Shown: positions 1 to 64,000 of the stretch, piece after piece | Numbering within the stretch: position 1 is the stretch's first letter | Layout: each line of letters begins with the position of its first letter | Source of the DNA: a virus | DNA: 64,000 nucleotides | Direction: 5' to 3' (one strand) | Virus record (IMG/VR): IMGVR_UViG_3300037189_006220 | Span: 32,001-96,000 of that record | Program-made: the position numbers and the translations under genes | The notes under the pieces: model-generated | What the model saw: only the letters and a program-made list of their open reading frames with translations | The model's database searches: none | What the model was told of the DNA's origin: nothing

Positions 1-106
1 ACATCCGCAAGTTCAACTCGCAAATCTCCCGCGTAGCAAGTTTTCCGTGTAATCGTAGGAAAAAAGAAACCCCGCTTTCGCGGGGCATCTTTCTTTCACA
101 AGGGAG

Positions 107-439
107 TTATGAAAGTGTCTTGACGAACCATTCGACCTGTTCGTCGGTAAGTCCGAGAGTCTCTCCTTCGTCGTCTGTTCCTCCGGTGAATACGACATTA
201 CCGACAACGATATCAACCGCGCCAAACTTGGCTTGGAACACTGCCGTAGCGAAAGAGTTGGTGAGGTAGCCTTCCAACTTACCTTCCTCGTTGAGCCACA
301 TCGTGAGGTCGTTCTTGAGGTCAATGGCTTGTACCCAGCCGTCAACGGCATCCTGAAGAACCTTGAGCGAACCTTCGGGAGCGTCAAGGTCAATAACCTC
401 GAGGTCCTCCGAGAACGAAACCTTTACTGCTTTTCTCAT
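107..439 (-). CDS. DUF3846-like phage protein
   Basis: LQDAVDGWVQ...MWLNEEGKL...N..AT...IVVGNVVF motif; start reassigned to the ATG after the AAAGG SD. Confidence 0.7.
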   Translation of the reverse strand: MRKAVKVSFSEDLEVIDLDAPEGSLKVLQDAVDGWVQAIDLKNDLTMWLNEEGKLEGYLTNSFATAVFQAKFGAVDIVVGNVVFTGGTDDEGETLGLTDEQVEWFVKTLS

Positions 440-480
440 TTCATTTCCTTTTGTCGTTTGTTTGTGTTGCTGTTGATACA

Positions 481-509
481 AGCATAAGGGCAGACTCAAC
501 ATTTGTCAA
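481..509 (-). promoter_or_regulatory. sigma70/SigA-type promoter (example of many in 1-13 kb)
   Basis: TTGACA-17bp-TATGCT on the minus strand upstream of the 107..439 gene. Confidence 0.8.
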
Positions 510-523
510 GTCTGCCCTGACGC

Positions 524-754
524 TTACTGATTGGCGTGGAAGTAGTCCTGAACCTCCGCGCCACTCTCAAAGGCGTGAGCCTCGAAACCGGCGGAGGTGA
601 GGTTGAGAACCGTGTGGCTCGTGATGAGGTCGCTAGGTGACGACCAGACATCGAAGACCTTGTTGATACCGACCAGCGGAGTTACCTCGTAGGTAAATCC
701 GAGGTTGAAGTCACCGAGGTTCTTACGCTCCGTGTTTTCGATGATGATGAACAT
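524..754 (-). CDS. hypothetical protein
   Basis: ORF with GGGAG SD, start MFIIIEN. Confidence 0.65.
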   Translation of the reverse strand: MFIIIENTERKNLGDFNLGFTYEVTPLVGINKVFDVWSSPSDLITSHTVLNLTSAGFEAHAFESGAEVQDYFHANQ

Positions 755-858
755 TTGTTCTCCCTTGTTGGTTTTGCTTACATACTCAATATAGCAGCTG
801 GCTCTGACATCCGCAAATCGAAGTTGTGTTCTGGCGTGTCGCCCGAGGGCAAGGAGGC

Positions 859-1239
859 TTACGCCTCCTCGTCCTCCTCGTCCTCGTACTCGTCGTCGTA
901 GCAAGAACATTCGGACTCGTACTGCCCGCAGTCCTCGCACTCGTCCTCGTCGGACTCACCTTGTGCGATGAGGCTCATAAAGCCGTCGTTCGCGTCTCCG
1001 TCAATGGTACGAACCGCGCTCACGAAACGGAGCGCACAAGAGTCGTCAAACCATTTCTTGACCGTGGTGAGCATCTCATCGGCGGACATCTCGTCCGCGC
1101 TAATCAGAGCCTCGTAGCCGTACTGTTTCATCAAGTCCATTTGGTGGTCATCCATAAGGACATAAATCTTGTGGCAGGTATCGAACGCGATGCCTCGCGC
1201 GTCGTGGATTGCGTCCTCAACTTTGTCAAAAGTAATCAT
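859..1239 (-). CDS. hypothetical protein with Cys-rich acidic tail
   Basis: IAFDTCHKIYV motif, C-terminal CxxC..CxC plus D/E run; AACGACGAAAGG leader. Confidence 0.75.
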   Translation of the reverse strand: MITFDKVEDAIHDARGIAFDTCHKIYVLMDDHQMDLMKQYGYEALISADEMSADEMLTTVKKWFDDSCALRFVSAVRTIDGDANDGFMSLIAQGESDEDECEDCGQYESECSCYDDEYEDEEDEEA

Positions 1240-1366
1240 CTTGGTTCCCTTTCGTCGTTTCGTAGCATTTGCTACATAACCCATAATACTCACATTCAGA
1301 CTCGTGTCAAGTCCATTTGGCAAATATTTTTTATTGGGTCATCTTCCGTGTAGTTACGGGCAAAAA

Positions 1367-1531
1367 CTAACCCGCGAACCGAAGTTCACGGGCTAGGTTT
1401 GCCGAGCGGGTTCTTGCCCGCTTGTCACGCTTGTCAGCGTGAGTCCCCGCAGCGCTTGACATACGCTTTCCGCGCATTGCCTCCGCGAGCGCGGGATTGG
1501 CTATCCCACGGTGTTTCTTGGCTTTTGCCAT
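1367..1531 (-). CDS. small basic protein (54 aa, below ORF-track cutoff)
   Basis: MAKAKKHRGIANPALAEAMRGKRMSSAAGTHADKRDKRARTR...; leader ACGACGAAGGGAG. Confidence 0.65.
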   Translation of the reverse strand: MAKAKKHRGIANPALAEAMRGKRMSSAAGTHADKRDKRARTRSANLARELRFAG

Positions 1532-1668
1532 TTTCGACTCCCTTCGTCGTTATCTAAATATAACACACTTTCAGTTAGATACAAAACTCAGAAGTTCCGC
1601 TATTTTCCTAGGTAGTACTTTTTCCGTGTAACCGTGACAAAACAAAAACCCGCCGAAGCGGGTGATTG

Positions 1669-1854
1669 TTACGCAACTGACTTTGTAAACCGAGAAAGTT
1701 TGTAAACATTCACGATATTCTCCACCGAGTCAAAACCGTAGGGCATTTCGATTTCGCTTTCGTATCGACCTTCTTGCGCCTCGGCAATGGCAAGTGCGAT
1801 GTATGGATGTAAGTCCTCGGGATAAAGTTCCCTTCAGGTAGTTTCGTTCGTCAT
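1669..1854 (-). pseudogene. small ORF interrupted by in-frame TGA at codon 7
   Basis: MTNETT*RELYPEDLHPYIALAIAEAQ...; AAAGG SD upstream, terminator downstream, TGA at 1834-1836. Confidence 0.55.
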
Positions 1855-1912
1855 TTGTTAGTTCCTTTGTTCAGTCGGATTGTTCCGATAGGGAGAGTTT
1901 ATCAGCCGGTGG

Positions 1913-2224
1913 CTAGTTTGTCAAGTCAAGTACGGGTGACTCCCAATGCCACACGATTTTGCTTGTGTTGCTATCAAGGACTCGGACTGCCGGAAGTGCC
2001 TTGCCCAACTCTTGTGCCTCGCTTGCGTGAGACAAGACATTACAAGCATAGTCACGCGCTCGCTCAATAGCCTCGTCCAAGTCCGTGTGAACAAAGCCGT
2101 GGCTTGGCTCTGATATCCGGTAGCCGTCCCATACGCCTTGTACGCGATAGACCGTAACCATTACCTCGTCCTCGCGAGCGTACTCGCTCCCGTCTTCGTT
2201 GTTTCGTCTGTTCGTCTTTCCCAT
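1913..2224 (-). CDS. hypothetical protein
   Basis: ORF in minus-strand gene run. Confidence 0.55.
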   Translation of the reverse strand: MGKTNRRNNEDGSEYAREDEVMVTVYRVQGVWDGYRISEPSHGFVHTDLDEAIERARDYACNVLSHASEAQELGKALPAVRVLDSNTSKIVWHWESPVLDLTN

Positions 2225-2228
2225 TTTC

Positions 2229-2387
2229 CTAGTCCTGTTCCTTGTTACAAAACTCGCAATAAGTTTCGCCTTTGTCTTCGATAAACTTGTGTTCGCCCGT
2301 CTGATAACACTCGTGGCGACATTCTCCGTGGCAGTCAGACTCTCCGCAACTTTCGCAGATTCCGGTTGCTCCCCAACTGTTTACCAT
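2229..2387 (-). CDS. small Cys-rich Zn-binding protein (52 aa)
   Basis: MVNSWGATGICESCGESDCHGECRHEC...CEFC; GGGAG SD. Confidence 0.6.
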   Translation of the reverse strand: MVNSWGATGICESCGESDCHGECRHECYQTGEHKFIEDKGETYCEFCNKEQD

Positions 2388-2511
2388 TCTTGCTCCCTTG
2401 TTTGTTTCGGTGTGTTGCTTGATATCAAGAGTCTATACCATACCTCTGACAACTTACAAATCGACGCGCCGGAAGAAAGAATACCCGCCTTTCGGCGGGT
2501 ATCCTCACTTG

Positions 2512-2916
2512 CTAGTAGTCCTCGTCTTCGCCTTCCGGCACCGGCACGATTCGGAAGAACGCGCCCAACTCATCGTGGCTCGAACGGGAGCAAGTCAACT
2601 CTGTTCCGTCAAGCGTGAATCGGAGTGTGTAGTCGCTGTTGATTGAGAGTCCGTCGAGAATCTTGTCTGCCGTAATGTTCAGGAATCCTGAAACTCCGCG
2701 CCAGCCCATTCCGTATCCTTCGATTCGGACTCGGGTGTACTCGTCCCAACCATTTGCGTCAAGCCACGGAGCGAGAACGCAGTAGCGGAAGTTTTCTTTC
2801 TCGTCTTCCCAACAACCGTAGCAATAGTCGCTGGCAACGGATTCGCCCGTCTCTTCGTCGTAATACTCGCAAACGCACTGAGTCGTTAGCTCAAACTGAG
2901 TTTTCGTCGTTTCCAT
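2512..2916 (-). CDS. hypothetical protein
   Basis: CxC/CxxC, MGWRGVSG, SHDE motifs; SD present. Confidence 0.75.
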   Translation of the reverse strand: METTKTQFELTTQCVCEYYDEETGESVASDYCYGCWEDEKENFRYCVLAPWLDANGWDEYTRVRIEGYGMGWRGVSGFLNITADKILDGLSINSDYTLRFTLDGTELTCSRSSHDELGAFFRIVPVPEGEDEDY

Positions 2917-3029
2917 TTGTCTTTCCCTTGTTCGTTGTTTCTTGTTCGGAATTGCTTATACGGAGAGTCTATACCCTACCTCTGACAATGAGCAAGTGGA
3001 CGCGCCGAAACGCGTCCACTCGCTATGTC

Positions 3030-3332
3030 CTAGACCGTATCTAGGAAGGTGTATTCGGTGCGTCGGAGCGTGAGGTTGTAAACCTCGGGAGCAATTTCCA
3101 GCATCACCTTGCGGTCGAACGAAGTGTTCACTCCGTCCTTGACGACGATAACGTCAAAGCCATTTGCCGTACCAACGAGAGCCGAACCAAGTGCCTCACG
3201 AAGAATCTTCTCCGCTTGCTTCTTGCTTGCTTTGGCAGCCGCTTCGGCTTCCTTAGCGATTCGGAATTGTGCGAGTGCCTGAATAGCAACCGCGTCCAAC
3301 TCGACCTTAGCCGAGACTTCCTGAGTAGACAT
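3030..3332 (-). CDS. hypothetical protein (coiled coil)
   Basis: ORF with GAAAGGG SD, start MSTQEV. Confidence 0.7.
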   Translation of the reverse strand: MSTQEVSAKVELDAVAIQALAQFRIAKEAEAAAKASKKQAEKILREALGSALVGTANGFDVIVVKDGVNTSFDRKVMLEIAPEVYNLTLRRTEYTFLDTV

Positions 3333-3588
3333 TGTGTCCCTTTCGACCTGCCAAACTTTGGCATTGAGATAAAGATACCGCATATGACTGACACTCGCAA
3401 ATCGACGTGAATCCCGGGCGTGTCGCGCCGTGGCGGAGATTACACGGAAAACCCGTACCTAAAAGAAAAACTCCCCGAAGGGAGTTTCCTTTAGTGAGTT
3501 GCGAATACGATACTCGCAACAACCGTGAGTCCAATGTCAAGGACTAGTAACGCTGTTGCTATCCTGAACAACTTTTGTTCCCGAGTCA

Positions 3589-3981
3589 CTATTCGACCTT
3601 TCCGTCATTACCGTATATGTTCTGGAAGTCTACCGCAATAGAGATAGCGTCGTCAAGCGTGTCGTAGACATTTGAGATTTCGTCTCCGTTTTCGTCGTCG
3701 GTGGAGTCCCAAACCTCAAACCAAGAGTTGTTTATCCACTCAAAGATACCGTCGTAGGTATTTCCCTTGTCTGACCAAGTTTGTAGTTCCTCGTCGGTCT
3801 TGATTCCGAAGTCCATAAGTTGGTCGGTGTAGCGGATAATGTGGCGCGTTCCTTTGTCGTCAATAGCGTTGATACGCATTTCGCCATTACGAACGACATA
3901 GAACCGAGGATTCGCCTCGTCTCGCCAAACCATTTGTGGCGTGTTGTGGTCGGTGTAAAAAGCCGAGTCCTGATTTGTCAT
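3589..3981 (-). CDS. hypothetical protein
   Basis: ORF, start overlaps upstream stop (TAATG). Confidence 0.7.
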   Translation of the reverse strand: MTNQDSAFYTDHNTPQMVWRDEANPRFYVVRNGEMRINAIDDKGTRHIIRYTDQLMDFGIKTDEELQTWSDKGNTYDGIFEWINNSWFEVWDSTDDENGDEISNVYDTLDDAISIAVDFQNIYGNDGKVE

Positions 3982-4184
3982 TACTCCACCTCCTTGACAA
4001 TGCGAAACTCCAAGCCCTCGCCCGTGAACGCATCACGGTACTCGGACTCCTTGGAGAAGTAGAAGAAGATATTGGTATCGTCCTCATCAAGTGAGTTCCA
4101 CGCCTCGTCGATTGAGACGGTGGTCAACAGGTGTTCGCCAATGTTGTCCTTCCACTCAATGAGGACTTTCTTTTCGTAAGCCAT
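3981..4184 (-). CDS. hypothetical protein
   Basis: start MAYEKKV after GACGAAGGG leader. Confidence 0.65.
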   Translation of the reverse strand: MAYEKKVLIEWKDNIGEHLLTTVSIDEAWNSLDEDDTNIFFYFSKESEYRDAFTGEGLEFRIVKEVE

Positions 4185-4318
4185 TTCTTTCCCTTCGTCA
4201 TTTGCGGGCAACTGCCCTACTAAGAACCTTACCAAAATATGCGAGACTCCGCAAGTCAATGTTTTCCGTGTAGCCACGCCAAAGAAAAACTCCCGATTTC
4301 TCGGGAGCCTTTCGGTGG

Positions 4319-4642
4319 TTAGAAAGCGTAAGCCGGTTTCCAAAGTGCCACGCTGACCTCTTGCCACGCCTCTGCGTCGTGACCGCCGATGTTCCACTCA
4401 ATGCGTTCTTCCGTTTCTGGCTTGCCGAGTTCGTAGCGTTTCCAATCGTAGATTGTGGCAACGACTCCGCTGTCAAAGCGGATTACCCATTCCGTGGTGA
4501 CTTTCTCGTTTACGTCTCCGTCGTCCCAAGTCGGTGCGCCAAACACTGCCTCAATCTCGGCGCGAGTCGCTTTGACATATCCGCGGAGGCTCGTGCCATT
4601 GGAAGCATCAAGTGCCTCGTGTGCCGTGAGTGCCTTTGTCAT
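4319..4642 (-). CDS. conserved phage hypothetical protein
   Basis: GTSLRGY...FGAP...KVTTEW...ATIYDWK...WNIGG. Confidence 0.75.
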   Translation of the reverse strand: MTKALTAHEALDASNGTSLRGYVKATRAEIEAVFGAPTWDDGDVNEKVTTEWVIRFDSGVVATIYDWKRYELGKPETEERIEWNIGGHDAEAWQEVSVALWKPAYAF

Positions 4643-4713
4643 TTTGTGCCTTTCGTCATTTATGGGATTAGCCCCATACCCTAAGCGTATCAGAGTATGG
4701 GGCAATCCGCAAG

Positions 4714-5100
4714 TTACTTTTCTGCCGAGATGCTTCGGGCAGTTTCAGGTCGGTTCCAATCAGACTCCGACTCCAGAGTTGCCCAATCGTCTTCAGTCCA
4801 CTCGCTCGTGTCTACAAGCGCGAGTGACGAAGCATCTCCGTAGTTACCATCTTCGGCAAAGTAGGTGAGCGAGTTAGGAAGAACATTCCCATTATGGAAG
4901 CCAAGCGTATTGCTCAACTTTGCGTGGATATCCCAATCAAACTCATCACCATTTTCCATTACCTCATCGGGTCGAACCCAAGTCTGCGTCTCGGGGTCGA
5001 ACCAAGAGTTCGTGCCTTTCCACGCCATAAGAGTTTCGTCGTCGATGAAGAACCGATTGGTGTTCGTGTCGTAGTGGACTACGAAATGGATTTGCGCCAT
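4714..5100 (-). CDS. hypothetical protein
   Basis: ORF with conserved leader; YFAEDGNYGDA motif. Confidence 0.7.
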   Translation of the reverse strand: MAQIHFVVHYDTNTNRFFIDDETLMAWKGTNSWFDPETQTWVRPDEVMENGDEFDWDIHAKLSNTLGFHNGNVLPNSLTYFAEDGNYGDASSLALVDTSEWTEDDWATLESESDWNRPETARSISAEK

Positions 5101-5255
5101 TTCATTTCCTTTCGTCGTTTGCTAGGCAACTTGCCTACATTCATTATTACAGGTATTGACCGCGAGCGCAAGTCCAAGTTCCTAAGCCGGAAGTTACACG
5201 GAAAAAACCTACAGATAAAAAAAAAGAAAGCCCCGCATTTCTGCGGGGCAATCTT

Positions 5256-5771
5256 TTAGTGGACTCGTTCCTCACAAGTCTCTAGAAACTCGCTATCCGA
5301 CGGCAGGTTATTCAGGTCAAACTGCGCGATAACTTTTCCGTCAGTCCAGACTTGGAGGTTGTCGAAGTCCAGCCGTACCGTGTACGCCCACTCGCAATCC
5401 GGCTCGGTGATGAAGTCACGGTTGTCCACAAGCGGAAGTTCCGTGAATGGACTCGTAGCAATCACCTCAAGGATTTTTCCTCCGGTGTCTCGGGAGAGTT
5501 CGGGGTAAGCGCGACTAAATCGCACCGACTCATCCATTGACATCATTCCGTCGCCTCGCTCTGAAAACTTGGCGTGGACTGCGTTCGCCTCATTCTCGGT
5601 AATCCAGCGTACTTGCGGAAGTCGCTCACGAAGTGTAGCGAGGTTGTCCGAGTTGCGGAGGAAGTTCAGAATGGTGATGCCCTGCCCCGAGGGGTAGCCA
5701 TCCCATTGACCGTACTGCGCGACGCGAACCTCGCCTTTATCAATGACCTGTACCAAGTGTCGTGTTCCCAT
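5256..5771 (-). CDS. conserved phage hypothetical protein (MGTR..QWDGYP family)
   Basis: MGTRHL...QYGQWDGYPSGQG...EWAY. Confidence 0.75.
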   Translation of the reverse strand: MGTRHLVQVIDKGEVRVAQYGQWDGYPSGQGITILNFLRNSDNLATLRERLPQVRWITENEANAVHAKFSERGDGMMSMDESVRFSRAYPELSRDTGGKILEVIATSPFTELPLVDNRDFITEPDCEWAYTVRLDFDNLQVWTDGKVIAQFDLNNLPSDSEFLETCEERVH

Positions 5772-5912
5772 TATTGTCCTTTGTCGTTTGTCAAGCCGTG
5801 TTGCTTGATAACTAATCTTCTCATACATTTGTCAAAAACGCAAATCAAGTTTTTCCGTGTAACCGTCAAAAACGAAAAACCCCTACCGAAGTAGGGGAGT
5901 TCCGTTGGGGGT

Positions 5913-6149
5913 CTATCGGGCTGGCTCGTAGATTAGCGAACCTGCTCCGTTGCCTTCTGCGTCGCTTGACGGTATCACGAACGAACCGTCAGAGAAGAAG
6001 ATAACGAAAGCAACCGTTCCGCCGTCAAACCAGAAAAGGTTTTCGAGTTCGTCAGCCATAAGCGGTCTTACGGCTACAACGGTCTTTCCTACGAGTGAGC
6101 CGTACTCTGCCTTGATGAGGTCGAAGTGCGGGATTGTCGGTGTCGTCAT
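5913..6149 (-). CDS. hypothetical protein
   Basis: LVGKTV...PSSDAEGNGAG motif. Confidence 0.7.
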   Translation of the reverse strand: MTTPTIPHFDLIKAEYGSLVGKTVVAVRPLMADELENLFWFDGGTVAFVIFFSDGSFVIPSSDAEGNGAGSLIYEPAR

Positions 6150-6218
6150 TGTTGTCCTTTGTTAGGTGGGCTTGCCCCACGCCCCTATGTTACCAGAGCG
6201 TGGAGCAAACCGCAAGTC

Positions 6219-6605
6219 CTAGACTGTTGCGAGGGACTCGGAGGGAACCGAGACGCGAGTGAAGTCACTCGTACCCCAGTACATATCGTGCCCGATAGTC
6301 CTCGCCTCAATCTCGACGGTAGTGCCCGAGCGGTCGGTGTTCTCCCAGTCGCGGATACGCAGGTCGCCCACGATAACTACGCGGTCGCCCTTCTTGATTG
6401 ACTCCGCCGAGTTGCTGGCAAGGTTGCGGAACGCCGAAACGGTGTACCAGTTGGTGTCAACCGCTACGCTCTCGCCACGGTCATTGGTCTTGTATTGACT
6501 TGACGCGAGTCGGAACGAAGTGATTGCCAGACCCTCGGAGGTTACGAGGTGGCGCGGAGTCGTAGCAACGAGTCCGGTTACGGTAATGGTGTCTCTCTGA
6601 AACAT
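6219..6605 (-). CDS. ssb: single-stranded DNA-binding protein (actinobacterial type, no acidic tail)
   Basis: ITVTGLVATTP...FRLAS...TNWYTVSAFRNLA...KGDRVVIVGDLRIRDW OB fold. Confidence 0.9.
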   Translation of the reverse strand: MFQRDTITVTGLVATTPRHLVTSEGLAITSFRLASSQYKTNDRGESVAVDTNWYTVSAFRNLASNSAESIKKGDRVVIVGDLRIRDWENTDRSGTTVEIEARTIGHDMYWGTSDFTRVSVPSESLATV

Positions 6606-6690
6606 TTTTTGTCCTTTGTGTCGTTTGTTTTTTGTTGAGCGGTTTGCCCTACACCCTAAGCATATCAGAGTGTAGGACAAAGCGCAAGTC

Positions 6691-7338
6691 CTACGCGGAA
6701 ACCGTTTCCCGAGGGCAGTCGGCAAAGAGGTAGTCCTCGTCGCCCCACATACAACCACGGCACTCTTGGTCAAGTGCCTCGTAGTCGGCGTGGCTTGCTG
6801 GAATGTCCCACTCCTTTACAAGAGTAGCAACTCCGTTTTCGATTTCGATAATGCCACCCCAGCCCTGCTCTTCCTCGAAACGGATTTCGACGGAGAGTTC
6901 AGGATGCTGTTCTGCGAGCGCGTTCCATACCGGCATAGGCGTAGACCACGCCGTGTTGATTTGATATGAGATTGAGCCATCGCCGTAGTCGGAGAAGTCT
7001 TCCACGCCAGCGTCCCACTTGGTATTCCAGTTGGAGTTGTTCCACTCGTACCAGTTCCACTCCGTATCACCGAGGCGTTTTCCATCCTTGTACCCCGAGG
7101 TTGAGAAGTAGAGTTCCCACTTGTCTTTTGGCGGAGCAATCAAGTTCCAGAATGAGAAGTCGCCCTCGTCAGAAGTCTCGGGAATGTACCACTCGCCTTC
7201 GACATTTTCGGGGTAGTTCTGTCCCTCGACCAGCGTGGTCTTCTGTTCGGGACGCGGTGCGGAAATCTTGGCGCGGAACGCCTCGACATCCTCGGGCTTG
7301 CCTCCGATGGAGACATAGTTGTAAACCCAGTTTGGCAT
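6691..7338 (-). CDS. DUF1281/YubB ferredoxin-like protein
   Basis: MPNWVYN...WYEWNNSNWNTKWDA...TAWSTP. Confidence 0.8.
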   Translation of the reverse strand: MPNWVYNYVSIGGKPEDVEAFRAKISAPRPEQKTTLVEGQNYPENVEGEWYIPETSDEGDFSFWNLIAPPKDKWELYFSTSGYKDGKRLGDTEWNWYEWNNSNWNTKWDAGVEDFSDYGDGSISYQINTAWSTPMPVWNALAEQHPELSVEIRFEEEQGWGGIIEIENGVATLVKEWDIPASHADYEALDQECRGCMWGDEDYLFADCPRETVSA

Positions 7339-7425
7339 TTCTTGTCCTTGTCGTTTGTCGTTTTATTGGAGGCGGTGTGCCTCTTAGATAACCTTACCAG
7401 TTATTGAGGCACACCGCAAGTTCTG

Positions 7426-7950
7426 TTAGAAGTGGAAGTCCACCGGAACGAGATACCAGTCCTCGGCGTTGCCGTCGGCAATATCTTGGAGAAGGTACTT
7501 GAGCGTCGCCGTGTGGTTCTCAAGGTCAAGGAAGAACGAGTTGCTATTCCAGTTCTCCATAACCATATCGAGAGCCTTGCTAACGCTGTACCCAGCCATA
7601 CTGAACCGCGTCTCCGCGTCAGGCTGACCTTCGGTAGCGATATAGTTCTCAATCGCCGCATTGAGGTCGTACTCTTCGACTGCTTTACGAAGGTAGTTCA
7701 TCTCCTCGACGCGATTGTGGCGAACGCGAGCAATCAGTTCCTCAAACTTGAGAGGGTCTTCGACATACGAGATTGTGTTGACCTCGGTGTCGTGGTACTG
7801 GCTGTCGCCAATAAAGCGTCCACCACCGACTACGAACCAGTCGTACCAGTTTCCGTATGGTCGCTCGTCGCCCTCAAGTATGAGTTTGACATTATCAGTT
7901 GCTTCCTCGGCACTTTCGTCCTTGACCGCAATAAATTGTAGAGTGTGAAT
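7426..7950 (-). CDS. hypothetical protein with probable ATT start
   Basis: Frame is open 83 codons upstream of the track start to ATT-CAC-ACT, 8 nt after the AAGGA SD; WYDWFVVGGGR...WYLVPVDFHF. Confidence 0.6.
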   Translation of the reverse strand: MHTLQFIAVKDESAEEATDNVKLILEGDERPYGNWYDWFVVGGGRFIGDSQYHDTEVNTISYVEDPLKFEELIARVRHNRVEEMNYLRKAVEEYDLNAAIENYIATEGQPDAETRFSMAGYSVSKALDMVMENWNSNSFFLDLENHTATLKYLLQDIADGNAEDWYLVPVDFHF

Positions 7951-8033
7951 GTTTCCATTCCTTTCGTCGTTTGTATAATACGAACTTAGCCTATGGGGGA
8001 GAACCTTGTCAAGTCCTCCCCCACAAGCGGAGA

Positions 8034-8234
8034 TTATGAGACGGAAACCCAGCTCATAGTGGTACGGAGCAAGTGGTCGTAGTCACCGGCAGTTGCCTCA
8101 GTGAAGTAAGCGTCGCACTCGTTCTTTGCCACGCCAGCCCGCTTGAGAGCATTGGAGACGCGACCAAGAATTGCGAAGGCGTTTCCATCTTCGCCAATGA
8201 GGTTGACCTCAACCTCGGGGTACTTTACGGACAT
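8034..8234 (-). CDS. conserved phage hypothetical protein
   Basis: LIGEDGNAFAILGRV...GDYDHLL. Confidence 0.75.
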   Translation of the reverse strand: MSVKYPEVEVNLIGEDGNAFAILGRVSNALKRAGVAKNECDAYFTEATAGDYDHLLRTTMSWVSVS

Positions 8235-8371
8235 TGTGTTCCTTTCGTCGTTTCGGGCTTTCTGCCCTACTAACAAGATAGCAGCTAATGCGTACCTTGT
8301 CAAATCCTTTTTATATTAGATTTTTCCGTGTAAATCGTGGCATAAGAAAAGGCGGGTTTCCCCGCCCCTTC

Positions 8372-8779
8372 CTAGTATGCGACCTGCGTTACGTTCTTAC
8401 CGAGCGAGTGTGCGTAGGTGTCAATCTCTTTCGCGAGGTTGACCTCAAAGGTTTCGCCCTTGTTGTTGACCGCGAGCGCGTATCCCTGAAACCAGCGATA
8501 ACCCTCCGAGCCAACCTCCATCAAGATTGCTACCCAGTCGTCAGCGAGGTGTTCCGCGAGAACCTGCGTCCACTCGATTTCGAGTTCCATCATGTCGTCG
8601 GTGTAGTAGTTCCACGACCAGCCGTCGCCGTCCTGATTGTCACAGAGCGACCACAACTGCTGTTCGCCGTCCTTCTTGCCGACAACCTGAACCGGATAGT
8701 TTTCCATGTCGGCAAGGAACTTTGCCTCGTCCTTGACCGCGAAGTAGTTGGTTCGCGACTGTCCAATGTAGTTCGTCAT
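8372..8779 (-). CDS. conserved phage hypothetical protein
   Basis: RTNYFAVKD...LMEVGSE. Confidence 0.75.
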   Translation of the reverse strand: MTNYIGQSRTNYFAVKDEAKFLADMENYPVQVVGKKDGEQQLWSLCDNQDGDGWSWNYYTDDMMELEIEWTQVLAEHLADDWVAILMEVGSEGYRWFQGYALAVNNKGETFEVNLAKEIDTYAHSLGKNVTQVAY

Positions 8780-8957
8780 TTCATTTCCCTTCGTGGGCGT
8801 TTGCCCTCACTTAGACAATAGCAGCTGAATGCCATCCGTGTCAAATCCTTTCTATAGTAACTTTTTCCGTGTAAACCTTCAGCGGATTTTTACACGGAAA
8901 AACCATCGGGACAAAAAAGAAATCCCCCCGAAGGGGGATGAGGGGATTTCTCTTTTC

Positions 8958-9158
8958 CTAGTCGTCCAGTTCGTCGCAGAAACGGAATGTGTTTCCGTCG
9001 CTGTCTGACGTGTACGACTCGGTGGTTTCTGCATACTCAAACTCACCGTGGACTTCGATTTGAGCCTGAGCAAGTTGCTTAGCTTCGTCTTCGTTCTCAG
9101 CCTCGACGGTCACGGTGTGCGTAATCGTCTCTTCGTAGGTAACTTCGTATCGAGCCAT
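8958..9158 (-). CDS. small hypothetical protein
   Basis: VTVEAENEDEA motif; SD present. Confidence 0.65.
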   Translation of the reverse strand: MARYEVTYEETITHTVTVEAENEDEAKQLAQAQIEVHGEFEYAETTESYTSDSDGNTFRFCDELDD

Positions 9159-9212
9159 TTTGGTTCCCTTTCGTTGTTGGTAGTTCTAACTTACCGTATC
9201 GGTAAGCCGGTG

Positions 9213-9398
9213 TCAAATCGTACTTGCGATAGCGAGCGAGACAACTTTTCCGCCTCCGTCAATGACGGTAGTGTAGTCGCCTTTCCAAAACTTCTTGCTC
9301 GCCTCGTGAAAGTCTGTTGCCTCCACATTGACCACGCCAATGCTAGGCTTGCCATCTTTGAGCGAGATGCTGGTAGTGGTGATTTGGTAGGTAGCCAT
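9213..9398 (-). CDS. hypothetical protein
   Basis: TTGACA-17-TAAAGT promoter (9444-9472) and GACGAAGGG leader upstream. Confidence 0.6.
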   Translation of the reverse strand: MATYQITTTSISLKDGKPSIGVVNVEATDFHEASKKFWKGDYTTVIDGGGKVVSLAIASTI

Positions 9399-9535
9399 TT
9401 TGATTCCCTTCGTCATTTGGTGGTAGCGGTTGCTACATAACCTACTTTACTGGCGCACGCCACCCTTGTCAAGTTAGAGTTCCAGCCGGGAGCAAACAGG
9501 GGGAATAGGAAGGGTAGCCCCCGGCTGGAAGTTTG

Positions 9536-11359
9536 TTATCGGCGTGAGCCAATCGCGGTCAGAGCGTCCGCAGCTGCCTTGCCGATTGCGTCGGAGGCAC
9601 TCGTTGCCGAGCCTTCCATGCGAACGAACTTGGCGGTCTTGAGTCCGTCGGTAAACCGCTTGCCGAACATCGCGTCCTTGCCCGCTCCAATCCAAAGTAC
9701 CGCCACGCCTGACTGCTCACAACGCTTGAGCCACTTCTGCGCCGCGCGTACCTCGTTGCCACGGTAATAGCCGTCCGAGACGATAACCAAGAGCCTCGCC
9801 CCGGTTCCGTGGAGCAAGTTCATCTGACCGTCGAGTGCCATGAAAGCGTCGTCGAATCGCTCGGTTGCGTCCGGTGCCGAGTAGACGCGAACCTTCTCAA
9901 GGTGCTGACCGGGCTTGAGCGTAGCGAATACGCCCGAGCCGTAGTAGACCATGCTCGCCTTGCCCTGAATCCGTCGGACTGCCTCGGAGAGAATCCATGC
10001 GGCGCTCGCCATCGGTTTCATCGCGGAGTTCATCGAGCCGGAGATATCAACCATAACGCCAACGGTCAGCGTCGGGTCGTCTACGTTCTTGTGCTGTACG
10101 CGCTTGAAAGGCTGTTCGTTGCCGGTCAGCCCGCGAGACTTCAACGCCTCGCCCTGAACCAGCGCACGAGTGCGGAGTCGTCCCGGTGGGATATCGCTAC
10201 CCGAAACCACGCGGTCACGGTCACGGTACTTCGCCTTGTCGAGTGCCTTGCCAATCTTGACTGCCGAGGCTCGCTCGTCTGCCTTGGGCGCACGCTCTTC
10301 GACCAACTCGGAGTAAGTCGTAGCGCACTCGGTTGGGCCAGTCCCGGCACCGAATACTTCGCTCGCCTTTGCCTTAGCCTTGGAACGCTCCTCTGCCTTG
10401 GAGTTGGAAGACTCAACCTGTTCGCGGTAGTCCTCGGTGGTCTGCTGTTGCTCGACATCCATGTTGCCCTCAACCTCTGCGTTCTCAGCAGCATCCTTGA
10501 GTGCCTCCATGAGTGCCTTGGCAAACTTCTGTCCGGGAGTAGGCTCGCCACTCTCGCCCTCGCCAGCCTCGCCTTCGCCACCGCTCTCGCCCTCTTCCTC
10601 GCCAGCCTCTTCTTGAGCCTCAACGATAAGAGACTCCCAGAGTTCAGCCAGTTCGTACATGCGCTCAACGTGAGCCGTAGCGTCCAGAGTCTGGAACTCG
10701 CGCCATACACTGCGGAAGTCCTCGAACTTCTCGGGTGAGAGAACCGAATCCAGAATCGAACGGAAGACTTCAACATCGTCCTCAAGCAGAACGCCAGCGT
10801 CAACGCGAGCGTAGGTCAGTCCGAGAATGTGAGCTGCCTGTCGAACAGTAGACATCTTCGCCAGACCCTTCTCGTCAGTATCTCCGAGAACAATCTCCAG
10901 AGCGCAAGTACGCAGGAACGCCTTGTTGTCCGGGAAGTGCTGAATACCGCGTCGCTCAATGCGCGACTCCTCAAGAAGGTGGAGTGCCTCGAATGCTCGG
11001 GGAGTGAGTCGAGCCGCAGCTGTGGGCAAGTCCCACGTTGAGAACCGAGCGTGCATTGCCTCGTGGAAGATTGCGCCAGTTGCCTTGGGGAACTCGAACT
11101 GGTTGGTGCGCTGACGGAGGTCGCCAACCTGAACCGGGGTAACGTGACCGAAGGCAACAGTAGTGTTTACCTCGACCTGTGCGCTCGCCGGGTTGAAGGA
11201 CGCAGGTGCGCCGGAGGCTTTACTTGCCTCGCTCCCGATGTAAGCGATGATATCAGTGCGCTCTGCCCACTGGTTAACGATTGAACCAATCTGGCTACCA
11301 GTTGCGAGCCAGTCATAATCAGTTGCCGAAATCTCGACGGTAGTTCCGAAGTGCGTCAT
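9536..11359 (-). CDS. VWA/MIDAS protein with N-terminal HExxH domain (CobT/NorD-like MoxR partner)
   Basis: HEAMH, LEESRIE, acidic linker, GRL, VDISGSM MIDAS, IVSDG. Confidence 0.85.
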   Translation of the reverse strand: MTHFGTTVEISATDYDWLATGSQIGSIVNQWAERTDIIAYIGSEASKASGAPASFNPASAQVEVNTTVAFGHVTPVQVGDLRQRTNQFEFPKATGAIFHEAMHARFSTWDLPTAAARLTPRAFEALHLLEESRIERRGIQHFPDNKAFLRTCALEIVLGDTDEKGLAKMSTVRQAAHILGLTYARVDAGVLLEDDVEVFRSILDSVLSPEKFEDFRSVWREFQTLDATAHVERMYELAELWESLIVEAQEEAGEEEGESGGEGEAGEGESGEPTPGQKFAKALMEALKDAAENAEVEGNMDVEQQQTTEDYREQVESSNSKAEERSKAKAKASEVFGAGTGPTECATTYSELVEERAPKADERASAVKIGKALDKAKYRDRDRVVSGSDIPPGRLRTRALVQGEALKSRGLTGNEQPFKRVQHKNVDDPTLTVGVMVDISGSMNSAMKPMASAAWILSEAVRRIQGKASMVYYGSGVFATLKPGQHLEKVRVYSAPDATERFDDAFMALDGQMNLLHGTGARLLVIVSDGYYRGNEVRAAQKWLKRCEQSGVAVLWIGAGKDAMFGKRFTDGLKTAKFVRMEGSATSASDAIGKAAADALTAIGSRR

Positions 11360-11492
11360 TTTGGTTTCCTATTCCCTTGTTTGACTTTGTATCTACAACT
11401 TACACCCTGCGAGCGCAAGTTGTCAAATCGTCGTTTAGAAAAGTGGGTGCCGGGGAAACGACGAAGAAAACCCGGCACCCGATTCCGGCGAA

Positions 11493-12533
11493 TTAGATTC
11501 GAGCCGGAAGTGCGCTCTCACCGTAGGCACGAGAGAAAACGTCCTGAACAATTGGACGGTCAATCTCGGGTGCTACTGCGAGAAGATTGGCGATTGCGAA
11601 CTTAGTACCGTAGAGGCTCTCGGTCTTCTTGAAGGCGAGAAGTTCACGGAACTGCGGTGCCCAACTTACCTCGTCAGAGGCTTGTTTCTTGGCGAGGTTC
11701 TGCGCGGCGGTTACTGCTTGAGTTGGTACTCCCAACTTACGAGCGAGCGACCAGTCAGTCGTCATTTCAACCTGCAAGGTGAAACGCGAGAGAAGAGCCT
11801 CGGACAAGCGCACGCCGGGTGCGTTCGGGTTGGTCGCGCCGACGACGTAGAAACCGTCCTTCGCCTTGACCACGCCACGCTCCGGGTTCGCCGTCACGTT
11901 GTACTCTTTGCGTCCGTCCATAAGACCGTACACAATCGAGAGAACCTTGGGGTCAATCAGACCGACCTCATCGATGAGCAGTGGGGCACCAGCCTCAGCT
12001 GCTTTGATAAGAGGTCCGTCCTGCCAAGACCAGTCGCCACCCTCGGTGCGAACGTAGCCACCAACAAGGTCAGCAACTTCGGTATCGCCCGAGCCAAGAA
12101 CCGTAAACAGTTCTTCGCCAAAAGCAGCCTCGACCAGAGCAGTCTTACCGCAACCGGGTGCGCCGTACAGCAGTACGAACAGCCCCTCGTTACGAGCAGT
12201 CTTGAGAACCGAGACATCCTCGATGTCAGTCCACTTCCGGGTGTAGTAGTAGTCACCATTGGGACGCAGGTACTTGTCCTTGGTCTCGCCAGTGTTAGCC
12301 ACGCCAGTCACAGCAGGAGCCTCCACAGTTCCAGAAGTCGAACGAGTGCGTGCAACGCTACCCTTGTTTGCGTACTCATTAAGGATAGCAGTTACGCCAA
12401 CCGAAGACTGCAACATGGTTGCCCCGAGCAGTGTAGTGAGACCGGGGAACAGGTGTTCCACGTTTGGTTCTTGCGTGACCTTGCGAGCCATGTCTGCGCG
12501 AAGGATTTCGCGATTAACAATTGTGTGTGTCAT
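11493..12533 (-). CDS. MoxR-family AAA+ ATPase (CobS/CbbQ/NorQ-like)
   Basis: GAPGCGKT Walker A, WQDGPL, LLIDE Walker B, ATNP, LSEALLSRF. Confidence 0.9.
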   Translation of the reverse strand: MTHTIVNREILRADMARKVTQEPNVEHLFPGLTTLLGATMLQSSVGVTAILNEYANKGSVARTRSTSGTVEAPAVTGVANTGETKDKYLRPNGDYYYTRKWTDIEDVSVLKTARNEGLFVLLYGAPGCGKTALVEAAFGEELFTVLGSGDTEVADLVGGYVRTEGGDWSWQDGPLIKAAEAGAPLLIDEVGLIDPKVLSIVYGLMDGRKEYNVTANPERGVVKAKDGFYVVGATNPNAPGVRLSEALLSRFTLQVEMTTDWSLARKLGVPTQAVTAAQNLAKKQASDEVSWAPQFRELLAFKKTESLYGTKFAIANLLAVAPEIDRPIVQDVFSRAYGESALPARI

Positions 12534-12577
12534 TTCTTGTCCTTTGATTTCGTCGTTTAGTTAACGCTGTTGCGTTA

Positions 12578-13072
12578 CTAGAGAGTGTACCCTGCTGGTG
12601 CAGGAGTTGTCAAACTGACCGGCTCATTGAAGAGCGAGTCAGTGAATCCTCCCTCTTTACGAGCAACCAGTACTCGGCGGAGCAAAGCGTTCGGAGTCTT
12701 GGTGTCCGCGATGTCCATGAGGTCGTCAGTGGTCATTTCAACCATGAGCGGAGTCTTGTACATCAACCACTCGCCAGCTGCATAGCCGGAGAGGAACGAG
12801 GCGATTTCTCGAACCAGTGGTGCAGCGAGGTCAACAGCAACCTCGTAGTTCATCTCTGGCTCCATGATTGGGTCAGCCTTGGAACTGTAGAAACGCCATG
12901 AGCGACGCTGAACAGTGGGGTCGATGTTACGAGTGAGCAGTACCATTTTCTGGCGCATGCCAGTAATCGGGTTCATCATCGGAGGGATGACGAGTACCTG
13001 TGACGTGTCGCGCCCACGGCGCATTTCCATGTACAGGGCATTGCCTACAATTTTCTTTGCCATGAGTGGCAT
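12578..13072 (-). CDS. hypothetical protein upstream of the AAA/VWA pair
   Basis: ORF with AACGACGAAAGG leader. Confidence 0.7.
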   Translation of the reverse strand: MPLMAKKIVGNALYMEMRRGRDTSQVLVIPPMMNPITGMRQKMVLLTRNIDPTVQRRSWRFYSSKADPIMEPEMNYEVAVDLAAPLVREIASFLSGYAAGEWLMYKTPLMVEMTTDDLMDIADTKTPNALLRRVLVARKEGGFTDSLFNEPVSLTTPAPAGYTL

Positions 13073-13532
13073 TCCTTTCGTCGTTTTTGTCTTGCGCTTT
13101 CTGCGCTACTAGGTACCTTACACGACTACCGCTTGGATTGCAAATCCTAGACAACTATCGCATGTCGATACTGCATTGTGTTCCGAAACAAGAATCATTC
13201 CGGTGGGCGTTAAGTCAACGTCCTGAGAGAACTCTATCAGAGTATTGCATAGCTCGCAACTCATACTCAAGAACTCAGTGTTAGTAGCGTCGGGGCCGGA
13301 TTCGAGCAACCCAGCAATGTGCGCTAGCTCAACGTCGCGGGGAGATTTAACTACGTGTAGTTCTAGATGTTCCATGCCCGAGAGTCTATTACATATTTTT
13401 CCGTGTAACTGGAATTGAAAAAGCCCCCCGCAGGAAGGCAAAACCGCGGGAGGCTCTTTCGTGTAAGAAGCGTGCACAACCTCGTTGTTGTACACGGAAA
13501 AAATCTATCACACTTTTCCGTGTACTGCTGAA

Positions 13533-13751
13533 CTATTTCACGTTTCGTTTATGTGCCCAGTCCTTGGTCATGTGGTAGTGACCTTTGTTGAAAGCGCATT
13601 GATAGATGCGGACAGACTTTGAAGCGATTTGTCCAACCAGTGCCTTACGAGCATCGTGCTTTGTGCGGTAGCTGACCTTATCGGCTTCCTCGCAGAAGTC
13701 GCGACGGAGTCGCTCGGTTCCTTCTTCGTTTCCGGTTTCGTAATGATTCAT
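13533..13751 (-). CDS. small Zn-finger-like protein
   Basis: C..KVSY...YQC....HYHMT. Confidence 0.65.
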   Translation of the reverse strand: MNHYETGNEEGTERLRRDFCEEADKVSYRTKHDARKALVGQIASKSVRIYQCAFNKGHYHMTKDWAHKRNVK

Positions 13752-13763
13752 CTCGGTTCCCTT

Positions 13764-13979
13764 CTATCGGTTGATTATCCATGTCATCCCACTGTCATCG
13801 GTACGCAACTGCCCAGCTACGTGGCGCAACTGCATGATGGCACGGTTCGAAGACTGAGCATCCGGGTACGAGTCGAAGATGTACTGCCGTTGGTACCCGT
13901 TCTCACGGAACTTCTTCCGTTCCATCTCGAGCAGGTCGAGCAGGAAGGCGTGTAGGGATATCGGTTGCATGCGTCCCAT
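13764..13979 (-). CDS. hypothetical protein
   Basis: ORF in gene run. Confidence 0.5.
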   Translation of the reverse strand: MGRMQPISLHAFLLDLLEMERKKFRENGYQRQYIFDSYPDAQSSNRAIMQLRHVAGQLRTDDSGMTWIINR

Positions 13980-14011
13980 ACTACCCGCACGCCCCCCTCA
14001 GGTCAAGTCGG

Positions 14012-14803
14012 TCAATTACCGTTTACACGGAAAAAGTGCGGTTGGCGTTTCGCAAGCTCGGTTAGCGTGTGTTCGTCCGGTTCACCCGTTGCATTGATGA
14101 GTCCGATGCTCCGTTGGAACTTCGCGAGCGCGGACTTCGTCTTCGCGTTGAAGATGGCGCGGTCTGCGTTGCGTAGTCCAACTTCAGCGGAAAGCGCATA
14201 CTGAACCGCTTCAACCGCACGCCGTATATCCGGCTTGGCGCTCGCCGTTGCTTGAGCGGTGGTGCATCGGTTGAGATGTGCGGGGAGCACGGTTATTAAG
14301 TTTGATTTTTCCGTGTAACCGTTGGCGCTCGCCGGTTTCTTTTTCGGACGGGCAAATCCCAGAACGTCATACTCATGCCGTTGACGTTCATAGATTCCGT
14401 CATTAGCGGTTCCACCCTGCGGAAGTCCCGTTGAGACTTGCGCTTCCACTGAGCGGAACATACGGTGCTTCCGCCAGCTGGAAACATCGGTTACGATGCC
14501 AACGTGCGGAGCGGACATGTTGTCACCCGTTGTGAAGTTGAAGAACACAATATCACCCGGTTTAGGTACACGGAAAATACGGTTGCTCTGGATGTACTCT
14601 GCGAGCGCGGTTACCGTGTGCGCGTGCGAGATGCCGTTGTAGTCGGTTTCGTGTAGCACGGTATCAATGAAGGAACCGTCCCAGTTGAACTGCGAACCAT
14701 TATAACCCGTTGCTGAGCCGAACGGTGTTAGCCCGTTACGCGCGGTGAACCCGACGTAAGTGCTCGCCGTCTCTACTAGCGGGTGTGCCTTAAGCTTTCT
14801 CAT
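14012..14803 (-). CDS. CHAP-like protein with C-terminal peptidoglycan-binding-like region; catalytic Cys absent
   Basis: WDGSFI (expected WCxxF), PKPGDIVFF, HVGIV, LGFARP; TKSALAKFQRSIGL..TG. Confidence 0.7.
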   Translation of the reverse strand: MRKLKAHPLVETASTYVGFTARNGLTPFGSATGYNGSQFNWDGSFIDTVLHETDYNGISHAHTVTALAEYIQSNRIFRVPKPGDIVFFNFTTGDNMSAPHVGIVTDVSSWRKHRMFRSVEAQVSTGLPQGGTANDGIYERQRHEYDVLGFARPKKKPASANGYTEKSNLITVLPAHLNRCTTAQATASAKPDIRRAVEAVQYALSAEVGLRNADRAIFNAKTKSALAKFQRSIGLINATGEPDEHTLTELAKRQPHFFRVNGN

Positions 14804-14859
14804 CCGTCGATTTTTCCGTGTAAGGGTCGGGCACGCCTCGCCCGCAGGTGCACTGTCCG

Positions 14860-15051
14860 TTACACATTATAGGAACCCTTCTCTGCGTTACACAACGCTT
14901 CGAGCAATTCTACCAGACGGTTAGCCTCGAACGCAAGCTGAGTCAAGCGCACATGCTCAAGTCGAGTTGTTGCATTTTTAATGTCGCGTGAAAGATTATC
15001 CGCGTGCACCCTTGCGCTCGCCGTTACCTCTTCTAGCTCAGGCATCTTCAT
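14860..15051 (-). CDS. hypothetical protein
   Basis: ORF overlapping the upstream stop. Confidence 0.55.
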   Translation of the reverse strand: MKMPELEEVTASARVHADNLSRDIKNATTRLEHVRLTQLAFEANRLVELLEALCNAEKGSYNV

Positions 15052-15979
15052 CTTCTTCCACTTCGACGGTTACATAACCGTAGTTGGACGCATCTGCTTC
15101 TTCATCAGACGGTTCGTCTTTTGATTCTATAACAATAATGTCATCTTCGTTGTTGCGACTCACTAGTGACGGTTGTAAGCGATTAAGCCGTTCCATAATT
15201 AGCTCGGCTGCGGGACGGACTTCAACTTCGAGTTTACCGTCGATTTCAATTCCGCCTCGCACGCCAGCACGGTCAAGGAGTTCGGTTGCAGCTTTCAGCT
15301 TGACGGGTTCAGACTCAGCGGTTTCCATCAGGTGTTCGAGAATCTCTACTGCCTTAGGTGCTGATTGGTATACCCGTTCGCGTGCGCGGGCAACAGCCCC
15401 GGAGGTATTGCTCGCCCGTGTGCCCAAGTGGACTCGACACAGGTCGTCGTCATTGGTTCGCCCCGTTGTCCACATCATGCATCGCACGCCGTCTGATTTA
15501 ATCTTTCGGCATCGAGCGGGCGGGCCAGAGAACTGCGGTGACTTCTTCGGGTCGGTCTTCCTCGCCTCTCGAATCCGAATCCATGTGCGGGTCGCCTGTG
15601 ATACCCACATCGGAATAAGGTGGTCGGCTTGTTCCTCAACAAGGAGAGCTTCCTCGGTTAGGTAGTCCGAGTTTTTGTCGCGCTCGTCGGTTAGTATAAT
15701 ACGCCGGTCTTCTAGAGAGCGAGCGGTCTTCGCCTGTTCCATCTCCGGGGAGAGTACGCGGATGTTGCCGGTTGGCTGACCGTTGTCATTATAAATAACT
15801 TGGTAACCCATGCGAGTAGCTCGGAGGATGGAGCGGTTCTCGTAGGAGTCTTCGCACACGCCGCGTTCTACTTCTTCGATGCCGTAGAGACTGAGGTCGG
15901 GGCGGAGGTCGAAGGGTGCGTCGGATAAGTCAGCATATTCCATATCAGGAATATCTTCTTTGTCAAGCTCTGATGACAT
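15038..15979 (-). CDS. terminase small subunit-like protein
   Basis: RC....DG.RC...LCRVH Zn motif followed by APKAVEILEHLM...VKLKAATELLDRAG helical motif. Confidence 0.55.
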   Translation of the reverse strand: MSSELDKEDIPDMEYADLSDAPFDLRPDLSLYGIEEVERGVCEDSYENRSILRATRMGYQVIYNDNGQPTGNIRVLSPEMEQAKTARSLEDRRIILTDERDKNSDYLTEEALLVEEQADHLIPMWVSQATRTWIRIREARKTDPKKSPQFSGPPARCRKIKSDGVRCMMWTTGRTNDDDLCRVHLGTRASNTSGAVARARERVYQSAPKAVEILEHLMETAESEPVKLKAATELLDRAGVRGGIEIDGKLEVEVRPAAELIMERLNRLQPSLVSRNNEDDIIVIESKDEPSDEEADASNYGYVTVEVEEDEDA

Positions 15980-16089
15980 GGGGATATATTCTCCAAAACG
16001 AATATTTGGCGCGCGGTGCGAGACGGAAGGCATTTTGCCCTCAAACCCTAATAATACACCCCTGTTTATAAAGGTGATTTCCGGCTTTT

Positions 16090-16374
16090 TTAGTTCTGAC
16101 GTTTTGGCGGTTGAATGTTGTATTGCTGACGGTGAATCTTTATAGACTTACGGCACTTGTTGCACTTACAACTGGGCCATTTCTGACCCTTATTCTCATT
16201 ACACTTGCGACAAGAAATGACATAGTTAAACCGTTCCGAGCGACCACCGAGACTCGATGGCACGATGTGGTCTACGGTTCTGTCGCGGTGGACTTTGATT
16301 TCAGACTCGCAGTAATGGCAGAACTCGGGGGGGTCGCCGGGGAGATGTCTCCGTGCTCCGTGCCTATTTCCCAT
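16090..16374 (-). CDS. HNH endonuclease
   Basis: CHYC...TVDHIVP..GG...N...CRKCNENKG. Confidence 0.9.
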   Translation of the reverse strand: MGNRHGARRHLPGDPPEFCHYCESEIKVHRDRTVDHIVPSSLGGRSERFNYVISCRKCNENKGQKWPSCKCNKCRKSIKIHRQQYNIQPPKRQN

Positions 16375-16379
16375 AAACG

Positions 16380-16706
16380 CTAGAGGATAACGTGGCTAGA
16401 CAGCAGAGCATCCAGAGCACCTCGCGGTTTAGCTCCGGGAATCCGAGTCACAATCTCGGCATTGTTGATAAGCAACATAGTTGGAATGGAGTTGATGCTG
16501 TATTGCTTTCCAAGTTCTGGTTCTTCGTCAATGTTTACTTTGACAATCTTGAGGTTGTCACCGTATTGGTCAGCAAGAGAATCGAGAATGGGGTTCATCG
16601 CGTTGCACGGACCACACCATTCTGCCCAAAAATCAACCAACACGAATCCGTGGTGGAGGACTACATCTTGCTCAAATGTCTCAGTCGTTGTCTTCACTAC
16701 TGGCAT
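16380..16706 (-). CDS. trxA: thioredoxin
   Basis: VLVDFWAEWCGPC, SIPT. Confidence 0.95.
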   Translation of the reverse strand: MPVVKTTTETFEQDVVLHHGFVLVDFWAEWCGPCNAMNPILDSLADQYGDNLKIVKVNIDEEPELGKQYSINSIPTMLLINNAEIVTRIPGAKPRGALDALLSSHVIL

Positions 16707-16902
16707 TGTCGTCTCCTTCAGTTTCTGGTTCTGCGTCGTCATTTAATTTTACAGGTTCAGAGCCATGCTTAGAAAAGTTGTCGCAAACATTACAGCCACA
16801 GATATATTCTTTGCCAGCCCACTCAAGAACTGGCAAACATTCAGCATGACTGTTGGTGATGCACCAGCCACAGGGTGCTTTCATAAAGACTTTCTCAGCC
16901 AT
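16681..16902 (-). CDS. small Cys-rich protein
   Basis: CGWC...H..C...CGC..C. Confidence 0.55.
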   Translation of the reverse strand: MAEKVFMKAPCGWCITNSHAECLPVLEWAGKEYICGCNVCDNFSKHGSEPVKLNDDAEPETEGDDNASSEDND

Positions 16903-16917
16903 GACCTATCCGTTCTG

Positions 16918-17262
16918 TTAGTTAAGCGGTGGGTCAATCTTACTGGAGATAGAGTCTTCTAGCAAACCTGATACTCGAATCTTGCTTTTGTTGTACCACT
17001 GGAACACAGCATCGGTTACTTCATTAAACGAGTAATCCGAAAGATTCTCAGAGTCTGCCGGATTGACGACTGCTAATCGGAAGAGTTTTATCATACGACC
17101 TAATTGCTCAGGTCCACCGACGCTCATCATTTCTTCGACACTCGATACGGGCATCTCATAAAGCTCAATAGCCTCTAGTGAGATGTTCTTAGTCTCGATA
17201 TGAACAGTCTTAATATCAATCTCGAAATCATCAAGTTCGCTCACTTGGAATCCACCTCCCAA
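16918..17262 (-). CDS. hypothetical protein, paralog of 26919..27215
   Basis: Shared L.EMP...MI.L...A..D/N pattern. Confidence 0.6.
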   Translation of the reverse strand: MGGGFQVSELDDFEIDIKTVHIETKNISLEAIELYEMPVSSVEEMMSVGGPEQLGRMIKLFRLAVVNPADSENLSDYSFNEVTDAVFQWYNKSKIRVSGLLEDSISSKIDPPLN

Positions 17263-17608
17263 ACTCGTCTCGTTCTACAGCGGGAAACATACTCGACGCT
17301 GGAACTGCCCAAGTCGAACTCTTACCAAGAGTCGTACCAAGTGTGTACTCAGTGGAGTAAAGAAGCCTAGGTAACTCAAGCACTGCTCCTCCTCCAAAGT
17401 ATCCAAGAACAAAGTTCGATAGCTCGACTCCGCCATGATACTCAACATAAGTCATAAGCTCCTCGACGGTACTGCCGTTGAACTTAAAAATCTTAACTGC
17501 GCCTCGGGTAATATCCTCACCGGCAAGTTCTTCTAGCTTGCTTAGAAAATGCTCGGCAGTTCCGGGAGTTAGGAAGACAGCTCCATAGTTGAAGTCACTC
17601 GTTGTCAT
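17231..17608 (-). CDS. hypothetical protein
   Basis: ORF with overlapping start/stop. Confidence 0.6.
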   Translation of the reverse strand: MTTSDFNYGAVFLTPGTAEHFLSKLEELAGEDITRGAVKIFKFNGSTVEELMTYVEYHGGVELSNFVLGYFGGGAVLELPRLLYSTEYTLGTTLGKSSTWAVPASSMFPAVERDEFGRWIPSERT

Positions 17609-18104
17609 CCCACATACGCTCCAGCGTCTCTTGCTTAATCAAGGGCATTTCATCTGCGGTCTGCAACAGAACAGCGCAAGCACACGCAACAGAATGTCCA
17701 ACATTCTCTTCCATGTACAACAAGAAGTCTACAACAGAATTATTCTTTGGTGCCTCGAAAAACAAATACTTAATCGCAGGGTCAGTAGCAATCGAACCGT
17801 ATCCTTTCCACAAGGCTCCAACCAGAAACTCAGCCGTGCCAATCTCCAGATACTCTTCCTCCCGAAGAGTCATCTGAATCATCTCCGGTTCCCGGCTCTC
17901 CGGCTCCTTCGATTCCAGCATCTCCAAATAGTCCGTAGCCTCCCGGTTGGGATTGTTCCCAGAGGTATCGGTCTTCGGAGTTGCAGATGCCACAGAGGAG
18001 TATCGTCTTTCCGACGAACTCCCGAATCTCTCTCTGAGTTTTGCCCTCAGAGTCTGTAGCCAGCGCAACAAAGTCTCCATCCCACTCAAGACCGCAACGG
18101 TCAC
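17595..18104 (-). CDS. hypothetical protein (true start probably near 17880-17930)
   Basis: C-terminal half fills the gap between neighbouring genes. Confidence 0.45.
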   Translation of the reverse strand: MTVAVLSGMETLLRWLQTLRAKLRERFGSSSERRYSSVASATPKTDTSGNNPNREATDYLEMLESKEPESREPEMIQMTLREEEYLEIGTAEFLVGALWKGYGSIATDPAIKYLFFEAPKNNSVVDFLLYMEENVGHSVACACAVLLQTADEMPLIKQETLERMWDDNE

Positions 18105-18435
18105 AAGTGTCTATCAACCATTCTACCCAGACTCCAACCTCACGAGCTTTTCGCAATCCACCAGTAAGCGGATGTTCTAGTGGCTTATCCACCCAATGGT
18201 GTCGCTTAAAGAATCGCGCATAAGTCTTAGTCATGCTCGAACCGTCAGGATTTTCCTCGACTCGCAACACAGCACGGCATCCGCCTACCTCAGAAACACA
18301 GTGGCATTTCTGCGGATAGACAACGCTACATCGAGCGTACTCAGTCTTAGCAAGTTCATGTCTAGACACGGGATGTCCACAGACACATACGTCAAAGTAG
18401 GTAAATCCCGCGTCTGGGATTAAGCGCCGTTCCAT
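17830..18435 (-). CDS. multi-Zn-finger protein (paralog A)
   Basis: CVCGH..RH, C..CHC, CDRC, CGIC. Confidence 0.7.
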   Translation of the reverse strand: MERRLIPDAGFTYFDVCVCGHPVSRHELAKTEYARCSVVYPQKCHCVSEVGGCRAVLRVEENPDGSSMTKTYARFFKRHHWVDKPLEHPLTGGLRKAREVGVWVEWLIDTCDRCGLEWDGDFVALATDSEGKTQREIREFVGKTILLCGICNSEDRYLWEQSQPGGYGLFGDAGIEGAGEPGTGDDSDDSSGGRVSGDWHG

Positions 18436-18881
18436 GCGTCAAAACAGGTCTTGCACAGAATCTTGTTGATTCGTGTGCTTGTGTTGGACAAGCGTTGTGA
18501 GTCTGGGTCAATCGCTACAGGATAAACACCTTGCGCTACTTCCAGACAGCCATCGCACTTCAACGGATTCTCCAAGAATCGGAATCCTGCTCCACGCTTG
18601 CGTGACGCATTGACACCCTTACCGAGTGCATGGTCTTCTGCCGTACCAGTTGTGATGTACATAAACAACCGAAGATTGTCTGCCTCAAGAATCGGACGAC
18701 CCTCTGCACAACGGCACGACGAAATACGAGCCGGTGCACAAACTGAACCTCGACCCGGTACATCTGTGTGGTAATTCATCGAGTGCCCGCACACGCAGAC
18801 TTCCCGACTCTTGATACGAGTGCTCTGACCGGCAGTGAACTTCTCCAATGCCTCGTCACTCATAATGCTGAACTCACCCAC
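18420..18881 (-). CDS. multi-Zn-finger protein (paralog B)
   Basis: CVCGH..YH, C..CRC, CDGC, CKTC; AGGAGG SD. Confidence 0.75.
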   Translation of the reverse strand: MGEFSIMSDEALEKFTAGQSTRIKSREVCVCGHSMNYHTDVPGRGSVCAPARISSCRCAEGRPILEADNLRLFMYITTGTAEDHALGKGVNASRKRGAGFRFLENPLKCDGCLEVAQGVYPVAIDPDSQRLSNTSTRINKILCKTCFDAWNGA

Positions 18882-18889
18882 GAGTCCTC

Positions 18890-19325
18890 CTTAAAAGTAA
18901 TAACTAACTACTAACCAACACTCTAGCACACTCCCCAACCCAACTGACCCCAAACCCTCCGACCAACCCCACTTCTTACTATGGTATATTCCCTCTGTCA
19001 AAAACATACTAAACAAACTAATACACACTAAAGTCACTAAACTCACTAAATTCCTTAGTAAGGTGCACAGCGTACACACGTCACGTATAGAAGATTTTAG
19101 TTACTTTAGATACTTTAGATAGCTTTAGTTGACAGTTAATAGTGTAAATCCAACTAATAAACCGTCGCAACTAAATGCTTACTAACTACCATTCCAACTA
19201 AACCAACTAACCACGATAAGAACCAACTCAACCAAAAAACCTTATATACCCTAACTAATGAAAAAAGGTGCTGACCACTAATTAGTCAGCACCCACAGAA
19301 AATTCTGTCAAGTTAGTACCCCAAA
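18890..19325. other. G-poor, A/C-rich non-coding spacer with short repeats; candidate replication origin
   Basis: CACTAAA x3 (about 19026-19050), CTTTAG x3, many AACTAA; no credible ORF. Confidence 0.5.
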
Positions 19326-19327
19326 AT

Positions 19328-19873
19328 CTACCGCTTTTCGCCCTCCGCCTCAGCAGCTTCTAGTATCAATTCAAGTGTCACAAGCATGTCTCTACCAATG
19401 CCCCAGTCCGCATTTACGGATGGAACAAATGACCCCGGCGTACTCAAGAACCCAGAGTACTCAGCATTATCCCGAAGCTCCCAGACTCCCGAATCAAACC
19501 AAGCCCAATGCTCCCGACCAAATCCAATCCGGCTATCCTCCCAGATTGCCTCGACCTTCCAGTACACAGACGGAAACGAAACAGCCCCACCCAAAGGACG
19601 CAGTATCTTTGCATTCATGCCCCAGTCGCCAAGACCCACGACCTCAGCAACCTTCCGGCAATCATCTTGCCAAGTAGAAACCCAGACCAATTCCAGCGAA
19701 GGGTACTCAGCATGTAGCTCCAGCAACCTCGCAACCATCTCCTCAGACCACATCACAGGATAGCCAAGCACTTCCTCAGAGCCGTAGTCCCAGCCCTCTA
19801 TGGAATTAAAGCCCCACTCCTCGGACGCACGGAAAGCATTAATAACTCCGTCTACATCCAGATAGAGTTTCAC
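19328..19873 (-). CDS. HAD-family phosphatase-like protein
   Basis: LYLDVDGVIN motif I, WVSTW, WK. Confidence 0.8.
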   Translation of the reverse strand: MKLYLDVDGVINAFRASEEWGFNSIEGWDYGSEEVLGYPVMWSEEMVARLLELHAEYPSLELVWVSTWQDDCRKVAEVVGLGDWGMNAKILRPLGGAVSFPSVYWKVEAIWEDSRIGFGREHWAWFDSGVWELRDNAEYSGFLSTPGSFVPSVNADWGIGRDMLVTLELILEAAEAEGEKR

Positions 19874-20220
19874 TCGGAGTCTCCACTCAAGCCCATAGGC
19901 TCATCAAAAGTGATAGCCCACATTCCCGGAGCAATTTTCCTATCAATCCAGCCAAACTCGGTACAACCGCCTCGACCAGTTTCAAGGAATGAAACCTTGG
20001 AGCCAACCGCCAACTCCTCATCAGCGTCCCACGAACCCCACTCAGAGCGAATAAACCATGTCTGCTCTACCCTGTCCCACAGCACAGGAGAGGTTACGGC
20101 GGGGGTGGTAATTTCCTCCCATGTTCCACCAGCCTCAAAGTATTCCACAATCAACTGCGCCAACAAACGGTTAGCACGCTTGCGCTTACGACGCTCTGCC
20201 ATCTTAGAAAAGATATTCAT
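19870..20220 (-). CDS. hypothetical protein
   Basis: ORF in gene run. Confidence 0.55.
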   Translation of the reverse strand: MNIFSKMAERRKRKRANRLLAQLIVEYFEAGGTWEEITTPAVTSPVLWDRVEQTWFIRSEWGSWDADEELAVGSKVSFLETGRGGCTEFGWIDRKIAPGMWAITFDEPMGLSGDSE

Positions 20221-20229
20221 AAGAGCAGC

Positions 20230-20520
20230 CTACTCTATTCCATAGGGATTTTCAACGTCGTCTCTGCCCTCACTAGAACCCGCACTCCACCCAAGCTCCC
20301 ACGCATCCCAAAGCATCTGACGCAAAGTATTCGACCCCAGAACAGCCTCCGCAATCTTGTCCAAAGACAAGACTCCATTACCTGTATAAGGATTACGCCA
20401 AATGTATCCGCCGTTGTGAACCTGCGCTGCTTTGATGTCATCCACCAAATCTTGATGTTGTGGGCACGCAAACTCGAAATTGTCGTCCGACTCAACAGCC
20501 ATTACGAACCACCGCCCCAT
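20230..20520 (-). CDS. hypothetical protein
   Basis: AWELGW..G...NPY motif. Confidence 0.6.
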   Translation of the reverse strand: MGRWFVMAVESDDNFEFACPQHQDLVDDIKAAQVHNGGYIWRNPYTGNGVLSLDKIAEAVLGSNTLRQMLWDAWELGWSAGSSEGRDDVENPYGIE

Positions 20521-20667
20521 GTAGGTACTTCAGTAATCGAACATCTCGCACAGCGATAGTGCTTAATGATTACCGTTCCACGCTTCGTCTCAGCTACCTC
20601 AGCAAACCAATCATGCCGACCAATACGACACTTCCAGTTCTTCCATGACCAAACCCTAGAACCCATA

Positions 20668-21309
20668 TCAAATCAATTCCCATCCGTCTTCCATAATGCG
20701 CTTACCTCGCGCATCTCGTTTAATTCCTTTTTCTGCGTCACTCTTACTTACTGACTCAGCTACCGAAGAATTAGACTTCTCTGGCTTCTTACGAGCACTT
20801 CCCTTACCCGGAGAATCAAGCAACCCAAGACGACGCGCATGAGCCAAACGCTCGTGAATAGTTCGCACAGAATCCATTGCTTCTACCCCGGCAATAACCG
20901 CTGCAGGATTGGAAACTCCAAACTGAAGAGCACACTTATATAGCACCGCTGTATACGCAGTTGTAGACATCACACCTAGCTTGTCCTTCTGCTCTGACAA
21001 ATGCTTTCGGCAATGAGCCTTACGCACTACATCTACAGTTCCGTCTACAATGCCACTTCCAAATCCAGCCCACGATACAAAGTCCAAAACCTCGTCAGCA
21101 ATAATTCGGCACCGACGCTCGGCATCTTCCCGAGTGTTACCAAAGATAGGAAGTTCGAGATGACCCACTACCCGTAAGTCATCACCAGAGTTACTGGATA
21201 TCCACCAGTCTGACACCCACCCATACTCGGTGGCACGGAGATTTACTGTCGCAAAGCGACCCTCCAGCCAAACTTCAATTAGTTCCACTTGATATACGGG
21301 GTCACTCAT
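20668..21309 (-). CDS. putative HTH DNA-binding protein
   Basis: C-terminal SVRTIHERLAHARRLGLL..PGKG. Confidence 0.55.
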   Translation of the reverse strand: MSDPVYQVELIEVWLEGRFATVNLRATEYGWVSDWWISSNSGDDLRVVGHLELPIFGNTREDAERRCRIIADEVLDFVSWAGFGSGIVDGTVDVVRKAHCRKHLSEQKDKLGVMSTTAYTAVLYKCALQFGVSNPAAVIAGVEAMDSVRTIHERLAHARRLGLLDSPGKGSARKKPEKSNSSVAESVSKSDAEKGIKRDARGKRIMEDGWELI

Positions 21310-21348
21310 CCTGTAAGTCTACCGCTTTCTTACTAGTTTGATTTATTT

Positions 21349-22146
21349 CTACTTTTTCTCTGCTGACCGAAAAACCTTGACGGCAATCTTGTCTGTCGCA
21401 AATGCCAAAAGAATAGGTGCTCCACCAGAGATAATCGCTCCAATAAGCAACTGCGCTGAATCACTAGCAGTCGAGACAACCAGAGTATGAAGAATGTTAG
21501 CCGTTGCCGAAACTGCTGCAAATGCCCCAATAGCCATCCAAGTCCAGCGAACTTTATCTCCACGCTCACGCTCTACGAACAGCGACAGAGTAAAGGCAAT
21601 GATTGAGATGTCCAGCATGATTGGCACAGCAAACTGCAAGGCAGGGTTACTTCCTACCGCCCACGCAGCAGCAGCGTACAAACCAGAGAACGACAAGTAG
21701 AACGAAGCTCCAGCCATTGCAGTAATAAGGAATAGCAATACTCCAAGCACAAATGGCGTATCGGCATGGAACCGCTTGACACCTTTATGAGCCGTCTCAC
21801 GTATTTCAGAAATAACTGTCTCTGGTTCTACAGCAGTAGTAGGAACACCAAGAATATCAGCACCAACCAAAGTGTCGGCAGAAGTAGCATCAACAGCCAC
21901 GACCCCTGAATCAGGAACGTCACTAAAACTAAACTCGGGGATAGGAGGAACAGTGTAAGTAGAAGTCTCATTAGGTGTTTGTTGTGACCCATTGTTTTCA
22001 TATTCCATGTTGTTTTTCAGACCTTTCTCTTCAGTATTAGAAGGAATGATTTCAGCAAAGCCAGAAGTTGGCGGTAGTGGAGCAGGAGCAGGTACTTCTG
22101 GTTGCGAAGCATCTCCCCAAGGAAAGATAAGTTCATTACGTCCCAT
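21349..22146 (-). CDS. DUF2637-like membrane protein
   Basis: Four TM segments; SFYLSF.GL, P..LD, SATANILH. Confidence 0.7.
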   Translation of the reverse strand: MGRNELIFPWGDASQPEVPAPAPLPPTSGFAEIIPSNTEEKGLKNNMEYENNGSQQTPNETSTYTVPPIPEFSFSDVPDSGVVAVDATSADTLVGADILGVPTTAVEPETVISEIRETAHKGVKRFHADTPFVLGVLLFLITAMAGASFYLSFSGLYAAAAWAVGSNPALQFAVPIMLDISIIAFTLSLFVERERGDKVRWTWMAIGAFAAVSATANILHTLVVSTASDSAQLLIGAIISGGAPILLAFATDKIAVKVFRSAEKK

Positions 22147-22247
22147 ACCAATAAGTTTACACCAAAGTTGCGTTATACCAATAACTGTGCTTATAATGAG
22201 TTCACGCTCAAAACGAGCAAACGACAAACAACAAGAAACAGGTAAAA

Positions 22248-22727
22248 ATGACAACCAAGGCTAAGAAGACTGAACTCCTCAATGAGTTCCTTCCCAAACT
22301 TCAGCCCCTCGTAGAAGAGGCAACCAAGGCATTCGGTTCACGCGCAACTGAATCCCACGCACACGACATCAGCCGTATGTACACAGAACTCCTCGTTGAG
22401 TTTGACGCTAAGGGTGGCTCACTCCTTCAGATGGCAACAGCACTCGGTACTTCGTACCCTGCACTTCGTCGTCGCGTAATGACCTCCGCCGTCGCTCCGC
22501 TTGCTCGCTCCAAGAAGTCCAAGGCTACGCAGGACGACTACGCAGAGGCAGTCCTCTACATCAAAGAGGCAAAGACTCACGGAACTACTGTTTACCACCA
22601 CGCAATCAAGAACCTTTACGACAGAGGCATCAGCCTCAACAAGCTTGCTAAGGCAATGGGTCTTGGCTCGGCTTACCCTCTTTACTACGGACTGAACAAG
22701 GTTCGTCTCAACGAAGGAGAGAAATAA
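22248..22727 (+). CDS. putative double-HTH DNA-binding protein
   Basis: GGSLLQMATALGTSY and GISLNKLAKAMGLGS; first gene after the strand switch. Confidence 0.65.
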   Translation: MTTKAKKTELLNEFLPKLQPLVEEATKAFGSRATESHAHDISRMYTELLVEFDAKGGSLLQMATALGTSYPALRRRVMTSAVAPLARSKKSKATQDDYAEAVLYIKEAKTHGTTVYHHAIKNLYDRGISLNKLAKAMGLGSAYPLYYGLNKVRLNEGEK

Positions 22728-22730
22728 CTC

Positions 22731-23015
22731 ATGACTGACAACAACGAAAGCTACCGCCAGATGATTTTTTCTCCAGAGGTTTTTGCTAACGCATTTAGTG
22801 AGGGTCTTAAGGAGCAACTCAGCCACTCGTTTGGCGATACTGGACACCTCGAAGACTTGGTTGCTCATGCATCTATTTACGCGGAGAATGTGTATCAGTT
22901 CGTCTCGGCACTCTCCGCACTTAACTCAGCTCACCACAAGGACGACAACAAGCACGGTAAGCACGAGGAAGAGAACTACATCTACGAGGTAGAGCAGGAG
23001 CCAGAAGATGCCTAA
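22731..23015 (+). CDS. hypothetical protein
   Basis: ORF with SD. Confidence 0.6.
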   Translation: MTDNNESYRQMIFSPEVFANAFSEGLKEQLSHSFGDTGHLEDLVAHASIYAENVYQFVSALSALNSAHHKDDNKHGKHEEENYIYEVEQEPEDA

Positions 23016-23144
23016 GATTGACCTGACTGACCTCGACACGCAGATTGCTCCTATGGAGGCAATCAGCCAAATCCTCAAGGACTTCCACGGAGGATTTACT
23101 TCCTCCATCGAAACTCTCGAAATCATCAATGCCGTTACATACGA

Positions 23145-23381
23145 ATGGAATCACTAGTGGACATTCAGCCCCACAACTACACCGAACTCTTCAACCTAGC
23201 AATCGCTAAACTGAAGACCGAAGACATGTTTCAAGATGAGCATTATCTTCCCATTACGGAAACCCTCATTAATCTATTTCGACACACACGCAGTATGGTC
23301 ACAGAAATCCCTGATGAGAGTGACTTTTCTGATATCTACCGTGAGCAGATTGCTACAGCGGAGGCGATTATTAATGGCTAA
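23145..23381 (+). CDS. hypothetical protein
   Basis: ORF in gene run. Confidence 0.5.
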   Translation: MESLVDIQPHNYTELFNLAIAKLKTEDMFQDEHYLPITETLINLFRHTRSMVTEIPDESDFSDIYREQIATAEAIING

Positions 23382-23671
23382 GGCACTCATGTACGGCACA
23401 GGAACGACCCTTTTTATGTGGGCACTAACTGTGTTTGATATCAACTTCTTCCCCATTGCGCTCTCCTTCGGGGTAGTCGCAACCGTCATTATGTACCTCC
23501 TTGTACGAGGAGAGAACTAGTGACTGTAGAATGTTCACGATGCAAGGGCACAGGACTCAATCAGCGCGTATCTAAATACCGCGAGAAGATTATTGAGAGC
23601 TATATGTTCTGCAACGGTGTTGGATTTATCATCCTCACGGAAGACGCACCAAATAAAGTTAGGTAACTCAA

Positions 23672-24277
23672 GTGGCACTACTTGAAGGCAACTACACGGT
23701 TTCACTTTGTGACCGCAAAGACATTGAGAAGTTTATTGAAGAGCACCACTACTCGAAGTCTATCAATGGAGTTATGTCCCAGTACTGTTTTAAGCTGGAA
23801 CTCGACGGCACTCTTATTGGCGGAATGCTTTACGGTCAACTTGGTATGGCTAACGCATGGAAAAAGTACGCAGACGACCCCTCCAAAGTAATTGAACTGC
23901 GCCGTCTCTGTCTGATTGACGATACTCCCAAGAACTCAGAGTCCTTCTTTATTGGTAAGACTCTTCGGTGGCTTAAGCAGAATACGGATATCCAGACGGT
24001 TGTTTCCTACGCTGACCCCAACTACGGTCACCAAGGAACTATCTATCAGGCGACAAACTTCACCCTCGCAGGTAAGACTTCTAAGGGTCGTGTCATTATG
24101 CACAACGGACGCAAGTACCACGACAAGGCAATCCGCACTATGTATAACGGAAAGCTTAAGCCGTTTGCCCAGAGGCTCAAGGATGCACTAGAGGCTGGAG
24201 AGGCTTACTATGTTGACCAAGACCCCAAGTACATTTATGTTCGACAACTAAGGAGAGTGAAGAAGAGTGGCTCTTGA
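23672..24277 (+). CDS. Mom-like GNAT DNA-modifying enzyme 1
   Basis: HHYS, IELRRL, NSESFFIG, VVSYADP..GHQGTIYQATNF. Confidence 0.8.
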   Translation: MALLEGNYTVSLCDRKDIEKFIEEHHYSKSINGVMSQYCFKLELDGTLIGGMLYGQLGMANAWKKYADDPSKVIELRRLCLIDDTPKNSESFFIGKTLRWLKQNTDIQTVVSYADPNYGHQGTIYQATNFTLAGKTSKGRVIMHNGRKYHDKAIRTMYNGKLKPFAQRLKDALEAGEAYYVDQDPKYIYVRQLRRVKKSGS

Positions 24278-24914
24278 GAACTACACCATCCGCGAACTCT
24301 CTTACCGCGAGGCAACCGACATGGTGGTCGAGTTTCACTACCTCCACCGTAAGGCTCCAGCATCATACTGCTACGGACTCTACCTCGAAGACAAACTAGT
24401 CGGTTGTGTTATCTACGGTAAACCTGCGTCCCCAGCACTCTGTAAGGGCGTAGCAGGACCAGAGGAAACCAGCCACGTCATTGAGCTAACGCGCTTGTGG
24501 ATTGCTGACACGACTCCTAAGAACGCAGAGTCTTTTCTTATCGGTAACTCCCTCCGCCTCCTCCCCGAACAGTACGACATCGTTGTGTCCTACGCAGAGA
24601 TTCAGGCAGGGCACATCGGAACGGTTTACCAAGCAACGAACTGGCTCTATACCGGAATGAGCGATAAGCACATTCAATGGACTCTTGACGGAGAGGCAAC
24701 CTCTAAGCATCACCGACACCTTTTTGATGAGCATGGTGGTATCAACAAAGCCAAAGAGTTTTTTGGAGAACGCATGATTGCTCACGAGCGTCCACGCAAG
24801 CATCGCTATGTAATGTTCCGTGGCTCACGAGCGCGTAAGAAGGAACTACGAGCAAAACTCCGCTACAAGGTTCAGGACTATCCCAAAGCCGAAGTTGACA
24901 TTTCGCAACAGTAA
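24267..24914 (+). CDS. Mom-like GNAT DNA-modifying enzyme 2
   Basis: FHYLHR, IELTRL, NAESFLIG, VVSYAE..GHIGTVYQATNWLYTG, KHRY. Confidence 0.8.
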   Translation: MALENYTIRELSYREATDMVVEFHYLHRKAPASYCYGLYLEDKLVGCVIYGKPASPALCKGVAGPEETSHVIELTRLWIADTTPKNAESFLIGNSLRLLPEQYDIVVSYAEIQAGHIGTVYQATNWLYTGMSDKHIQWTLDGEATSKHHRHLFDEHGGINKAKEFFGERMIAHERPRKHRYVMFRGSRARKKELRAKLRYKVQDYPKAEVDISQQ

Positions 24915-25121
24915 CCCATACAATGTAATAGAAAGGACAAAAATGACAAATAACAACGAAAACAAAACAGACATCCAGTACCCGCTTGGCGTAGAGTTTG
25001 ATTCAGAACTTGACACCCCTCAGGGACCTCTTGGCATTACTCGTCGTCAGGCTTACGACTGGGAGGCACGTCACCGTAAGTTCTGTGCGCTCACCCATCG
25101 TCAGCCCTGTAACTGCTCTGC

Positions 25122-25430
25122 TTGGGATTAGGGCTTACTATGCTCCTCAAACAGAACCCAGAAACTGGCTACTGGACAGATACAGAAATTCCTAATATCC
25201 GTATTGCAGGTATTCACGCAATCTTTGATTGCCGTAAGCCATGCGCTATTCATAATTCACCATCAGACCACAAACTCTCCACTGCTCCACTTAATTGGAA
25301 CGAGCACAGGGGAATCCTTGAGCGCATCTGCTCTCACGGTTTGGGACACCCAGACCACGACTCCGCGTTATATTACAACTCAACTAACCAAGGAAACACA
25401 AATGTTCATGCTTGCGATGGGTGTTGCTAA
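25122..25430 (+). CDS. His/Cys-rich small protein
   Basis: CAIHNSPSDH, ERICSHGLGHPD, HACDGCC. Confidence 0.65.
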   Translation: MGLGLTMLLKQNPETGYWTDTEIPNIRIAGIHAIFDCRKPCAIHNSPSDHKLSTAPLNWNEHRGILERICSHGLGHPDHDSALYYNSTNQGNTNVHACDGCC

Positions 25431-25669
25431 TGGCTAATCGACCCAATAATAACAAACCAGTAGAGGATTACATCCTCGAAGAAATTGCCCCCCTTCGCGC
25501 TAAGGGACTATCCTTCCGAGCCATTGCCGAGAAACTCGGTATCGGAGAGTCTACGGTTCGTAAGCACCAGAACTACAAAGGCACTACCACCTCACCCGAA
25601 TACACATTTACCAAGCGTCAACTTGAAATTGCAATTGCTGCACACATTGCTAGGGAGCGTAAAAAGTGA
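25412..25669 (+). CDS. HTH DNA-binding protein
   Basis: GLSFRAIAEKLGIGESTVRK. Confidence 0.8.
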   Translation: MRWVLLMANRPNNNKPVEDYILEEIAPLRAKGLSFRAIAEKLGIGESTVRKHQNYKGTTTSPEYTFTKRQLEIAIAAHIARERKK

Positions 25670-25751
25670 AACCAGAAAACTGGTTCACCCTTGGTGTAAT
25701 TGCCGGAGGGTTTATTTCTTTCTTACTACTCGTATTGTTTGGAGTAATTAA

Positions 25752-26030
25752 ATGAGCGTCTTTGACCTCGCAAAGAATAACCGAGATAACAACGATGTCA
25801 CGGTAACAATGTCCTACGCGCGATTTGATGAGTACCTACGTATGGCGCAGACAGAGGCTCTTGAGGCTCAGTACTCTGACGGAATTGCTACTGCTGTTCG
25901 CGTTGGTAGGGATGCAGAACGCAACCGCATTATCGCGCTACTCGAAGATAACCTGTTTACTGACAAGGGACTAGGAAATGTTCGCGTTAGTGACCTTATT
26001 AACCTGATTAAAGGAGAAACAAATGACTGA
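25752..26030 (+). CDS. hypothetical protein
   Basis: ERNRIIALL motif. Confidence 0.6.
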   Translation: MSVFDLAKNNRDNNDVTVTMSYARFDEYLRMAQTEALEAQYSDGIATAVRVGRDAERNRIIALLEDNLFTDKGLGNVRVSDLINLIKGETND

Positions 26031-26205
26031 AAAAGAAACAAGAAACACCCGAGCATACCGCCAAGGAATCGCGCATGAGCGAGAGCGTATCTTGACTCTC
26101 ATTCGTAGACCCGGATTTCATGTGTGGGATGCAGATGGCAGTCACAGTAAAGACCATTGCGTTACATGTAATGCAATAATTCAAATTCAAGGAGAAAAAG
26201 AATGA
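26023..26205 (+). CDS. hypothetical protein
   Basis: ERERIL motif, CxxC. Confidence 0.55.
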   Translation: MTEKETRNTRAYRQGIAHERERILTLIRRPGFHVWDADGSHSKDHCVTCNAIIQIQGEKE

Positions 26206-26543
26206 GTCGTATGACCCGATACGAACGAGCAGTTCGTCGCATGCTTGACGACCTTAACCTTGAGGGAATCCTACACCGCGCTCTTACTCACCTAGAGCGT
26301 AGTGAAGATGAGTTTGCTGATGTCCATATCAAACTTCTTAATGAGCCACTGGACTTTGCGCGACGCACCAAGGTTCGTCTCTACCCCGAAGACTTTCCGG
26401 CACACTATGAGCTTGCTTACAAGATTCTTAGTCTTGACCTTCCCACAAAGAAACTAAAGAAAAAGAAACTTATCCGCAAGCGCAGGTCAACTTATATTGA
26501 CATGTGGCATGATGAGTGGGGTACAGACGATTACTACTTCTAA
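26202..26543 (+). CDS. hypothetical protein
   Basis: ORF with GGAG SD and ATGA overlap. Confidence 0.6.
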   Translation: MSRMTRYERAVRRMLDDLNLEGILHRALTHLERSEDEFADVHIKLLNEPLDFARRTKVRLYPEDFPAHYELAYKILSLDLPTKKLKKKKLIRKRRSTYIDMWHDEWGTDDYYF

Positions 26544-26558
26544 CAGAAATTATAGTTA

Positions 26559-26747
26559 ATGACTATTTTGCTTGTCTTTTTAGGAACAGCCCTACTTACC
26601 ATCGCACTTTTCAAGGCGAAGGAAGATACGACTCTACCCAAAGAAAAGCGTTTGTTTGTAGATACGGTTGCCACCGTATTCTCACTTACAGCAATCATTA
26701 TTGGTGTAACGGTCATTGTTACTCTCATTATTGAGTCTCTAAACTAA
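26559..26747 (+). CDS. small membrane protein
   Basis: Two hydrophobic segments. Confidence 0.5.
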   Translation: MTILLVFLGTALLTIALFKAKEDTTLPKEKRLFVDTVATVFSLTAIIIGVTVIVTLIIESLN

Positions 26748-26917
26748 TGCCTACTTATCTTTATATTTGTGCTTGTGGATATCGAGAAGAAATTATTCAC
26801 GGTATAAATGAAGATGTTGTGGTCGAATGTACTGCTTGTAAAGTTCCTATGACTCGTAAACCCCAATTCAACTCCTACTCGTTCAAGGGTAAGGGCTTCT
26901 ATTCCACGGGAGGATAG
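26747..26917 (+). CDS. FmdB-family zinc ribbon protein (56 aa, below cutoff)
   Basis: MPTYLYICACG...CTAC..MTR...FKGKGFYST. Confidence 0.8.
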   Translation: MPTYLYICACGYREEIIHGINEDVVVECTACKVPMTRKPQFNSYSFKGKGFYSTGG

Positions 26918-26918
26918 T

Positions 26919-27215
26919 ATGAAAACTGCAATGATTGATATTCACAACTTTAAAGCTAAAGTAATCCCTCTTAGCGAAATGCCCGGAGTTCGACTCCTTG
27001 AGATTGCTTCTATGCCTCAGGACGAAAAGCAGTCACTCGCAATGATTCAACTCCTCAAAGATGCACTTATTGACCAGACTCAGACCGCAGAGATTGACAC
27101 CCTTTCGATGACCGTCATCACAGACATCATTGAGGCGTACTTCAATGCCACAGAGACTGAAGAGACTTTTGATATGTCGTTTATCGAAGACGCAGACCCT
27201 AATGCCAAAGAATGA
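26919..27215 (+). CDS. hypothetical protein, paralog of 16918..17262
   Basis: GGAGG SD; shared pattern with the paralog. Confidence 0.65.
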   Translation: MKTAMIDIHNFKAKVIPLSEMPGVRLLEIASMPQDEKQSLAMIQLLKDALIDQTQTAEIDTLSMTVITDIIEAYFNATETEETFDMSFIEDADPNAKE

Positions 27216-27319
27216 GAGACACTCTGAAGAAGACCTTGAGCTTCTCCAAAAAGTTCTCGCTATGCCCAAAGAGGCAATAGAAGATTTACAAAAGCTATTC
27301 GCAATTTGTGAGGAACCAG

Positions 27320-27856
27320 ATGACACGCACGACTTGGGATGAGACGTGGATGGCTGTTGCCGAGACAATGGCTCAACGCTCGCTCTGCACTAATCGTCAG
27401 GTCGGCTGTGTCATTGTGACTTCCAGCAACCGACCAATGGCTGTTGGATATAACGGTCCTCCGGCAAACTTTAATCGAACCACTCACGAAGGGCTACTCT
27501 CTTTTGCTAAATCAGAAGGATGTAACAACTGGTGTGACCGCGCTAAGTCGCAAGACCGAGGAACAACTTACTCCAACTGTGTCAGCGTCCACGCAGAGGC
27601 TAATGCTCTCCTATTTGCAGACCGCAGAGACTACGCAGGTGGCACAATGTATGTCACTAATCCTTGCTGTTGGGACTGCGCCAAGCTCGTAGCCAACTCA
27701 GGCATTAGTCGTCTTGTAGTGCGACTTTCAGAACGAGACGCTCACTACGATAATGAGTCGTCACTATCTTTCATCCGCTCGTGCGGAATACTTGTAGATA
27801 TCTTTCCTCCTAAAGAAAGAGGAGAGATTGGATACTGGGAAGAAGAAGACGCTTAG
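27320..27856 (+). CDS. dCMP deaminase
   Basis: RSLC..RQVGCVI, GYNG, VHAEANAL, PCCWDC. Confidence 0.9.
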   Translation: MTRTTWDETWMAVAETMAQRSLCTNRQVGCVIVTSSNRPMAVGYNGPPANFNRTTHEGLLSFAKSEGCNNWCDRAKSQDRGTTYSNCVSVHAEANALLFADRRDYAGGTMYVTNPCCWDCAKLVANSGISRLVVRLSERDAHYDNESSLSFIRSCGILVDIFPPKERGEIGYWEEEDA

Positions 27857-28146
27857 TCTTTCTTAACCCGAACATCGTATTGCTTACGAGGTGGCGGAGT
27901 ATATCCACGCCTCAGACGACTACGCTCACGAGCGGTTGTTCCTCCCCAGATACCAAGCTCTTCATTCTCCATAGCCCACGCTAGGCACTCAATTACATAT
28001 GGGCATGAGGCACAAATTTTTTTGGCTAGTACAACCATTGTTGTAGAGTCACCAACACCAGTCTCTGGGAAGAACGCATCTGGGTCAGCACTAGCGCAAT
28101 GAGGCTCACCCTTCTCAAAAAAGTCTGGATACTCGGCTTTGCTCAT
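27853..28146 (-). CDS. whiB: WhiB-family transcription factor
   Basis: C...DPDAFFP...AKKICASCP...C...GIWGGT...ER. Confidence 0.95.
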   Translation of the reverse strand: MSKAEYPDFFEKGEPHCASADPDAFFPETGVGDSTTMVVLAKKICASCPYVIECLAWAMENEELGIWGGTTARERSRLRRGYTPPPRKQYDVRVKKD

Positions 28147-28148
28147 AC

Positions 28149-29096
28149 CTATAGCTTAGATGTTGGCTCGACAAAACGCAAAGCTGAAATCACTCTTGTA
28201 ACGTCAATAGTTGCAACCCAAGAAGACAAATCATTTCGTCCGTAGCTGATGACAAACTTGTCTCCGTCTTGTATAAGACCAGAAGCAAACTCAACCCAAC
28301 CCTCGTGAAAAATAAACTTATTAGAAATAGCTTCGATGAGTCCATCTTTATTGTGCTTAACAAATACGTGAGAATAACTCCGTAGGTCTAGCGGTTCGTA
28401 ACTAAATGTTCTTGTATTGAATAGAACTTTCGGTTTCATTACCATATAGTGACCTACTGACAGGTAGCCATCCTCGAAAGGAATAAGCTGTGTTCCGCCC
28501 CGAAGCTTTTCAATTTCTTCAGGGACATCTCCAAGCTTGATAATTTTTTCGTCTTTAAAAATCTTGTTGGCTCCGTAGATATAGTCAAACCCGGGGACCG
28601 ACTCTCCGGCAACTACCCCCCAATTCTTTTCGACTACCTTAGGAGTTTCTGTATCATGCTTTGCAATATATGTAGCCGTACCAGCATCAGGGTCTAGCTC
28701 AAATATACCAACTCGCGCTATCCGAGTATGTTCTTTCTCAAGAATAATCGCAGTAAGTTGCCACTTCCCACCGCGCCAGAACAAACGAGCATCTTCGATG
28801 CCACGCTTAAACGCGAGTTCCCCAATAGTCATAATCTCAATAAGTTTGACTGGCTTATAATTTTCATCAAGCTCAGAGAAGAAGAGTCGGTTAGCTATGT
28901 CATTACCAACAGTAATTGCCTCGTACCTCTGATACTCACCTAGTACATAGTTACTTGAGCGAAAGGTGGCATATAGCTTCCCGTTCGGATGACGAGCAAT
29001 TGAAGGATTAAAAAGTGACCAATGCCTCTTGACCGGCTCTAAGGCCCGGGCAATCATGGACGTAGTGAAGTCACTTGCGTCTATTACATCACTCAT
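28149..29096 (-). CDS. beta-propeller glycoside hydrolase/phosphorylase-like protein (GH130-like)
   Basis: FNPSI, GIEDARLF, EKNW, LRGGT, VEFASGL, ISYG..D. Confidence 0.7.
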   Translation of the reverse strand: MSDVIDASDFTTSMIARALEPVKRHWSLFNPSIARHPNGKLYATFRSSNYVLGEYQRYEAITVGNDIANRLFFSELDENYKPVKLIEIMTIGELAFKRGIEDARLFWRGGKWQLTAIILEKEHTRIARVGIFELDPDAGTATYIAKHDTETPKVVEKNWGVVAGESVPGFDYIYGANKIFKDEKIIKLGDVPEEIEKLRGGTQLIPFEDGYLSVGHYMVMKPKVLFNTRTFSYEPLDLRSYSHVFVKHNKDGLIEAISNKFIFHEGWVEFASGLIQDGDKFVISYGRNDLSSWVATIDVTRVISALRFVEPTSKL

Positions 29097-29125
29097 AGTA
29101 CCTATTCTACCGTTACACTAGAGTC

Positions 29126-29347
29126 ATGGAAGAAAAGCTCACGTCTCTTGACCGTTGCGATAGTTGTGGTGCTCAAGCCTATGTCCGTGTCAACCTCGAA
29201 AGTGGAGAACTACTCTTCTGCGGTCACCACTTTAAAAAGAATGAAGACACGCTTGTTCTTAAAGCCGTAAGTATTGACAGCGAACTAGACAAGCTTTACC
29301 CAGAACCTAAGGCTAAAACTCAGCCAGAACCTCAGGTAGTAGAATAG
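29126..29347 (+). CDS. small actinobacterial Zn-binding protein
   Basis: DRCDSCGAQAY...LLFCGHH. Confidence 0.8.
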   Translation: MEEKLTSLDRCDSCGAQAYVRVNLESGELLFCGHHFKKNEDTLVLKAVSIDSELDKLYPEPKAKTQPEPQVVE

Positions 29348-29683
29348 AAATGTGAAAACGCAAGTTTTCCGACATGAGTAATTTCGCTACCTACTCACAT
29401 AAAATCGCCATCCCCCTCCATCTGGTTGAGTACCACTCCTAGAATATGTGAGGGGGATGGTGTTTTCTTGACAAAAAATATGTCATGTCTTTTTAAGTTA
29501 TTTAACATATTTATTCTCACTAAGCTTAATGAGAATAAGCTGACAATAAATAATTATTATATAAGTTTTAGTGATTGTCTCGGTCTGTTGAGCAGCTCAG
29601 AATTTGCTAAAATAGAAGAACAAACAATCCCCCTCTTGACCAAGAAATTGGTCATTTTTCTTCTGCCCTGAAAGGTCACAAAC

Positions 29684-29767
29684 ATGAATGAATCACAAGA
29701 CACCGTTGGCGGATACTGCATCCCCGTAGACCCGATGGACATGCTTCAGTGCGATTCCTGCCAGTAA
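29684..29767 (+). CDS. 27-aa peptide resembling the RNR alpha C-terminal redox tail
   Basis: MNESQDTVGGYCIPVDPMDMLQCDSCQ*, GAAAGG SD upstream, hairpin plus U-tract downstream. Confidence 0.75.
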   Translation: MNESQDTVGGYCIPVDPMDMLQCDSCQ

Positions 29768-29856
29768 GAATCTAACCCTCGGGTTAACGCCCGGTGCTCC
29801 TCGTAGTAGAGTTGAGTACCGGGCTTCTTTCACCCCTCTAAGACAGCTAGGACATA

Positions 29857-30789
29857 ATGTACGCCCCTGAAACTCTGGTCTTGACATCGTCAGGACACAA
29901 GCCTCTTAGTGAGCTTGATGGACACATGGTGGACGTATGGAATGGCGAAGAGTTTTCGCTAGTCCTAGTTGGACAGGCTGGAAAAGATAAGCCTCTAGTT
30001 ACCGTTGTCTTTGATACCGGAGCAGAGATTACCTGCACTCCAGACCAAACGATGTTTGTCCAGAATGGATACTTCGACCACACAATTTCTCGTAAGCGAG
30101 TTGCAGAAGCACTGCCCGGAGAAAAGATTGTTAAGTCCGAGTTCCCACTCTTAGAGCACGGCACTGAGCTAATTCCTAATGCTTACACCCACGGCTTCTA
30201 CACAGGAGCAGAACGGTTTAAGCGTCGCCCCGGAGTTGTATCAAGACTCGCTATCTATGGTGGTCGCAGACCATGTCTAGATGAGCTTGACCTAGACCCT
30301 CGGACAGATAAGACTAACCTCTACTTCACTACAGAAATGCTTGGAGACTTCGAGGTTCCACTCAGCACTAAGTACTCACTAGAGTCCAAGCTTGAGTGGC
30401 TAGCTGGACTTTTTGATAGTGGTCTTATTAAAAGAAAAATTGGTTCACAACCAATGTGGCATCTCTACTCAAACAACTTTCAGTTTCTTAAAGACATGAA
30501 ACTTTTCATGCAGACTTTGGGAAGCGATGTTCGAGTAGTAAAAAACGAAGATATGAACCGTCTTGAATACACACTACGGTTCTCTGGAAGACCGATGCAG
30601 AACTTACGAAAGCTCGGAGTCCCAGCAAAGTATATCACCATCCCTGAAGTATCTTACAAACGACGTGGAGTTGGTTATCCACGAATTGTGAGCATCATCG
30701 ACAACAACCGCCGTGACACGGTTTACACGCTCATGGAAAAGAAAACTCACCGAGCAGTGTTCAACGGCATCTTAAACGCAACCCAATAA
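29857..30789 (+). CDS. free-standing degenerate RIR1-type intein (Hint plus LAGLIDADG remnant)
   Basis: YAPETLVLT..G...VWNGEEFS...CTP N-terminal blocks; LEWLAGLFDSG; DTVY...H..VFNGIL..Q C-terminal block; TAG two codons upstream and TAA right after Q. Confidence 0.75.
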   Translation: MYAPETLVLTSSGHKPLSELDGHMVDVWNGEEFSLVLVGQAGKDKPLVTVVFDTGAEITCTPDQTMFVQNGYFDHTISRKRVAEALPGEKIVKSEFPLLEHGTELIPNAYTHGFYTGAERFKRRPGVVSRLAIYGGRRPCLDELDLDPRTDKTNLYFTTEMLGDFEVPLSTKYSLESKLEWLAGLFDSGLIKRKIGSQPMWHLYSNNFQFLKDMKLFMQTLGSDVRVVKNEDMNRLEYTLRFSGRPMQNLRKLGVPAKYITIPEVSYKRRGVGYPRIVSIIDNNRRDTVYTLMEKKTHRAVFNGILNATQ

Positions 30790-30808
30790 CTAACAAGGAG
30801 AAACAACA

Positions 30809-31798
30809 ATGGCAATTCTAGGAACCGGCATCCAAGAGGGACTCCTCCTGAAGCCAGTCAAATATCAGTGGGCAATGGACTTGTACGACCAAGCAGTTGC
30901 CAATACTTGGTTCCCCAACGAAATCCAACTAGGCGAAGACATCGCTGACTTCAAAAAGATGTCTGAGGATGAGCAACACGCTATTACGTTCTTGATGTCA
31001 TTCTTTAACCCATCAGAGCTTATTGTGAATAAGGCTCTTGCCTTCGGTGTCTACCCTTACCTAAATGCACCCGAGTGCCACCTCTACCTTGCTAAGCAGA
31101 TGTGGGAAGAAGCAAACCACTGCATGTCGTTCGAGTACGTCCTTGAGACGTTCCCTGTAGACCGTAAGAAAATTTATGAACAGCATGTTGCTGTAGACAG
31201 CATCAAAGCCAAGGAAGACTTCGAGGTCAAGTTCATTAAGCGCATGACCGAAGATACCATTGACATCAACACCGTAGAGGGAAAGCAGGACTTCGTCCGC
31301 AACCTCGTGGCTTACTCGGTCATCATGGAGGGTATCTGGTTCTACTCGGGCTTCATGGTGGCTCTGAGCTTCCGTCAGCGCAACCTACTTCGTAACTTTG
31401 CCTCACTGGTGGACTGGATTGTCCGTGACGAGAGCCTTCACCTCAAGTTTGGTATCAACCTCATTCTTGAGGTACTCAACGAGAATCCTGAAATTGTCAC
31501 AGACGAGTTCGCAGCCGAGATTCAGCAGATGATTTTTGATGCTGTTGACATGGAGATTACCTACAACAAGGAGCAGTTCCCCAACGGTATCCTTGGACTC
31601 AACGCTGACTATGTTAGCCAATACACCAAGTACCTCGCTGACCGCCGTCTTGAGGAGCTTGGATTCCCCCCACACTACAACGTGGGTAACCCTGCTAAGT
31701 GGATGGCTGCGGCTAATGATACTCTTCAGCTTGTGAACTTCTTTGAGTCCACCAACACAAGCTATGAATCAAACGCATCAGCTGCTACTGGTAAGTAG
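30809..31798 (+). CDS. nrdB: ribonucleotide reductase class I beta subunit (class Ic signature)
   Basis: W.P.EI, EEANH, MEGIWFYSGF, RDESLH, NFFE...Y. Confidence 0.95.
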   Translation: MAILGTGIQEGLLLKPVKYQWAMDLYDQAVANTWFPNEIQLGEDIADFKKMSEDEQHAITFLMSFFNPSELIVNKALAFGVYPYLNAPECHLYLAKQMWEEANHCMSFEYVLETFPVDRKKIYEQHVAVDSIKAKEDFEVKFIKRMTEDTIDINTVEGKQDFVRNLVAYSVIMEGIWFYSGFMVALSFRQRNLLRNFASLVDWIVRDESLHLKFGINLILEVLNENPEIVTDEFAAEIQQMIFDAVDMEITYNKEQFPNGILGLNADYVSQYTKYLADRRLEELGFPPHYNVGNPAKWMAAANDTLQLVNFFESTNTSYESNASAATGK

Positions 31799-31880
31799 TA
31801 AGTGATAGGCTCTTTAAAGAGTCAGTTGCTTTACCAATAAGAAAGCCCCCACCAATCGGTAGGGGCTTTTCTTATGCTTG

Positions 31881-32864
31881 CTACTTAGTCTGCGTAATCC
31901 GCACAACTTCGTAGTCTGGATACCAGATGGGGTGAAGACCAATAGTCTTACCGTCATTAGGAGAGTCGAGCATAAGCCCGTTTCCAGCCCAGAACCCAAT
32001 GTGACCCGGCATATAGACAAGGTCACCTAGACGAGCCTCTGAGCGAGGGATAACCCTATTTTGGTCACGCTGAACTCGCGCACCATGATAGAGGTCAATC
32101 CCAAACTTAGAGTACACATACTTAGTGAATCCAGAGCAATCGAACCCATAAGCAACATACTTTGTTGAGCGGTAAGGCACTCCCTGATATTTCATTGCTT
32201 CATCAAACACTGGAGAGACTCCAACCTTAGGCATAGCAAATACACCAGCATATGTATCTATAACCACATCAACTGTATCTCTATGCCAAGCACGAGGATT
32301 ACCGCTAGTAACTACGATTTGCCCCGGCTCATATGTATCTGCCCATGCGCTCTGATGACTTGATACAACAAGTCCCAAACCAATAAGCAACGCAGATACA
32401 CCAGTTACAGCCCATGTACGGCTACGAAAACGGCTTAGAAATGCTACCGGAACTGTTCCCGGAGAGTCACTGCTAATGCTCTCAGAAGCCGTCTCAGGGC
32501 TGATTAAGTCCTGTTCTACAGCTTCTTTTACTCTCTCAATGACAGTCTGCCCAATTGCATGAGTAATGGTTCCAGAATCAAATTCACTGAAAACACTCTC
32601 AACTGCTTGAACAGCATCTGAGACAATACTATCGGCTACCTCTTTGGTAACCTCTTCCATTGTTCCAATTCCAACAACGGACTTTAGACAGTCGGACTGC
32701 CATCTTGCTAGTCCAACACCAGAAGCATCAGCCCCGACTACTTTTTCGTAGTCCTTACGTGCCCTGTCTAGCACGTAACTGGTTCTGTCAGAAACAGCTT
32801 CGCTGGAGTTAAATCTCCATTTAGTTCGTAGCTGTTCGAGTTCGGATTTTTGTTTCTTATTCAC
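31881..32864 (-). CDS. membrane-anchored NlpC/P60 peptidase
   Basis: GVPY...FDCSGFT...GDLV..GHIG; TM segment. Confidence 0.85.
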   Translation of the reverse strand: MNKKQKSELEQLRTKWRFNSSEAVSDRTSYVLDRARKDYEKVVGADASGVGLARWQSDCLKSVVGIGTMEEVTKEVADSIVSDAVQAVESVFSEFDSGTITHAIGQTVIERVKEAVEQDLISPETASESISSDSPGTVPVAFLSRFRSRTWAVTGVSALLIGLGLVVSSHQSAWADTYEPGQIVVTSGNPRAWHRDTVDVVIDTYAGVFAMPKVGVSPVFDEAMKYQGVPYRSTKYVAYGFDCSGFTKYVYSKFGIDLYHGARVQRDQNRVIPRSEARLGDLVYMPGHIGFWAGNGLMLDSPNDGKTIGLHPIWYPDYEVVRITQTK

Positions 32865-33430
32865 TGTGTCATTCCTTTCCGCCTAGACGGTCTAGGCTTG
32901 TCATAGTACACAGTTATGCGCCGAAACGCAACTTGTTATTATTCAGTTATAGGATGTCCTCGTACAAAACAGTTCTTGCTAAGTCAAGGACATGTGGAGA
33001 ATCGTACTTCCCGCCTCTGTGTGCGGAATAGAGAAATAGGTAACTATCGACGATACCAAGAGGCAACGCGCCATCTTTGTCTCGAAGTAACTCTAATTTA
33101 GTTAGGGCAGAAAGTACAATTTGTTCAGGACTGCCGTCCATAATAGCCCGCCTTCAGGGAAACAAACGTCTTTCCAGTTTACCAGTCAGGCACTTTTACG
33201 ATATGGATTTCTAGACTGGTGCTCCACATAAGAGTCCCCAGCCCCATCATCAAATCCAGCCCAGTAGCCTATTTCCCAAGCTTTAGCTAGTAAATCTTGA
33301 ACTTCTTGCTCAGACATAGCCCCCAGTTTACACCTAATAATTGTCCATAGTGAATCATCTAGAACAATTTGTCAGCCTTTAAAATTATAGGTATAACACC
33401 ACACTATGTCTTCGGACAGTAAGGAGCTAC

Positions 33431-33481
33431 ATGATTAAAATGTTTAACTCAACTTACGAAAGGGTCTGTTCTTCTACCTAG
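33431..33481 (+). CDS. 16-aa micropeptide (or sRNA) in its own transcription unit
   Basis: TTGTCA-17-TATAAC promoter, UUCG hairpin, AAGGAG SD, MIKMFNSTYERVCSST*, terminator. Confidence 0.45.
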   Translation: MIKMFNSTYERVCSST

Positions 33482-33547
33482 GCGGTGGTCCAATATCTAC
33501 GACTAACCCCCCGAGCAATTTGCTCAGGGGGTTTTTCGTTGTCTAGA

Positions 33548-34441
33548 CTAAAAATCTCCGGGCTGAACTTGGAAACACTTAAGACCAATCTCACGCCACA
33601 TATCAACAACCTGCTGACGGTCATCAAATACTCCACGGACATTGTATTTATCCGCAATGTGCTTGTAAAACAGCTCGTGCTTTACAATACTATCCTTACG
33701 AACATCCCCAGACGGACGCATAAATAGCTCGTACTCTCCAACATGCATCTTGAGCCAATGCTCTGTCTCGGAGCGGTGGTCTTCTGAGCGACCAGACATG
33801 ATAATGATTTTGTTCCAGTGGCTTAGGTCACGAAGAACTTTTGCCACACTAATATCAAGAATATCCTCGTGCGCCCGAGACGCATCATAGATATCCCGAG
33901 GGTTATCAGGATTGAGGTGAGCTAGTGTGCCATCGATATCAAAAAGGTACGCGTCGTCAGCATCCTTACGCGGAGTATAGGTGACAAAGTCAGAGGAAGT
34001 CTTGGTGTACAGCGGAGGAGGAAGAAGTTCTCCGCTCTTGGTGTAACGCTTGTAGAAGTCAGCAATGACCCCCTCCCCAACCTTCCGAGAACGCTTACGG
34101 TCACGGTCAATAGCCTCGGCTAAGAGGATAGGGAAGTCTTGATACTTCACCGAGTAGTCGTAGTGAGAAGCCAAGTCCAGAACACTACGAACGTGCTTAT
34201 CATTAAGGTTCGTATTATCGAGGACAATATCTAACCCATCTGACATAGCCGAGCGCATGATTGATTCCTGCACACGAGTTACCGAAGTCTCATTGACTCG
34301 GATATACCTACCAAAGAGCATGAACCGGATATCGTCACGGTTGATACGAACGCGCTCACCCTTGGAGTTTTCAACCCACTGGATAGCCCACGAGGACTTA
34401 CCACTAGCAGGGATACCTCGGCAAATAATCAAAGTCTTCAT
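33548..34441 (-). CDS. pseT: polynucleotide 5'-kinase/3'-phosphatase (T4 PseT-like)
   Basis: GIPASGKS, RINRDDIR, DNTNL, FDIDGTLA, SGR, FDDR. Confidence 0.92.
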   Translation of the reverse strand: MKTLIICRGIPASGKSSWAIQWVENSKGERVRINRDDIRFMLFGRYIRVNETSVTRVQESIMRSAMSDGLDIVLDNTNLNDKHVRSVLDLASHYDYSVKYQDFPILLAEAIDRDRKRSRKVGEGVIADFYKRYTKSGELLPPPLYTKTSSDFVTYTPRKDADDAYLFDIDGTLAHLNPDNPRDIYDASRAHEDILDISVAKVLRDLSHWNKIIIMSGRSEDHRSETEHWLKMHVGEYELFMRPSGDVRKDSIVKHELFYKHIADKYNVRGVFDDRQQVVDMWREIGLKCFQVQPGDF

Positions 34442-34480
34442 ATGAGAACCTTACTGGTTTAATATGAAAAAATCAAGTTG

Positions 34481-34551
34481 CTGCCCCGTCTGGACTCGAA
34501 CCAAAAATGCCTGAGTCAAAGTCAGGAGTGTTGCCATTACACCACGGGGCA
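34481..34551 (-). tRNA. tRNA-Gln(TTG)
   Basis: Cloverleaf; CCTGA-CTTTGAC-TCAGG anticodon arm; GGTTCGAGTCC. Confidence 0.9.
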
Positions 34552-34556
34552 AAGTA

Positions 34557-34880
34557 CTAAAAGGATTCCATATCCCTATCGTAATTCTTCTTTGCCTCTT
34601 CCATGTCAATCTGAATGGAAAGAATATCCATTACATTTTTGAAAAAGACTGCTTTGCTTCCCTGATTAGCTTCCATGCAGTATTCAAAGTTCCACTGAAG
34701 AATTGCTTTCCATCGGTCTTTTTCCGCCTGAATACCCTCTAAGTATCCTTCGTCGTGACCTTCGCTCCAGCCATCTTCGTATCCGGTAGTCTCACCAGCT
34801 TCGTAACCCTCTTCAAAGCCAGTAAGCCGAGCCATCTCAAGTTCTTTATTGATTGCCTTAGTAATTTTTTTAACTGACAT
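34557..34880 (-). CDS. hypothetical protein with GxxxG repeats, probably leaderless
   Basis: GFEEGYEAG...GY..G; TACAAT just upstream of the ATG. Confidence 0.6.
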   Translation of the reverse strand: MSVKKITKAINKELEMARLTGFEEGYEAGETTGYEDGWSEGHDEGYLEGIQAEKDRWKAILQWNFEYCMEANQGSKAVFFKNVMDILSIQIDMEEAKKNYDRDMESF

Positions 34881-34975
34881 ATCTAGATTGTATATCAGAA
34901 TATAAAAAAGTGCCATTTGATTTACACGGGGATGGCAACCGTGCCTACAGAATGCTTACGCCGAGTTCTGTATCG

Positions 34976-35048
34976 CTCCCCGACTTGGACTCGAACCAAG
35001 AACTCCCGAGTTAACAGCTCGGCACTCTGCCAATTGAGTTATCGAGGA
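34976..35048 (-). tRNA. tRNA-Asn(GTT)
   Basis: Cloverleaf; CCGAG-CTGTTAA-CTCGG. Confidence 0.92.
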
Positions 35049-35049
35049 A

Positions 35050-35125
35050 TGGGGCCCCCTACCGGAATCGAACCGATGACATCCATATTACAAGTATGGC
35101 ACTCTACCAACTGAGTTAAGGGGGC
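35050..35125 (-). tRNA. tRNA-Thr(TGT)
   Basis: Cloverleaf; CCATA-CTTGTAA-TATGG; encoded CCA. Confidence 0.92.
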
Positions 35126-35135
35126 AAGTATTAAG

Positions 35136-35858
35136 TTATGGAGATACTCTACCATTTTTATTGAAGGCAGACCAAGTCGCAGGAAAAAGAATCTGAAACT
35201 CTTCTTCCATCTTCATTGCGACATTCTCAATCTCCCACTGAGGCTTGGTAGAAAACGTAGCGTTCCCATCATCAACACGCAGAGATAGAAATGCCATCAG
35301 CGAGCGAGCATTACAAGTTGCGTACATCTCAGAGAATAGACCAACAGGAAGCACGGAACGAGCAACCTCATTAGCCATACCGTCCTCTAGAAGTTCTTTG
35401 TACGCCTTCCATGCCTTACGGTAGGACTTTTCCATTACGGCATTAGTGAGTGGCGTAAGAGCAGGATGACCAGATACCAAGTCGGGGTGTGCAGATGACC
35501 CCTGCTGAATAAGAGGACGAGTCGGAGGGTATACCCAGAACTTTGGCTCCATCTCCTTATAGCGAGCAGATACCTCGTTGTACGACCAGCCAATGCGGTG
35601 ACGCATGAACTCACGGAATACAAAGATAGGAGCCGAAATACGGAACGTCATCGAGTTGTGCTCAAAGGGAGACCCATGTCGGTTCTTTACCAAGTAGTTA
35701 ATAAGCTTGGCATCTGCTCCCGGGAGATATTCCTCAAGGTCAAGACCAGTGGAGACACGAGCTGCTGCCGCAATTGATGCATCTGACCCTACGCTCTGTA
35801 CAAGCTCAACAGTCATTTCATTACTTAGCTGAATCACGTAGTCTTCCGATTTCATCAT
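35136..35858 (-). CDS. thyX: flavin-dependent thymidylate synthase
   Basis: HGSPFEH, REFMRHR...SYNEVSARY, EVARSVLP, LR...QWEI. Confidence 0.95.
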   Translation of the reverse strand: MMKSEDYVIQLSNEMTVELVQSVGSDASIAAAARVSTGLDLEEYLPGADAKLINYLVKNRHGSPFEHNSMTFRISAPIFVFREFMRHRIGWSYNEVSARYKEMEPKFWVYPPTRPLIQQGSSAHPDLVSGHPALTPLTNAVMEKSYRKAWKAYKELLEDGMANEVARSVLPVGLFSEMYATCNARSLMAFLSLRVDDGNATFSTKPQWEIENVAMKMEEEFQILFPATWSAFNKNGRVSP

Positions 35859-36066
35859 TTATGTAGAAAATTGCCTTATTAAGGTCTTCGATTTGTTTCT
35901 CTAGTTGAGCCTTATCAGCCTCGTCTTTGAGACCGGCCCGCCACAGATACTTAATAGCATTACCAATATTGAAGTTCCGGTGTCGCGTTACCTGAATACA
36001 CTCAAGACCGGATGGGTCAGAGGTGTAGTGCTTAGGATGATTTACCGGGTCATGCTCAGACTTCAT
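35821..36066 (-). CDS. DUF3310 protein (T7 gp1.7-like nucleotide kinase family)
   Basis: DPVNHPKHY...GNAIKYLWRAGLK...DLNKAIFYI. Confidence 0.85.
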   Translation of the reverse strand: MKSEHDPVNHPKHYTSDPSGLECIQVTRHRNFNIGNAIKYLWRAGLKDEADKAQLEKQIEDLNKAIFYINDEIGRLRDSAK

Positions 36067-36244
36067 CAGTTTCCTTTTGCCAACCCGTGATATCGACCAC
36101 ATTTACTAAAAGAAGGTACTCGCGACCATTATCAAAGTAGCTTGCGGTCTTACCCTCACGGGTGACAATTCCTGCTTCTTCCATCTCATCAAGAAGCTTC
36201 ATTCTGACGTTATTGTCGTTCATACGAATATCCTAACATATGAG

Positions 36245-36325
36245 TGGGCTTGAAGGGACTTGAACCCTCACGTCCGAAGACACTGGAACCTAAATCCAGC
36301 GTGTCTGCCATTTCACCACAAGCCC
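36245..36325 (-). tRNA. tRNA-Leu(TAG)
   Basis: Cloverleaf with variable arm; CTGGA-TTTAGGT-TCCAG. Confidence 0.9.
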
Positions 36326-36329
36326 AGAA

Positions 36330-36995
36330 TTACTTTACTGCAAGTTTCTTATTGACCCAAACTTGGTCTTGGATTCCAAAGCCCCACTCATAAGAGACAT
36401 CTACTAGAGCAAATCCGCTATGTTGCATAAACGAAGCAACCTCTAGATTATTTCGATGACTAAAGTGCGTGGACTCAGTCTCTGTTTCTAGATGTAGAAC
36501 CTTAATCTTATTTAGGTAGTCTCCTAACCCAAGAAGTGTTTGATAAGTAAATCCTTCGACATCAACTTTGACTACATCAATAAAACTGCTACGCAGACCG
36601 ATAGAGGTAAAGAGACTATCCAGCCGAGTCACTCGAACAGGAATTACTTCATATTTACCCACAAAGACTGCCTCAGAAGTAATCTTTTTAGCACTCATCG
36701 ACGAGCACCCAGCCAAGTCTTTATCATCCGAGATGACCTGCTGAAAACTGGTTAGCCCATTATAGTCAGAGACTGCTGTCTCATAGACTTCAAACTCCGG
36801 GTATCGATGCCGAGTCTCAGCCACAGCAATAGGATTAGCGTCAATAGCAATGACTCGCTTACCACCTAGCTTTTCACGCAGATACTCTGCGTCATCACCA
36901 TCACGAGTACCGACATCAATAACTACCCCAGCCTCACCCCCACCAAAATAGGCGCGATAGTTTTCAACGACTGGTTCTAACCACTTATTTTCCAC
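36330..36995 (-). CDS. FkbM-family methyltransferase
   Basis: VIDVGTRDGD, IDANP, TRLDSL, VVKVDVEG; start reassigned to the GTG after tRNA-Pro. Confidence 0.85.
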   Translation of the reverse strand: MENKWLEPVVENYRAYFGGGEAGVVIDVGTRDGDDAEYLREKLGGKRVIAIDANPIAVAETRHRYPEFEVYETAVSDYNGLTSFQQVISDDKDLAGCSSMSAKKITSEAVFVGKYEVIPVRVTRLDSLFTSIGLRSSFIDVVKVDVEGFTYQTLLGLGDYLNKIKVLHLETETESTHFSHRNNLEVASFMQHSGFALVDVSYEWGFGIQDQVWVNKKLAVK

Positions 36996-36996
36996 G

Positions 36997-37070
36997 TCGG
37001 GATGACAGGACTTGAACCTGCGACATCCTGTTCCCAAAACAGGCACTCTACCAAGCTGAGCTACATCCCG
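36997..37070 (-). tRNA. tRNA-Pro(TGG)
   Basis: Cloverleaf; CCTGT-TTTGGGA-ACAGG. Confidence 0.92.
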
Positions 37071-37071
37071 G

Positions 37072-37158
37072 CGGAAGTGACAGGATTCGAACCTGCGGTT
37101 GGCTTTCACCAACTCTTGTTTTCAAGACAAGCACCATAAGCCTCTCGGTCACACTTCC
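37072..37158 (-). tRNA. tRNA-Ser(TGA)
   Basis: Long variable arm; CTTGT-CTTGAAA-ACAAG. Confidence 0.92.
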
Positions 37159-37310
37159 AAGAAAAGCCTAGCATAAGAATAAAACAGAACCCCCTCACCG
37201 CCTATAAATAGATATCGGAATTGGGGGTTCTGCCATGCAATTTGAGTGTCTCAAAGACTCTTACTAACCAGTGCTTAAGTAGTTAGTAAAAGCGTTCACG
37301 TTTGCACTAC

Positions 37311-37386
<76 letters not shown>

Positions 37387-37389
37387 GTA

Positions 37390-37608
37390 CAAACCCCCGG
37401 CACTCTTTCGAGCTTGTTCCGGGGGTTATAAGTGTGAGTGGGTGGATTGCGTTTTACCACCACGGGTTTCCAGCAGAACATTAGTATGTACCGCACCCGA
37501 CCACCTCTTTTACCCGCTAAGGCAGGGCGCTAACCCGAGGTGTGCTTTAGGCTCCTACTGGAAGAGCACATTCAGCCATCACTCCGCTCAACCCGTCGGT
37601 CTTGCGTT
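37390..37608 (-). ncRNA. candidate structured ncRNA of about 200 nt
   Basis: TTGCAC-17-TACCAT promoter, several stems, terminal hairpin, only a 10-codon ORF. Confidence 0.45.
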
Positions 37609-37647
37609 ATATATATGGTAACACATAAAAATAAATAGTGCAACTGG

Positions 37648-37732
37648 TGGTGGCGGATGAGAGATTTGCACTCCCGAAGGGGAACCCAGCTGATTTACAG
37701 TCAGCCCTCGTTGGCTACTTGAGTAATCCGCC
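37648..37732 (-). tRNA. tRNA-Tyr(GTA)
   Basis: GCTGA-CTGTAAA-TCAGC, variable arm, CCA; atypical T-loop TGCAAAT. Confidence 0.85.
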
Positions 37733-37921
37733 GTAAGAATTTAGTGTACCACAGCACAAAAAGCCCCGGAACTTCCCGAAGCTTTTTGGCATACAACCCC
37801 ACACGAAGCCGAAATGTAAGAGCGTACAAACAGCTCCACCTCGTGGTTGGTCGTATATTAATATTAGCGTAAAGAAAACCCCGCAACAATTTCTTGTTAC
37901 GGGGCAGTCTTATGATGCTAC

Positions 37922-38206
37922 TTAGTTATTGGGATTCCACGTAGCAGTGGGGGTTGCGGTGGTAGCTGGAGCCGAAGCTGAAGCAGTAGCACCGCTCAGG
38001 TCGGGCTGTGCAGGAAGAACAGCCACGATACTTGTTAGAACTGAAATAACACCAGCGATAATCGCACTACCAGCAACTGGTACAAGCGACCCATCGAAGA
38101 GGTTAGATACAGATGCAGTTGTAAACACAGCAAGGAAAGTCTGAATGACAGTCTTGAGTGCACGTTCTCCAGCATACTGCCAGAATGTTTTTGTGAGGAT
38201 AGTCAC
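37922..38206 (-). CDS. r1t-family holin
   Basis: FW..AGERALKT..QT...SVLTSI. Confidence 0.9.
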   Translation of the reverse strand: MTILTKTFWQYAGERALKTVIQTFLAVFTTASVSNLFDGSLVPVAGSAIIAGVISVLTSIVAVLPAQPDLSGATASASAPATTATPTATWNPNN

Positions 38207-38222
38207 GGTAACTCCTTATTTA

Positions 38223-38888
38223 TTAGCGAAGAGGCGAGCCAGCACGTTGCATGGCTGCATAGGTTTGCGGTCCGGGAACGCCATCAACGGCACCCTTGTA
38301 GAGCCAGTGAGCTGCTAGCCACTTCTGTGTTGCAGTCCACGTTTTTGGTCCAGCGATTCCGTCAACAGTCCCTGAGTATCCCCAATACTGTGCAAGATAC
38401 CCCTGAAGAGCTTTCCAGTTACGCTTCTGGATTACACCCGGCTCGGGAATCGGAGCAGGAATACCCACGAAGTGTGCATGCCAAGACTCTGAACCAATGT
38501 CGAAAACAAAACCGTGCTTAGCAAAAATTGCCGTTACAGTTCCGTTATCGTGACCGGGAGATACGTCAGCAGCCTTACCCCAACCGTGGATTGACCCACC
38601 GGGATAAGCAGCAGATGGTGTCTCACCGCGGTGCATACGTCCATACTGAAACCACTGGTTCGACTGACGAGTCGAGGTGAGTCGCTCATCTTTGATGTGC
38701 TGGTCAGCAGGAATACCAAGAGGACGGTAACCCTCATTGATATTGATTTTGATTTTGCTAGCAGCGCACTCAGCAATAGCAGCCTGAAGTGCGTAGGCAA
38801 CATCGGGCTTGAAATAATCGTTCTGTACCCGAATCATTGCGCCGGTAGGGATTTGACCATTTTTGTAGCCACCCCAATTGTCAGCCAT
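38223..38888 (-). CDS. endolysin: M15/VanY-like peptidase plus peptidoglycan-binding repeats
   Basis: EGYR, AA.PG.SIHGWGKAAD, ESWH; YSGTVDGIAGPKT x2. Confidence 0.88.
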   Translation of the reverse strand: MADNWGGYKNGQIPTGAMIRVQNDYFKPDVAYALQAAIAECAASKIKININEGYRPLGIPADQHIKDERLTSTRQSNQWFQYGRMHRGETPSAAYPGGSIHGWGKAADVSPGHDNGTVTAIFAKHGFVFDIGSESWHAHFVGIPAPIPEPGVIQKRNWKALQGYLAQYWGYSGTVDGIAGPKTWTATQKWLAAHWLYKGAVDGVPGPQTYAAMQRAGSPLR

Positions 38889-38933
38889 GTTTCTCCTTAG
38901 TTGTTGTCTTTTAATTCTAACAGAGACAGATTA

Positions 38934-39194
38934 CTATTTCTTAGAATCGCTTGTTTCTGCGGTTTCTGTAGCTACAACAGGAACCTCGGCAAGAAGACCC
39001 TCGAAGTAGGCAATGATGCTCTTAATAGCATCAATAGACTGATTCGACTGAGTAAGAAGCTCCTCATTATTTGTGTCTTGAGCGAGCTTTAGATTGAGTT
39101 CGTGCTGATATCCCTCGGCAGCAAACTGAGCAATCTTGCGCTGGAGCAAGATGCTTTTATCTTCGTCTGTGAGGTATGCGTCAAAGTCTGACAT
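38934..39194 (-). CDS. hypothetical protein
   Basis: ORF with AGGAG SD. Confidence 0.6.
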   Translation of the reverse strand: MSDFDAYLTDEDKSILLQRKIAQFAAEGYQHELNLKLAQDTNNEELLTQSNQSIDAIKSIIAYFEGLLAEVPVVATETAETSDSKK

Positions 39195-39238
39195 TTTTTC
39201 TCCTAGTAGTAGAAAGTATCTAGAAGAATATTATCACA

Positions 39239-39568
39239 CTATTTACCAGAAATGATGGCTTGAATCTCTTCTTGTGTCAGACCAAGAGCAAGAAGTTTTT
39301 CGGTAGCAGAAACAATATGAGGGTCAACTAGTGGCACATTGCGGATATCTTCATAACTTTTAATCCACGCATTTCCCCACGCAATAGCCTCCTTTTCACT
39401 GGCCCAAGCTTCTCCCGTTTCGGGACTCCAAGGTTGCATTGCGATAATGCCATCTGCACCATCAGTTACAACCGGAAAAACTCCTTCAATACCACGAGAA
39501 AATTCAACAATCTGTTCTTCTGTGTACTGGTAAAAATCTCCAGTACCACTATAAATTTCTACATTCAT
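39239..39568 (-). CDS. putative tail fibre assembly/chaperone protein
   Basis: C-terminal KLLALGLTQEEI; follows an RBP gene. Confidence 0.55.
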   Translation of the reverse strand: MNVEIYSGTGDFYQYTEEQIVEFSRGIEGVFPVVTDGADGIIAMQPWSPETGEAWASEKEAIAWGNAWIKSYEDIRNVPLVDPHIVSATEKLLALGLTQEEIQAIISGK

Positions 39569-39579
39569 TTTTACTCCAA

Positions 39580-41832
39580 TTAGATTCGGGGTGCATTGTA
39601 TCTAGTATCCCAGATACGGAAATCATTACCATTTGCTCCAACAGTCATAAAACCATTAGTCACAGGATTAAAGTATGACCCAGCTGATGTAGATTTTACT
39701 ATTCCAGTTGACGCAGAAAGTCTAGTTGATGCGGGATAATATTTAGAGGCTCCCGTAATAGAGTTCACAATAGCAACACCAGCGTAAGTTTTTCCGTCAG
39801 AGTTTAACCCAGTAAAGCCACCATATAGGTAGACATCAGTTCCATTGACTGCAATTGAGTACCAGTTTGTACTACCTGATGATACCACCACCGGGACGGA
39901 AGTAGCTCCTAGTCCTGTAGTTGCATTAATTACTGCCACACCATTGCATGTAACTCCATTGACTTGAGTGGAGTTTACAATAATATAGAGACTATTTCCT
40001 ATAACATATGCATCTTGTACACCGGCAGTATACCCATACCCATCATATCCGACATTAGTTAATGGGTTTGCCCACACACGAGTAGTTTTATCGTATATAT
40101 ACACACCATGTGGAAAAGTAGTATTTCCATTTACGGTATCAAAATATCCGCATACATATACGCTATTACCACTTATGAGTACTTTTGTCATAGTAGCATT
40201 TTGTGAACCATTACTATCATAAAATTGAGTACTAGCAATATATGAACCAGTTGTCGCATTAACGATTACATGACCTGCAAGAGTATACGTTATTGCAAAA
40301 GTACTCATCACTCCAACAATATGAAGAGCATTATTAGTTGAGTCGTAGGCAACTGAATAAGTAGTACCTCGCCAATAACCACCATTGCCGTCATCTTGAT
40401 AAGTATTGGCATTAAATGACGACAAAGAGCCAGTTACCCCATCTACTGACCCAAGACCGGGTCTAAGAGAACCATTAATATAGCCACCAGAGGAAGCATC
40501 TTGCCAACCCATATACAGAGTGCTATTAACTAAAAAGAAGTATGGAACAGCATCTACAGTCGGGTAAAAACTTGAGACGATTGAACCATCAGAGTATACC
40601 GCCCCAATGAGGTACCTCTCCGCGTAGTCAGTATTTGTGCTGGTACAGGATACTACAACATTTGTCCCATCGTACAAAGCATTGTATACAGCATAAACTT
40701 TTGGAGCATAGGTTACGGCACCAGTAGATGTATCAAACCCAAACAAAGATGATGCGCTATATCCCGAAGGCTTCATCATAGAATTAAGATTAATAGTTGC
40801 AACATATAGAGTACTGCCAACTACAAATAATGCACTGGGACTAAAACTAGCAGAGCTACCTCCTGTAAGAGACAGGGTTGGATTAAAAGAAGTCAAACCA
40901 GAACTAATATCAATAGCAGCCAATCCCGCCCTAGCTACACTACTTACTTGAGTAATTCCAGCACCAGCTACATACAGAACCGTACCACCGAGAGCCATAT
41001 AGGTGACACCACCAGAAGCGGAAACAGTCGGATTAAAACTAGTTAAGGCACCAGTAGAAATAGTAAAGGCAGCGACATTTACCCTAGAAGATGCCAGACC
41101 AGAGGCAGTAGTAAAAGCTCCTCCGACATACACGGTATCCCCAGAAACCACCAAACTTCTGACAGTACCCAAACTAGATACGGTACTCGGGCTTGTTGTA
41201 CCAAGCCAGCTTCCTGTTGTTGCATTAACAGTGGCTAAACCCGGGGATGAGTTTGCTGATGAACCTATCGTACTAAAAAATCCACCAATAATAAGACTAC
41301 TACCAGACACCGCTAGTGCATATACAGCAGGAGCATAAGGACTCGCTCCAAACCCACCGACATCAAAACTTAATACGGAGCCAGTGGTTGAATCCACTGC
41401 TACTAGACGGTCTCGCGTGACACCATTTGCTAATGTAAAACTTCCACCAACATATAGCGTAGTTCCATTTAGATATAGCACTTGAACAGTACCATTCAAC
41501 GTAAGATTGAATGTCGAGTCAACTACTCCAGAAGAATTAATTTTTTGTACTGAACCAGCACTACTAAATCCAAGATAGTAGTTACCACTGCCATCAGAAA
41601 TCATTTTATAGGGAGGAGTTCCACTATAAAATTTAGAGTTTACAGTTGAGCCACTTACCTTACTTATTCCATTTGCAGTATTGGTATTCCAGATGGCTCT
41701 AAAGTTTCCACCTAAATATGTAATTCCAGAGGTTTCATCAAAAGCATAGCTATATACACTTCCACTAGAAGCATATTTTGGAATATGTTTTTTAGAACTA
41801 GCTACTGGTTGAATTGCAGGATTTACAGCCAT
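39580..41832 (-). CDS. receptor-binding/tail protein with beta-propeller repeats
   Basis: Repeated LYVGGxFT...LAA.D..TG...FNP. Confidence 0.75.
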   Translation of the reverse strand: MAVNPAIQPVASSKKHIPKYASSGSVYSYAFDETSGITYLGGNFRAIWNTNTANGISKVSGSTVNSKFYSGTPPYKMISDGSGNYYLGFSSAGSVQKINSSGVVDSTFNLTLNGTVQVLYLNGTTLYVGGSFTLANGVTRDRLVAVDSTTGSVLSFDVGGFGASPYAPAVYALAVSGSSLIIGGFFSTIGSSANSSPGLATVNATTGSWLGTTSPSTVSSLGTVRSLVVSGDTVYVGGAFTTASGLASSRVNVAAFTISTGALTSFNPTVSASGGVTYMALGGTVLYVAGAGITQVSSVARAGLAAIDISSGLTSFNPTLSLTGGSSASFSPSALFVVGSTLYVATINLNSMMKPSGYSASSLFGFDTSTGAVTYAPKVYAVYNALYDGTNVVVSCTSTNTDYAERYLIGAVYSDGSIVSSFYPTVDAVPYFFLVNSTLYMGWQDASSGGYINGSLRPGLGSVDGVTGSLSSFNANTYQDDGNGGYWRGTTYSVAYDSTNNALHIVGVMSTFAITYTLAGHVIVNATTGSYIASTQFYDSNGSQNATMTKVLISGNSVYVCGYFDTVNGNTTFPHGVYIYDKTTRVWANPLTNVGYDGYGYTAGVQDAYVIGNSLYIIVNSTQVNGVTCNGVAVINATTGLGATSVPVVVSSGSTNWYSIAVNGTDVYLYGGFTGLNSDGKTYAGVAIVNSITGASKYYPASTRLSASTGIVKSTSAGSYFNPVTNGFMTVGANGNDFRIWDTRYNAPRI

Positions 41833-42224
41833 TAGATGATAGCCGTATCTCCCGCGATAAGCCACTCATCTGTGTTGAGCTTAATCGCTGTAATCACAGA
41901 ATATTGTGCACGGGACTTAAGGGTCGTATTATTGCGAAGCGTAACTCCAGATGCAGGAGCGACAACAATTTGACCAGCTCCGTATTGAACAAGAGTAATG
42001 GTATCTCCAGTGACACCTAAGCTTTGCGGAATAGTTATAGTGGTACTCGATGCTGAATTAACAAGAATCAATGCTCGTACATCTACGGAACCCAGCGTGG
42101 TGTTGGTCGTATATGTTGTAGTAGCCACATAGGAGTATCCAGAAGTACCAGTCGCACCACTTGCACCTACGGCAACTGCCTCCCAAAGACCAGTAGTAGA
42201 GTTGTATTTTTTAAGAACTGACAT
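41832..42224 (-). CDS. tail fibre adaptor protein
   Basis: KKYN...W..V..G N-terminus; ITIP..G...Q.GAGQI...W...GD. Confidence 0.7.
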   Translation of the reverse strand: MSVLKKYNSTTGLWEAVAVGASGATGTSGYSYVATTTYTTNTTLGSVDVRALILVNSASSTTITIPQSLGVTGDTITLVQYGAGQIVVAPASGVTLRNNTTLKSRAQYSVITAIKLNTDEWLIAGDTAII

Positions 42225-43393
42225 TATGCCCACGCTCCAGTAGATGTAGATGTTCCGCTTGAAGATAGTGGGGTAACAATCATATAGTTATCTGCATAAA
42301 GTGTCACAACACCGCTTGTCTGAGCAGCTGCCCAATAGTATGAAGGAATAATTGTTCCAGCAGTAGTAATTTTTAGGATTCCACTTCCGCGAACAAGATA
42401 AACCCTACCAGCTGCGCCAGATGCAGCAGAGAGTGCCATTGAACTTGTTGTAGTTATTGCAGTTGAGGCAATCTGAAACTCGTTAGCTGCACCACCATCA
42501 GTAATCGAAGCTGTTCCATCCCATGCCAAGGTACCGACCGCAGTACCAGAACCCCTTATGTTAAATGGGAAAGCAGAGGAAACTACAGATGTTGCAACAA
42601 GCATCCTCACTGAAAGCTCGACTCTATATGTTCCCACAGGGAGAGTAATTGTGTCATTTGCAGCTGGAAACAAAGGGTAGTTTGTTGTTGCAGCGACACC
42701 AGATGTTCCAACACCAGAGGTAAAAACTGGAGTAGCAATAGGAGCGCGACCAACGCTTGTGTTGGAAGTTAGTGTAGTTATCGTACCGTCATATTCCACA
42801 GCCCCCGCAGCCGGGGTTGTAATAACTGTACCACTGCTTAGTTTCAATGGCGCGTTTCCACTAGCTCCACCCGTAGATGCGCCCAGTGTTAGCGTCGTAT
42901 TTCCACCAGTAGTTGCGCCACCCGTGAGGGTACTAAGACCCGTAACACTTAGCGTAGAGCCAAGGGTGGTTGCACCCGTAGCCCCGAGGGTTGTAGATGC
43001 AGATACAGAAGTAGTTGAAATACCACCATTAGCTGTCAAAGCACCAGTAAGAGTAGTAGTGCTTGTTACCGATAGTGTTCCAGAAGCAGTAATTGATGCG
43101 CCACCTAGAGTTCCCGTGACCGTCGGAGAAGCGAGAGTCAGTCCCGAAATGGTGGCACTATTAATCCAGTTAGTTCCGTTATACGTTAGTAATTGACCAC
43201 CCAAGGGCGAGCTAATTACTGCATCACTAAGGTCTTGAACCTTTAAAGTTGTGCTTGAAATAGACGTATCAAGCCACAAAAGAGAAGTATCAGCTGGAGC
43301 AGTAGCAGCTTGAACAATTGCCTGTGCCGTAGCACCGACAATAATTGGCTTCCACGATGATGACGCGGTGTCATAGTATTTTGCGACTGTCAT
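42224..43393 (-). CDS. tail fibre protein
   Basis: T/S/G-rich; DLSD.I..P..GQLL.YNG..W.N repeat. Confidence 0.75.
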   Translation of the reverse strand: MTVAKYYDTASSSWKPIIVGATAQAIVQAATAPADTSLLWLDTSISSTTLKVQDLSDAVISSPLGGQLLTYNGTNWINSATISGLTLASPTVTGTLGGASITASGTLSVTSTTTLTGALTANGGISTTSVSASTTLGATGATTLGSTLSVTGLSTLTGGATTGGNTTLTLGASTGGASGNAPLKLSSGTVITTPAAGAVEYDGTITTLTSNTSVGRAPIATPVFTSGVGTSGVAATTNYPLFPAANDTITLPVGTYRVELSVRMLVATSVVSSAFPFNIRGSGTAVGTLAWDGTASITDGGAANEFQIASTAITTTSSMALSAASGAAGRVYLVRGSGILKITTAGTIIPSYYWAAAQTSGVVTLYADNYMIVTPLSSSGTSTSTGAWA

Positions 43394-43444
43394 TGCCTAC
43401 TCCATAAATTCTATATAACTAAGTATAGATTACTTAGCGGTACT

Positions 43445-43933
43445 TTAGACCGTAGGAAAGATTCTAGGAGTAAATTTTTCCCATTTACGAGCATCTTCAT
43501 TCCACAAGTATTGTAACCCATCCGTGGGACGAGGCTCGGGAGCAGACCAGTGGTGGTTTACAGAGTCAAAAATCCACGAAGGGAAAGGTTGCCCCAGATT
43601 ACTAATATCAAATGTCAACAGTTTTTCAAAATAATCAGTACCGTGGATAGCCCAAACCAAGACATCATACGACTTGTTAGGTTCAATGACATCTACACGC
43701 TCTGACACAAGGTAGTCTTGGTCAGTGGAGATGAACTTATTGTCCCCCACAGGGTAGCTCCCTGTGGAAACCGTAGTCTTCCCATCAAGCAAGTTATAGC
43801 CAAAACGGAACGGGTCAAGGAAATCTATCTCCTTGGGAACCGAAAAGAATATATCAAGAAAGGGAGCAACAGCTTCGCTGGTGTCCGATATTACTTCAAT
43901 ATTTTTATTTTCCGTATCAATAAATATTTTCAT
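43445..43933 (-). CDS. putative tail-associated chaperone
   Basis: QPFPSW...W..P.P.P...Y.WNE...W motif. Confidence 0.6.
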   Translation of the reverse strand: MKIFIDTENKNIEVISDTSEAVAPFLDIFFSVPKEIDFLDPFRFGYNLLDGKTTVSTGSYPVGDNKFISTDQDYLVSERVDVIEPNKSYDVLVWAIHGTDYFEKLLTFDISNLGQPFPSWIFDSVNHHWSAPEPRPTDGLQYLWNEDARKWEKFTPRIFPTV

Positions 43934-44886
43934 TACAGACTCCTATCTGTGGGGTAGTAAATGATAACGATTCCCGAGCTACCCTGCATATAGTTTGTGT
44001 ATGGGGTGACATCTCTCCAACCACCTGTGCCGTCATTAACAGGACCCAATCCTCCATTACCACTGTTTGCAGCTGGAAGTACAGCACTAATATATGTTGT
44101 AGTATTTGTATTTGTAGCACCACCGTGGGAGTAGGTACCTCCAAGGTCAGGGTTTGTCCATGAGTTTCCGCCGTTGTTACCCCCAGCGGGGTAATTTTGC
44201 CCAGCAGAGGTTGCTCCACCTCCAGAACCCGCAGAAATTCCAGTTTCAGTTCCGTATCCTCCAGCAAAACCCTGACCTGAAGGACTTGCCGCACCCCCCG
44301 GGTACGTGGTAAGCCCTCCGTTGTCCGGGGAACCACCACCACCACCGCTTCCTCCAGCACTTGCAGGATATGCGGTACCAGACCCGCCAGTTCCATTGTA
44401 GTTAAAGTATGTGTTGGGCGCAGTTCCTCCACGACCACCACCAGTAGCCGTAGCTAACGCACCGATACTACTGTTTCCACCGTTAGTGGGTGCTGGAGTA
44501 CTGGTCACTGTCCCGCCAGGACCCACGGTTACTGCATAGCTAGTAGCAGATACCGTCAATAGTGGATTGTTGGGTCCTCCAGAATACAGGGCTGTTCCGC
44601 TATACCATAAAAGTCCACCAGCTCCACCACCACCACCTACATAGAGCGTGTTTCCGGGGTTAGAATATCCCCAACCACCTGCACCGCCACCAGCAACAAC
44701 ACATGCCTTAACTTTTCCACTAGTTGTTCCAATAGAGGATACGGCAAACGTACCACCAGCAGTAAAGGTATGCACTTTATAGGGAACGCCAGCAATAGTT
44801 GTAGTGGTTACCGTCCCACCCGTGGCAGTAATTGGAGTAAAAGAACTATAACCAGCAGTAAACGTGGCTTGTTGTATGCCAGTCAT
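43933..44886 (-). CDS. glycine-rich tail fibre protein
   Basis: ATGG...Y.VHTFT..G.F, VVAGGG.GG, GGGGAGG, SGIVII.Y. Confidence 0.8.
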   Translation of the reverse strand: MTGIQQATFTAGYSSFTPITATGGTVTTTTIAGVPYKVHTFTAGGTFAVSSIGTTSGKVKACVVAGGGAGGWGYSNPGNTLYVGGGGGAGGLLWYSGTALYSGGPNNPLLTVSATSYAVTVGPGGTVTSTPAPTNGGNSSIGALATATGGGRGGTAPNTYFNYNGTGGSGTAYPASAGGSGGGGGSPDNGGLTTYPGGAASPSGQGFAGGYGTETGISAGSGGGATSAGQNYPAGGNNGGNSWTNPDLGGTYSHGGATNTNTTTYISAVLPAANSGNGGLGPVNDGTGGWRDVTPYTNYMQGSSGIVIIYYPTDRSL

Positions 44887-45482
44887 TACGAAAGTCCGTT
44901 TCCACCAATAATCCATGTGGTGGCAGCAATCTTAACAAGAGTAGCCATTCCGTACTGTGCCAAGGTTCGAGTACCAGTTGTTCCAGCAGTATTCGCAAAA
45001 ATCAAAGTATCAGTGGTAATAGCAATGTTAGTAGTGACACCCGAGCCATTAATGATAGAAATGGTAGCACCGATAGGAAATGCTACTGACGAGTTCGCAG
45101 GAATAGTAATTGTCTGACCAGTAACAGTCATATAGACATGCTTACCCGAATCAGAGATGGCAAGAGTATATGAAGCACTCTTTGAGAGCTGTGGCATACC
45201 CATAAATCCCACACCGGAAGCAGCTGTCGCTGCTACACCATCTCGGACAGTAGAAGAGTTTACCCATGCGGTTCCGTTGTACTGTACAAGTTGTCCTGAA
45301 GTGGCGGAAGCAATAGTAACATCACTAAGGTCATCAAGAGCGAGCTGTCCACCAGTAGATGTTGTATCCATCCAAACAACATTTGGGTCGGTAGGCGCAG
45401 TGGAGCCAACAACTACGCCAGACGATGAGCCACCGATAAGCTCCCAGCCATTAGCTGTTTTTACATATGCATTTCTAGCCAT
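44886..45482 (-). CDS. tail fibre adaptor protein
   Basis: LDDLSDV, TITIPANSSVAFPIG, W.I.G.GL. Confidence 0.75.
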   Translation of the reverse strand: MARNAYVKTANGWELIGGSSSGVVVGSTAPTDPNVVWMDTTSTGGQLALDDLSDVTIASATSGQLVQYNGTAWVNSSTVRDGVAATAASGVGFMGMPQLSKSASYTLAISDSGKHVYMTVTGQTITIPANSSVAFPIGATISIINGSGVTTNIAITTDTLIFANTAGTTGTRTLAQYGMATLVKIAATTWIIGGNGLS

Positions 45483-45490
45483 TTTATGTC

Positions 45491-46639
45491 CTATAGCTCC
45501 GCTTCAGCTGTATATTGAAAACCAATACCAGCAGCACTTGCAGTGCCACTAGAATATACAAGTGTAACATTTGTATTACCAGAACCAGTATCTGCGTAAA
45601 CAGTCTGTCCTTGTGTGGTAGTTGACCCCAAGATAAAGCGTTGACATTTTCCGGAGGCTCCAAGAGCATCGTAACAGGTCACTGTTGTTGGGGGCACACG
45701 TTTAGTGACCTTGTATATTATTTGTCCACCAATATATCCCGTTGTTACAGCACCTACGTTTTGACTACCGTAAACCATTCCCACGTTTGAGGCAGTGCCG
45801 GGAGCTACTCCAACATCATATGACTTTTCATAGTATCGCTGACATGCAGCAAGCTCCGCCTGAAGGCTAGGTGCTGAACGACGGAATGGGGAAGCCGCGG
45901 GACCTTCTTCTACCTGTACTCCCGTGAAATAGACAGTATTTGAGGCTGAAGAAACAGATGTAAACCTAATAAATCTAAGTTCAGTATTATCATTTGTGGC
46001 GGCACCAGTTGGGCGTGAAGATTGGTAAGTTGACGGTAGTGTCACCGTATAGCTAAATCGTTGCCACGATGTAGTGAGGTTAAAGTATGTCTCACTATAG
46101 TCTTGGTCGAAGTCAAATTTAGCAGTAATCGCCGTAGCTGCCTTTGCGTAAAACGATACCGTAATTGTTTTACCAGCAAAAAGATATTTTCCATTTTCAA
46201 TACTCTGCATGACCATGTGGTCTCCACCAGAAATATTGGATGACCATGATAGCGCCGCTGAGTATTGGACACCAACACCGGATGGAACATCAGTACTTTG
46301 AGCAAGAGTCAAAGCAACTGCTGAAGCCCCAGAGGAAATTATCTTATATCGGTCAGCACTCGGATACCCCGATGTATTTAACGCTTGAGGCGCTGAGGTA
46401 GAGCGTTGCCAGTAATCCAGCGCACCGTTAATGATGTAGTTAGGGGAGGTAGGAACGCTATTCCACGTAGTGTCATAGCTATTAGCAGAAGCCTTAGCTA
46501 AGACTTGCCCCGCGGAACCACCCGAAGGAACTCCAACCGTAGTCACCGACGCAGAACGCCATGCACCTATAGTTGAGTCATAGGTGTAGTTATTAAAAGT
46601 CTGCCCGTTAGTTGGGGATGAAGGGAAGTCAAGTGCCAT
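45491..46639 (-). CDS. tail fibre/RBP with carbohydrate-binding-like domain
   Basis: NYIING..DYWQR, DRY, GVQVEEG...PF, ELAACQRYYEKSY...AEL. Confidence 0.8.
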   Translation of the reverse strand: MALDFPSSPTNGQTFNNYTYDSTIGAWRSASVTTVGVPSGGSAGQVLAKASANSYDTTWNSVPTSPNYIINGALDYWQRSTSAPQALNTSGYPSADRYKIISSGASAVALTLAQSTDVPSGVGVQYSAALSWSSNISGGDHMVMQSIENGKYLFAGKTITVSFYAKAATAITAKFDFDQDYSETYFNLTTSWQRFSYTVTLPSTYQSSRPTGAATNDNTELRFIRFTSVSSASNTVYFTGVQVEEGPAASPFRRSAPSLQAELAACQRYYEKSYDVGVAPGTASNVGMVYGSQNVGAVTTGYIGGQIIYKVTKRVPPTTVTCYDALGASGKCQRFILGSTTTQGQTVYADTGSGNTNVTLVYSSGTASAAGIGFQYTAEAEL

Positions 46640-46648
46640 GTTCTTATC

Positions 46649-47917
46649 CTACAGCTCCGCGTCACAGGTCCATTGGTACGCAATTGCTGCGTTAGTAACT
46701 GTTGACGCATTAAAGTATGCTCCAAAACTACTTGTACCGCCAGCCCAAATAACACTTGCTACATCCGCTGAGTTATTCCACATTTTATCAATCGTTCCAG
46801 TATATGGACTATAAGTATGAACCACTCCGTTATAGATTCGTTTTGGAACTTGATATTTTGTCGTTTGTGCATTTGTTTGAGTAGCTGTAGCCGTATTGGT
46901 TGCTCGCCAAGAAACCATACCTGACTCAGTTATGGAGCCGGGACCATCTACCGTGTTATACGATTTCTCGTAGTATCTTTGACATGCAGCAAGCTCAGCC
47001 TGTAACGAGTTGGCGTTACGACGGAATGGAGTAGCTACGGTACCTGACTCCAGTTGTACGCCCCAAATATCAATATTATTTGCCGAAATACCCGTTGAGC
47101 CACTATAAAGAGGGCGAACATCTAGGTAGGAACTTGTACCAATTGTTTTACCAGAAATGCTGGGAATGTTAAGTGTCACGGAATAGCGTTGCCATGATGT
47201 TGTCAAAGAAATTGCGGAACCAACTGCTTGAGCAACACCACCCCCGCCCGAACCAAAGTTTTGTTCAATAACTGGCGTAAATGCAGTAGTTGCCGTACCA
47301 GCCTTTGCCCAGAACGACAGGGTCGCAGTCTGTCCTGCCAAGGTGCGAACATCTTCAACACGTTGTGTAAACCAGAAGTATCCCGAAGGCGTACCCGTCC
47401 ATGCCATACGGCAAAAGTAAGCACCTTCATATCCAGCAACAGGAGCAGTACCGGGGGTAAAAGCTTGTTGAGAAACTGAAACTGTTTGACCACTAGCAGC
47501 GACAATAGCCCATCGGTCAGCAGTATATCCAGCAGAGGAAAAAGCAGTACCCGTCCAACGCTGCCAATAATCAAAAGCACCGTTAATGAGGTAGTTCGGG
47601 CTTTGATATGTCGCAGCTGAGTAAACAGAGCGAGACTGCTCCACCCACTGACCACCCGTGGCATCAACATAATAAATAAAACATGTACCATCGACGGTAT
47701 ACATCCACATATCACCGTTTGAAGGGTTAAGTGGTGCAGTATCTGATGTAGTGATTGTACGAGGAGATATAGAAGAAGCAGTTTGTGTATCTACCCAGAT
47801 ATCACCAATAACTCCACCAGTTGGCTGAGTAGACTGCTCAAATACTGCCGGTACAGGTACAGTATTTTTCTGTACCGCCGCGGTGAAGTTTACGTCGCCT
47901 AGGGATTTCCTTGCCAT
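46649..47917 (-). CDS. tail fibre/RBP, paralog of 45491..46639
   Basis: NYLINGAFDYWQR, ADRW, GVQLESG..ATPF, ELAACQRYYEKSY...AEL. Confidence 0.8.
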   Translation of the reverse strand: MARKSLGDVNFTAAVQKNTVPVPAVFEQSTQPTGGVIGDIWVDTQTASSISPRTITTSDTAPLNPSNGDMWMYTVDGTCFIYYVDATGGQWVEQSRSVYSAATYQSPNYLINGAFDYWQRWTGTAFSSAGYTADRWAIVAASGQTVSVSQQAFTPGTAPVAGYEGAYFCRMAWTGTPSGYFWFTQRVEDVRTLAGQTATLSFWAKAGTATTAFTPVIEQNFGSGGGGVAQAVGSAISLTTSWQRYSVTLNIPSISGKTIGTSSYLDVRPLYSGSTGISANNIDIWGVQLESGTVATPFRRNANSLQAELAACQRYYEKSYNTVDGPGSITESGMVSWRATNTATATQTNAQTTKYQVPKRIYNGVVHTYSPYTGTIDKMWNNSADVASVIWAGGTSSFGAYFNASTVTNAAIAYQWTCDAEL

Positions 47918-47926
47918 AAGTTAATC

Positions 47927-50900
47927 CTAACCGATAATGACGTAAGTGTATGCTCCAGCAGTGAGAGAACTTGCAGATGTAAATGTCGTTGTTCCACCGC
48001 CGGTAGATGCATTAACTACGTCAAGCTCGACCTGATATCCAGTAGCTGTCTCAAATACCTGAGCTGTAACCCACTGACCAAACCCGTGGTTGACTGACCA
48101 TGAAGTTCCAGCTGTGTTTGTTCCAGTAGTCTTCTTAGCCACACCAGTAATAGCACCTGAAGTACCATTAATGCTTGTTACACCAGTTGAAGATGTGAGG
48201 TATGTCGAGCCATCAAGAACAAGGGTTCCGTCAGTTTGTGTTTTTACAAATCCCCCCGTGCTGTTAGCAACAGTCGGGAGTTTTACTGCACCTGTAATAA
48301 ATGTTGTAGAAGAAGCATTACCAACATAAATACCAGTTGCATTTGTATAACCAACACGAACAGTTCCTACAGTTGCTCCCGATGTTCCCGCATCAATAGT
48401 TACGGTACCTGAGTTGCCTGTAGCATTTCCAGATTTGAGGGATACGCTTCCAGAAGTGAGGTTTGATGTACCCGATGCAAGAGTTAGGTCACCACTACCA
48501 GAGACTGCGGCATTAGTGATGTTACCTGTTCTAATCGTTAGAGGCTCGCCCGAGACACCACTACTCAAGTCTTCTGTACGAAGGAGACCACCAGCAGTAC
48601 TTCCCGCTGCTGCACCAAATACAACCGCTCCAGAAACTGAGTGGACAATGCGAACGGTTGCGGTGTTGGTGTAGTTACCGATGTTGACAATACCTGCTGC
48701 AGTTGTACCGACGTTAATGATTCTATTCGACCCAGAAGTGCCGTTGTCAATAGTTACTGAGCCTGTTGTACCTGACTTCAACGAGAGGGCACTTGCAGCT
48801 GCCGAGGCGACTGTGAGGGCACCAGAACCAGTGATGTTGCTTGTACCAACAGTGAGACCAGCAAAGGTCGGGGTCGATGTTGTAGCAATATCTTGGGGAA
48901 GAGAGAGGGTTACTGCACCCGTAGACGCTGAAGCAGTTACTTGGTTAGCAGTTCCAGTAATTGATGTTACCGCTGAGCTAGAAGTAAGATATGTGCTACC
49001 GTCCGAGGTAAGGTTACCTGACGCGTCCACCTTTACGAAACCAGCTGTACCAGAAGACAGGGCACCAATCTTGGTTAGTGAAGAGTTAACTACACCAGAA
49101 GCTAGTGTCGTTCCAGTAAGTGAACCAGCAGGAGCCGAAGCAACGAGCGTACCGTTGATGGTCGTGGTGGTTGCCGAGCGACCAATGGTTACAGCACTAG
49201 CATTAGTAACACCAATGTTTACTGCACCTGTAGTTCCGCTTACTACTGTTCCTGAATCGACATTTACGTTACCAGCGTTGCCTGTACCAGTATTGTCACC
49301 AGATTTCAGGATAAGGTCACCAGTGGACGCGCTACCAGTTTGTGAACCAGTCTTTAGCGTGACCGAGGCACTTGCACTAGTAAGCGATGTTGGCATTCCA
49401 GTAAGAGTTACCGCTGTAGAAGCAGTCGTATTACGGAACGTAAATGTTGAAGCTCCAGAACTTTGAAGAGTAATACCACCGTTGGCGTTAATTGTAGCGG
49501 TAGAGCCAGACACGTTACCAATGTTGACTGCACCAGTAGATGTTGTACCAATGTTGATTGAAGCAGAACCTGATGATTGAAGATTCAGCGATTGGTTTGT
49601 GCCACCAGCCGCAATAGTCAGTGCACCAGCACCAGTAATATTTGTTCCAACATCAGTGATGCTAGTAGCTGAAGTACTAGCTGAGCCATCAAAGCTGAAT
49701 CCCCACAGAGTACGCGCTGTAGATAGTGTAGCTGCTGAGCCAGTAATGTTGCTATCTGTAAAAGCAACCGTCTTACGAGAAGTAGCAGGTGTAAAGTAGA
49801 GGTTTGTACCATCGAACTCCATCGCACCAGCGGTTGCTGTTGTGAGGTTAGTTCCTGATGTGAAGTAGAGAGGAGCTGTTCCTGTAGTAGCAGTTCCAGC
49901 AGCAAGTGTAATCTTCTTACCACTGAATGTTTCAGTTCCCGTAAGGGTAGCAAGAGTTCCTGTTGTAGGAAGTGTTACTGAAGTATTAGCTGTAGATGTG
50001 AGAGTAGTTGTGTAAGCACCAGATGTGGTGAGGCTTCCACCAAGAGTAATAGTCTTAGAACCGTTATTAACACCAGTACCACCATAGGTTGGGTCAATAA
50101 TCGTAGCTTTCCAAGCACCAGTAGTAATACCAGTCGTACTTGATACTGTTGTAATAGATGATTGACCAACGTAGTTTGAGTCAATGTCAATTGAGTTTGT
50201 ATTGACAAGAATACGGTTAGAAGTTCCAACAATATCAAAAGCATTACCGTTGGCAACCATACCGGCACCAGCGGTAACACTTGATGCGCCCGAGAACTGA
50301 ACCCACGTTTGACCTGTAAAGTCTGTTAGATATGTGTTGCTCTGGGTCCACGATGTGTTTTGGTAAGAAGTACCCTCCATGACAAAGAAGGTTGCACCCT
50401 TAAGCTCGGTGTAGGTATTAGCATCTGATGAGCGAGTCAGAGTATAGGTTGTACCGTTATCGGTGTAGTCATAGACACCATTCTCAGCACCAGCAGTCTG
50501 ACCTGTAAGAAGAAGTCGGTACCCTGAGTGAGTAGAGGTAAGGGTGGGGTGACCGTCAATTGTAACGGTACTAGTGTTTCCCGTAAGTGGCACATTCGCA
50601 GTAGCAAGAAGGTTTACAGCTTGCTTCCATGTAACACCAGCAACTTTGTTATCTACATAAAGCTTATTAGCAGCATCGCCATTGTTAACTGGGTCAGCTA
50701 CGTTGATGATTCGTGCACTAGATACGTTTACAGAACCTGTACCGCTCGGGACAAGAATAACATTCTGATTTGTTCCACCAGCAGTAAATGTAAGTGCACC
50801 AGTTCCAGTAATAGAACCATTTGTAGTACCAGTACCACCCTTGGCAACAGTAATTGTATTACCGCTCCACGTAGAAGTACCAGTAAGAGTCAGGTCGGCA

Positions 50901-51136
50901 ATAGAAGTTACTGTACTTCCAACGGTGATGGTTGTTCCACCAAGAGTAATAGAGCTACCACCAGTAGCAATCTTCTGCCAAGAAGTTCCATTGTGGTAAT
51001 AGAACGAAGCATCACCAGTATTGAAGTAGATTTGACCGGCTACAGGAGAGCTGGGAGGCGTAGACAGATTTTGAACACGCGCATTCTGCAACTCATTCTG
51101 AAGAAGGTTGAGATTAGTTAGAAAATTACGAGCCAT
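47927..51136 (-). CDS. long tail fibre protein
   Basis: 1069 aa, T/G/S-rich; DAANKLYVD, GGTG repeats. Confidence 0.85.
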   Translation of the reverse strand: MARNFLTNLNLLQNELQNARVQNLSTPPSSPVAGQIYFNTGDASFYYHNGTSWQKIATGGSSITLGGTTITVGSTVTSIADLTLTGTSTWSGNTITVAKGGTGTTNGSITGTGALTFTAGGTNQNVILVPSGTGSVNVSSARIINVADPVNNGDAANKLYVDNKVAGVTWKQAVNLLATANVPLTGNTSTVTIDGHPTLTSTHSGYRLLLTGQTAGAENGVYDYTDNGTTYTLTRSSDANTYTELKGATFFVMEGTSYQNTSWTQSNTYLTDFTGQTWVQFSGASSVTAGAGMVANGNAFDIVGTSNRILVNTNSIDIDSNYVGQSSITTVSSTTGITTGAWKATIIDPTYGGTGVNNGSKTITLGGSLTTSGAYTTTLTSTANTSVTLPTTGTLATLTGTETFSGKKITLAAGTATTGTAPLYFTSGTNLTTATAGAMEFDGTNLYFTPATSRKTVAFTDSNITGSAATLSTARTLWGFSFDGSASTSATSITDVGTNITGAGALTIAAGGTNQSLNLQSSGSASINIGTTSTGAVNIGNVSGSTATINANGGITLQSSGASTFTFRNTTASTAVTLTGMPTSLTSASASVTLKTGSQTGSASTGDLILKSGDNTGTGNAGNVNVDSGTVVSGTTGAVNIGVTNASAVTIGRSATTTTINGTLVASAPAGSLTGTTLASGVVNSSLTKIGALSSGTAGFVKVDASGNLTSDGSTYLTSSSAVTSITGTANQVTASASTGAVTLSLPQDIATTSTPTFAGLTVGTSNITGSGALTVASAAASALSLKSGTTGSVTIDNGTSGSNRIINVGTTAAGIVNIGNYTNTATVRIVHSVSGAVVFGAAAGSTAGGLLRTEDLSSGVSGEPLTIRTGNITNAAVSGSGDLTLASGTSNLTSGSVSLKSGNATGNSGTVTIDAGTSGATVGTVRVGYTNATGIYVGNASSTTFITGAVKLPTVANSTGGFVKTQTDGTLVLDGSTYLTSSTGVTSINGTSGAITGVAKKTTGTNTAGTSWSVNHGFGQWVTAQVFETATGYQVELDVVNASTGGGTTTFTSASSLTAGAYTYVIIG

Positions 51137-51151
51137 TATGCAGTCCTATAG

Positions 51152-51592
51152 CTATGAAAGGTAGGCGATTCCCGATGTCGCGGAAGAGAAAAAGATTTGA
51201 AGGATACCAAGACTATTATATCTTACGTCACCTTCAATGACGGACCCTGCGGAGTCGAGAGTCTTCACATTTGGATAGAAAGAGAGATTATGATTGATAG
51301 TCCACACATCGGCAACAGCATTCTGCACATGAGTGTAGGCAATTGTTTGGGTTACTCCAGCTGGACCCTGAATACCCTGAATACCCTGAATACCCTGAAT
51401 ACCCTGAATACCCTGAATACCACGCTCACCTTGAGGTCCTTGAGCACCCGGAGCACCATCAGTTCCGCGAGGACCGGGAATACCCTGAGCAACTTCAACG
51501 ACAAGTTGAGACTCAACCTCAACAACTACTTCGGTGACATCCGTCTCTGAAACAACTATAACCTGAGGATTGTCATTAATACTAGGAGACAC
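51152..51592 (-). CDS. collagen-like tail-associated protein
   Basis: GxY repeats; W.I.HNL.F.P.V C-terminus. Confidence 0.8.
51366..51419. repeat. perfect 9-bp tandem repeat (CCCTGAATA)x6
   Basis: Read directly; encodes GIQ collagen triplets. Confidence 0.95.
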
Positions 51593-51938
51593 GAGTCACA
51601 TCTTTCATATGCGTAACTTCGCCACGAATCCAAGTTTTTACTTCTTCTCCACGAGTAGCCTGTAAATCCCAGACTCCATTTTTTACAAGGAGCGAGTTTG
51701 CAGCAGAAAGAAAAATACCAATACGACCCTGACTTGCCTGAGAGTCATCCACCTCAAAGTCGATATGGTCAGAAGAGGAATCGTTAGGTCGCCACTGAGC
51801 AGTCCAGTTACCCCAGCCCTCAGCAACAAGATTAATAGGTGTAGTAATCCCATTAATCTTTGAGTTCATACGGTAGGAAGCAGTAAGAGAGTCACCACGA
51901 TATACCTGTAGTGACTTAACAATTGCTGGGAACGACAC
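51582..51938 (-). CDS. tail-associated adaptor (BppU-N-like)
   Basis: YRGDS...AQWR...WDLQ...TWIRG...DVTR. Confidence 0.65.
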
Positions 51939-52013
51939 GGACTACCTCCGAAAAATGGGTGGCGCACAAAAGCCATCAATAAAACTATTGATTATAGTCC
52001 CATTTTAGCAAGG

Positions 52014-52214
52014 TTATTCAGTAGTGATGCCTCTAAGAGAGTCAAGATACCGAGCATAGGCAAGAAATGCCTTAGCATCTCCCCACCACCTATTCTCTTC
52101 TAAGTCCTCTTCTACACAGAACTCCCAACTACCAACCTTGACATAGGTGTAGTTATCACCGCCTCGGTCAACAACGACCTCGGGAAGCTCATCTTCATTA
52201 ATTTCAATAGCCAC
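52014..52214 (-). CDS. hypothetical protein
   Basis: ORF abutting the primase stop. Confidence 0.5.
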   Translation of the reverse strand: MAIEINEDELPEVVVDRGGDNYTYVKVGSWEFCVEEDLEENRWWGDAKAFLAYARYLDSLRGITTE

Positions 52215-54817
52215 TATCGTGCCAATCGTGAGATTTCAGACCAACTACTTTCGTTGGAGTCCGTACTTGTTGGTTTCAGTATACGACCAACTAACTCTGC
52301 ACGAGTTCCTTCTCCAGTAATTTCTTCTCCACGGTCACGCAGACGACGAGTAAGGGCAATCTGAGTCATTGGCTTTTCACCGCGACCTTCGCTCCACCAG
52401 CGGTACGCTCCGAAGAGTGACTTGATGGAGACAGAGGTTCCCATTGTTGTTTCCTCATTGAGGAACATGCCCAGACGGTCTTCATCCTTACGGTACATCT
52501 CAGAAGCCTCAAGAACCACCTTGCACCAACCCACAGGGTCTACCGCAGTAGAGTTCAATACTTTCATGGCACCCTCGACAGCCCATGCAAGAATTGCTGG
52601 CTGTCCACCATTCGGGTCAAACAAGAACTCTTTGAGAGTGGGGTCAGAAATCTTGGGGACATTCTTCCACGGAACTGGACGAATACGTCGCCACATAGCA
52701 TCGTCAGTAATCATCGGACGGTGGTTAGTTGTAATCCACAACTTAGCCTGTGCTTGGAATGTGAATGGACGCTCACCCGGAGAACGAGCCGAGATTTCAG
52801 ATGAACCAGTCAACTTCTTAACCGCGTTCTCTTTAATACGCTCAGACTCAGGCAACTCGTCAACCCAGACCATACGCTTACCACGGAGTTCAGCCCAGTG
52901 ATAGAGGTCAGTAGATGAGGACATACCGTCCTTATCAGCAAGGATATTCGAGTCCATGGGCCATGCATACTGCTGGGTACCAAGAACCTTAACGATTGAC
53001 TCAACAAACGTGTTCTTACCAGAGCCGGGAGGACCGTATACGAGGCACATGATGTCGAGAGTATTAAGACCAGTCATAGTGTAGCCAACTACTCGCTGAA
53101 GCCAGTCTTGATATTCCTTGTCTCCACCAGTAGCAAAGTCTAGGTACCCAACCCAGCGAGCATTGATTGCCCCCGGACTATAAGCAATAGGAGAGCGACG
53201 AGTAATGTAAAGTTCCGGGTCACCCTTGATAAGTTCACCAGTGCGAAGATTCACAACACCGTTAGCAACACCAAGTAACTCTGCATCACTATCCCATGAG
53301 TCAACAGGAACAGTAATACGAGGGTCAGATGTTGCGCTCTCAATAGAGGCATTGATACGAGCGTTTGATTTAGAGTTCAAAGCCCACTTCAAGACTGCTG
53401 GCTTTTCCTCATCTTTATACCCAACAATCTCGCTGGGGATAGTAGAAGAAATCTTCTTGGCAATCTCACGAACCTGAAGGTTCTCTGCATCACTCTGCCA
53501 ACTTGTACCAGACCAGTGGAACCAACCAAGACCCGGCGTATAACGCAGACCAGGACCAAAGTCGTCTACGAGACGGCGACCATTACCGAGGTCAGTAAGC
53601 GAACGCTTACCGGGCATACCACCGTCTTCAGCACGAATAGCATCCACGTCTTTGGGGACATCGATACGAGTGAGGCTAGAAGCATCAGCAACAGAGTAGC
53701 CGTCACTGAGACCAGCACGGATTACTCCACCAATAGTTCCCGGGTAATACGAAGCATCATCATCATCAGGGTCACTCGTGCTAACAGTATCCTGAATGAC
53801 ACCACGGAATGCTCCCTCCTTCATCTTGAGAGCAGCATTTTCTTCCCACTCTTTAAGTTCGCCACGACCCATAAGGTGCTTGGGGTTCTGCTTAACAAAC
53901 TCAATGGCACGACGAACGTGACTAAGAAGACCGCCCTGACCATTTACTTCAAGAGGAGGACGTACCTTCTCTGAGTTAAAGAGCATCATCATAGACTCGA
54001 CTGCCAACTCGCCAGCAGGAGTGTCTACAGGAAAACGGTTAGCAAGAGCGCAAGCCATAGCGTAGAGAGTTACAGCGCGAGCACCCTCATCGATTCCCTC
54101 ATCAAGAAGCTTGTCAATATCAATTGGCTCACCATTATGCTCAAGACCCTCAAACGCACTCCAGTCTGCTCCACCAGAAGATGAAGCACCTACCCGGCGA
54201 GTACGCCTACGAAAAATCCCAAGCATATCTTCTGTAGCATCAGCCATCTCCATTTCCCACGGAGCATGACCCTCAATCCACTCATACTCCAACCCAGAGG
54301 AGTGGCGCGATGGGTTAACAAGAACATAGCCATTGTGCTTGATATCAATACCCGGCAAGTTCGCAGCTTTAAGATTACCAATCAAGTCTTCCGACGGGTC
54401 ACATTTAAAGTACATGTGACGACCACGAACTACTTTGCCTTGGTAGTTGTACTCGCCAGTCTGTGCAGTAACTGTCTCAGGAACAACAAAGTCAATCTCA
54501 TCGAGGAACTTATCCCACGACTCATTTCCACCAGAGCGAGGGTCAATATCAATGACAAAGAATCCAGACGGTTTACAGAAAACACCAATGTTCCGCTCAG
54601 GGTTTGCTTCCCACCACGCATTAAGTTGACCCACATTATCAGTAGCGCGTTTCTGCCACTCCGAGATAGCGGGGTGCTTACCAGCGTCCTTGGGGTCAGA
54701 GTGCGGTCCGTTACAGGTGCACTTGCCAGAATCAGTGATTCCATAGCAAGGCAAGATGTGCCAACCCCGTGAGCCGTACCAGCCAGCCGCCTTAGTTAGT
54801 CTTGATTCGTCGCTCAA
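52214..54817 (-). CDS. bifunctional primase-polymerase fused to D5/SF3 helicase
   Basis: GKHP, VIDIDPR, G.H.YF, PS.H.SG..Y.W; TDLGNG.R, GPPGSGKNT, TNHRP...A.WRR. Confidence 0.93.
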   Translation of the reverse strand: MSDESRLTKAAGWYGSRGWHILPCYGITDSGKCTCNGPHSDPKDAGKHPAISEWQKRATDNVGQLNAWWEANPERNIGVFCKPSGFFVIDIDPRSGGNESWDKFLDEIDFVVPETVTAQTGEYNYQGKVVRGRHMYFKCDPSEDLIGNLKAANLPGIDIKHNGYVLVNPSRHSSGLEYEWIEGHAPWEMEMADATEDMLGIFRRRTRRVGASSSGGADWSAFEGLEHNGEPIDIDKLLDEGIDEGARAVTLYAMACALANRFPVDTPAGELAVESMMMLFNSEKVRPPLEVNGQGGLLSHVRRAIEFVKQNPKHLMGRGELKEWEENAALKMKEGAFRGVIQDTVSTSDPDDDDASYYPGTIGGVIRAGLSDGYSVADASSLTRIDVPKDVDAIRAEDGGMPGKRSLTDLGNGRRLVDDFGPGLRYTPGLGWFHWSGTSWQSDAENLQVREIAKKISSTIPSEIVGYKDEEKPAVLKWALNSKSNARINASIESATSDPRITVPVDSWDSDAELLGVANGVVNLRTGELIKGDPELYITRRSPIAYSPGAINARWVGYLDFATGGDKEYQDWLQRVVGYTMTGLNTLDIMCLVYGPPGSGKNTFVESIVKVLGTQQYAWPMDSNILADKDGMSSSTDLYHWAELRGKRMVWVDELPESERIKENAVKKLTGSSEISARSPGERPFTFQAQAKLWITTNHRPMITDDAMWRRIRPVPWKNVPKISDPTLKEFLFDPNGGQPAILAWAVEGAMKVLNSTAVDPVGWCKVVLEASEMYRKDEDRLGMFLNEETTMGTSVSIKSLFGAYRWWSEGRGEKPMTQIALTRRLRDRGEEITGEGTRAELVGRILKPTSTDSNESSWSEISRLAR

Positions 54818-54930
54818 TGTGTGTCCGTTTTTCGGTGTGTGCTTGATAGTGGTTCATCTATGTTACCACGCTCAATGGTTTAGTTGGAGACATGTAAATA
54901 AGTTATTATTGAAGGAGTAGCTTTTATCAT

Positions 54931-55380
54931 TTGTCGTTCAGGATTCCTCTTATGCCATTGCCAGACCGCGACCCTACAGCCGGTGAACTCCGCATTATGT
55001 TTGAAAACATTATGGCTGCTCTCCGTGATGTTAAAGAAACAATGGCGACAAAAGAATTTGTCAACACGAAATTCGACAACTATAACGAGCGTATGGTTCG
55101 TCTAGAAGAAGACGTTCGTGTATGGATTAGCAACGCTACCACAGCTAACGCAGAAATCAAAGAAGATACTCACCGTCGTATTGATGAGGTCAAAGCCGAC
55201 CTCGTTTCCGAGACTGATGAACTGCACAAACGTATCGATGAGATTGTTAGCGAGAAGACAGACAGCGAGAAAAGTAAGAAGGCTCGTACCGTAGCAATCA
55301 CACTTGCTATTGTTGGTGCTGGTCTTTCACTCGCTGTGAGTATTGTCTCCGCAATTATCATCAACACTCTCATTCCATAG
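54931..55380 (+). CDS. coiled-coil protein with C-terminal TM anchor
   Basis: Heptad-like region plus hydrophobic C-terminus. Confidence 0.65.
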   Translation: MSFRIPLMPLPDRDPTAGELRIMFENIMAALRDVKETMATKEFVNTKFDNYNERMVRLEEDVRVWISNATTANAEIKEDTHRRIDEVKADLVSETDELHKRIDEIVSEKTDSEKSKKARTVAITLAIVGAGLSLAVSIVSAIIINTLIP

Positions 55381-55447
55381 TTGAGACTTTTCTCCAAACA
55401 TGCTGTAGTATGTTCCAAGGGTATATCCTTGCCCGGATGGAGAAGAA

Positions 55448-55723
55448 ATGACAAACTCAGTTCTACAGAAGCTTCAGGAAGCGTCTGACAAGCCCAAGAC
55501 TAAAAAGTGCAAGTATGCACTTATCTTCGAAAAGCTCGAACCAGAGACGCAGGACTTTATCACCGAGCGTATCTCACTCCCTACTCGGCACCCCAACAAA
55601 ATTAGCTACGCTACTCTTACTCGCGTACTTCGCTCAGAGAAGCACACCATTGGTCACTCCACTATTGGAGACCACTACAACAAAGTGTGTGCTTGCTACA
55701 GCCAGACAGAGGATAGCATCTAA
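55448..55723 (+). CDS. small Zn-binding protein
   Basis: C...H....CAC. Confidence 0.65.
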   Translation: MTNSVLQKLQEASDKPKTKKCKYALIFEKLEPETQDFITERISLPTRHPNKISYATLTRVLRSEKHTIGHSTIGDHYNKVCACYSQTEDSI

Positions 55724-56925
55724 TGAGTGATGAAATTAAACGTAAGCTAGAGGAACTCGCGAGTCCCGGTATATCAGGTTCTGATACACGAATTACCAAT
55801 ACACCAGAAAATTGGCGACCACGCTCCGAGGTCGGTGCTGACGGTGGTTTTGCTATTTCTAGCCCACACCCGATGGGGAATACTCCCGGTGCCGAGGAAA
55901 TCCTACTTGAGCATAATCTTGACCCGGCTGAGTGGGTAGTGACATCTGCCCGTCATGGTAAATGGCAGACATTCTCCGGTGAGTGGCTCGAATCCTCACG
56001 AATCAATATTGCCCCTCGCACTGGCACTGTCAGAGATAGTGACCTCGACCTTGAGAAGCTTGTTGATGAAATCAAGAAGTGGCGACCTGAGCGCGGTACA
56101 AAAGCATTTGGTGGTAGCGGTGCCTATGTACACAATGGAGCCGACAAGCAAATTGGTAAAAAAGCTGGCTCAGGAGGGACTGAGCAGACCGTAGCTCGTC
56201 TACTTGAAGGAACTGACCGAAGTGTTGCTCGTCTAAACGGATTCCGCAAGATGGGTCTTGAACTTGGCACAGTAGTTTTGACAGAAGTGGGTGACCATGT
56301 TGAGGGAAATGTATCTCAGAATGGTCGTCTTCAGGGACAAAGTGCATCCGACCTCGGGCAGACTGAACAAGTTCGCGTTGCCCGTCGTCTTCTGCTGTCT
56401 CAAGTAAAGACTTTTGCTTCATTGGCAGAAAGTGTTCTAGTTCCTGTCGTCAATGGTAACCACGACGAGGTCACACGACAGGTTGTCGCTGACCCAGCAG
56501 ACGGATGGAATGTTGAGATTGCATCCAGCGTAGAGATGGCTGTACGAGAGAATGATGCTCTCAGCCACGTCGAGTTCCGTTACCCAGCGTCTGGACACCA
56601 GACACTTACAGTAAATGTAAACGGAACTATGCTTGGTCTCTTCCATGGTCACCAGTTCTCTCGTGACGTTGAGAAGTACCTTTCACAGCAGATGCTCGGT
56701 CAGACTGCTCTTGGAGGAGCAGATGTCTGGGTATCAGGTCACTACCACCACTTCCGTTCGCTCGACATCGGCTCACGGTTCTGGGTACAATGCCCCACTA
56801 CCGACCCCGGCTCAGACTGGTACCGTGACCGCGCCGGAGCAAATGCCCGTCCCGGAATCCTAACAATGGTAATCGGTGGTAGCTATGACCCCCGCGAGTT
56901 CCTCGGAGTTATTCCGGTTTCGTAG
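55723..56925 (+). CDS. calcineurin-like metallophosphoesterase
   Basis: D.QIGK, GDHVE, GNHDE, HGH, GHYHH. Confidence 0.85.
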
Positions 56926-57388
56926 AGTTTCGTTTCTTAATAGCCAGATAAGCGTCAACTGAGTTGGCGCTTGTTCTGCTTATCCAGCGAAAATCGCAGA
57001 TAGTACAGGTAACTGTTTTACGGGTAGTCCATCGACCTCCACCCGGAATGTCAATCTCTCCAGTTTTTAGCTTGTCTGTATTAGCTCCACAGTGAAGACA
57101 GATAGGCGATTCGCCTTCTTTAGTGCGACGAATCTCTTGGTCATCTTCAGTAATAGATAGAGTATTACGAATTTCTACCTCGTCGCGTCCACCCCATACG
57201 CCCCAGATTTCTTTATTGTCTAGTGCCCAGCTCAAACACTCTTTACGAACAGGACATACTTCACAGAGAGTCTTGGCTTGTGCAATCTCGTTAGGGTCTT
57301 CAGAGAAAAAGAAGTCAATATAATCAGACTCAATGGGGTCAGCGCAGACACCATCCTTCTGCCAATCAAGAGGATTTGCATTAGTCAT
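56909..57388 (-). CDS. whiB: WhiB-family protein with extra C-terminal Zn ribbon
   Basis: W...C...FF...[15 protein letters not shown]...GVWGG; CLHC...CTIC. Confidence 0.9.
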
Positions 57389-57728
57389 TAGGAAGTACCT
57401 CTACCCACGTAACTGGAAGCATCCCAATAACGTATTCTCCATTAAATGTTTCACCGCTCGGGTCACAGGCGTAGACATCAATCTCACCATCAACCTCACC
57501 GGCATAGCCAAACTCGACAGTCTCCCCTTGGATAGCACGAAAACCCTGAGCAAGAGAATCTACAACACCATCTCGCTGTACAGCAGAAGCTAGTGCCCGA
57601 GCAACTACTTCATGGTTAAGGTCAACATGCTCCTCTGTGTAGTAAATAATTCCTGTAGGAGTCACAGCATCGTGACCACAGCCAATCCATTCCTGCCAAA
57701 GTCGCTCTCCGCGTCTATCAAAATTCAT
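57381..57728 (-). CDS. hypothetical protein
   Basis: ORF with leaderless-type start. Confidence 0.65.
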
Positions 57729-57809
57729 ATACTAAGTATATATGCACTTAAACAAAAAAAGTAGGTCAATCCTTAATAATTACAAGAATTGACCTACTTA
57801 TTTATTTTG

Positions 57810-58232
57810 CTACTTAACGCGTTTTTCCAATACATATGGAGAGTAGTGCACGCCATCGAGTAACGGCTCTACGTTATCATTAGAGCGGAAAATAACATCT
57901 CCCGAACGAAGAGCAACAATAACACCACGACGACCATTATGTAGCTGACCAGCCTCGCCAGTAAATGCATTATGTTTGACTCGAACTAAGTCAGCGACTT
58001 TAATTTGACCCGGGATAACAGCAACCCAAATCTCATCCTTGAACGGCTCCATCAGAGCATGACCCTGAGCAAGCTTTGTAAAGATGTCTAGAGCCTCAGC
58101 AATAGTTTCAGGCTTAGCTTCGGGAATACCATCCCACGCCTTAAGAAGTTCAAGAACAATAGTTCCAGCACCAATCTTGACCTTAGCCAAGTCCATCTGC
58201 TTACGAACCCAGTCGTAGTTTACTTCACTCAT
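57810..58232 (-). CDS. hypothetical protein (C-terminal SH3-like)
   Basis: ORF with SD, flanked by terminator-like hairpins. Confidence 0.65.
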   Translation of the reverse strand: MSEVNYDWVRKQMDLAKVKIGAGTIVLELLKAWDGIPEAKPETIAEALDIFTKLAQGHALMEPFKDEIWVAVIPGQIKVADLVRVKHNAFTGEAGQLHNGRRGVIVALRSGDVIFRSNDNVEPLLDGVHYSPYVLEKRVK

Positions 58233-58294
58233 TTGTATCCTTGTCTTGATAAAAATAGGGGGCTGAGCCGAAGCCCAGCCCCCAACTCAATGGC

Positions 58295-58861
58295 TTAGAA
58301 CGGAGGCGCAGGGGGAGCGGTCTCGGACGAAGCCACAGCCGGTACTGTCTGTGCTACAGGAGTAGGTGCAGGAGCCGGGGCAGGTGCAGGAGCTGGTGCC
58401 GGAGCAGGAGCTGCCTGTGGAGCAGGTGCAGACGCAGTTGTCGGGGTCTGGGCAGTTACTGAGAAGTAACGCTTTACCTCGTTGCGCTTTGAGCCGTTCC
58501 AAACACGCGAGCCAATGCTAGCGCGGAATGGGCGGTTAACCATTGCCTGAGCAATCTGCTCATTGGTGGGGTTCTGGTCGAAGTACTGCTGGTTAAGACC
58601 AAGAGCGTTGAACTTCGAGAAGAGGATTCCGAGGGCAGATGGGTTACCATCTGACACCACGAGGTTGTCCCAGATAAGACGCTTTGCAAAGGCACCAGTC
58701 TGAACTTCAGCCTTTACCTTAAACATTGTCTTCTGGCTTTGGGTAGTGGCTACGGTTGCCTCAATTACCTTGAGGTCGTAGTCACCGTCGGGAAGTGGCT
58801 CGAAAGACCCTCCCGAATCAGCAGCGTCCTTCATCAGTTCGCCCCAGTTAAGCTGGCTCAT
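58295..58861 (-). CDS. DUF669-like phage ssDNA-binding protein
   Basis: FEPLPDGDY...; PA-rich tail ending PPF. Confidence 0.8.
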   Translation of the reverse strand: MSQLNWGELMKDAADSGGSFEPLPDGDYDLKVIEATVATTQSQKTMFKVKAEVQTGAFAKRLIWDNLVVSDGNPSALGILFSKFNALGLNQQYFDQNPTNEQIAQAMVNRPFRASIGSRVWNGSKRNEVKRYFSVTAQTPTTASAPAPQAAPAPAPAPAPAPAPAPTPVAQTVPAVASSETAPPAPPF

Positions 58862-58893
58862 TGTATATATCTCTTTTCTTCTCTGCGGTTTGA

Positions 58894-59646
58894 CTACTGC
58901 ACTTCAGCAGTCTTTTGCCCGAACACCAAGTCTAGCATACGTTCGACTCCAAGGTCACCCTGTTCAACAATTGAACCGAGACGACCCTGAACACGTTCGC
59001 CAGCTTCGTACTTGTCCGTGCGCTCTACATACATACGACGAATCTTATATGCAGGTTGCATCGGGTCAGGATTAGGGACAGACTCGACTGAAATGGCACC
59101 AAGGATGTCATAGAAGTACGGAGCCTGAATAGCAAGCTGACCTTGCAGGTAAGGGTGAGAACGTCCATCCTTATCTGTCTTAGCCATTGCCGTGAGCACG
59201 ACTGCCTCAAGAGGAGCCGTAGGGTGCATCGTAAGGTCGCGGAGGTCACGAAGAAGCGCACCCATGTGACGAAGGAGTTCGCCCCACTGTTGCATCTTCA
59301 TTGCCTCTGTGCCAGCAATGCTGTCCATGCACTTCACCTGCAACTCCGAGATGGAGTCAATGATGAGTGACTTGAACTGGTGCTTACCAAGCTGTAGCCA
59401 CTGGTAAGCCTTGATAACAGTCTCGTAGTCGTGAACAACTACAACACAAGTGTCCCAAGTACCATCAGCCACAGGTGGCTCTTCACGCATCGGGTCCCAG
59501 TACTTCACATTGATAGGGAGGAATCGGTGTCCACCCTCAACGTCAAGCATCAGGCGTGGATACGGTGCGGTTACAGCGAAGGTGGATTTACCAACCTTAG
59601 ACTCGCCGTAGACCATCATCGTCAGCGAACGCTGAACTTCTGACAT
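58894..59646 (-). CDS. Sak4/AAA_24-like ATPase (recombinase)
   Basis: YGESKVGKST, LDVEGG, LIIDSISE. Confidence 0.85.
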   Translation of the reverse strand: MSEVQRSLTMMVYGESKVGKSTFAVTAPYPRLMLDVEGGHRFLPINVKYWDPMREEPPVADGTWDTCVVVVHDYETVIKAYQWLQLGKHQFKSLIIDSISELQVKCMDSIAGTEAMKMQQWGELLRHMGALLRDLRDLTMHPTAPLEAVVLTAMAKTDKDGRSHPYLQGQLAIQAPYFYDILGAISVESVPNPDPMQPAYKIRRMYVERTDKYEAGERVQGRLGSIVEQGDLGVERMLDLVFGQKTAEVQ

Positions 59647-60584
59647 TAGTCGTTACCTTTCTTTTCGTTATTACCATAGTACGCGTATGGGTCGGAAACT
59701 TCAAATAGTTCCTCAATCGCATTCTCAGCTGCACTACCGTCGTCAACCAACGGACATACAGAATAGAACGGACACTTCCATGTGCAGTCACGGCTAGGCG
59801 TGGGATAAGCCACACTTTGGTGAGCCTCTCCGTTATCTAGCGCAGTCTTAACACGCATCAGGTCACTAACAGTACCATGAAGTCGTTGCCAAAATGAGCG
59901 CAACGAGAAGATGTTGTGACGAACCTCGAACTGGTCATAGAACGGGGGCTTAGCATTCGCTGTACGCTTTACCTTCTTAAGAAGAGTAAAGATACCACCC
60001 TCAGAACGCTCATCAGTCCCACCATTCTTGTGCTGTTCGAGAAGCATGTAGGTAAGAATCTGCTCATTCATGTGAGCCGTCTGGTAGAACTGGTCGAATG
60101 ACCCACCGACAGTCTTGAAGTCACGGAACATACGCACACCATCGCCTTTGCGACGAACACGCATATCAATCTTGCCCTGAAGTTCCACCGAGCCATCGAA
60201 CATTGGCATGTTCAAAACTTCCTCAGTAGAAATCATCTCAAGCTCCGAGTCGATTCCCTCTTCTTCAACCCACTGAAGATAGCCCTCAAGCATGATACGC
60301 CCGAGGTCAGCCTCTGAGTCGAGTTCTGTAGCATCGCGCCCAGCATCAAGAATGAGGAGTCGGTCAGACTCAACAAGGTTTGAGTGAGCATCGAGCAAAG
60401 GAATCCCAGTCGAGTAGTACTGGTCAAGTGCCTCGTGAACACGGGAACCAAGAGCAAGAGGTCCAGTGAACTTCTGCTGTTTTGGCTTCAGGCGACGGTA
60501 GTATGTCAACCACCATTTCCGTCGGCAGTCCTTGAACGTCTGAATTTCAGAGTTGGACAGTGTATAAATTTCTCCGGTACTCAT
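59646..60584 (-). CDS. Cas4-like PD-(D/E)XK exonuclease
   Basis: S.SEI..F..C, G..VH..L, GKID...DFKT, Q..Y, C.W.CPF..C. Confidence 0.88.
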   Translation of the reverse strand: MSTGEIYTLSNSEIQTFKDCRRKWWLTYYRRLKPKQQKFTGPLALGSRVHEALDQYYSTGIPLLDAHSNLVESDRLLILDAGRDATELDSEADLGRIMLEGYLQWVEEEGIDSELEMISTEEVLNMPMFDGSVELQGKIDMRVRRKGDGVRMFRDFKTVGGSFDQFYQTAHMNEQILTYMLLEQHKNGGTDERSEGGIFTLLKKVKRTANAKPPFYDQFEVRHNIFSLRSFWQRLHGTVSDLMRVKTALDNGEAHQSVAYPTPSRDCTWKCPFYSVCPLVDDGSAAENAIEELFEVSDPYAYYGNNEKKGND

Positions 60585-62413
60585 TAGAGTTTGCCTCCCT
60601 TATCGTCTTTAAGTAGTGCGAGTAGCTGGTTCTGGTCTTTGACAATCTGTTCAAAGTTATCAGCCTTAGTGTCGAGTACTTGGCGCACTCGCTCTTCGAC
60701 AGTACCCTCGGTCACATAGTCTGTGATGATGATGTTGTCGTGAATCTCCGAACCGATACGGTGTACACGGTCATTGACCTGCTTGTCGTCCACGAGCGAC
60801 CAAGGGCGCTGTAGGCGGATAAGACGACGAGCTGCGGTAAGCGTAATACCAACTCCACCAGCCTGAGCCGTAAAGAGAATCCACTTAGTCTTACCGGACT
60901 GGAAATCGTCAACAGCTTGCTGACGCTGGTCTGCATCTTGTGCTCCAGTAATAAGACCGTGGTCAATACCAGCCTTAGTTAGACGGGCACTCAGCAGTTC
61001 AATTAGCTGGCGAGAGACAGCAGATACAGCGACAGAGTCAGTACCGAAGTCTCCATTTGAAATATCATCCATGAGAGCATCGATTTTACAAGAAGGCTCT
61101 GACAGTAAAGCCTTAGGCTCTCCTGTAACCTCATTGACTTCGATAGTCGAATAGGCACTAGCAAACTGAAGCAGACGCAGGGTCTGAGTAAGAACACTAG
61201 GAGCAGACAGAACTGCACCACCCTCAAGTTCAGCAATCATCAGGTCACGCATATCGTTGTATGCCTTCTTCTGCTTTGTTGACATCTCAACATCGCGACG
61301 CTCTACAGTTACCTCGGGCAACCAAGGAAGAACAACCTGCTTGAGCATACGACGCATACGAGGATTCACGGAGGCGTAAAACTCATCGCTCATGTGGTTC
61401 TTAATACCAATGACCATCATGCCACCGAAGGCATTAATCATGGTGTCCACCATACGGTCAATCCAGCGAGTCTTGCTGGGGAACTCCTCGGGGGAGAGCC
61501 AGTGGAGGATAGTCCACATATCAAGTACATTGTTAGCAACAGGAGTACCAGTCAAAGCAAAGCGAATGTCTGCGTCTCCAGTAGCCGACCACAGTGCACG
61601 AGTCTGCTTGGACTTGGGGTCTTTAGAACGGTGAATCTCGTCAGCAATGACTGACTTGAACTCAATCTGGTTCAGCTCCCGAGGGTGTACCTCACACTTG
61701 GTGATAGTGACTTTCTCATTGTGACCACCGCACTCCATACAACGAGCAAGTGCAACAGAGCCATACGGAGCAAGGCGCGAGTGAGTACGGAGCGACTCCC
61801 AGTTAATAACAATGACGTGAGGCTTAGGCTCTTCATCAGCCGGGTCAATAAGCGGAGCAAACTGCTTACGACGTGATACCGCAGTACCACCAATAACCTG
61901 TACCCGAACACCGGGCCACCACTGCTGGAACTCTCGTTCCCAGTTCTTCTTCAGAGTATTGGGACAAACAACAAGAGCAGGGAAGACATCCTCGCCCTTC
62001 TCGTGGAGACGAGCAAGACCACGAATAGCTTGAGCAGTCTTACCAAGTCCCGGCTCATCTGCGAGAAGTGCTCGCTTAGCCGTAGCAAGGAACTCAACAC
62101 CAGCACGCTGATGAGGGAACAAGTCCTGATAGCCCTCTTCCATGTTCGTAATTTCACGAAGAGCGTTAGAGGGGTCGATACGCGTAGCCTTCTCATTAGC
62201 AGCCCACGCTCCAAGAGCAGGACCAATCTCAAGGTCACTACGGAATGTAGAACGCAGAGCAAGACATCCTGACCACGAAACAGGCATACGCCACAGGCTC
62301 TCTTTGGCTACCCAAGTAGCACCCGGAATACTCTTGCAGAGTTCCTTGTAACGCCATTCAGCGTTAATAATAATGTTCTGACCCGATTCATCAAGGTCAA
62401 CAGATACAGCCAT
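60584..62413 (-). CDS. SNF2-family helicase
   Basis: LADEPGLGKT, ADEIH, LTGTP, GVGITL, Q..DRVHRIG. Confidence 0.93.
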   Translation of the reverse strand: MAVSVDLDESGQNIIINAEWRYKELCKSIPGATWVAKESLWRMPVSWSGCLALRSTFRSDLEIGPALGAWAANEKATRIDPSNALREITNMEEGYQDLFPHQRAGVEFLATAKRALLADEPGLGKTAQAIRGLARLHEKGEDVFPALVVCPNTLKKNWEREFQQWWPGVRVQVIGGTAVSRRKQFAPLIDPADEEPKPHVIVINWESLRTHSRLAPYGSVALARCMECGGHNEKVTITKCEVHPRELNQIEFKSVIADEIHRSKDPKSKQTRALWSATGDADIRFALTGTPVANNVLDMWTILHWLSPEEFPSKTRWIDRMVDTMINAFGGMMVIGIKNHMSDEFYASVNPRMRRMLKQVVLPWLPEVTVERRDVEMSTKQKKAYNDMRDLMIAELEGGAVLSAPSVLTQTLRLLQFASAYSTIEVNEVTGEPKALLSEPSCKIDALMDDISNGDFGTDSVAVSAVSRQLIELLSARLTKAGIDHGLITGAQDADQRQQAVDDFQSGKTKWILFTAQAGGVGITLTAARRLIRLQRPWSLVDDKQVNDRVHRIGSEIHDNIIITDYVTEGTVEERVRQVLDTKADNFEQIVKDQNQLLALLKDDKGGKL

Positions 62414-62452
62414 AATTCCTTCTTTGTGTCGTTAAAGTCTACCGGATAGTTG

Positions 62453-62932
62453 CTAGGAACGCAGTCTATTCAATGGCGACCAACCTAACTTTACCATATA
62501 AAGCAGTCCATGCCTAATCGAGTCCAAGGCATGTCCCTCCCCGCCTCGGTGCCAATACTCAAGTTTCTTGAGTTTGGCATTGTCAAACATAGCTTTAGCG
62601 TCTGCTGGAGACTGAAAAACAATGTCATCAGGTGAGCCACCAAAGTCCATCATAATTTGCTTAAGGATTCCAATATGCTCCAAAGAATACGGAGCTTGTG
62701 AGTTCTTCACAGTCTGAGAGTTAATCGTAAATCGCTCACATACAATGTGAACTTCACACTCTTCATTAGTGTCTCGGATTCCCTCTAGGCTTCCACGAAT
62801 CCAATTTGCGTATGTTTCTAGGGTTGCCTCAAAAGACTCCAACATAACTGGTTCTTCCCCACTCACATATGTGAATAGGGAAAGACCAGTAGCCTTGCCG
62901 GGGTCAACTGCGAGGACGTACTGCTTGGTCAA
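62453..62932 (-). CDS. RuvC-like Holliday junction resolvase
   Basis: LAVDPGKATG, VCERF, H..DSIRH. Confidence 0.75.
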   Translation of the reverse strand: MTKQYVLAVDPGKATGLSLFTYVSGEEPVMLESFEATLETYANWIRGSLEGIRDTNEECEVHIVCERFTINSQTVKNSQAPYSLEHIGILKQIMMDFGGSPDDIVFQSPADAKAMFDNAKLKKLEYWHRGGEGHALDSIRHGLLYMVKLGWSPLNRLRS

Positions 62933-64000
62933 CTTTAGCCACCTCTTCCTCGTACTTAGCTCCCCAGTTTTCAAATGGACCATCTGCACCTGCTGTAAGT
63001 GGTACAGACCACCCGTCACGAGTAGTCATACACTCAGCAACTATGTGCTTCATCTCTTCTGCATCTTCACGAGGAACTTGAATCACGATTTCATCGTGTA
63101 CAGGAACAATCATGTATTCGGTAAGGTCAGCTTGGTCAAGCTTTACAAGGTTTTGCTTAAAGACTTCAGCAGCCGTTGCCTGAATCATGTAGTTAGTTAG
63201 CGAATAGACACGGTCATCATCACAGGGAAGACGGCGACCAGTTCGTGTCTGAACATAGCCCTGACCCTCTTCACGCAGACGACGCATACCCGCGTCCTCT
63301 ACCTTGCGCTGGAACATCTTAACTCCCGGGTAGCTGGAATCAAAAGCATCAACAACAGACTTCATCTGCTCAGTCTGAACTCCAGCAGTAAGAGCCATCT
63401 TATCTACGCCAGCACCATAAAGCTTTCCGTAGATGACACCCTTGATTAGTTTACGACGAGGGTCAGATTTTTGGAGGGTACTATCACGATACACCTGACG
63501 CATAATCTCAGTAAATACATCCCCACCAGTGCGGTCAGCCTCATTGAAAAGGTCAATGAGAGACTGGTCTTCGCTAAAGTTAGCCGTCAGACGGAACTCA
63601 ACTTGGTCGAGGTCAGAGGAGATGATGACGTGGTCTTCATCCTTCGGGATAAACGCACGACGAACAGTAGCGTCCCCCGAGGGAAGAGTCTGCAAAGCAG
63701 GATTAGTAATCGACATACGACCAGTACGAGCCTGAAGCGTATTGATGTTCGGGTGCAAGAACCCGCCTACGTTGTCTCCAAGGAAGTTACTGAAGTAGGA
63801 GCTGGCAAGCTTATCAGCCTTACGCTGTTTCAGCACAGAGTCAGCAAGTACCTTGACCTCATTACTGCCATCACGGACAAGCATCTTCAACTGGTCTTTA
63901 GTCATCGACTTATTGCCAGAGGCAGTTGTTTCAGTAATCTCAGCACCAAGACCCTCAAATGCACGAACAAGCTGGACGTTACTCGTAATAGATAGACCAT
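62904..64000 (-). CDS. polA: family A DNA polymerase (5' part outside window)
   Basis: TGRMS...P.LQ, SDLDQVEFR, R..K...YG..YG, NY.IQ.TAA, VHDEI. Confidence 0.95.
   Translation of the reverse strand, partial: GLSITSNVQLVRAFEGLGAEITETTASGNKSMTKDQLKMLVRDGSNEVKVLADSVLKQRKADKLASSYFSNFLGDNVGGFLHPNINTLQARTGRMSITNPALQTLPSGDATVRRAFIPKDEDHVIISSDLDQVEFRLTANFSEDQSLIDLFNEADRTGGDVFTEIMRQVYRDSTLQKSDPRRKLIKGVIYGKLYGAGVDKMALTAGVQTEQMKSVVDAFDSSYPGVKMFQRKVEDAGMRRLREEGQGYVQTRTGRRLPCDDDRVYSLTNYMIQATAAEVFKQNLVKLDQADLTEYMIVPVHDEIVIQVPREDAEEMKHIVAECMTTRDGWSVPLTAGADGPFENWGAKYEEEVAKVDQAVRPRS

Follow-up and report, generated by a model that had tools for sequence, protein, structure and literature searches.

How can a phage make use of the beta subunit of ribonucleotide reductase (RNR) when it encodes no alpha subunit, and why should a 27-codon reading frame that ends like an alpha subunit lie upstream of its nrdB gene? 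Both questions are raised by a locus in the virus record IMGVR_UViG_3300037189_006220, which is 120,518 bp long and carries 87-bp direct terminal repeats. The window analysed here is a 64,000-nucleotide stretch of it (positions 32,001 to 96,000), and all coordinates are those of the window.

Three separate genes at the RNR locus

The features that matter for what follows are these:

16380..16742, minus strand: phage thioredoxin, 120 aa, WCGPC (ORF and motif)
29637..29654, plus strand: terminator-like hairpin with T-run (consensus scan)
29684..29767, plus strand: 27-aa micro-ORF, detached homologue of the C-terminal redox tail of class I RNR alpha (ORF with ribosome-binding site, conservation, selection)
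29857..30789, plus strand: free-standing whole intein, 310 aa (Hint and LAGLIDADG-type domain, no exteins)
30809..31798, plus strand: nrdB, class Ic-type (R2c-like) radical-generating subunit, 329 aa
31842..31869, no strand assigned: GC-rich palindromic terminator-like hairpin (consensus scan, 12 pairs; pattern match only)

A preliminary description of this DNA had read three consecutive plus-strand genes here, the 27-aa ORF, an intein-like gene and nrdB, and all three were found in place. The product of the micro-ORF is MNESQDTVGGYCIPVDPMDMLQCDSCQ, that is, C-x10-C-x2-C-Q-stop, with the motif ..VPVDPMD.LQCDSCQ-stop. A GAAAGG ribosome-binding site lies 8 nt 5' of its ATG, and AAGGAG is found upstream of the nrdB ATG. 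Stop codons and ribosome-binding sites part the three ORFs, which rules out that the peptide is an N-extein or an exon spliced to either of the other two.

The hairpin at 29637..29654, 30 nt upstream of the peptide ATG, may mark the end of the upstream DUF7455 transcription unit; the one at 31842..31869 lies between nrdB and a convergent NlpC/P60 gene. No promoter-like site was found by consensus scan directly upstream of the phage peptide, and over the whole window promoter and terminator consensus sites were no more numerous than in shuffled sequences.

The peptide belongs to a conserved family

Relatives of the peptide were found in 21 of 33 related phage loci, so that the conservation and linkage to nrdB that the preliminary description had proposed to look for do exist, and in about 460 Microbacteriaceae genome stretches. 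In the phages it lies upstream of nrdA-nrdB or directly upstream of nrdB, and in five of them (L012, L013, L015, L018, L021) its stop codon overlaps the nrdB start. Five whole records had no peptide near nrdB; three of these carry it elsewhere, including both of the complete ones. Pontimonas phage phiPsal1 and Clavibacter phage CMP1 have a family member 3' of the holin gene, and no RNR is annotated in the stretches seen. The peptide is thus not strictly linked to RNR genes in phages, though the RNR of the host could still be its target.

The C-x2-C-Q-stop ending is invariant (17 of 17 and 22 of 22 aligned peptides), the invariant residues being D, P, C, C and Q. The C-x10-CDSCQ-stop ending noted earlier is present in this copy, but across the family only C-x2-C-Q-stop, DP and the neighbouring Pro and Met are kept, and the first Cys is not. 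With a pN/pS of 0.20 for the pooled peptides and 0.31 for the phage copies, the 27-aa ORF is, by its substitution pattern, a real gene under purifying selection on its amino-acid sequence.

No family for the peptide exists in Pfam, NCBIfam or PHROGs; the sole row from NCBIfam, TIGR03026 (E 0.032; 13 bits, where the cut-off is 189.8), was discarded as noise. The exact peptide of the window is absent from a collection of 15 billion proteins. A blastn search of the locus against 50,697 phage records gave no match, so the phage has no close cultured relatives there. The suggestion that the architecture was possibly undescribed held in part: a literature search mostly outside subscription journals retrieved no paper dealing with such a class I peptide or its motif strings, but GenBank/UniRef already contain peptides of the family, labelled ‘subunit beta’ or ‘alpha 2 subunit’. 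The supplements of an RNR phylogeny (PMC9531940) and of a survey of NrdR motifs (PMC13584703) might already record NrdAs without a tail, or NrdR sites upstream of small ORFs.

The peptide is homologous to tails fused to NrdA

The C-terminal cysteine pair of class I and class II RNRs is normally tethered to the enzyme that it serves, and in ordinary class I enzymes the tethered tail reduces the active-site disulfide left by each turnover. The supposition that the micro-ORF is a stand-alone alpha tail was borne out by its homology to the fused tails with which the nearest full-length NrdAs end (...CPIDP....QC[DE]SCQ-stop). Three of these share ..CP.DP....C[DE]SCQ-stop with the peptides: P0001 (58% identity), whose tail is ..VKVCPIDPAERAQCDSCQ-stop, P0002, with ..ACPTDPAERALCESCQ-stop, and P0120, with ..RRGFG..VVDGSACPIDPQERLQCESCQ-stop. 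A third Cys, frequent in fused tails, is not conserved among the stand-alone peptides.

Fused tails were the rule elsewhere. Among long NrdA representatives, 125 of 133 end in CxxC(x0-2) and 90 of 133 in CxxCQ; the representatives P0034 and P0072 end abruptly, perhaps through a split. In another phage NrdA lineage (80 loci, 7 of them not scorable) the tail is fused in all 73 scorable loci, and the idea that tail splits are common among NrdAs was rejected on this count.

Tail-less NrdA in hosts and phage relatives

Where nrdA is present beside the peptide family, the tail cysteines are missing from it. The NrdAs of phage relatives L023, L030 and L032 have no cysteine past YYLH, and all 8 scorable Microbacteriaceae NrdAs lack tail cysteines; the C-terminus in hosts and phages is cysteine-free, rich in Gly, Ala and Pro, and contains (K/R)(K/R)GFGF motifs. 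In 7 of 8 hosts the peptide micro-ORF lies between nrdA and nrdB. Junctions between nrdA and the peptide differ among genera, from overlap (in L119 the peptide start overlaps the nrdA stop) to spacings of 2 to about 10 nt, and no slippery site common to them was seen. Thus the preliminary description had credited the phage with a split of RNR alpha that is instead a trait of the Microbacteriaceae host lineage, common to its phages.

Phage relatives that keep nrdA show the order peptide-(intein)-nrdA-nrdB, so the layout in the window corresponds to that operon minus nrdA, not to a decayed nrdA. The peptide as the decayed end of a deleted nrdA was ruled out, as it lies upstream of intact nrdA in relatives and is under selection. 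Many phage relatives keep peptide and nrdB without nrdA, and complete relatives with nrdB and peptide gave no PF02867 match. The preliminary description had named, as the signs of random decay fragments, an intact-tailed nrdA elsewhere together with a lack of conservation beside nrdB; no such nrdA was found, and the peptide is conserved.

In Leifsonia at least (L123), another alpha is present that carries a CVSC tail of its own, so that NrdAB may not be the sole RNR there.

A second host gene behind a putative NrdR-type operator

The stand-alone host copies (about 460) are far from nrdA: in none of 80 loci fetched was nrdA or nrdB present within 5 kb. Gryllotalpicola has a stand-alone copy only. 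A tandem element was found upstream of 67 of 79 stand-alone copies, the same element is present upstream of host nrdA, and it had no other match in 1.48 Mb.

The NrdR-box consensus, in the available text of PMC13584703, consists of two 16-bp boxes (C4, A6, A8, T9, T11, G13) with a linker of 15-16 bp. Box 1 of the host element fits all six of these conserved positions, and box pairs in which each box fits at least 5 of 6 positions were present in 51 of 79 host promoters, versus 2 of 402 background windows. Of the 51 pairs, 44 have a linker of 17 bp, 4 one of 16 bp and 3 one of 19 bp, compared with the 15-16 bp given in that text; the element of host nrdA has a 16-bp linker in L119 and L121. Judging from these matches, the second host copy apparently stands behind an NrdR-box-like operator. 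Rfam returned only tRNAs on five host loci, so the conserved upstream host DNA is not a known riboswitch. No NrdR-type boxes were found at the phage peptide.

The phage brings beta and thioredoxin, and no alpha

The absence of nrdA from the 64 kb, noted earlier, was confirmed and extends to the rest of the record: no RNR alpha of any class was detected in the window or the whole record (PF02867, PF13597 and TIGR02504, 0 matches). When the phage genome was searched by tblastn with the NrdA of a relative, the lowest E was 1.1. The relative G002 carries an NrdJ-type ORF; that a divergent alpha of this sort might be hidden in the phage was rejected, because the ORF has no homologue in its genome. 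As CheckV completeness is 71%, the case for absence is strong and not absolute.

NrdB matches PF00268 (Ribonuc_red_sm) with E 5e-76 and 256 bits against a cut-off of 33.6. Its nearest solved chains are 1syy, 4d8f and 2ani (E 4e-76 over residues 14-324), which we take to be R2c of Chlamydia trachomatis. In the alignment to 1syy, ..FFNPSE.. stands against ..FFSTAE.. and ..EEANHCMSF.. against ..EEAVHTHTF.., which puts Glu at the position of the first metal ligand and Phe in place of the radical Tyr of class Ia. Both results agree with the earlier assignment to class Ic. The phage NrdB shares 77-84% identity with host NrdBs and has the same C-terminal ..NFFESTNTSYESNA.. end. The phage thioredoxin, mentioned earlier as a reductant, does exist on the minus strand from 16380, has a WCGPC motif and is a candidate reductant of the peptide disulfide.

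A free-standing intein gene

Inteins within phage RNR alpha genes are homologous to the 310-aa ORF over its full length: tblastn returned 305 phage records, 292 of them at 80% query coverage or more, with about 30-32% identity over residues 3-306. It has no exteins, as an in-frame TAG lies 9 nt before its ATG and TAA follows straight after the terminal Gln. Compared with the true inteins of L030 and L001, Cys1 is replaced by Met-Tyr and the block-B TPYH by TPDQ. The other free-standing copies have likewise lost Cys1 and the block-B His. On these replacements, the ORF cannot splice. Calling it a dead RIR1 intein was thus right as to splicing and the lack of exteins; decay was not borne out, as free-standing orthologues have a dN/dS of about 0.09, indicating purifying selection.

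Pfam matches stayed below the cut-offs (Intein_splicing, E 0.0012; LAGLIDADG_3, E 0.022), and PHROGs gave no hit. Two stretches resemble LAGLIDADG motifs, HGFYTGAE and LAGLFDSG (in LEWLAGLFDSG); their acidic residues are shifted relative to GDG and DSDG of L001, a variant also present in the true intein of L030. Most likely the gene left nrdA and survives as one for a free-standing homing endonuclease of LAGLIDADG type. Yeast HO endonuclease is an intein-derived free-standing LAGLIDADG enzyme. The phage protein is likewise a Hint and LAGLIDADG-type protein that has no exteins and does not splice; unlike HO, it is a putative nuclease, is borne by a phage and adjoins the gene that intein relatives have invaded.

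A tail probably acting in trans

We consider it likely that the detached tail of Microbacteriaceae and their phages serves tail-less NrdA in trans, and that the phage drives the NrdA of its host. The redox tail of a class I (Ic-type) alpha would then be encoded as a separate micro-protein in both. The acidic peptide would dock on NrdA, its CxxC dithiol would reduce the active-site disulfide after each turnover, and thioredoxin would re-reduce the peptide disulfide. The phage would supply the radical subunit and the electron-delivery parts, i.e. beta, tail and thioredoxin, to the tail-less NrdA of the host. With a host-like class Ic beta, a peptide and a thioredoxin, and no alpha, this phage most likely drives the host's tail-less NrdA; and as hosts make the tail as a separate mini-protein, it seems to boost host RNR through small accessory parts only.

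A complex prediction for the NrdA of L032 with its own 35-aa peptide supports docking weakly (score 0.51; best of 3 controls, 0.00). With own alignments supplied, agreement among the three runs was at least 51% of contacts, and partner pLDDT was at least 56. Of 80 solved complexes, 58 reached the mark set for this score, as did 2 of 110 mismatched pairs; at scores of 0.60 or less, the passers comprised only 7 of the 80 solved complexes and both passing mismatches.

Could the peptide, although derived from an alpha tail, now work with NrdB, in loading or protecting its Mn/Fe cofactor or as a redox partner of beta? The phages without nrdA that retain it beside nrdB, the stop-start overlaps in five relatives and the complete relatives with no PF02867 match would all fit such a role. 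It seems unlikely to us, however, as the peptide follows nrdA in hosts, even overlapping its stop in L119, is homologous to a tail that acts on alpha, and is present in phiPsal1 and CMP1, where no RNR is annotated in the stretches seen.

Small eukaryotic RNR inhibitors offer a parallel for another idea, that the phage copy is a decoy or regulator, competing with the host peptide or soaking up thioredoxin or NrdA sites, and so redirecting or throttling host dNTP synthesis. Small phages without annotated RNR in the stretches seen carry the peptide, and phage copies vary more than host copies (0.31 versus 0.20 pooled). Yet all invariant residues of the host family, CxxCQ included, are kept in the phage copies, relatives with their own tail-less nrdA carry the peptide too, and the phage also brings beta and thioredoxin, which points to boosting rather than blocking; we regard a decoy as quite improbable. 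Finally, it is scarcely credible that nothing acts in trans, with frameshifting or read-through joining peptide to NrdA and the phage copy an inert remnant or a translation-coupling leader ORF: the frame 5' of the peptide ATG is open in several host operons and the micro-ORF abuts downstream genes in several phages, but the junctions vary without a shared slippery site, the stand-alone copies lie far from nrdA, most with their own operator, Gryllotalpicola has no other copy, and selection acts on the amino-acid sequence of the peptide.

Beyond action in trans, a fuller picture may be drawn, which we put forward tentatively. The Microbacteriaceae tail, at about 26 aa, could be a dithiol shuttle that diffuses and is encoded by a gene of its own under NrdR-type control, so that electron supply would be dosed apart from the enzyme; small phages would carry the micro-gene alone and large ones beta, tail and thioredoxin, both using the host alpha, and the escaped intein alongside would be a homing endonuclease.

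Comparison with known systems

Like the covalent tail of class I NrdA (P0001, P0002, P0120), the peptide has ..P.DP....C..CQ-stop at the extreme C-terminus, in those enzymes after a flexible linker; unlike it, the peptide is separate from the enzyme body and translated alone, and the third, upstream Cys is often lost. The phage NrdB resembles class Ic beta (1syy, 4d8f, 2ani) in having Glu as ligand 1 and Phe instead of the radical Tyr, an assignment made from sequence, and differs from the usual case in that its partner alpha would have no tail. In phage Aeh1, NrdA is reportedly fragmented after a mobile-element split inside the alpha body. Such a fragmented NrdA, assembled from two polypeptides, is described in the available text of PMC3045599; there, as here, a class I alpha is in pieces and a homing endonuclease gene is involved, whereas in the present case it is the tail alone that is detached, and the host family has the same split.

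A precedent is the split class II RNR of Pseudomonas aeruginosa, in which NrdJb serves NrdJa in thiol-disulfide exchange and is needed in vivo, according to the accessible part of PMC4520616. Catalytic body and C-terminal cysteine pair are on two polypeptides there as well. NrdJa/NrdJb is, however, a B12-dependent class II enzyme and the present system class I; NrdJb, which could be purified and was immobilised in binding assays, is a folded subunit, and the present peptide has about 26 aa; and that part of PMC4520616 describes neither a second, separately regulated copy nor phage-borne ones. It is the working principle that is compared here.

Because public records name peptides of this family ‘subunit beta’, an annotation error is corrected here. 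The series from an intein in nrdA to a free-standing intein gene is also documented, which bears on embedded versus free-standing homing endonucleases. If action in trans is true, a free peptide of 25-28 aa can serve as the tail and tethering is not required, which would make it simpler to study the approach of the tail to the active site and its encounter with thioredoxin. Peptide dose would be a new control point of dNTP supply, apparently under an NrdR-type operator. A phage could raise dNTP synthesis without encoding the catalytic subunit, here with beta, tail and thioredoxin, and the small Pontimonas and Clavibacter phages would perhaps act with the peptide alone, possibly the smallest auxiliary metabolic gene.

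The RNR locus of the phage

The window covers bases 32001-96000 of a record of 120,518 bp, which has a G+C content of 48% and direct terminal repeats of 87 bp. The adjoining WhiB-like and DUF7455 genes mark it as an actinobacterial phage, and blastn found no close cultured relative of the locus. Three consecutive plus-strand ORFs and a phage thioredoxin, all claimed in the preliminary description, were found in place:

16380-16742, minus strand: thioredoxin, WCGPC (ORF and motif)
29684-29767, plus strand: peptide ORF, 27 aa (MNESQDTVGGYCIPVDPMDMLQCDSCQ*; asterisk, stop; ORF reading)
29857-30789, plus strand: intein-like ORF, 310 aa (ORF reading)
30809-31798, plus strand: nrdB (Pfam Ribonuc_red_sm match)

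Neighbouring stretches (27308-29347, 31881-32864 and 33548-34441) hold a dCMP deaminase-like ORF, a WhiB-like ORF, DUF7455, an NlpC/P60 protein, a 315-aa ORF whose match to Glyco_hydro_130 is no more than faint, and an ORF beginning with a P-loop (GIPASGKS). The WhiB, DUF7455 and 315-aa genes accompany nrdB in many relatives.

NrdB matched Ribonuc_red_sm with an E value of 5e-76, and its closest solved structures were 1syy, 4d8f and 2ani (E 4e-76), which we take to be the Chlamydia R2c protein. In the alignment to these solved relatives, the first metal ligand is Glu and a Phe replaces the radical tyrosine of class Ia, which justifies the class Ic label proposed earlier.

The absence of an alpha body, first noticed in the window, extended to the whole record, which is 71% complete by CheckV, yet has terminal repeats. 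The whole genome was searched with the family models PF02867 (large subunit of classes I/II), PF13597 (class III) and TIGR02504 (NrdJ) and gave no match, and control genomes matched; with a relative's NrdA as tblastn query, the best E value was 1.1. One relative (genome G002, C1:3461-6805, locus L036; same phage as L015), whose peptide abuts nrdB, has a 703-aa ORF with ..YNPCAEQSL.. and a weak PF02867 match (E 3e-4), a putative divergent, NrdJ-like class II-type RNR. Its counterpart is absent from our phage genome.

The peptide as a detached NrdA tail

The NrdA of a relative (L023) was compared by phmmer with 1.84 billion representatives. Its closest full-length relatives bear the peptide sequence as their covalent C-terminus:

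P0001 (58% identity): fused tail ..VKVCPIDPAERAQCDSCQ*
P0002: fused tail ..ACPTDPAERALCESCQ*
P0120: fused tail ..RRGFG..VVDGSACPIDPQERLQCESCQ*

More distant relatives end in C.IDNPDCE[SA]CQ*. Of the NrdA representatives that reach 650 aa and show a YY motif near the end (133 in all), 125 finish in CxxC(x0-2) and 90 in CxxCQ; 7 lack cysteine throughout their final 40 residues. Another phage NrdA lineage carries the tail fused in 73/73 scorable loci. In all three nrdA-bearing relatives of the window, NrdA ends in about 40 cysteine-free residues after YYLH, with a KKGFGF motif. From the fused-tail homology and this survey, the peptide is the detached tail of the L023-type NrdA clade, fusion being the norm elsewhere, and the stand-alone alpha tail suspected at the outset is supported by the same motif in P0001, P0002 and P0120.

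Distribution and layout among phages

Among 33 IMG/VR phage loci with an NrdB 66-93% identical to that of the window, 21 have the peptide; in 5 of the 12 others, hardly any sequence precedes nrdB. Five whole records have no peptide beside nrdB. Three of them, both complete genomes among these, encode it at another place, and the other two are fragments. Asp-Pro and Cys-x-x-Cys-Gln-stop are invariant; the first cysteine of the motif C-x10-CDSCQ, described previously for the window's copy, is not conserved. Over the last 17 codons pN/pS was 0.20 (67 distinct sequences) and 0.31 (17 phage sequences), with synonymous sites near saturation and third codon positions the most variable. Judged by sequence, the peptide is a real family of predicted genes.

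In the most distant NrdB relatives (L026 and L027, 66% identity), a 46-aa ORF just after nrdB (9124-9264), ending ..HNDPSTDFVCDSCQ*, resembles a diverged form of the peptide with an N-terminal extension. Unannotated members also lie immediately 3' of the holin gene in two cultured phages, Pontimonas phage phiPsal1 (L037, about 4986-5078) and Clavibacter phage CMP1 (L038, about 4992-5060), in stretches where no RNR gene is annotated.

Layouts of the locus in the window and related phages
Peptide – nrdA with true intein inside – nrdB: L030
Peptide – free-standing intein ORF – intein-less nrdA (805 aa) – nrdB: L023, L032
Peptide – free-standing intein ORF – nrdB, without nrdA: L003, L031, L033, window
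Peptide immediately 5' of nrdB: L004, L012-L015, L018, L021
Peptide 3' of nrdB, or kilobases off: L008-L011, L020, L026, L027

In L012, L013, L015, L018 and L021 the last base of the peptide's stop codon is the first base of nrdB. These layouts indicate that the locus in the window is the ancestral operon minus nrdA; the idea that it is the wreck of an nrdA was rejected.

The split in bacterial hosts

Scanning one genome per species with a degenerate pattern gave 469 stretches, of which 460 were confirmed. The best 80 of these 460 are nearly all from Microbacteriaceae (e.g. Aurantimicrobium, Clavibacter, Leifsonia, Salinibacterium, Gryllotalpicola), and their stand-alone micro-ORF is nearly invariant between genera (M..NDTVGGYAVPVDPMDLLQCDSCQ*). 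Neither nrdA nor nrdB was found within 5 kb in any of the 80 loci; in Aurantimicrobium the neighbours are housekeeping genes. Genomes with the stand-alone peptide also hold a class I nrdA-nrdB operon. Its NrdA tail is cysteine-free with RKGFGF motifs in 8/8 scorable genomes, and a second peptide copy (MN....EYFVPVDPMDELQCDSCQ*) sits between nrdA and nrdB in 7/8, its ATG overlapping the nrdA stop in one host locus (L119). In Gryllotalpicola nrdB directly follows nrdA and the stand-alone copy is the only one. Leifsonia has a second alpha of another type that retains its own ..EGCVSCML* tail. The proposed splitting of alpha functions is thus right as to the separate tail and wrong in being ascribed to the phage, as it is common to a bacterial family and its phages.

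The cysteine-free NrdA ends (L023, L032, L119-L128) retain one or two (K/R)(K/R)GFGF motifs, as does fused P0120 just before its tail. This basic motif could be a docking site for the acidic peptide.

A tandem element precedes 67/79 stand-alone host copies and also lies 5' of host nrdA operons; within the 1.48 Mb of host stand-alone loci it matched nowhere else. PMC13584703 gives C4, A6, A8, T9, T11 and G13 as the highly conserved positions of NrdR boxes, and 15-16 bp as their linker. Box 1 of the element (e.g. ACACTACATGTAGTGG) has 6/6 of these positions, and pairs with at least 5/6 in each box were found by script in 51/79 promoters versus 2/402 background windows. The two boxes are separated by 17 bp in 44/51 pairs and by 16 bp in two host nrdA promoters. 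We read the host peptide as co-regulated with the RNR genes, the box spacing being a caveat. The element was found neither in the phage loci nor in the phage genome. At stand-alone loci (L039-L118) the linker, some 90-190 nt 5' of the DP codon, has its own well conserved palindrome, AATGACAC-NN-GTGTCATT, which is not in nrdA promoters and may be the site of a second regulator.

The free-standing intein ORF

The 310-aa ORF aligns end to end with two true inteins, both with the catalytic cysteine as their insertion site:

L030, in class I NrdA: ..SSNL|C...GQ|CTEI..
L001, in class II RNR: ..ATNP|C...GQ|CGEE..

The five free-standing copies cannot splice, because Cys1, the block-B histidine and the exteins are lost. 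The intein described as dead is so for splicing, not in the sense of decay: copies are conserved, with a dN/dS of about 0.09 between L003 and L031. In their two LAGLIDADG-like motifs, those of a candidate nuclease, the acidic residues are shifted, likewise in the true intein of L030. The ORFs form a graded series, from an intein within nrdA at the catalytic Cys (L030) to free-standing before an intein-less nrdA (L023, L032) and to free-standing with nrdA gone (L003, L031, L033, window 29857-30789). Across it, an intein looks to be turning into a free-standing homing-endonuclease gene. A 2025 actinobacteriophage intein survey describes unusual endonuclease arrangements, and whole inteins without exteins are not described in the part available.

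Possible service to the host alpha subunit

Aligned over the full length, the phage NrdB shows 77-84% identity to eight host NrdBs and shares with them the C-terminal sequence ..NFFESTNTSYESNA... Complex prediction for NrdA of L032 and the 35-aa peptide from the same locus, with custom alignments, scored 0.51 against 0.00 for the best of three controls; the agreement of contacts between runs was at least 51%, and partner pLDDT was at least 56. This counts as weak support: the score mark was reached by 58/80 solved complexes and 2/110 mismatched pairs, and at 0.60 or under by only 7 of the 80 and both passing mismatches. The peptides of phiPsal1, CMP1 and nrdA-less relatives would fit with serving a host alpha. 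Their position beside holin where no RNR is annotated, and the retention of peptide and nrdB without nrdA in many relatives, also leave room for a beta-linked or regulatory role.

Relation to known systems

Exact peptide sequences exist in public records, misnamed 'ribonucleotide-diphosphate reductase subunit beta'; one Clavibacter operon record is named 'Ribonucleotide reductase, alpha 2 subunit'. Many Microbacteriaceae records of 25-28 aa (P0158-P0165) bear the 'subunit beta' label, an annotation error that is spreading. No curated family covering the peptide was found, nor any publication in literature searches, so the architecture thought possibly undescribed is already deposited as sequence and has no paper that we found. 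Among published systems, the split class II NrdJa/NrdJb comes closest. In it NrdJb does thiol-disulfide exchange, and its authors call it a unique split RNR in a free-living organism (PMC4520616).

The core of the preliminary description is supported, a class I RNR tail as a separate putative micro-protein in a phage without alpha. The phage carries beta, tail and thioredoxin but no alpha, and a class I RNR with its predicted redox tail as a separate micro-protein is common to a bacterial family and its phages.

Follow-up and report, generated by a model that had tools for sequence, protein, structure and literature searches.

A phage-encoded 27-aa peptide that probably represents a free-standing redox tail of class Ia ribonucleotide reductase

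In class I ribonucleotide reductase (RNR), the oxidised active site of the large subunit alpha (NrdA; R1 in eukaryotes) is re-reduced by a disordered C-terminal double-Cys motif, which is in turn re-reduced by thioredoxin or glutaredoxin, as described in passages of PMC9669993, 10.1101/2022.04.23.489257 and PMC6382339. The tail thereby regenerates the active site (passages of PMC9669993 and PMC6382339), and PMC9669993 treats it as a built-in part of alpha. Several rearranged systems have been described. In the split class II RNR of Pseudomonas aeruginosa, the catalytic part (NrdJa) and the C-terminal-Cys part (NrdJb) are separate polypeptides, and a passage of PMC4520616 states that NrdJb 'mediates efficient reductive dithiol exchange' for NrdJa. 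An Aeromonas phage carries its RNR large-subunit gene in separately translated parts, nrdA having been fragmented into NrdA-a and NrdA-b by a mobile endonuclease gene (passage of PMC3045599). In Facklamia ignava a glutaredoxin is fused to NrdB, a case in which parts of the electron path have been reshuffled between subunits (passage of PMC6187632).

Here, we describe a family of very small peptides, found in phages and actinobacteria, which shares features with each of these systems. It has the same last ~15 residues as full-length NrdA of the same clade, bears its Cys pair at the very end as the class I alpha tail does (CX2C in eukaryotic R1), and is linked to nrdA, nrdB and NrdR boxes. Unlike that tail, it has a gene and a ribosome-binding site to itself, occurs in two copies per bacterial genome and stands alone in many phages. 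By analogy, the nearest functional precedent is the NrdJa/NrdJb pair; the likeness is functional only, since NrdJb belongs to a B12-dependent class II enzyme and is folded and domain-sized, whereas the peptide belongs to class Ia, has 20-40 aa and lacks a folded domain. The Aeromonas phage split falls inside the catalytic body and arose through a mobile element, whereas here the terminal tail alone is separate, and the arrangement is ancient and widespread in cellular genomes. With thioredoxin, glutaredoxin and NrdH the peptide shares CxxC dithiol chemistry on the electron path to RNR, but at 27 aa it has no thioredoxin fold (which takes ~75 aa or more and has an internal CxxC) and no match to PF00085 or PF00462; in the scheme proposed below it would be a redoxin substrate, one step further down the chain than a redoxin. 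A literature search that included passages of two surveys of RNR C-termini, with supplements and subscription journals outside its range, found no account of a class I RNR tail encoded apart from alpha, and the motif strings occurred in no relevant paper. The chemistry of the tail and the idea of a split RNR are already known, and the split tail form, which is common in Microbacteriaceae and their phages, appears to be undescribed; the new elements would be the class Ia micropeptide tail, its duplication, an NrdR-linked copy and its spread in phages.

The starting point was a 64,000-nt stretch of viral DNA (hereafter, the window), taken from a 120.5-kb virus record (bases 32001-96000) that is bounded by direct terminal repeats (DTR). 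The genes around the peptide ORF code for a dCMP deaminase, a WhiB protein, a DUF7455 protein, a 310-aa intein-like ORF, NrdB and an NlpC/P60 protein, a gene set that points to an actinobacterial phage. The relevant features are as follows.

29126-29347: DUF7455 gene (Pfam)
29406..29462, + strand: large hairpin followed by UUUUCUU at the end of the upstream DUF7455 gene (dG -34.2, z -6.3)
29637..29654, + strand: hairpin TGACCAA-GAAA-TTGGTCA (7 bp, GAAA loop), just 5' of the peptide ORF
29670..29675, + strand: Shine-Dalgarno-like GAAAGG, 8 nt 5' of the ATG, read directly
29684..29767, + strand: 27-aa micropeptide gene, stop codon included (ORF call, peptide family and fused NrdA tails)
29789..29824, + strand: strong hairpin 3' of the ORF with a weak U-tract (dG -25.9, z -5.3, 0/200 shuffles)
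29857..30789, + strand: free-standing intein-like ORF, 310 aa (weak PF14890 match and identity to the related contigs L061 and L057)
30809..31798, + strand: nrdB, class I RNR small subunit (PF00268, E 5e-76)
16380..16742, - strand: phage thioredoxin (PF00085, 100 bits)

An earlier note, made from the letters of this DNA, had pointed to an unannotated 27-aa ORF at 29684-29767, and this ORF was confirmed. It translates to MNESQDTVGGYCIPVDPMDMLQCDSCQ (27 aa, ATG start, + strand) and lies 1 kb 5' of nrdB. Because an in-frame stop is present at 29669-29671, the ATG at 29684 is the earliest possible start and a longer form is ruled out. It should be noted that 79 ORFs of at least 20 aa overlap positions 27000-32500, so that one of 27 aa is by itself no more than chance would give. 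The argument therefore depends on related sequences, and it is conservation elsewhere, not length, that marks the ORF as real. Both the GAAAGG Shine-Dalgarno (SD) sequence and the upstream GNRA hairpin that had been proposed were found as described, the latter with a dG of -8.9 kcal/mol and a z of -2.8 (3 of 200 shuffles fold equally well). This hairpin is followed by a T-run (TTTTTCTTCT), was flagged as terminator-like by the consensus scan and looks like a terminator or attenuator. The proposed hairpin downstream of the ORF is also present and strong, but the U-tract ascribed to it is merely CUUCUUUC and the same scan did not call a terminator there; it is likely to be a terminator or an RNA-stabilising end, and a GC stem resembling it occurs in L057 as well. 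Since the hairpin at 29406-29462 closes the DUF7455 gene, the peptide ORF is not simply read through from that gene. As for the suggestion of a separate expression unit, the in-frame stop and the SD support a dedicated start, but a dedicated promoter was not established: the promoter consensus scan found no sigma-70-like promoter on the + strand 5' of the ORF, its sole + strand match being at 29829-29858, 3' of the ORF.

Direct searches with this region gave little. Megablast of 29100-30900 against GenBank phages produced no match, the exact 27-aa sequence was absent from a collection of 15 billion proteins, and Rfam on 29300-29900 yielded sub-threshold plastid 3'UTR matches to the small hairpin alone, which were dismissed. 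A group I intron or a terminal exon of an interrupted nrdA was also considered; both were rejected, as the peptide begins at a start codon of its own and nrdA is missing from the record. With the peptide as query, tblastn against phages produced six weak matches (E 0.05 to 8), none significant alone, which were used as leads and were confirmed by the later family search. One of the six is in a Pseudanabaena phage. In Pontimonas phage phiPsal1 and in the Clavibacter phages CMP1 and CN1A, the matches fall in spacers that bear no annotation, and each is an unannotated ORF of 22-33 aa ending in DPMD-x3-CxxCQ.

The peptides of this family have 20-43 aa and end in ...Y-x-V-P-x-DPMD-x-L-Q-C-x-S-C-Q-stop. 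Scanning for the DNA pattern DPMD-x3-C-x2-CQ-stop recovered at least 120 loci from each of two sets, IMG/VR viral contigs and species-representative bacterial genomes; these scans, like the tail-region word search described below, select for the motif, and the counts are not prevalence estimates. By our own arithmetic with equal base frequencies, the pattern should arise by chance once per ~5.5e11 positions, and ~2 chance matches are expected in the 596-billion-base genome set. Most of the listed bacterial loci belong to Microbacteriaceae (Leifsonia, Clavibacter, Salinibacterium, Pontimonas and others), and a few to Saccharibacteria and Nanopelagicales. All of the listed matches (240/240) end in a true stop. 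The stop-to-stop frame has at most 70 codons in 98 of the 120 listed viral and 67 of the 120 listed bacterial loci, and in high-GC genomes the long frames have the appearance of out-of-frame read-through. A profile built from 141 peptides and run against 1.84 billion proteins matched 469 cluster representatives at E<=1e-3; the best 150 of these are 24-151 aa long and carry the match at the C-terminal end in nearly all cases. No family model for the peptide exists in Pfam, NCBIfam or PHROGs, the sole Pfam match being a chance-level zinc finger (E 0.26).

The pattern of substitution argues for selection on the protein. Among 223 distinct DNA sequences, residues left free by the search pattern are conserved nevertheless (Y in 186, V in 191, P in 220, L in 207, Q in 184, D/E in 222 and S in 201), several codons are in use at each of them, and, with pS saturated at 0.71, pN/pS comes to 0.44. 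Selection across homologues, which the earlier note had named as a check on its reading, was thus observed. When the window ORF is aligned with its three closest relatives, the ORF is conserved with changes mostly at third positions and the flanks are not conserved. The homologues have a clear SD (AGGAGG, GGGAGG) at the same distance as in the window, and the bacterial copies have textbook ribosome-binding sites. Judged by this comparison, the window ORF is a real gene under protein-level selection. The three Cys residues that had been expected to be conserved were found only in part. The CxxC (C26 and C29 in the numbering of alignment A1) is invariant in the 141-sequence alignment, both Cys being required by the search pattern, but among 201 distinct peptides just one has a Cys at the position of C12 of the window peptide, and 10 have any extra Cys. 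The family as aligned here conserves two Cys, not three.

The relationship of the peptide to RNR became apparent from bacterial genomes. In Saccharibacteria and other CPR bacteria, the DPMD motif forms the final stretch of full-length class Ia NrdA: three fused Saccharibacteria NrdA proteins (L136, 854 aa; L206, 891 aa; and L214) have the motif as their last residues, ...DPMD-x-LLCE[SG]CQ. A search of the protein database with the tail region of L206 matched 443 full-length NrdA proteins. Among the best 120 of these, 41 end in DPMD-x3-CxxCQ, 72 in D-x-x-[DE]-x3-CxxC (for example, ...VVHGPVDPQDALLCEGCQ) and 7 in another CxxC, with none lacking CxxC; as the search words were drawn from the tail, these counts show fusion to be common, not how frequent it is. 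By sequence, the peptide and the final residues of full-length NrdA are homologous. In many bacterial copies, clustering and Pfam scanning of neighbouring ORFs placed a class Ia nrdA (ATP-cone, all-alpha domain and barrel) directly upstream and nrdB directly downstream of the peptide gene. RNR genes adjoin the peptide in 49 of the 120 listed bacterial loci (tblastn; this context count left out 4 of the 240 listed loci, for which no start codon was picked), and 47 of these 49 have the order nrdA-peptide-nrdB on one strand, Clavibacter tessellarius included.

The partner NrdA proteins lack tail Cys residues of their own. NrdA adjoining a separate peptide gene has no Cys after the YYLH motif (30/30), whereas the fused forms of the same cluster have two (3/3). 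Split-type NrdA ends in an Ala/Pro-rich linker followed by ...RRGFGG..., terminates 26-110 nt 5' of the DPMD codons and is ~60% identical to the fused type over the full length. Five genomes, each with a peptide copy away from RNR genes, were also searched for PF02867 (RNR large subunit). In all four genomes with a match, the sole match is a tail-less NrdA with a second peptide gene behind it; the search of the fifth, a 0.9-Mb MAG, gave no PF02867 match. Because the sole match is tail-less, these bacteria seem to depend on an NrdA without a Cys tail of its own, the tail being encoded twice as a micropeptide. The peptide, whose ORF stands apart and has an SD and a start to itself, is not covalently part of alpha; this separation and the Cys-free partner NrdA therefore make it a free-standing variant and not a strict member of the alpha tails. 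We are highly confident in identifying the window peptide as such a free-standing NrdA redox tail on these comparative grounds.

Many bacterial copies lie at a distance from RNR genes. These chromosomal copies (type B) mostly have the form ...VGGY-x-VP..., which is closest to that of the window peptide, and often occur near MaoC-like dehydratase and MurB genes, with a conserved upstream element in common. Their neighbours (MaoC-like dehydratases, MurB, a kinase-like protein and others) include no consistent redox partner, and tRNA genes were present at one of six type B loci examined. The highly conserved positions of the NrdR box are C4, A6, A8, T9, T11 and G13 (passage of PMC13584703). A 16-mer matching all six of them was found within 200 nt 5' of the start in 54 of the 68 listed RNR-distant bacterial copies, compared with 2 of 68 in shuffled controls. 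A second box (at least five of the six positions) lies 31-33 nt away at 29 loci, and in 24 of these the offset is 33 nt, giving a 17-bp linker. The linker of box pairs is 15-16 bp according to a passage of PMC13584703; the type B linker is one base over this described maximum, and the sites are NrdR-box-like by sequence. As expected, none of the 48 listed operon-internal copies has such a box. In listed phage copies the box occurs in 2 of 114, equal to shuffled sequences, and a count of mismatches against the box consensus found none upstream of the window ORF. In bacteria, the operon loci and the NrdR-box-like sites place the peptide within the nrd operon and regulon.

In phages, RNR genes adjoin the peptide in 3 of the 120 listed viral loci, and the NrdB proteins of these three are 87-91% identical to that of the window. 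Their layouts are as follows.

L061: peptide, then nrdA (1120 aa, tail-less, intein-bearing), then nrdB
L057: peptide, then a 316-aa intein-like ORF, then nrdB, the same layout as in the window
L076: peptide, then nrdB 75 nt later

The 310-aa intein-like ORF of the window takes the place that the intein-bearing nrdA has in L061. It is 39% identical to residues 450-756 of L061 NrdA, 42% to the 316-aa free ORF of L057 and 28-30% to inteins within RNR genes of two other contigs. On the strength of these matches, the window lineage appears to have lost the nrdA exteins and kept the peptide and nrdB. PF02867 had no candidate in the whole record of the window and was also unmatched in G006, the DTR-bounded record that holds L076; nrdA is likely to be truly absent from both records, whose CheckV completeness is 71% and 68%, respectively. 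The window NrdB is similar to that of putative hosts, with 65-83% identity (median 79%) to 44 bacterial operon NrdB proteins and 77-83% to the 41 of non-CPR origin, over at least 250 aligned residues in each case. The window NrdB and the host operon NrdB also have the C-terminal stretch ...LQLVNFFESTNTSYESNASA... in common. It is the C-terminal stretch of class I RNR beta that docks on alpha.

Taken together, these observations suggest the following scheme. Microbacteriaceae and some relatives would make the NrdA tail as a separate peptide of 20-40 aa, whose CxxC would reduce the active site of the tail-less NrdA in trans and would itself be re-reduced by thioredoxin. In the window phage, the likely reductant of the peptide's disulfide is the phage thioredoxin, and no glutaredoxin was found in the record. 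Because the phage has the peptide, nrdB and thioredoxin and no nrdA, the peptide probably serves the tail-less NrdA of the host; the three phage products would drive this enzyme and most likely raise dNTP output, the phage supplying three of the four parts. We consider a shuttle function of the peptide in trans to be probable, and the phage-level part, in which phage parts work with host NrdA, to be plausible and slightly favoured. A point against action in trans is that a 27-aa peptide, being free, lacks the high local concentration of a tethered tail. An RNR-linked dithiol shuttle had been suggested before, and this received partial, comparative support from the homology to NrdA tails, the 47 operon loci and the NrdR-box-like sites; the third Cys, C12, is not conserved.

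Complex prediction weakly supports the pairing of NrdA with the peptide. For residues 95-835 of the NrdA of locus L155 and its cognate 32-aa peptide, the predicted score was 0.53, compared with 0.00 for the best of three controls; the runs agreed in at least 66% of contacts, partner pLDDT was at least 51, and no individual contacts were returned. Of 80 solved complexes, 58 reach the prediction mark, as do 2 of 110 mismatched pairs, and the range of scores up to 0.60, into which L155 falls, holds only 7 of the 80 solved complexes plus both passing mismatches.

As a whole, the best explanation is likely to be a trans-acting redox tail of class Ia NrdA with which the phage supplies its host. It is based on the fused-tail homology, the gene position, the loss of Cys from the partner, selection at the sequence level and the NrdR-box-like sites at the second copy; from these we infer that the ORF is translated in the phage, that its product binds NrdA and passes electrons to it, and that the phage gains from this. 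A more far-reaching version, which we put forward tentatively and give a little less than even weight, is that class Ia RNR of Microbacteriaceae runs on a diffusible, NrdR-regulated and flux-limiting 25-aa dithiol carrier, that phages, many of them with the peptide alone and no RNR gene, speed up the host enzyme by means of what may be the smallest auxiliary metabolic gene known, and that the window lineage discarded nrdA and retained the peptide, nrdB and thioredoxin, resulting in a chimeric host-phage RNR.

The main difficulty for this reading comes from the other phage contexts. Phage copies lie between the terminase and portal genes in 34 of the 120 listed viral loci and near M23 peptidase or holin/lysis genes in 39, and many of these contigs have no RNR gene in the stretch fetched. 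In the cultured phages phiPsal1 and CMP1, the peptide gene is directly 3' of the holin gene. As most phage copies are distant from RNR genes, a role beyond RNR may exist; one reading of such copies is that the peptide is worth carrying alone because host RNR turnover is limited by it, and the other is a further role of the family. The latter could take the form of a general thiol- or metal-binding peptide with several partners, for which RNR is one client or the NrdA fusion is secondary and whose phage copies act in morphogenesis or lysis. These terminase-portal and M23/holin settings, including the position after the holin gene in both cultured phages, are what speaks for it. On the other hand, all informative bacterial contexts lead to RNR, by operon position or NrdR-box-like sites; among the best 120 of the 443 matches the motif is fused to NrdA only, and it is the partner NrdA that has lost its Cys. 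Moreover, the two Cys of a peptide are insufficient alone for a Cys4 metal site, and the peptide falls into no Pfam, NCBIfam or PHROG family. We therefore regard this alternative as unlikely. A phage peptide that mimics the host tail as a decoy or inhibitor, blocking NrdA or soaking up thioredoxin or NrdH, would also fit the distance of most listed phage copies from RNR genes, as well as the somewhat different form of phage peptides (xGY-x-VP, compared with EY-x-VP in operon-type host peptides). The phage copies nevertheless retain the residues of the host peptides, including the CxxC (which the search pattern required), in L061 the peptide accompanies a tail-less nrdA of the phage itself, and the window phage carries a dNTP-supply set of nrdB, thioredoxin and dCMP deaminase. 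A lytic 120-kb phage would have no obvious gain from blocked dNTP synthesis. A decoy for thioredoxin/NrdH, which the earlier note had offered beside the shuttle, found no specific support, and we think the decoy reading in general quite improbable.

The remaining explanations would deny the product a role of its own. If the ORF were a regulatory leader peptide or attenuator for the nrdB region, the hairpins would matter and the product would not. Terminator-like hairpins do flank the ORF on both sides and Cys codons are present within it, yet it is the amino-acid sequence that is conserved, with synonymous codon changes, and not the flanks, the same sequence forms part of a protein in fused NrdA, and the genomic contexts of the family are mutually unrelated; a leader is thus very improbable. 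Debris from the loss of a phage nrdA is the least probable explanation of all. It would agree with a phage that has no nrdA and an intein-only ORF at the place of the L061 nrdA, but in L061 the peptide gene is located 5' of an intact tail-less nrdA and so is not a 3' remnant, the window ORF has its own SD and start, and selection has retained the peptide in L076 and L057 as well as in over 100 further phage loci.

If the trans-acting tail is true, it would explain how an NrdA without Cys tail can be the sole RNR of these bacteria, and docking and electron transfer of the tail, which are hard to study with tethered disordered tails, would become approachable with a synthetic peptide and a tail-less enzyme. 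For phages, a gene of 20-40 aa would join the auxiliary genes of nucleotide metabolism, with a phage that keeps beta, the tail and thioredoxin while relying on the alpha of its host. Through its small size, a component of an essential pathway has been overlooked by gene callers. One 27-aa member of the family is named 'ribonucleotide-diphosphate reductase subunit beta' by NCBI/GenBank, a misnomer that reflects its gene position.

Neither nrdA nor a glutaredoxin gene could be found in the phage record, and the thioredoxin and dCMP deaminase genes, together with the peptide gene and nrdB, make a nucleotide-supply set without the alpha subunit. The features considered here are as follows (window coordinates).

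16380-16742, minus strand: thioredoxin (PF00085, 100 bits)
27308-27856: dCMP deaminase
29514-29535: near-perfect 22-nt inverted repeat (10 of 11 pairs, centre AAGCTT)
29857-30789, plus strand: free-standing intein-like ORF of 310 aa, between the peptide gene and nrdB

The intein-like ORF is immediately preceded by an in-frame stop, and its product showed 39% identity to the intein within the NrdA of L061, a related phage contig, and 42% to the comparable free ORF of L057, another such contig. Judging from these sequence comparisons, the intein seems to have outlasted the nrdA exteins and to have been retained as an ORF in this phage. The inverted repeat, which may be an operator, falls in the AT-rich spacer that precedes the peptide gene.

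Among the 120 viral matches listed (L004-L123), 34 have the peptide gene flanked by the genes for the large terminase and the portal protein, and 39 have it near an M23 peptidase or the lysis cassette; in phiPsal1 and CMP1 it directly follows the holin gene. No RNR gene was found in the stretch around the peptide gene at the terminase-portal and M23/lysis loci.

In bacteria, the second chromosomal copy of the peptide gene, which does not adjoin RNR genes, is preceded by a conserved element approximately 90-170 nt upstream (within L124-L243; for example, L131, L191 and L222). Besides a palindrome resembling an NrdR box, this element contains the palindrome AATGACA-n4-TGTCATT and a TATATAGTG box. 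The spacing between the two NrdR-like boxes is mostly 33 nt, which corresponds to a linker of 17 bp, whereas the published linker is 15-16 bp (PMC13584703).

Inspection of NrdA C-termini (loci L138-L247 and fused-type database matches P0156-P0275) revealed one or two copies of a [KR][KR]GFG(F)GG-like motif in the post-barrel linker of this clade (for example, ...PARRGFGGL...). It is common to tail-less and fused NrdA, where it might provide a hinge or a docking site for the tail. Both NrdA forms occur in Saccharibacteria: fused in L136, L206 and L214, and split in L139, where a 72-codon frame follows the tail-less NrdA. Because NrdA and NrdB from these four loci are 60-75% identical to Microbacteriaceae proteins, the sequences hint at gene transfer between Saccharibacteria, which are epibionts, and actinobacteria.

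With regard to annotation, one 27-aa family member from Homoserinibacter sp. (P0025, GenBank TXK20019.1) is labelled 'ribonucleotide-diphosphate reductase subunit beta'; the remaining members looked up are unnamed or 'hypothetical protein'.
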